Shown one piece after another: positions 1-20,000 of a DNA stretch of 20,000 nt; positions within the stretch are counted from its first letter, which is position 1, and every line of letters starts with the position of its first letter. Where the stretch lies: the IMG/VR virus record IMGVR_UViG_3300047157_000170, one strand, 5' to 3'. The notes beneath the pieces are model-generated. The model saw nothing but the letters and a program-made list of their open reading frames with translations, had not been told where the DNA came from and searched no databases. The translations under genes and the position numbers were made by a program. The stretch comes from an uncultured virus (IMG/VR IMGVR_UViG_3300047157_000170) (lineage: Duplodnaviria; Heunggongvirae; Uroviricota; Caudoviricetes).

Positions 1-2
1 GA

Positions 3-110
3 AATATTCACACTGGTGATTTAAACCAAGCAATGAATGGAAAACCAACATTTAACGATGTCTTAGAGTTTAATGTCTTACCAGATGGAAATCTTGAATT
101 CCCTAAATAA
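3..110 (+). CDS. C-terminal end of an upstream gene (partial, unknown product)
   Basis: Frame 3 is open from the window edge (NIHTGDLNQAMNGKPTFNDVLEFNVLPDGNLEFPK) to TAA at 108-110. Confidence 0.55.
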   Translation, partial: NIHTGDLNQAMNGKPTFNDVLEFNVLPDGNLEFPK

Positions 111-149
111 CCTTATACAATCAACCTTTTTAGGCATCTTAGGAGAATC

Positions 150-401
150 ATGGAATTGGAATCAATACATTTACTTTGGAATTTAGTTCTAACTGGAATC
201 GTAGCCCCATTTGTGTGGTTCATAATGCAGTTACACAACGAGACAAAACGACTAGAAATATTACTGAATCGTACAAGAGAAGAAATGAATCGTGATTTTG
301 TTTCTAAAGAAGACTTAAAGAGAGACATGGAAAGAATGATGGACTCTTTAGACAACATCAATAAAAAAATAGACGATTTTTTACTTTCAAATCAAAAATA
401 A
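150..401 (+). CDS. Small membrane protein: N-terminal TM helix plus coiled coil
   Basis: 83 aa ORF with AGGAG RBS; hydrophobic LLWNLVLTGIVAPFVWFIM followed by a charged heptad-like region. Confidence 0.75.
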   Translation: MELESIHLLWNLVLTGIVAPFVWFIMQLHNETKRLEILLNRTREEMNRDFVSKEDLKRDMERMMDSLDNINKKIDDFLLSNQK

Positions 402-409
402 CATAAATA
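402..409 (+). promoter_or_regulatory. T4-type late promoter variant (CATAAATA) upstream of gp13
   Basis: One mismatch to TATAAATA, intergenic, upstream of a structural gene. Confidence 0.55.
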
Positions 410-445
410 GTATTAGAGAAAATAAATTTCTAATAGGATTATGTT

Positions 446-1261
446 ATGGCAGCTCCAAACAGCAAAGCAACACTTAAAGAATATGCATTAAGACAACTGG
501 GTAAACCAGTGTTAGATATCAATGTAGATGATGACCAGATTGATGATATCATCGATGATGCATTACAATATTTTGCAGAGTACCACTATGATGGTACTAT
601 TCGTACATTTTTAAAACATAAAATTAATGATAACGACCTTGCAAACCAAAAATCAAATGCAAGTATAGGTCAATCAACTACTGGTTCACATATATCAACT
701 AATATGACATATGAAGAAGGACAAGGATATGTTGTTCTTCCAGAATCAGTATTATCAGTATTAAGAATATTTCCATTTGTAGATAAGTCTGGACTTAATA
801 TGTTTGACTTAAGATATCAATTAAGACTAAACGACCTTTACGATATCTCTTCTACATCTATCATACAATATGAAATGGTACAAAACCATATTCAATTATT
901 GGACGAAATTCTAATCGGACAAGTTCCAATTAGATTTAATAAAGCACAAAACAGATTATACTTAGATATGGATTGGACAGCTGCAGTTACAGCTGGTGAA
1001 TATATTTTGATAGATTGTTATAGAAAAATAGACCCAACACAATTTACAGACATATACAACGATGTTTGGTTAAAAAAATATGTCACTGCATTAATTAAAA
1101 AACAATGGGGTCAGAACTTATCTAAGTTCGAAGGAATTCAATTGCCTGGCGGAGTTACTCTACAGGGTAGACAAATCCTAGAAGATGCAAACACAGAAAT
1201 TGAAAAGCTAGAAGAACAAAGTAATTTATTACAAACCGAATCTGCTCTAATGATGGGTTAA
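446..1261 (+). CDS. gp13: Neck protein gp13 (head-tail adaptor)
   Basis: LKEYALRQLGKPVLDINVDDDQIDDIIDDALQYF and WLKKYVTALIKKQWGQNLSKFEGIQLPGGVTLQG motifs; synteny. Confidence 0.95.
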   Translation: MAAPNSKATLKEYALRQLGKPVLDINVDDDQIDDIIDDALQYFAEYHYDGTIRTFLKHKINDNDLANQKSNASIGQSTTGSHISTNMTYEEGQGYVVLPESVLSVLRIFPFVDKSGLNMFDLRYQLRLNDLYDISSTSIIQYEMVQNHIQLLDEILIGQVPIRFNKAQNRLYLDMDWTAAVTAGEYILIDCYRKIDPTQFTDIYNDVWLKKYVTALIKKQWGQNLSKFEGIQLPGGVTLQGRQILEDANTEIEKLEEQSNLLQTESALMMG

Positions 1262-1265
1262 TATT

Positions 1266-2183
1266 ATGCCTACAAATGTATATTTTAATCATGCAGTTCA
1301 ATCAGAACAAAATTTGCATGAAGACTTGGTAGTAGAATCTCTTAGATTCTATGGACATGAGTGTTATTACTTACCACGAACAATCGTGGATGAGGATGAA
1401 CTCTTTGGTGAAGATACAGCATCTAAGTATGGTGATGCATATCAAGTAGAAATGTACATAGAAAATACCGAAGGATTTGATGGTGAGGGAGACCTACTAT
1501 CTAAATTTGGTGTAGAGGTAAGAGACCAAGCAACTTTTGTTCTATCAAGAAGAACATGGGATAGATTTGTATCATTAGATTCTAACCTTGCAGTAACAAC
1601 AAGACCCAACGAAGGTGATTTAATTTACTTTCCTCTGGGAAACCAAGTATTTGAAATAAGATTTGTAGAACATGAGAACCCATTCTACCAGTTGGGTAAA
1701 CTTAATGTATTCAAACTACAATGTGAAACCTTCGAATACTCACATGAAGAGATTGATGTCGGTATTGCAGAACTAGATAATATCGAAGACCAATTCTCAT
1801 ATCAAGTATCAATGACACTTGGTGCTGGTTCTGGAGACTTTGTAGTAGGTGAAACTGTAACACAAACAGTTGCAACTGGTAAAACTGTATCTGGTAATGT
1901 AGTAGATTACTCATCTCAAGGTGCAACTTCTAAAACACTTAAAGTTAATAATATTACATTTAGTGATACAGATGTACCAACTGGTAGTACTATGTTTGTA
2001 TTATCTGCACAAGCAGGTGCTGGTAATATTGTAGGTGCAACTTCTAATGCTACCAGAGCAATTACAACTGCACCAGACCAATATGCAATGCCTAATGACC
2101 CACTTGCAGATAATAAAGACTTTGAAACAGCAGGTTCTAATATCATAGACTTTAGTGAAAGCAACCCATTTGGAAACCTATAA
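1266..2183 (+). CDS. gp14: Neck protein gp14 (head closure)
   Basis: EQNLHEDLVVESLRFYG, DLLSKFGVEVRD, RPNEGDLIYFP, FVEHENPFYQLGK and C-terminal IIDFSESNPFG. Confidence 0.95.
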   Translation: MPTNVYFNHAVQSEQNLHEDLVVESLRFYGHECYYLPRTIVDEDELFGEDTASKYGDAYQVEMYIENTEGFDGEGDLLSKFGVEVRDQATFVLSRRTWDRFVSLDSNLAVTTRPNEGDLIYFPLGNQVFEIRFVEHENPFYQLGKLNVFKLQCETFEYSHEEIDVGIAELDNIEDQFSYQVSMTLGAGSGDFVVGETVTQTVATGKTVSGNVVDYSSQGATSKTLKVNNITFSDTDVPTGSTMFVLSAQAGAGNIVGATSNATRAITTAPDQYAMPNDPLADNKDFETAGSNIIDFSESNPFGNL

Positions 2184-2186
2184 ATA
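2179..2186 (+). promoter_or_regulatory. T4 late promoter TATAAATA
   Basis: Exact consensus overlapping the gp14 stop, 5 nt before the ATG at 2192. Confidence 0.75.
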
Positions 2187-2191
2187 TAATT

Positions 2192-2440
2192 ATGGCAATA
2201 TGGTATTTGAATATGTTACAAGAAGATGAAAAAAGAATGAAAGATTTTGACCAAAAGTATCACGATTATTGGCAAAGTAATCGAAGAGCAGAAGTATATA
2301 AAAGTGTTCAAGGACATTGGGGTGTTCGATTCTTCGAAGACAAGATGTGGGTAACAGATGAAATATATAAAGGACATAGTGAAGTATATGCAGAATCAGC
2401 TGCAGAGAATTATGTATTAGGAATCAAAAATGTTAGGTAA
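2192..2440 (+). CDS. Hypothetical protein between gp14 and gp15
   Basis: 82 aa ORF fills the gap, has its own late promoter and overlaps the gp15 start. Confidence 0.75.
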   Translation: MAIWYLNMLQEDEKRMKDFDQKYHDYWQSNRRAEVYKSVQGHWGVRFFEDKMWVTDEIYKGHSEVYAESAAENYVLGIKNVR

Positions 2441-3254
2441 AGCACATTTCTATCATGAAGCAATCAAAAGAGCAGTATCAGTATTTGGTACTATGTTCAA
2501 TGAGATTGATATTCAAAGAGATGTTGATGGGTCAGCAACTCAGAATGTAAGAGTTCCTTTATCTTATGGCCCTAAACAAAAGTTTATTGCAAGATTAGAT
2601 TCTGCCGCAGACCTTATGGACAATACAAAGTCAAGGGTTGCAATGACTTTACCAAGAATTGCATTTGATATTACAGGATTAACATACGATGCAGAAAGAA
2701 AACTTGGTAAATTAAAACAGTACAAACTGCATGATAGTAGTGATAATTCAGTTTTAAGAACACAGTTTGCACCAGTTCCTTATAATATAAACTTTGGTTT
2801 ATATGTTCTATCAAAGAATACCGAAGATGCATTACAGATTGTAGAACAAATTCTACCATTCTTTACACCAGACTTTACAGTTACAATGACTACAGTGCCA
2901 GGCACTAATGAGAAAAGGGATGTACCTATTATATTATCAGATGTATCTTATACAGACGAATACGAAGGAGACTTCCAATCTCGTAGAGTTATTACATGGA
3001 ATCTAAATTTTGAAATGAAAACATACCTATATGGTTCTATATCATCTTCTGAAATTATTAGAGATGTTCGTGCAAGAACCTATATATCAGACGATGGTCA
3101 AGTAGACTCGACTGCTGGGAGACAAAGTGAGATTAAACAAGTACCTAATCCAACTGGTGCAAGTCCAGAAACAAGTCCACTAAATATAACTGAAACAATA
3201 AACTTTTTTGATGGGAATGACTCAGACTATAATACTGATAAAACCAATATTTAA
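2430..3254 (+). CDS. gp15: Tail sheath stabiliser/terminator gp15
   Basis: HFYHEAIKRAVSVFGTMFNEI, VPLSYGPKQKFIARL, TLPRIAF, PVPYNINF and QIVEQILPFFTP motifs. Confidence 0.95.
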   Translation: MLGKAHFYHEAIKRAVSVFGTMFNEIDIQRDVDGSATQNVRVPLSYGPKQKFIARLDSAADLMDNTKSRVAMTLPRIAFDITGLTYDAERKLGKLKQYKLHDSSDNSVLRTQFAPVPYNINFGLYVLSKNTEDALQIVEQILPFFTPDFTVTMTTVPGTNEKRDVPIILSDVSYTDEYEGDFQSRRVITWNLNFEMKTYLYGSISSSEIIRDVRARTYISDDGQVDSTAGRQSEIKQVPNPTGASPETSPLNITETINFFDGNDSDYNTDKTNI

Positions 3255-3256
3255 TT

Positions 3257-3697
3257 ATGAAAAAATCTATAGATGAAAAACTAGATGAACTTCTAGACAT
3301 CAACAACGAAGCAGAAGAAGTCGTTAAAGAAACCAATAAACAACTCATTCCTAGGGACTCTGGTGGTCGTTTTGCAGAAAGGAAGGGTGAACAACAGGTT
3401 GACTATAAATACACCAGAAACACGCTGTATGGACTTGTAGAGAGGGGTCAAGATGCTATTGAAGGAATCCTAGACCTTGCAAAAGAAAGTGAACATCCGC
3501 GAACCTATGAGGTCGCAGGACAATTAATTAAAACAGTATCCGAAACATCTGAAAAGTTATTACAAATACAAAAGATGATGGACGATTTAGAAGATGATAA
3601 ACCCAAACACCAAACAACAAATCAAAACTTGTTTGTAGGGTCTACTGCTGAATTGCAGAAACTATTGAAGAAACAGAATGCCGAAACCGAAGAATGA
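3257..3697 (+). CDS. gp16: Terminase small subunit gp16
   Basis: DYKYTRNTLYGLVERGQDAI, EHPRTYEVAGQLIK and NLFVGSTAELQKLLK motifs. Confidence 0.95.
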   Translation: MKKSIDEKLDELLDINNEAEEVVKETNKQLIPRDSGGRFAERKGEQQVDYKYTRNTLYGLVERGQDAIEGILDLAKESEHPRTYEVAGQLIKTVSETSEKLLQIQKMMDDLEDDKPKHQTTNQNLFVGSTAELQKLLKKQNAETEE

Positions 3698-5279
3698 AGG
3701 ATATCTAGGTAATTCCCAAGTAAAAAGAAGTGGGGTTGCCGAAGAATGGGATGACCAAAAGGTTCAAGAGTATTTAAGATGTACTCGTGACCCAGCTTAT
3801 TTCATATCAAAATACATAAAAATCATATCACTAGATGAGGGGTTAGTACCATTCAAACTCTATGAATATCAAGAAAATCTTATTAATCACTTTAATGATA
3901 ACAGGTTTAACATTGTCCTTGCCTGTAGACAATCTGGAAAGTCAATCACAGTATGTGCCTACCTTCTTTGGTATCTCTTGTTCCACCCAGAACAAACAGT
4001 GGCCATACTTGCAAACAAAGGTGCTACAGCAAGAGAGATGTTATCTCGTATAACAACCATGTTGGAAAATGTACCATTCTTTTTACAGCCAGGCACTAAA
4101 GCACTAAACAAAGGAAGTATTGATTTTGAAAACAATTCTAGAATCCTTGCATCAGCAACTACTACATCATCGATTCGTGGTTTATCTGTTAACCTTCTTT
4201 ATCTTGATGAGTTTGCCTTTGTAGAAAATGCAGAACCATTTTATACTGGTACATATCCAGTAATTACATCTGGTAAAAACTCGAAGGTTATTATTACATC
4301 TACTGCAAATGGAGTGGGTAATATGTTCCATCGTATCTGGGAATCCTCAGTTACAGGGTCAAATGAGTTTGCAAACTACCAAGTTAACTGGAATGATGTG
4401 CCAGGCAGAGATGAAAGGTGGAAGGAAACTACCATTGCAAATACATCTGAGTTACAGTTTGAACAAGAATTTGGTAATTCGTTCTTAGGAACAGGGAGAA
4501 CATTAATACCATCTAATGTAATTTTAGGACTAATGTCTGAAAATCCTCAAGAATTATATGGTCAATGTAGGGTTTATAAAAAACCTAAACCCCATCATGA
4601 GTATATAATGACTGTTGATGTTGCAGAAGGTAAAGGATTAGACTACTCAACATTTACTATATTTGATATACATGATGGTAATATGTTTGAACAAGTATGT
4701 ACATTTAGAGATAATATGATATCTCCTATGTTATTACCAGATATATGTGCAAAATATGGTAAGTTATATAACGATGCACTTATTATCGTAGAGAATAATA
4801 ATCAAGGTACAATGGTATGTAGAGAGTTATATTACGAACTAGAATATGAAAATATGTTCATGACTAGTTCTGTAAAAGCAGATGGAATAGGAGTTAGAAT
4901 GACCAAGAAGGTCAAAGCACAGGGATGTGCAGCTCTTAGAGAGATAATGGAAGAGAATAAACTCTATATAAGAGACTCAGACACTATCCAAGAGTTTGCA
5001 ACCTTTGTATCAAAAGGACAATCTTGGCAAGCAGATGGTGGTTGTCATGACGATATGGTGATGAATTGTGTTATGTTTGCATGGTTTGTTAGTACACCAT
5101 TGTTTAAAGATATGTCAAGTGCAGACTTAAAATCTATGTTATATGCAGAAAAACAAAAAGAAATTGAAGACGATATAGTCCCAATAGGTATTATAGGTAC
5201 TGGTCATGATAAGTTATTCAAAGAAGGTGGAGATGTTTGGACAGTTGTGGATAATGATGACACTTATGGGACTTTTTAA
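3678..5279 (+). CDS. gp17: Terminase large subunit gp17
   Basis: Walker A CRQSGKS, Walker B LYLDEFAFV, ITSTANG coupling motif; nuclease motifs DVAEGKGLDYS and HDDMVM. Confidence 0.97.
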   Translation: MPKPKNEGYLGNSQVKRSGVAEEWDDQKVQEYLRCTRDPAYFISKYIKIISLDEGLVPFKLYEYQENLINHFNDNRFNIVLACRQSGKSITVCAYLLWYLLFHPEQTVAILANKGATAREMLSRITTMLENVPFFLQPGTKALNKGSIDFENNSRILASATTTSSIRGLSVNLLYLDEFAFVENAEPFYTGTYPVITSGKNSKVIITSTANGVGNMFHRIWESSVTGSNEFANYQVNWNDVPGRDERWKETTIANTSELQFEQEFGNSFLGTGRTLIPSNVILGLMSENPQELYGQCRVYKKPKPHHEYIMTVDVAEGKGLDYSTFTIFDIHDGNMFEQVCTFRDNMISPMLLPDICAKYGKLYNDALIIVENNNQGTMVCRELYYELEYENMFMTSSVKADGIGVRMTKKVKAQGCAALREIMEENKLYIRDSDTIQEFATFVSKGQSWQADGGCHDDMVMNCVMFAWFVSTPLFKDMSSADLKSMLYAEKQKEIEDDIVPIGIIGTGHDKLFKEGGDVWTVVDNDDTYGTF

Positions 5280-5291
5280 AATCAAAGAAAT

Positions 5292-5299
5292 ACTAAATA
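5292..5299 (+). promoter_or_regulatory. Late promoter variant (ACTAAATA) upstream of gp18
   Basis: TAAATA core in the intergenic region before the sheath gene. Confidence 0.55.
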
Positions 5300-5368
5300 C
5301 TATGGACGAACAACAATTAATGTGGTTCTGTCAGAATAGAAATAAACTTTTTATGGGAGAAAACTAAA

Positions 5369-7400
5369 ATGGCATTTCAAGTATCACCTGGCGTACAAGT
5401 CAGAGAAATCGATGTTACAAATGTAGTTCCAGCTATTTCATCAAGTATTGGTGCATTCGCTGGTGAATTTAGTTGGGGCCCAGTTGATGAAGTTAGAACT
5501 ATATCATCCGAGAAGGAATTGGTAGGAGTGTTTGGAGAACCTAAAGACGCAGGTAGCGATGGTTACAATACTGTACTTGGGAAGAAAGAACACTTTTATT
5601 CAGCTGCAAACTTTTTAAAATATGGAAATAATTTAAAAATAGTTCGTGGGCATAATGGTATTGCCGCAGGTCAAACTGGGCAAATGCTTAATGCAACAAC
5701 AGGTTCAGCTGGAATACTAATTAAAAACCCTACACATTACTATGAGTCAAACTACCATTCTGGTAGTGCAGCTGGTAGTGCTGGATTATTTTCAGCAAGA
5801 TGTGTTGGTTCTCTTGGTAATAGTTTAAAAATATCTATGTGTACAAGTGCTAATGCATTTCAACAAGCTTCTGTTACTACTGTTTCCGATAGTAGTATTT
5901 CAGTAGGTCATACACAAATTACTGTCGCAGATGGTACTAAATTTGTAGTTGGTGACTTAATTGCTTTTGCTAATTCAGCAGATGTATACAAAATATCAGC
6001 AATATCATCAAATGATATAACATTCCACTTAATCTCAGATAGTTCTCAAGGACTACAAGTTGTACCAACTAATGGTTCAAACATTTCTAGAGGGTGGGAA
6101 TTTGCAAGTAACTTTACTAAAGCTCCTGGCTCTAGTCCAGATGCAATTGCAAATAGTTCATCTTTAGATGAAGTACATGTCATTGTTATTGATGAAGATG
6201 GTAAGATTACAGGTATACCTGGCGAAATCTTAGAAGTATTTGAAGGTCTTTCACAAGCATCAGATGCTAAAGATGCAGAAGGTAACTCTAATTACTATGT
6301 TGATAAAATAAGATATAACTCTAATTACATTTTCTGGACAAACCACGATTCAACTACATCAGAAGCAGGAAACACATTTGCAGTTGCTGGAGCAGCTTTT
6401 GTACAACATACCTTACCTTTAGGTGGGTCTTTGTCACATGGAGTAGATGGATATCCTTTATCTTCTGGAGCAAAAAACACAGCAAACACCACATTTTTTG
6501 GTGATGCTGAAACTCAAGATGTTGACTTTATAATTGCAGGGCCCACTAGATGGGTATGCATCTGGTAGTGTAGTATCTACACTTGCAGAAGCAACAACTC
6601 AAGCAAATAATTTAATCGCATTATGTGAAGCACGAAAAGATTGCATGGCAGTCATTTCACCTCGTAAAGCTGATTGTGTAAACAACAGTGGAAGTGAGTC
6701 AACAAGTGTTATTGCATTTGCAGAAACATTAACTTCAAGTTCATATGCAGTAATGGATAGTGCATGGTGTTATCAGTACGATAAGTACACTGATAATTAC
6801 TGTTACATACCTTCTTGTTCACATACAGCAGGTGTAATGGCAAGAACTGATTCCGATAGGGATGCATGGTTCTCACCAGCAGGATTTAGTAGAGGACAAA
6901 TTTTAGGTATTACTAAATTATCCTTTAATCCTAATCAATCAGAAAGAGATGCACTATATAAGAAGAGAGTAAATCCATTAGTAACATTCCCTGGCCAAGG
7001 GACTGTATTGTTTGGAGATAAAACTTTACTTTCGAGTGCAAGTGCATTTGATAGAATTAATGTTAGAAGATTATTCATTGTCATGGAGAAAGCAATCGCA
7101 ACTGCAGCTAAATTCCAATTATTCGAATTTAACGATGCATTTACAAGAGCTCAATTTAGAGCAACGATTGAACCTTTCCTAAGACAAGTAAAAGGAAGAC
7201 GAGGAATAGTAGATTTCCAAGTTGTTTGTGATGACACAAATAACTCACAAGCAATTGTGGATGCAAATCAATTCCAAGCGTCTATTTTCGTTAAACCTAA
7301 TAGAAGTATCAACTTCATCACACTAAACTTCGTTGCAGCTAGGTCTGGTGTAGAATTCGAAGAAGTATATGGTGCAACTAATACCCAGTATGGAAACTAA
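5369..7400 (+). CDS. gp18: Tail sheath protein gp18 (1 nt insertion at ~6539-6541 splits the ORF; probable sequencing error)
   Basis: MAFQVSPGVQVREID start; C-terminal AWFSPAGFSRG, FDRINVRRLF and KPNRSINFITLNFVA. Removing one G from GCAGGGCCCA joins ORFs 5369-6568 and 6534-7400 (DFIIAGPLDG). Confidence 0.93.
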
Positions 7401-7410
7401 GGAGTAAGAC

Positions 7411-7908
7411 ATGGCAACTATAGATGAATTTAAGTCGCAGTTGATAGCTGGTGGAGTTCGTTCCAACAGATTTAAAGTCTTTGTACCTAGAATGGGTGAG
7501 AACATAGAATTTATGTGCAAAACTGCCGCAATTCCTGGCTCAACCCTTCCAGTAGTCGAAGTACCTTTTAGAGGTCATAGACTTAAAATTGCTGGGGATA
7601 GGACTTTCGAAGATTGGACAATTACAGTAATCAACGATGTAAACTTTACTGCTAGAACAGCAGTAGAACAATGGATGGAAAGCATACAAGAATTAGATAG
7701 TGGTGTTGGTGCAACTGACCTAGAATATCTAGTTTCAAGAGCAACTATATCTCAATTAAATAGGGATGACAGTATTATTGCAACATATGAGTTGTATAAT
7801 ATGTACCCTCAAACAGTAGCACAAATTGATTTATCATATGATACTGCTGATGAGATACAGACTTTTGATGTAACATTCAGTTATTCTCACTGGGAAAGAA
7901 CTCTTTAA
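7411..7908 (+). CDS. gp19: Tail tube protein gp19
   Basis: GGVRSNRFKV, VPFRGHRLKIAGDRTFEDWTITVIND and YPQTVAQIDLSYD motifs; AGGAG RBS. Confidence 0.96.
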   Translation: MATIDEFKSQLIAGGVRSNRFKVFVPRMGENIEFMCKTAAIPGSTLPVVEVPFRGHRLKIAGDRTFEDWTITVINDVNFTARTAVEQWMESIQELDSGVGATDLEYLVSRATISQLNRDDSIIATYELYNMYPQTVAQIDLSYDTADEIQTFDVTFSYSHWERTL

Positions 7909-7924
7909 TTAGAGTTCCTTCTTT
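7898..7924 (+). terminator. Possible intrinsic terminator/stem-loop after gp19
   Basis: GAACTCT-ttaatt-AGAGTTC 7 bp hairpin followed by CTTCTTT (weak U tract). Confidence 0.4.
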
Positions 7925-7929
7925 AGTGT

Positions 7930-7937
7930 TATAAATA
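7930..7937 (+). promoter_or_regulatory. T4 late promoter TATAAATA upstream of the portal gene
   Basis: Exact consensus, 6 nt before the ATG at 7944. Confidence 0.8.
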
Positions 7938-7943
7938 TATATT

Positions 7944-9470
7944 ATGGAAATATTTGGATTTGAAATAAAGAGGAAAGACGCAGAGGAACTAGCACCATCC
8001 TTTGTTGCTCCTATTAATGACGATGGAGCTCAAGTTTTAGAAGTTGGGCAAGGTGGTTATGCAATAGGTGGCGGAATGGCCCAAGGGACATTCGTAGACA
8101 TGGAAGGTGGAATTAAGTCTGAACAAGACTTGATTCTAAGATACCGAACAATGTCATTGATACCAGAGGTTGATATGGCAATTGACGATATCGTTCAAGA
8201 AGCAATTTCTTCTAATGATTTAGATGCACAGGTTGGTATCAATCTAGATGCAACTAAACTTTCAGATTCAATTAAATCCAAGGTTAGGGATGAATTCTCA
8301 GAGGTCTTACGACTTTTGAGATTCAACCAGACCTCTTCTGAAATATTCAGAAAGTGGTATGTAGATGGAAGGATGTACTTCCACTTACTAGTCGACCCAA
8401 AGAGTCCTAAAAAAGGTATCGTTGGGTTAAGAATGATTGACCCTCTTCAAATGAAAAAGGTCAGAGAAGTTAGTAAGAAAAAAGATAAGAATGGTGTAGA
8501 AATTGTAGACAAAGTAAAAGAGTTCTACACTTATAATCAAAGTGGTTTTGAGAAAAACCAGTCCTATGGTGGACAGGGTGGTCAGACCCTTATGATATCA
8601 CCAGATGCAGTTGTTTACACTACCTCTGGAATGATGGATGCAAACAGACGAAACATCATCGGTTATATGCACAAAGGATTGAAAGCAGCTAACCAATTAA
8701 GAATGATGGAAGATGCACTTGTTATTTACAGAATATCAAGAGCTCCAGAAAGAAGAATATTCTACATTGATGTAGGTAATCTTCCGAAGGCAAAAGCAGA
8801 ACAGTATCTTGCAGATACTATGACTAGATATAAGAATAAACTAGTCTACAATGCAGATACAGGTGAAGTCAGAGATGATAGAAAACATATGAGTATGTTG
8901 GAAGATTTCTGGTTACCAAGAAGAGAAGGTGGAAGAGGAACAGAGATTACCACCTTGCCTGGCGGTCAGAACCTAGGTGAAATAGAAGATATTATATACT
9001 TCCAAAGAAAACTGTTCCGAAGTTTAAATGTACCTATCTCTAGGTTAGAAACTGAAAGTGGTTTCTCTTTAGGTAGGACAACTGAGATATCAAGAGATGA
9101 GGTTAAGTTCTCAAGATTTGTAGATAGACTCAGAATGAAGTTTAGTAGTATGTTTATGGATATATTACGAACTCAGTTGGCACTGAAAGGAATTATGCCA
9201 ATTGAAGAATGGGAACTTGAGAAAGAGAACATTAGGTTCGATTATCAAAAAGATTCTCATTTTGTAGAAATGAAGGATGCTGAAATCTTAAGAGAAAGGG
9301 TAACTTCATTAAGGGAGTTGGATGAGTTTGTTGGTAAATACTATTCTCAACAATGGATTAGAAAGAATGTTCTTAGACAATCCGAAGAAGAAATAGAAAT
9401 GATTGATGGACAAATCGAAGACGAAAAAAATAACGAAGATGGGGAAGGAGAGGACTCCTTTGACATGTAA
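7944..9470 (+). CDS. gp20: Portal protein gp20
   Basis: MEIFGFEIKR start; NQLRMMEDALVIYRISRAPERRIFYIDVGNLPK and EDFWLPRREGGRGTEITTLPGGQNLG. Confidence 0.98.
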   Translation: MEIFGFEIKRKDAEELAPSFVAPINDDGAQVLEVGQGGYAIGGGMAQGTFVDMEGGIKSEQDLILRYRTMSLIPEVDMAIDDIVQEAISSNDLDAQVGINLDATKLSDSIKSKVRDEFSEVLRLLRFNQTSSEIFRKWYVDGRMYFHLLVDPKSPKKGIVGLRMIDPLQMKKVREVSKKKDKNGVEIVDKVKEFYTYNQSGFEKNQSYGGQGGQTLMISPDAVVYTTSGMMDANRRNIIGYMHKGLKAANQLRMMEDALVIYRISRAPERRIFYIDVGNLPKAKAEQYLADTMTRYKNKLVYNADTGEVRDDRKHMSMLEDFWLPRREGGRGTEITTLPGGQNLGEIEDIIYFQRKLFRSLNVPISRLETESGFSLGRTTEISRDEVKFSRFVDRLRMKFSSMFMDILRTQLALKGIMPIEEWELEKENIRFDYQKDSHFVEMKDAEILRERVTSLRELDEFVGKYYSQQWIRKNVLRQSEEEIEMIDGQIEDEKNNEDGEGEDSFDM

Positions 9471-9483
9471 GAGGTAAAATATT

Positions 9484-9666
9484 ATGGCAAGAGAAGATGT
9501 TAAAAAAGTAATAGATTCAATTGAAGCAGGTGATAATGTTAGTGCATCTAACGCTTTTAGTTCAGCTATGGTTGATAAACAAAAAGAAGCAATCGATACT
9601 AAAAGATTGGATGTTCAACTGGATTGGTTAAACAAACAGGAACAACCAGCAAATGAAGAAGTTTAA
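9484..9666 (+). CDS. Small prohead core protein, gp67-like
   Basis: 60 aa acidic ORF right after the portal gene, GAGG RBS; assigned by position. Confidence 0.6.
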   Translation: MAREDVKKVIDSIEAGDNVSASNAFSSAMVDKQKEAIDTKRLDVQLDWLNKQEQPANEEV

Positions 9667-10024
9667 AGAATTAGTTCAATCATTAGATGAAGTGAAAAAA
9701 TTCAAATTACCTCGTGGTGAACAAGAGGTAGATTCCTACATGGAAAAAGGTGCAAAAGGAAAGAAAGTACCTATTGTTATTGCAAAAAAATCTAATAAAT
9801 ATAAAGTTTATGTAGATGGGCAAGAACTTGCAGTTTACAATAATGAAAAGTTAGCAAGGAAGAATGCAAGAGAGTTAATAAAATTATTAGGAGAAGACCT
9901 TAGTGATTTTATAGAAGAAGTTTTAGATGAACCGAAGATAGAAGATACTCTTGGGTTCTCAAATGGTTTGAAAGGTAATCAAACCTACAACGATGTTGCA
10001 GAAAAGATTGCAACTATAAAATAG
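9653..10024 (+). CDS. Hypothetical head-module protein (gp68-like position)
   Basis: 123 aa ORF between gp67-like and gp21; MKKFKEL N-terminus is typical of T4-like head-associated proteins. Confidence 0.55.
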   Translation: MKKFKELVQSLDEVKKFKLPRGEQEVDSYMEKGAKGKKVPIVIAKKSNKYKVYVDGQELAVYNNEKLARKNARELIKLLGEDLSDFIEEVLDEPKIEDTLGFSNGLKGNQTYNDVAEKIATIK

Positions 10025-10032
10025 GAGAAGAC

Positions 10033-10685
10033 ATGTTTTTAATTTCAGAACAACAATCAGAAGAAGTAAATCTTATTACTGAGGTTAATAAAAATGGTGG
10101 TAAGGATACTTTCATTGAAGGTGTTTTTCTCCAAACAAATTTAAAAAACAGAAATGGTCGTGTTTACCCAATGGATATCATGGAAAATGAGGTAAATCGA
10201 TACAATAAAGAATTCATTAAGAAGAATCGTGCATATGGGGAACTGGGACATCCAGAAGGCGCCCTACCATCAATTTAGAAAGAGTTAGTCATTTGATTAC
10301 CTCTTTAGAGAAAGATGGTAACAATTTTGTCGGTAAGGCAAAAATAATGAATACTCCAATGGGTAATATAGTTAAAGGACTGTTGAATGATGGTGCTAAA
10401 CTAGGCGTGTCCAGTAGGGGTATGGGGTCAGTATCCCAGAAAAACGATGCACAATATGTCCAGAAAGATTTCATGCTTGCAACTGCAGCTGATATCGTGG
10501 CAGACCCTTCTGCACCAGATGCTTTTGTAGATGGTATTATGGAAGGTGTTGAGTGGATAAATGAAAGCGGTGTAATTAAAGCCGTAGAGATTGAATCATG
10601 GAAAGACCAGATTCGACAAACCAAACAGCGCCAATTGGATGAGAAGAAATTAGAAATTATGAAAAGTTTCTTCTCTAAACTATAA
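10033..10685 (+). CDS. gp21: Prohead protease gp21 (2 nt insertion at ~10260-10262; probable sequencing error)
   Basis: IEGVFLQ..KNRNGRVYP, AYGELGHP, LGVSSRGMGS and DIVADPSAPDAFV. Deleting 2 nt from GAAGGCGCCCT restores the conserved HPEGPTINLERVSH. Confidence 0.93.
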
Positions 10686-10689
10686 AAGT

Positions 10690-10697
10690 TATAAATA
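10690..10697 (+). promoter_or_regulatory. T4 late promoter TATAAATA upstream of gp22
   Basis: Exact consensus in the intergenic region. Confidence 0.8.
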
Positions 10698-10763
10698 CAT
10701 AGTAAAGAACAAATAATTCGTTCTTAATTTGTAATTATAGAAATTTACATAGGGGATAAACAC

Positions 10764-12103
10764 ATGTCAGATGAAATTAAAAATCAAGACGAAGTAATGG
10801 AAGCGTCAGCTCCTGTTGCTAATAAGGGTGTTGTTACTCCAGAAAAAGACCCAGAGAAATCTTCTCTTGCATCTGTTGATAAAGCAGGTGATGCTACTAA
10901 ACCTAGCAAAAAGAGAAAAGGTGATAAAGACCAAAAAGATGCACCTCAAAAATTATCAGCTTCTTATAAAGAAGATACAGATAGTGAAGAGGAAATCGTA
11001 GTTGAAGATTTAACTAAGATGGAAGCATTAAGGAAAATCATTGAAGAACTCAAAGGTTTTGAAAAGGAAGACATCCAGTCCTTAGTCAATGAAATGATGA
11101 AGAAAGATGACGAAGATGAAGACGATGAAGATGAAGATGAAAAATCTGAGTCAACAAAGGCTGACCTTCTAAAGAAAATTGCTGAACATTTCAAATCAGA
11201 GGACGAAGAAGTTGTGAAAGAATCTTTAACTGCAATCTTAGAAGCATCTCATAAAAGATGACGAAGAAGACGAAGACGAAGAAGAGATGGATGAAGCTAC
11301 TAAGAAAGAAGCTTCTGACGAAGATGACGAAGACGAAGACGAAGACGAAGATGAAAAATCTGAATCTTACGACATGTCAGACGACATCGATGCTCTAGTC
11401 GGTGGTGAAGACCTTTCAGAAGAATTCAAATCAAAAGCAAAAAACAGTTTTCCAAGCTGCTGTATCTGCAAAAGTTAGTGAAATCAAAGAAAACCTTGAA
11501 TCTCAAAAGAGAGACGAGATTGTTGAAGCATCTAACGAACTTAAAGAAGAGTTAATCAATAAGGTTGATTCATTCTTAGGTTATGTTGCAGAAGAGTGGG
11601 TTAAAGATAACGAACTTGCAATTGAAAGAGGACTTAAGTCTGAGTTAACAGAAAACTTTATACAAGGACTTAAATCATTATTTGAAGACCATTATGTTGA
11701 AGTTCCAGACGACAAATTAGATGTTGTTGACGAACTTGCAAGTAAAATCGAAGAAGTAGAAGCTAAACTAAATGAAGAAGTTTCTAAAAACATCGATTTA
11801 TCTCAAGAAAGAGATGAACTTGTTAGAACACAAGTGGTTGGACAGGTTTCCAAAGACCTCACTGAAAGTGAAGTCGAGAAACTTACAAAGTTAATTGAAG
11901 ACATCGACCAAGATGAAGATTTTGAGTCTAATGTTAAAACAATTAAGGAATCTTACTTTAGTGACTCTAAAGAGACATTACAGTTAGATGAAGAAGTGGT
12001 TAGTGATAGCGATGAAAATACTTCGACCAAGGTAAACCTTGACCCAAGTATGGCTGCATATTCTGCCGCATTAGGAAAAGTTGACCCTAACAAATATAGA
12101 TAG
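10764..12103 (+). CDS. gp22: Prohead scaffold protein gp22 (two extra A residues in homopolymers at ~11253-11256 and ~11439-11444)
   Basis: EDLSEEFKSKAKTVFQAAV, VDSFLGYVAEEWVKDNELAIERGLKSELTENFIQGLKSLFEDHYVEVP and C-terminal MAAYSAAL. Three ORF pieces join on removing one A at each site. Confidence 0.9.
11101..11367 (+). repeat. Acidic low-complexity GAA/GAC/GAT tracts; two of them end in ..DEDEKSES
   Basis: GAAGATGAAAAATCTGA occurs at ~11132 and ~11347, each after a (GAAGAY)n run; a third acidic tract lies at ~11257-11286. Confidence 0.8.
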
Positions 12104-12112
12104 GTCAATTTT
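12081..12112 (+). other. Stem-loop spanning the gp22 stop, upstream of gp23
   Basis: TTGACC(C)TA ... TAGGTCAA inverted repeat followed by TTTT; could be a terminator or an mRNA processing/stability element. Confidence 0.35.
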
Positions 12113-12151
12113 AAATATTAACACTTTTTAAAAATTAAGGGGATACATAAA

Positions 12152-13210
12152 ATGTTTATGTCAGAAACTTTACAAGAGAAGTGGCAGCCAGTATTGAGTC
12201 ATCCAGATTTACCAGAAATCACTGACCCATACAAAAAAGCTGTAACTTCTGTGGTTCTTGAGAACCAAGAAAGAGCCTTTAACGAAGAAAATGGAATCCA
12301 AGGATTAACTGAGGATGCACCAATCAATAACGCTGGTGGCGCTGTTGGTGGAACAGGTGTAGACAACTGGAATCCTATTCTAATTTCTTTAGTTCGTAGG
12401 TCTCTTCCAAACCTAATCGCATACGACATCTGTGGTGTGCAACCAATGACTGGCCCCTACAGGATTAGTATTCTGTATGAAGGCTAGATATAACGATAAT
12501 ACTTCAAGACTTGCAATGTCAGAAGCATTATTTAACGAAGCTGATTCAGATTTCTCTGGAGCAGGAACACAAGCAGGTACAGACCCATTCGGTGATGCAG
12601 CTGCTTATGCAACTGGTACTGGTATGACTACTGGTGCGGCAGAAGCAAAAGGTGACAGTGCGTCAAACGCATTTGCATCTATGGCTTTCACAATTGAGAA
12701 AGCAACTGTTACTGCTAAGTCTAGAGCTCTTAAAGCTGAATACACAATCGAACTTGCACAAGACCTTAAAGCAATTCATGGTCTTGACGCTGAAACAGAA
12801 CTTGCAAATATCTTATCTGCTGAAATCTTAGCTGAAATCAACAGAGAAGTTGTAAGAACTGTTAACTTGCAAGCAAAAGCTGGTGCTCAAACTGGTGTTG
12901 CTAACGCAGGTAGATTCGACCTAGATGTTGATTCATCTGGTAGATGGTCAGTTGAGAAGTTCAAAGGCATGCTTTTCCAAATTGAGAGAGATGCTAATGT
13001 AATCGCAAGAGAGTCAAGAAGAGGAAAAGGTAACTTTATCCTTTGTTCTTCTGATGTAGCTTCTGCATTGTCAATGGCAGGAATGCTTGACTATGCTCCA
13101 GCACTTAACACTGAATTAACAGTTGACGATGCTGGTAACACTTTTGTTGGTGTTCTAAATGGTAAGTACAAAGTGTACATTGACCCATATTACACTCTTG
13201 ACCCAGTAAG
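12152..13210 (+). CDS. gp23: Major capsid protein gp23: extra C at ~12454-12457, and truncated at ~13210 (C-terminal part absent)
   Basis: LQEKWQPVL, PILISLVRRSLPNLIAYDICGVQPMTGPTGLVF, KSRALKAEYTIELAQDLKAIHGLDAETELANILS, GRWSVEKFKG and KVYIDPY. The usual downstream DAGxFYCPYVPL / FQPKIGFKTRYG segment is missing. Confidence 0.93.
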
Positions 13211-13310
13211 CGGAAGTAGGAAGATAGGAAAACCTCTTTCTTTAAAATTTAAAGAAAGGCAAGCAAGTACCGATAAGGGAACGAGACCGAATATCTACCG
13301 AAGGAACGCG
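13211..13310 (+). ncRNA. Glutamine riboswitch-like RNA (glnA / Downstream-peptide family): 3' portion with expanded P3
   Basis: CGGAAGTAGG...CCGAAGGAACGCG matches the conserved GGAAGUA..GAAG(G/C)AACG core (loop E AGUA/GAA plus the 3' strand of P1). P3 pairs GG/CC and AGATA/TATCT. An RBS and YRG peptide follow. The 5' P1 strand and P2 are not found. Confidence 0.7.
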
Positions 13311-13373
13311 TTGAGAAGGGTGTATATCGTTAGGATGCATGTACGAAATCGAAACGAAAACTGGAGGCACGAT

Positions 13374-13403
13374 ATGACTACTTATAGAGGTATCAAAGTC
13401 ACA
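13374..13403 (+). CDS. Start of a YRG-motif small peptide (DUF4278-like), MTTYRGIKVT, running in frame into the gp3 fragment
   Basis: GGAGG at 13363-13367 and ATG at 13374; an N-terminal YRG motif is characteristic of peptides downstream of glutamine riboswitches. Confidence 0.65.
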
Positions 13404-13703
13404 TGGATGTCTCAACTTACTAGTTCTACAGACCCAGAGAAGTTTAGAAGTCTTGTAGGTGCAAATAGAAGAGCAGATTTACCATATGATGGTAGTGGTG
13501 ATTACGATGCATTGTATTCAGATATGACAATCGTAGTGACTACAGCTGCAAATAATCCCAATAGATATATAAGAATAGAAGGTGCATTTCCTACATCGTT
13601 AGGTGAAATTACAATGGATACTACTGTAGCAGGTGGTTTATCATATGTAACTTGTACTGCATCTTTCCAATTTACAAACTTTGAAATAGCATCCACATCA
13701 TAA
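13404..13703 (+). pseudogene. gp3: C-terminal half of tail tube terminator/tail completion protein gp3 (N-terminus absent)
   Basis: WM...LYSDMTIVVTTAANNP...AFPTSLGEITMD...YVTCTASFQFTNFEI matches the gp3 C-terminus; position immediately before uvsY is canonical. Confidence 0.8.
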
Positions 13704-13709
13704 AATAAG

Positions 13710-13737
13710 TGGACAAATACCAGTTTAATGGTATAAT
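13710..13737 (+). promoter_or_regulatory. Sigma70-like early promoter for uvsY
   Basis: TGGACA (13710-15), 16 nt spacer, TGn-extended TATAAT (13732-37). Confidence 0.7.
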
Positions 13738-13743
13738 TATAGT

Positions 13744-14193
13744 ATGACATTAGAACAAATACAATCTATGTGGAAGGAAGATTCTGTAATCGACCAAATC
13801 GATTTAGATAAGGCATCTTTACAGACACCCTCTCTACATGCAAAATATCTAGAACTCCTAAACGAAAAGAGACTATCTCTTAAATCGTATGAGGTCAAGT
13901 ATAATCAACTTTTAAAGACTAAGTGGATGTGGTACACTGATAAGTTATCTAAAGAGGAAATAGATGACTTAGGGTGGTCTTACGACCCATTTGATGGGTA
14001 CAACAAACCTTTAAAGTCTGATTATAGTTATTACTTCAATGCAGATAAAGATTTGTCTGATATGAAACTAAAAGTCGAATATCTTACAGAGTGTGTAGAT
14101 GCTTTGAAAGAGATACTAAATATTATCACATGGAGACATCAATCAATAAAGAATGCAATTGATTGGTTAAAATTTACTAACCCAGCTGGTTAA
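13744..14193 (+). CDS. uvsY: Recombination mediator UvsY
   Basis: MTLEQIQSMWKEDSVID, SLQTPSLHAKYL and WRHQSIKNAIDWLKF; position between gp3 and uvsW. Confidence 0.92.
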   Translation: MTLEQIQSMWKEDSVIDQIDLDKASLQTPSLHAKYLELLNEKRLSLKSYEVKYNQLLKTKWMWYTDKLSKEEIDDLGWSYDPFDGYNKPLKSDYSYYFNADKDLSDMKLKVEYLTECVDALKEILNIITWRHQSIKNAIDWLKFTNPAG

Positions 14194-14199
14194 TACATT

Positions 14200-14865
14200 A
14201 TGCCCTCATTTCTTCCAGAACCTTTAATCATACAGTCTCGTGCAATATCACCAGATATATGTAATGAAATTATACAGTTGGGTTTAGAAAAATCTGAATT
14301 AAGTTTTGGACAAATTGGTGGTGGTGATGATGGATTTGAAGAACATAAAACTCGTAAATCTGGTGTGGGATGGATGGATAGAAATGCAGTACTCTCAGAT
14401 GGTAAATCATTATTTGACCACATTACACCAGTAATTAGAGATGTTAATTCAGAATCTTTTAAGTTTGATTTAAATTATCATGAATCATATCAGTTTACAG
14501 TATATAAAGCACCAGATGAACATTATGAGTGGCATTGTGATGGACATTTTATACCTTACACAGAAGAAGAATGTAAGAATGACCCAGATGCAGAATCAAG
14601 AATTGGTGGATATAGAAAACTTTCATATAGTGTAAATCTTACACATCCTAATGAATATGAGGGTGGTCATTTTGAATATGTTGATGCATATGGAGTAAAT
14701 CCATTAAATGACCCAGAAAGGTCAGTCATGAGAGTTCCACAAAGTGCAAGAGAACAAGGAAGTATAATCATATTTCCATCTTTTGTATATCACAGAGTAA
14801 CACCAGTAACACATGGTAGGAGACATTCCTTAGTAGGATGGATAGCAGGGCCGACATTCAGATAA
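14200..14865 (+). CDS. 2OG-Fe(II) oxygenase (prolyl-4-hydroxylase/PKHD-like)
   Basis: HxD (WHCDG), RKLS, YEGG, and FPSFVYHRVTPVTHGRRHSLVGW with the distal His and the 2OG-binding RxS. Confidence 0.92.
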   Translation: MPSFLPEPLIIQSRAISPDICNEIIQLGLEKSELSFGQIGGGDDGFEEHKTRKSGVGWMDRNAVLSDGKSLFDHITPVIRDVNSESFKFDLNYHESYQFTVYKAPDEHYEWHCDGHFIPYTEEECKNDPDAESRIGGYRKLSYSVNLTHPNEYEGGHFEYVDAYGVNPLNDPERSVMRVPQSAREQGSIIIFPSFVYHRVTPVTHGRRHSLVGWIAGPTFR

Positions 14866-16271
14866 CCAAAATCGACAATACTCATATAAAGGTAGATGCA
14901 GATGAATCTATCAAAAGAGAGTTGTCTGATTATTTTACTTTCCCAGTGCCTGGCGCAAAGTTCATGCCATCTGTACGAAATAAGTATTGGGATGGTAATA
15001 TAAGACTATTTGCACAAACTACTGGTAAGTTGTATGTTGGTTTATACTATGCACTAGAACAATTTGCAAAAGACCGAGACTACAACATGGAAGGTTATCA
15101 GTGGGAAACTGATATAGAATATCCAGACTTTACCGATGGATTAAACATGGGATTTCCTTTGAGAGACTATCAAGTGGATGCAGTAACAAGAGGTATTAAA
15201 TATAGAAGACAATTGTTAGTATCTCCAACTGCAAGTGGTAAGTCTGCAATCATATATTGTATTGCAAGACATTTCATATCTATGCATAAAAAGAGAGTGT
15301 TGGTAATCGTACCTACAACATCACTAGTAGAACAAATGTCAAAAGACTTTGCAGATTATGGGTATGATAGACCTATTGATAAGATGTATGGTGGTGCAAA
15401 GGTAGGAGATACCGATATAGTAGTAACTACTTGGCAGACCCTATCCAAAATGCCGAAATCGTTCTACGATGGTTTTGGTGCAGTGTTTGGTGATGAAGCA
15501 CACTTATTCAAAGCAAAAGTACTTACTGGTATTATGGAGAAGATGAAAGATATTGGTCATAGGTGGGGATTAACTGGTACATTAGATGATACTCAAACAC
15601 ATAAGTTAGTACTAGAAGGTTTGTTTGGCCCTACACATTATGTGACTACTAGTGCAGACCTTATGGATGAAGGTATCCTTGCAGAGTTAGATATACAATG
15701 TTTAGTATTAAAATATCCACCAGAGGTATCTAAAGAAGTTGTATCTATGGATTATCCTAGAGAAATGGAATTCCTTGCTGGTAATGAAAAACGAACACAA
15801 TTTATAAAGAACCTTACATTAGGTCAGAAAGGAAATACATTAATACTATTTCAATATGTAGATAAACATGGTAGGAAAATATACGAGACATTTCAAAAAT
15901 CTGGTATTAAATCGTTTTTTATCTATGGTGGAACAGATACAATCAATAGAGAAAAGGTCAGAGAGTTGATGGAAAAGGAAGAAGGATGTGTAATCATTGC
16001 ATCATATGGTACTTTTTCTACAGGTATAAATATTAAGAACCTACACAACATTGTGTTTGCAAGTCCTAGTAAATCTAAGATTCGTGTATTACAATCAATT
16101 GGTAGGGTTCTGAGAACAAGTAAAGATAAAGTCAATGCAACTCTTTTTGATATTGCAGATGACTTAAGTTATAAAAAGAAAGAGAATTATACTCTTAGAC
16201 ACTTTAAAGAACGAATAAATACATATAGTAAAGAAAAATTTAAATATACAATACATGAGGTAAAGTTTTGA
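14838..16271 (+). CDS. uvsW: SF2 DNA helicase UvsW
   Basis: WDGNIRLF, LRDYQ, SPTASGKS, DEAH, GLTGT, SYGTFSTGINIKNLHN and LQSIGRVLR. Confidence 0.96.
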   Translation: MDSRADIQITKIDNTHIKVDADESIKRELSDYFTFPVPGAKFMPSVRNKYWDGNIRLFAQTTGKLYVGLYYALEQFAKDRDYNMEGYQWETDIEYPDFTDGLNMGFPLRDYQVDAVTRGIKYRRQLLVSPTASGKSAIIYCIARHFISMHKKRVLVIVPTTSLVEQMSKDFADYGYDRPIDKMYGGAKVGDTDIVVTTWQTLSKMPKSFYDGFGAVFGDEAHLFKAKVLTGIMEKMKDIGHRWGLTGTLDDTQTHKLVLEGLFGPTHYVTTSADLMDEGILAELDIQCLVLKYPPEVSKEVVSMDYPREMEFLAGNEKRTQFIKNLTLGQKGNTLILFQYVDKHGRKIYETFQKSGIKSFFIYGGTDTINREKVRELMEKEEGCVIIASYGTFSTGINIKNLHNIVFASPSKSKIRVLQSIGRVLRTSKDKVNATLFDIADDLSYKKKENYTLRHFKERINTYSKEKFKYTIHEVKF

Positions 16272-16459
16272 AATGGTATGATATATTATGGGGTCAGAAA
16301 CCAGAAGATACTTGGAAGAGTCCAGACCCAGAAGAAGTGACTATTGATAATGCATACAAAACAAGATGGATATGGTATCATACAATTTTAGCAATAGGAA
16401 TCTTCATGTCTAATATATTATTAATCGCAATCTTACTACTACTTGCAATAAAGCTATGA
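16268..16459 (+). CDS. Small hypothetical membrane protein (C-terminal TM)
   Basis: 63 aa, TTG start with GAGG RBS; 4 nt overlaps with both neighbours; long hydrophobic C-terminus. Confidence 0.7.
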   Translation: MKWYDILWGQKPEDTWKSPDPEEVTIDNAYKTRWIWYHTILAIGIFMSNILLIAILLLLAIKL

Positions 16460-16911
16460 ACCAATACAGATACATAAAACTAAGAAATGGTGAAGACATC
16501 GTTTCAATGATAACTGTTCAACAAGAAAATGGAACAGTAGAAATGACACTTCCATGTAACATTGGTCTTTCACCATCGGTTACAGGTAAGGGTTCAGTTA
16601 TTAAATTATCCCCTTTAGTTCCTTTTACTAAAGATAACAAGATTGTTATTGCAGCTTCTGAGATAGTTTATACAACAACTATCGGTGACGAATTCATTGC
16701 ATTTTATGATAAAGCAATTAAAGATTGGGTTCATCTTAGAGACGAAGTAGGATTGGATGTAATGTCCCCTAAACAAGAATTAGATAAAGGTGCAGATGCA
16801 CTTGCACGAATGACCGAGATAATGAAGGACAGACTCCTTCCAGAGGAAGAATTATCATTTGAAGAAGAACTGGACTTAATGGATTATGAAGATAAGAAGG
16901 TACTCCATTAA
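16456..16911 (+). CDS. T4-like hypothetical protein upstream of gp55, probable Sm-like N-terminal domain
   Basis: YIKLRNGEDIVS ... LSPLVPF pattern and an acidic tail ending KKVLH; position between uvsW and gp55. Confidence 0.7.
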   Translation: MNQYRYIKLRNGEDIVSMITVQQENGTVEMTLPCNIGLSPSVTGKGSVIKLSPLVPFTKDNKIVIAASEIVYTTTIGDEFIAFYDKAIKDWVHLRDEVGLDVMSPKQELDKGADALARMTEIMKDRLLPEEELSFEEELDLMDYEDKKVLH

Positions 16912-16944
16912 TATGTATTCTCTTGTTTCCCACGATACATATCT

Positions 16945-16973
16945 AGGGTAGCATGAGATTTAACTTCTGTCAA
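16945..16973 (-). promoter_or_regulatory. Minus-strand sigma70-like promoter (antisense to the upstream operon)
   Basis: Reverse complement reads TTGACA-17 nt-TACCCT with a TGn extension. Confidence 0.55.
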
Positions 16974-17007
16974 GTCTTTTTTATCAAAAAAGATAAATTA
17001 TTTTTAC

Positions 17008-17035
17008 TTGACAAATAACGATATAATGAGATAAT
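17008..17035 (+). promoter_or_regulatory. Sigma70-like promoter for gp55
   Basis: TTGACA (17008-13), 16 nt spacer, TGn-extended GATAAT (17030-35); AT-rich UP-like region upstream. Confidence 0.7.
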
Positions 17036-17041
17036 AGATAT

Positions 17042-17605
17042 ATGACTAAAAGGACTAAAGCAAAACCAGAACATTATGTAAATAATAAAGAGTTTACAGC
17101 TGCAATATCTGAACACAATAGAGCAGTAAAGGATGCAGTTGCAAAAGGAATTGAACCACCAAGGGTATCAGAATACATTGGAGAATGTATCTATAAGATT
17201 GCAACGAGACTATCAACAAAACCAAACTTCATTAACTATTCATATAGAGATGAAATGATTTGTGATGGTATCGAAAACTGTTTACAATACATAAATAATT
17301 TCAACCCAGAAAAATCGCAAAATGCATTTGCCTATATAACCCAAATTATATACTATGCATTCCTAAGAAGAATTCAAAAAGAAAAGAAACAAGCTGCAAT
17401 CAAACATAAGGCAATCATGAATAGTGGTGTTCTTACCGATGCAGTAAGTAGTATGGAAGGAGACAATACAGTTTACGATAACTCATATGTCGAATTCCTA
17501 CAAAACAACCTTGAAGAACCAAACTACAAACCTAGAGGTAAAAAGAAAGAGAAAGACAATCGACCAGTAGGTGTAGAAAAATATTTTAATACAAATAAAA
17601 AATAA
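17042..17605 (+). CDS. gp55: Late transcription sigma factor gp55
   Basis: HYVNNKEF, YIGECIYKIATRLSTKPNFINYSYRDEMICDGIENC and AFAYITQIIYYAFLRRIQKEKKQ. Confidence 0.97.
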   Translation: MTKRTKAKPEHYVNNKEFTAAISEHNRAVKDAVAKGIEPPRVSEYIGECIYKIATRLSTKPNFINYSYRDEMICDGIENCLQYINNFNPEKSQNAFAYITQIIYYAFLRRIQKEKKQAAIKHKAIMNSGVLTDAVSSMEGDNTVYDNSYVEFLQNNLEEPNYKPRGKKKEKDNRPVGVEKYFNTNKK

Positions 17606-17790
17606 TGGAAGATAAATCTAACACTCTCAAAGACGCAACTCCAGAACAAATAAAAAATTGGCAAGAAACAGAACTTAAGTGGTGGTCTGATAGAGCATTA
17701 TCATTTGTAGCAATTGCAAGTGTACTCCAGTTTTCAACATTACTTTTTATGATGTTTAACTTCTGGGTCATCAGCTTAATGACAAACTAA
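17605..17790 (+). CDS. Small hypothetical membrane protein (C-terminal TM)
   Basis: 61 aa; TAATG stop/start overlap with gp55; hydrophobic C-terminal half. Confidence 0.7.
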   Translation: MEDKSNTLKDATPEQIKNWQETELKWWSDRALSFVAIASVLQFSTLLFMMFNFWVISLMTN

Positions 17791-17793
17791 TAT

Positions 17794-18849
17794 ATGAAAT
17801 TTGCAGTATTAAACGACACCCATGCTGGTGTCAGAAACGACAGTGTTCATTTTCACGAATATCAAAGAAGATTTTATGAAGAAGTCTTTTTTCCATATTG
17901 TAAAGAAAATGACATCAAACATATTGTTCACTTAGGTGATTACTTTGATAAAAGAACTGGAATCAATTTCCTTTCCTTACAAAAAAACAAAGAACACTTT
18001 ATTGACCCACTTATAGAAAATGGAATGACCATGGACTTAACTCTGGGTAATCATGACCTTTACTATAAGAACACCAGTGAGGTAAACTCATGTGATGCAT
18101 TATTAAAGTATGATAATATTACAATCTATCAAGATACTATAACTAAAGACTATGATGGTTGTCTAATTACTTTGATACCTTGGATTCATAAAAACAATTT
18201 AGAAGATACAATGGAACATATAGAATTGACTACATCTGCAATTGCAATGGGTCACTTAGAAATAGAAGGTGCAATCATGATGCCTGGCTATTATTCTTCT
18301 CATGGTACATCAATGAATACATTCAAAAGATTTGAACATGTATATACTGGTCACTTTCACACTGGGTCAACACTAAACAATATTACCTACCTTGGTTCTC
18401 AGTTTGAATTTACTTGGTCAGATTATGGTGACCCTAAATCATTTCATATATTTGATACAGATACAAGAGAAATGAAAAAGATTAGAAACCCTATTCGAAT
18501 GTTTGAAAAGGTTTTTTATGATGATTCCAAATTAACTCAAGAAGAAATAATTGCAATGGACTTCGAACATTTAAAAAACATGTTTGTAAAAGTTATCGTA
18601 ATGAATAAAGAAAATCCATATTGGTTTGACCTATTCATTGAAAAACTAAACAAAGCAGATGTGATTGATTTCAAGGTTGTAGAAGACCATGGAAACTTAG
18701 GAGACATGTCAGATGAAGATATGGCTTCAGATGCAGAGGATACTCTTACTATATTAACAAAACATATTGAAGGAATGGAAATAACTGGAGATAAAGCAAA
18801 ACTAGAAAACTTAGTTAGGTCTCTTTATACAGAGGCCCTTGACGCATAG
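17794..18849 (+). CDS. gp47: Recombination endonuclease subunit gp47 (Mre11/SbcD-like)
   Basis: Metallophosphoesterase motifs DTH, HLGDYFD, GNHD, GH and GHFH. Confidence 0.96.
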   Translation: MKFAVLNDTHAGVRNDSVHFHEYQRRFYEEVFFPYCKENDIKHIVHLGDYFDKRTGINFLSLQKNKEHFIDPLIENGMTMDLTLGNHDLYYKNTSEVNSCDALLKYDNITIYQDTITKDYDGCLITLIPWIHKNNLEDTMEHIELTTSAIAMGHLEIEGAIMMPGYYSSHGTSMNTFKRFEHVYTGHFHTGSTLNNITYLGSQFEFTWSDYGDPKSFHIFDTDTREMKKIRNPIRMFEKVFYDDSKLTQEEIIAMDFEHLKNMFVKVIVMNKENPYWFDLFIEKLNKADVIDFKVVEDHGNLGDMSDEDMASDAEDTLTILTKHIEGMEITGDKAKLENLVRSLYTEALDA

Positions 18850-20000
18850 ATGATAAAATTTAAAGTAGTTAGATGGAAAAATTTACTTTCCACTGGTAAC
18901 CAATTTACAGAAGTCTTTTTAGAAAATCGCAAAGCAACCCTAATCTTAGGGGAGAATGGTAGTGGTAAATCTACAATGTTAGATGCACTATGTTTTGGAT
19001 TATTTGGAAAAGGATTTCGTAAGATATCCAAAAACTCACTCATAAACTCAGTCAACCAAAGAGGGATGGTTGTCGAGGTTGAGTTTGCAATTGGGTCAAA
19101 GCAGTATCGAGTTGTTCGTGGTGCAAAACCAAATGTGTTTGAAATTTTCTTGAATGATAGAATAATTAATCAAGATGCAAACATGAGGGATTATCAAGAA
19201 CAACTTGAGAAACAAATCCTAAAACTTAACTATAAGACATTTACTCAAGTAGTTATTTTAGGTAGTTCAACTTTCACACCATTCATGCAAATGAATCAAA
19301 ATGACAGAAGAGGTATTATAGAAGATATCCTAGATATCAATATTTTTACTGTTATGAATAATTTATTAAAAACAAGAATGACTGCATTGAAAAGTGAACT
19401 TCATGATTTAGATTATGAAATCCGACTTTCAGAAGACAGAATCGAAACCTACAAAAAACACATCAAGTCACTTGGTGATAATCGTAGACAGAAGATTGAA
19501 GGTTTTAATGAAAGTGTTGAACAGGCTCAAACAAACATTAACACTGTACAAGAAGAATGTAATGTACTGTTAAAGGATGTTGAGGAATTACAGAATGAAT
19601 CTTCGGATAGTGAAACTATAAAACAGAAACTAACCAAGACTCTTGAATTGCAAAAACAATTAGACCTTGCAAAATCAAGAGGTACAAAGGAGATACAATT
19701 CTATGAGGATAATGACGAATGTCCCACCTGTCACAGAGATATGGAAGACGACTTTAAACAAGAGAAGATATCAACAACATCAAAAAAAGTTACAGAAATC
19801 GAAAAAGGAATCAATGAAATTACAAACAACATTGTATCTATCAATGAACGAATCCAAGAAATCGAGAAAATACAAAGCAAGGTCGACACTCTCAACAGAC
19901 AAGTTGCACAAAAACAGAATGAAATTTCTGCGTCAAATCAATACATCACAAAAATAAATGCAGAGATAGAAAAATTACGAACTGAAAATGTTACCGATGA
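18850..20000 (+). CDS. gp46: Recombination ATPase subunit gp46 (Rad50/SbcC-like), partial; runs off the window
   Basis: ATG at 18850: MIKFKVVRWKNLLSTGN, Walker A GENGSGKSTMLDAL, FTQVVILGSSTFTPFMQ, coiled coil and zinc hook CPTC at 19720-19731. Not in the ORF track because there is no stop in the window. Confidence 0.95.
   Translation, partial: MIKFKVVRWKNLLSTGNQFTEVFLENRKATLILGENGSGKSTMLDALCFGLFGKGFRKISKNSLINSVNQRGMVVEVEFAIGSKQYRVVRGAKPNVFEIFLNDRIINQDANMRDYQEQLEKQILKLNYKTFTQVVILGSSTFTPFMQMNQNDRRGIIEDILDINIFTVMNNLLKTRMTALKSELHDLDYEIRLSEDRIETYKKHIKSLGDNRRQKIEGFNESVEQAQTNINTVQEECNVLLKDVEELQNESSDSETIKQKLTKTLELQKQLDLAKSRGTKEIQFYEDNDECPTCHRDMEDDFKQEKISTTSKKVTEIEKGINEITNNIVSINERIQEIEKIQSKVDTLNRQVAQKQNEISASNQYITKINAEIEKLRTENVTD

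Follow-up and report, generated by a model that had tools for sequence, protein, structure and literature searches.

Among the closest described systems is the gifB/IF17 leader of Synechocystis (RF01739), from which glutamine enhances protein synthesis (Klahn et al. 2018, PMC6212724). The abstract of that work calls these riboswitches exclusive to cyanobacterial genomes, while its text adds marine metagenomes and notes that short IF17-like proteins are missing the C-terminal portion required to bind glutamine synthetase. For SAR86, a mention of RF01739 appears in PMC12379486. With regard to phages, glutamine riboswitches were published for Melnitz-like phages and pelagimyophages by Buchholz and colleagues (2022, PMC9004378) and are stated for T4-like cyanophages (PMC9964418), and their occurrence in marine T4-like phages is already published. 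Our literature search, which covered papers without their supplements, found none on phage DUF4278 peptides, and none on glutamine synthetase inactivating factors in cyanophages was on topic by its title or the start of its abstract.

The locus described here lies in a 20,000-nt stretch of an uncultured virus (IMG/VR record IMGVR_UViG_3300047157_000170), hereafter the window, to which all coordinates refer; the features from gp23 to gp3 described below lie on its plus strand. Its intact relatives share with the gifB leader the core strands, the P1/P2/P3 plan and the DUF4278 ORF that follows. However, the window copy lacks the 5′ strand of P1 and the whole of P2, and the members found here carry a 64–98-nt domain instead of the P3 loop of approximately 6 nt. 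In contrast to the distribution stated in PMC6212724, these members occur in SAR86-labelled genomes and T4-like phages. Melnitz (52.8 bits) and Mosig (50.0 bits) are likewise marine T4-like phages with RF01739, but their aptamers are short and canonical and lie at a locus other than gp23–gp3; in the gp23–gp3 intervals of HTVC008M, Melnitz and Mosig no riboswitch was found, only terminators. Melnitz (L026) has a single aptamer followed by a basic non-YRG ORF of 32 aa, MTLYQQWCYLKAQKEYRRRQKILMYFRIRLKG.

The riboswitch fragment and its genomic context

Profile matches place the window in the late-gene region of a T4-like marine myovirus, with genes for neck proteins, gp15, terminase subunits, gp18, gp19, gp20, gp21, gp22 and gp23, followed 3′ of gp23 by a gp3-like piece, UvsY, a 2OG-Fe(II) oxygenase, UvsW, gp55, gp47 and gp46. 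By DNA, the closest named phages are the pelagimyophages HTVC008M and Mosig and the Methylophilales phage Melnitz, with approximately 70% identity in gp23. Within the scaffold gene gp22, the acidic repeat region (11250–11444) shows several 1-nt gaps against two related genomes, G001 and G004, and the gene is split into ORFs at 10764–11261 and 11402–12103, through either variation or error.

The major capsid gene gp23 (12152–13210; PHROG 138 and Pfam Gp23, PF07068) is split by a frameshift, an extra C near 12454–12457 relative to G001 and G004, and is missing its last ~85 codons. The gene for gp3, a tail completion protein of the tail-tube family, is present from 13400 to 13703 without its first ~93 codons. 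From 13400 onward it is 99–100% identical to contig C7 of G001 and to G004, and it matches PHROG 45 at profile positions 177–254 alone; the intact N-terminus is present in G001 (92 aa, i.e. about 92–93 codons) and in L021. An ORF of 408 aa (12477–13703) runs through both genes and is a fusion, in which residues 1–244 belong to gp23 (Pfam model positions 40–303, so that the match ends at position 303 of 376), residues 300–404 belong to the tail-tube/gp3 family, and the middle is unmatched. The late promoter TATAAATA does not occur from 10697 to 16025, and 12900–13900 contains no terminator-like site.

Four motifs lie in this region, namely CGGAAGTAGG at 13211–13220, CCGAAGGAACGCG at 13298–13310, GGAGG at 13363–13367, and ATG ACT ACT TAT AGA GGT from 13374. 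The pattern GGAAGTAGG-N60-90-CGAAGGAACG has a single match in the window and was not produced by any of 200 dinucleotide-preserving shuffles. A cmscan of the whole window gave no Rfam match at gathering scores, and no glutamine family appeared at E≤10 in the uncut region 12900–13800. Cutting the stretch at 13205 allowed Infernal to score truncated matches, and RF01739 then matched 13205–13312 with 18.7 bits (E=0.081) at model positions 17–53 of 53, flagged as 5′-cut and below the Rfam gathering cut-off of 35 bits. The score is low and the match 5′-cut because the window has neither P2 nor the 5′ strand of P1; the likeness to the family is thus genuine, although this copy is not a full one. RF01704 (Glutamine-II/Downstream-peptide) gave no match at E≤10 in either 12900–13800 or the stretch cut at 13205.

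The 5′ core strand of the aptamer, CGGAAGUAGG (13211–13220), aligns to RF01739 positions 22–32, is invariant in all 53 aligned elements, and provides the 5′ side of P3 with its last GG. It is followed by an expanded P3 domain of 77 nt (13221–13297), compared with a loop of 6 nt in the RF01739 model, which was delimited by parsing and pairing tables and by compensatory changes in relatives. This domain is built from a P3 extension (AGAUA, 13222–13226, with UAUCU, 13292–13296), the junction strand GAAAACC (13228–13234), hairpin Pa (13235–13259), the junction strand CAAGCAAGUA (13260–13269), the weak hairpin Pb (13270–13278) and the junction strand GAACGAGACCGA (13279–13290). The 3′ core strand (13298–13310) supplies the 3′ side of P3 (CC) and the 3′ strand of P1 (GAACG, 13304–13308). 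Both conserved core strands, ACGGAAGUAGG and CCGAAGGAACGC, thus flank P3 and match the RF01739 consensus exactly. The P1 partner CGUUC is absent from the window, and gp23 coding sequence directly adjoins 13211; the helix CGUUC/GAACG is kept in 50 of 50 aligned full copies (its second pair in 49). Absent as well is the P2 hairpin, which separates the 5′ strand of P1 from the core and takes 23 distinct forms of 4–8 bp in relatives.

Alignment and platform folds place the linker and expression platform at 13311–13373, with the conserved ACGAAAUCGAAACGAAAAC and the Shine-Dalgarno site GGAGG. Hairpin Pc (about 13320–13345) is broken in the window, where position 13324 is a private A and one base is inserted at 13329; four of four metagenome runs have G at 13324 and one base fewer at 13329, and with those readings Pc pairs. 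The last part, 13374–13399, is the start of a YRG-repeat DUF4278 peptide (first 8–9 codons, MTTYRGIKV), which relatives continue as MTTYRGIKVT(K/S/P)EN... to 53–54 aa. In the window, the frame instead continues into the last 100 codons of gp3 (residues 94 to end), and the resulting ORF (13374–13703) matches no family at E≤10, DUF4278 (PF14105) included.

Judged by its motifs and alignment, the stretch 13211–13399 is a genuine fragment of a glutamine riboswitch/YRG-peptide cassette, which comprises the 3′ two thirds of a type-1 aptamer (RF01739) together with its linker, the Shine-Dalgarno site and the opening 8–9 codons of the YRG gene. As the reading frame stands, no YRG peptide can be made from it. 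With all of P2 and the 5′ half of P1 gone, the aptamer's glutamine pocket cannot close, and neither glutamine binding nor regulation would be expected; incomplete and placed between two truncated structural genes, the window copy should not be able to work. The preliminary description had proposed a phage-borne, glutamine-riboswitch-like metabolite sensor controlling a YRG peptide, hidden inside a false 408-aa ORF. All four of its motifs were located, its derivation from a glutamine riboswitch is borne out by the partial RF01739 match and the shuffles, MTTYRG is indeed the start of a DUF4278-type peptide that relatives complete, and the 408-aa ORF is false. In the covariance-model search that it proposed, RF01739 gave a 5′-cut match under the cut-off and the Downstream-peptide model found nothing. 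Its working sensor is not supported for this record, which has no P1 5′ strand, P2, promoter or terminator, a score below the Rfam cut-off and 8–9 peptide codons.

Intact cassettes and the expanded P3 domain

The nearest of the genomes searched, G001, covers the region on two contigs with 100% identity over 12100–13213 and 99% over 13400–13800. Past 13210, it has 85 more gp23 codons to the stop, a terminator, TATAAATA and the first 92 gp3 codons. The corresponding interval measures 605 nt in G001 and 1019 nt in L021 compared with 186 nt in the window, and the 189-base piece (13211–13399) stands where near-identical relatives have 605–1019 nt. Six IMG/VR contigs have flanks that are 99–100% identical to the window (L017, L019, L020 with 94% upstream, L021, L022 and L025), and L024, with flanks of 88–90% identity, has the same cassette. 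Its order is full-length gp23, terminator, TATAAATA, small hairpin, CGTTCA, P2 hairpin, CGGAAGTAGG, an insert of 73–75 nt, CCGAAGGAACGC, a 60-nt linker, GGAGG, an ORF of 54 aa (MTTYRGIKVTKENLHIEKSKPQSGIYRGVKHDAIKSVSSKGSKEGIYRGTRHVA), terminator, TATAAATA and full gp3. RF01739 matches this intact cassette over the whole model with 49.0 bits (L054, the only one of the gp23–gp3 cassettes scored) and five other full copies with 40.8–46.7 bits, against the cut-off of 35. The lineage's own cassette thus shares site, architecture and the peptide start MTTYRGIKVT with the window, but it forms a complete unit under a late promoter, and the window piece is only 83.5–86% identical to it. The preliminary description had proposed to recover the missing 5′ part and the full peptide from homologous gp23–gp3 intervals; the CGTTC P1 strand, P2 and the whole 54-aa peptide are present at this site in intact relatives, and that check therefore succeeds.

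Among phages 97–100% identical in their flanks, the gp23–gp3 site is polymorphic. In L018 (a 63-kb contig; G004) the YRG gene is kept and TATAAATA is joined directly to the Shine-Dalgarno region without a riboswitch, and no Rfam match was obtained in L127 (G004). G001 (L004) has neither the riboswitch nor the YRG gene there, and neither a copy of the 201-nt stretch nor an RF01739 match over the cut-off was found in G001 or G002. Searches of 50,697 phage records with the 54-aa peptide (tblastn) and the phage cassette (blastn) gave no match, a weak negative given the short, low-complexity query. In another T4-like contig of 99 kb (L012; G003), in the region 1180–5549, a riboswitch and YRG unit is convergent to gp23, with approximately 900 nt without long ORFs between the two; its upstream genes, named by eye from the sequence, are IscU-like and IscA/HesB-like.

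By analogy with the gifB leader, the intact cassettes would work as glutamine-ON translational switches. A T4-type late promoter, TATAAATA, would drive the leader RNA, and its aptamer would bind glutamine and turn on translation of the YRG peptide. This YRG-repeat DUF4278 (IF17-like) peptide of 40–57 aa presumably acts on host nitrogen assimilation. When compared with Pfam DUF4278, five full peptides from relatives scored 22–31.4 bits, with one of the five above the cut-off of 25.3, and DUF4278 was the only family at E≤10.

For a wider view, the pattern CGGAAGTAGG-N55-116-CCGAAGGAACGC was used, which retrieved 93 IMG/VR loci (L029–L121) that reduce to 52 unique elements. The expanded P3 domain together with a YRG-repeat ORF (35–57 aa where complete) is present in 50 of these; in the remaining two (L036 and L047), canonical aptamers stand in tandem and are followed by a different, basic ORF of approximately 32 aa and not by a YRG peptide. 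In place of the P3 loop, the expanded domain forms a three-way junction. Its P3 extension occurs with 23 distinct arm pairs (e.g., UAG/CUA, AAAC/GUUU, UAGA/UCUA, UAAAG/CUUUA and AAGA/UCUU) and a mean helix of 4.3 bp, compared with 3.0 bp for cross-paired arms. Hairpin Pa takes 32 distinct forms, with one pair being U-A in 27, C-G in 22 and A-U in 1, and hairpin Pb takes 26; the linker hairpin Pc covaries as well. The junction strands are nearly invariant (GAAAACC, AAGC(N)AAGUA and GAAC(N)GAGACCGA). RNAalifold on a MAFFT alignment recovered P1, P2 and Pa and mis-paired the invariant strands, and the P3 extension and Pb were obtained by manual parsing. Thermodynamic folds of the 50 full elements, with structures printed for 12, gave inconsistent partners for the Shine-Dalgarno site, and therefore no specific sequestering helix is claimed.

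In species genomes, the corresponding N55-85 pattern gave 71 loci (L128–L198). The three-way-junction type accounts for 37, with 34 labelled SAR86 and 3 unclassified Gammaproteobacteria by a count of titles, and tandem aptamers account for 15. Other long P3 inserts were found in the remaining 19 (Halieaceae, OM182, Methylococcaceae-labelled MAGs, filamentous cyanobacteria and others; L130, L136, L144, L145, L148, L157, L162, L167, L173 and L175 among them), many of which are followed by YRG-repeat ORFs, and P3 expansion is therefore recurrent. Within 400 nt of the element, a gp23 C-terminus was found in 17 and a gp3 N-terminus in 19 of the 93 IMG/VR loci; neither was found in any of the 71 genome loci. 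Taken from the pairing tables and genome labels, an RF01739 class with an expanded, covarying P3 three-way junction is common to SAR86-labelled genomes and marine T4-like phages.

Origin of the 189-nt piece and interpretation of its joins

The piece 13211–13399 finds its best match, at 97.9% identity, in the 312,950-nt contig L131, which is labelled SAR86 cluster bacterium; identity is 97.4% with L123 and L124, both from metagenomes, and 95.2% with the SAR86 loci L172, L187 and L146. These SAR86-type copies have the same P3 domain and peptide start and are complete RF01739 members (45.2–46.0 bits), unlike the window copy, and no structural genes of phages lie beside them. In the metagenome contigs L122–L125, a sigma-70-type promoter (TTGAAA-17-TATAAT) precedes the element and the full 54-aa YRG peptide follows; outside the cassette allele they have no match to window positions 11500–15000, and a DNA search with L122 in G003 and G004 returned only the cassette itself. 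The window's allele is absent from the 75 IMG/VR loci with the same insert length, and its Pb segment, CCGATAAGG, was seen only in the window. With its best matches in SAR86-type loci and phage sequence on either side, the window thus reads as phage, 189 nt of a SAR86-type locus, and phage again, and nucleotide identity assigns the piece to the bacterial type of SAR86 and not to the phage lineage's allele at this site. The left junction lies at 13210/13211 and the right at 13399/13400, both in non-homologous sequence, outside homologous stretches and without useful microhomology.

Logan contigs from four runs (X1–X4) of four studies were aligned on 12900–13750; the best of them holds 0.69 of the sampled window words. 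In all four, the gp23 contig continues past 13210 as intact gp23 (TGGTCACAACAACGAAGG...), and in X1 the intact gp3 N-terminal sequence precedes the gp3 part. A 1335-nt contig of X4 over 13211–13314 is preceded by the P2 hairpin sequence of SAR86-type copies, and contigs over 13340–13399 or 13340–13402 run on into the rest of the YRG gene. A 4421-nt contig of X2 has the phage-type Shine-Dalgarno region and start, with the gp3 part 466 nt further on, and is the natural cassette–gp3 arrangement. No contig of X1–X4 bridges 13210/13211 or 13399/13400; since such contigs drop rare variants, this does not prove that the joins are absent.

The record has further private defects. Over window positions 1–11053, G002 is 99.96% identical with only two gaps, which are an extra G near 6539 (6539–6541, gp18) and an extra GC near 10259 (10259–10261, gp21) in the window; the extra C in gp23 is a third private insertion. 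At all three sites the relatives read GGCCC, and every one of the insertions disrupts the reading frame, so that several essential genes are affected besides the gp23/gp3 replacement. These GGCCC-site insertions look like a systematic sequencing or base-calling fault, or like sequence damage.

Four accounts of the locus can be weighed against these data. That the motifs are a chance look-alike within a coding region, as an open, purine-rich frame might permit, is refuted: the motif pair occurs in none of the 200 shuffles, and the stretch is 95–98% identical over 189 nt to full RF01739 members, which leaves this account with practically no probability. The view that the phage has a functional glutamine riboswitch after its capsid gene, serving a small YRG protein or a YRG–gp3 fusion, could point to the intact core strands, Shine-Dalgarno site and start codon and to close relatives with exactly such a unit at this site. 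Yet half of the P1 helix and all of P2 are gone, 18.7 bits stand against a cut-off of 35 with no full-length match at E≤10 in 12900–13800, Pc is disrupted, promoter and terminator are both absent, and after codon 9 the ORF is gp3 from residue 94 to its end, without DUF4278 at E≤10. We regard a working switch as very improbable. The stretch 13211–13399 is most likely a dead fragment of a cassette of the kind found on SAR86 chromosomes, sitting between a gp23 without its last ~85 codons and a gp3 without its first ~93.

How this fragment came to lie there is less one-sided. The two joins probably reflect a fault of this record, for instance a chimera, a mis-assembly or an error in sequence handling, rather than how a viable phage is built. 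Against such a fault, the foreign piece is a homologue of the phage lineage's own cassette at this very site, and a random chimera would need great luck to place it there; the ORF also stays open across the piece for approximately 55 codons, by our own estimate roughly a 1-in-14 event. The same homology suggests a process guided by relatedness and speaks for a real mosaic, in which illegitimate recombination at the homologous cassette of a T4-like phage brought in 189 nt from a riboswitch/YRG locus of SAR86 type, leaving a defective genome without functional gp23 and gp3. T4-like phages recombine heavily, and near-identical phages differ at this site between a full cassette, a YRG gene without riboswitch (L018) and nothing (G001). 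However, neither join falls in homologous sequence and together they ruin two essential genes, the same record contains other private frame-breaking errors, and the nearest genome with the phage DNA has cyanobacterial photosystem genes and is no SAR86 genome. The junction 25- and 26-mers had no match in IMG/VR and the left junction word none in metagenome contigs, in collections from which the window's own record may be left out; this is weak evidence that the joins are unique to the record. Overall, a defective mosaic appears doubtful, and that the join records an exchange between a marine T4-like phage and a SAR86 chromosome exactly at their shared glutamine-riboswitch/YRG cassette site is more doubtful still.

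Host signals and consequences

G001 contains PsaA/PsaB (1189 bits) and a gene of the photosystem II CP47/CP43 family (901 bits). Among its contigs C129, C46, C4 and C7, these photosystem genes stand alongside contigs that are 97–100% identical to the phage, and G001 therefore looks cyanobacterial. Neither psbA nor psbD was found in G001–G004, all four of which are incomplete. Judged from gene content and nucleotide identity, the cassette type points to SAR86 and G001 points to cyanobacteria, so that the two host signals conflict.

For annotation, the record calls for a warning, as it is faulty, with two essential genes truncated and three frameshifted. It would be wrong to annotate the window element as a functional sensor of the phage or to list the 408-aa ORF as a protein. 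If the join were real after all, it would be a frozen snapshot of a host-to-phage capture that shows how the cassette moves, and it would tie an uncultured phage lineage to SAR86 as its host. Apart from this record, near-identical phages carry a complete, late-promoter glutamine riboswitch with a YRG peptide between gp23 and gp3, at a site that is polymorphic among them. The sharing of the expanded-P3 class by SAR86-labelled genomes and T4-like phages has implications for host assignment and for the function of the additional RNA domain.
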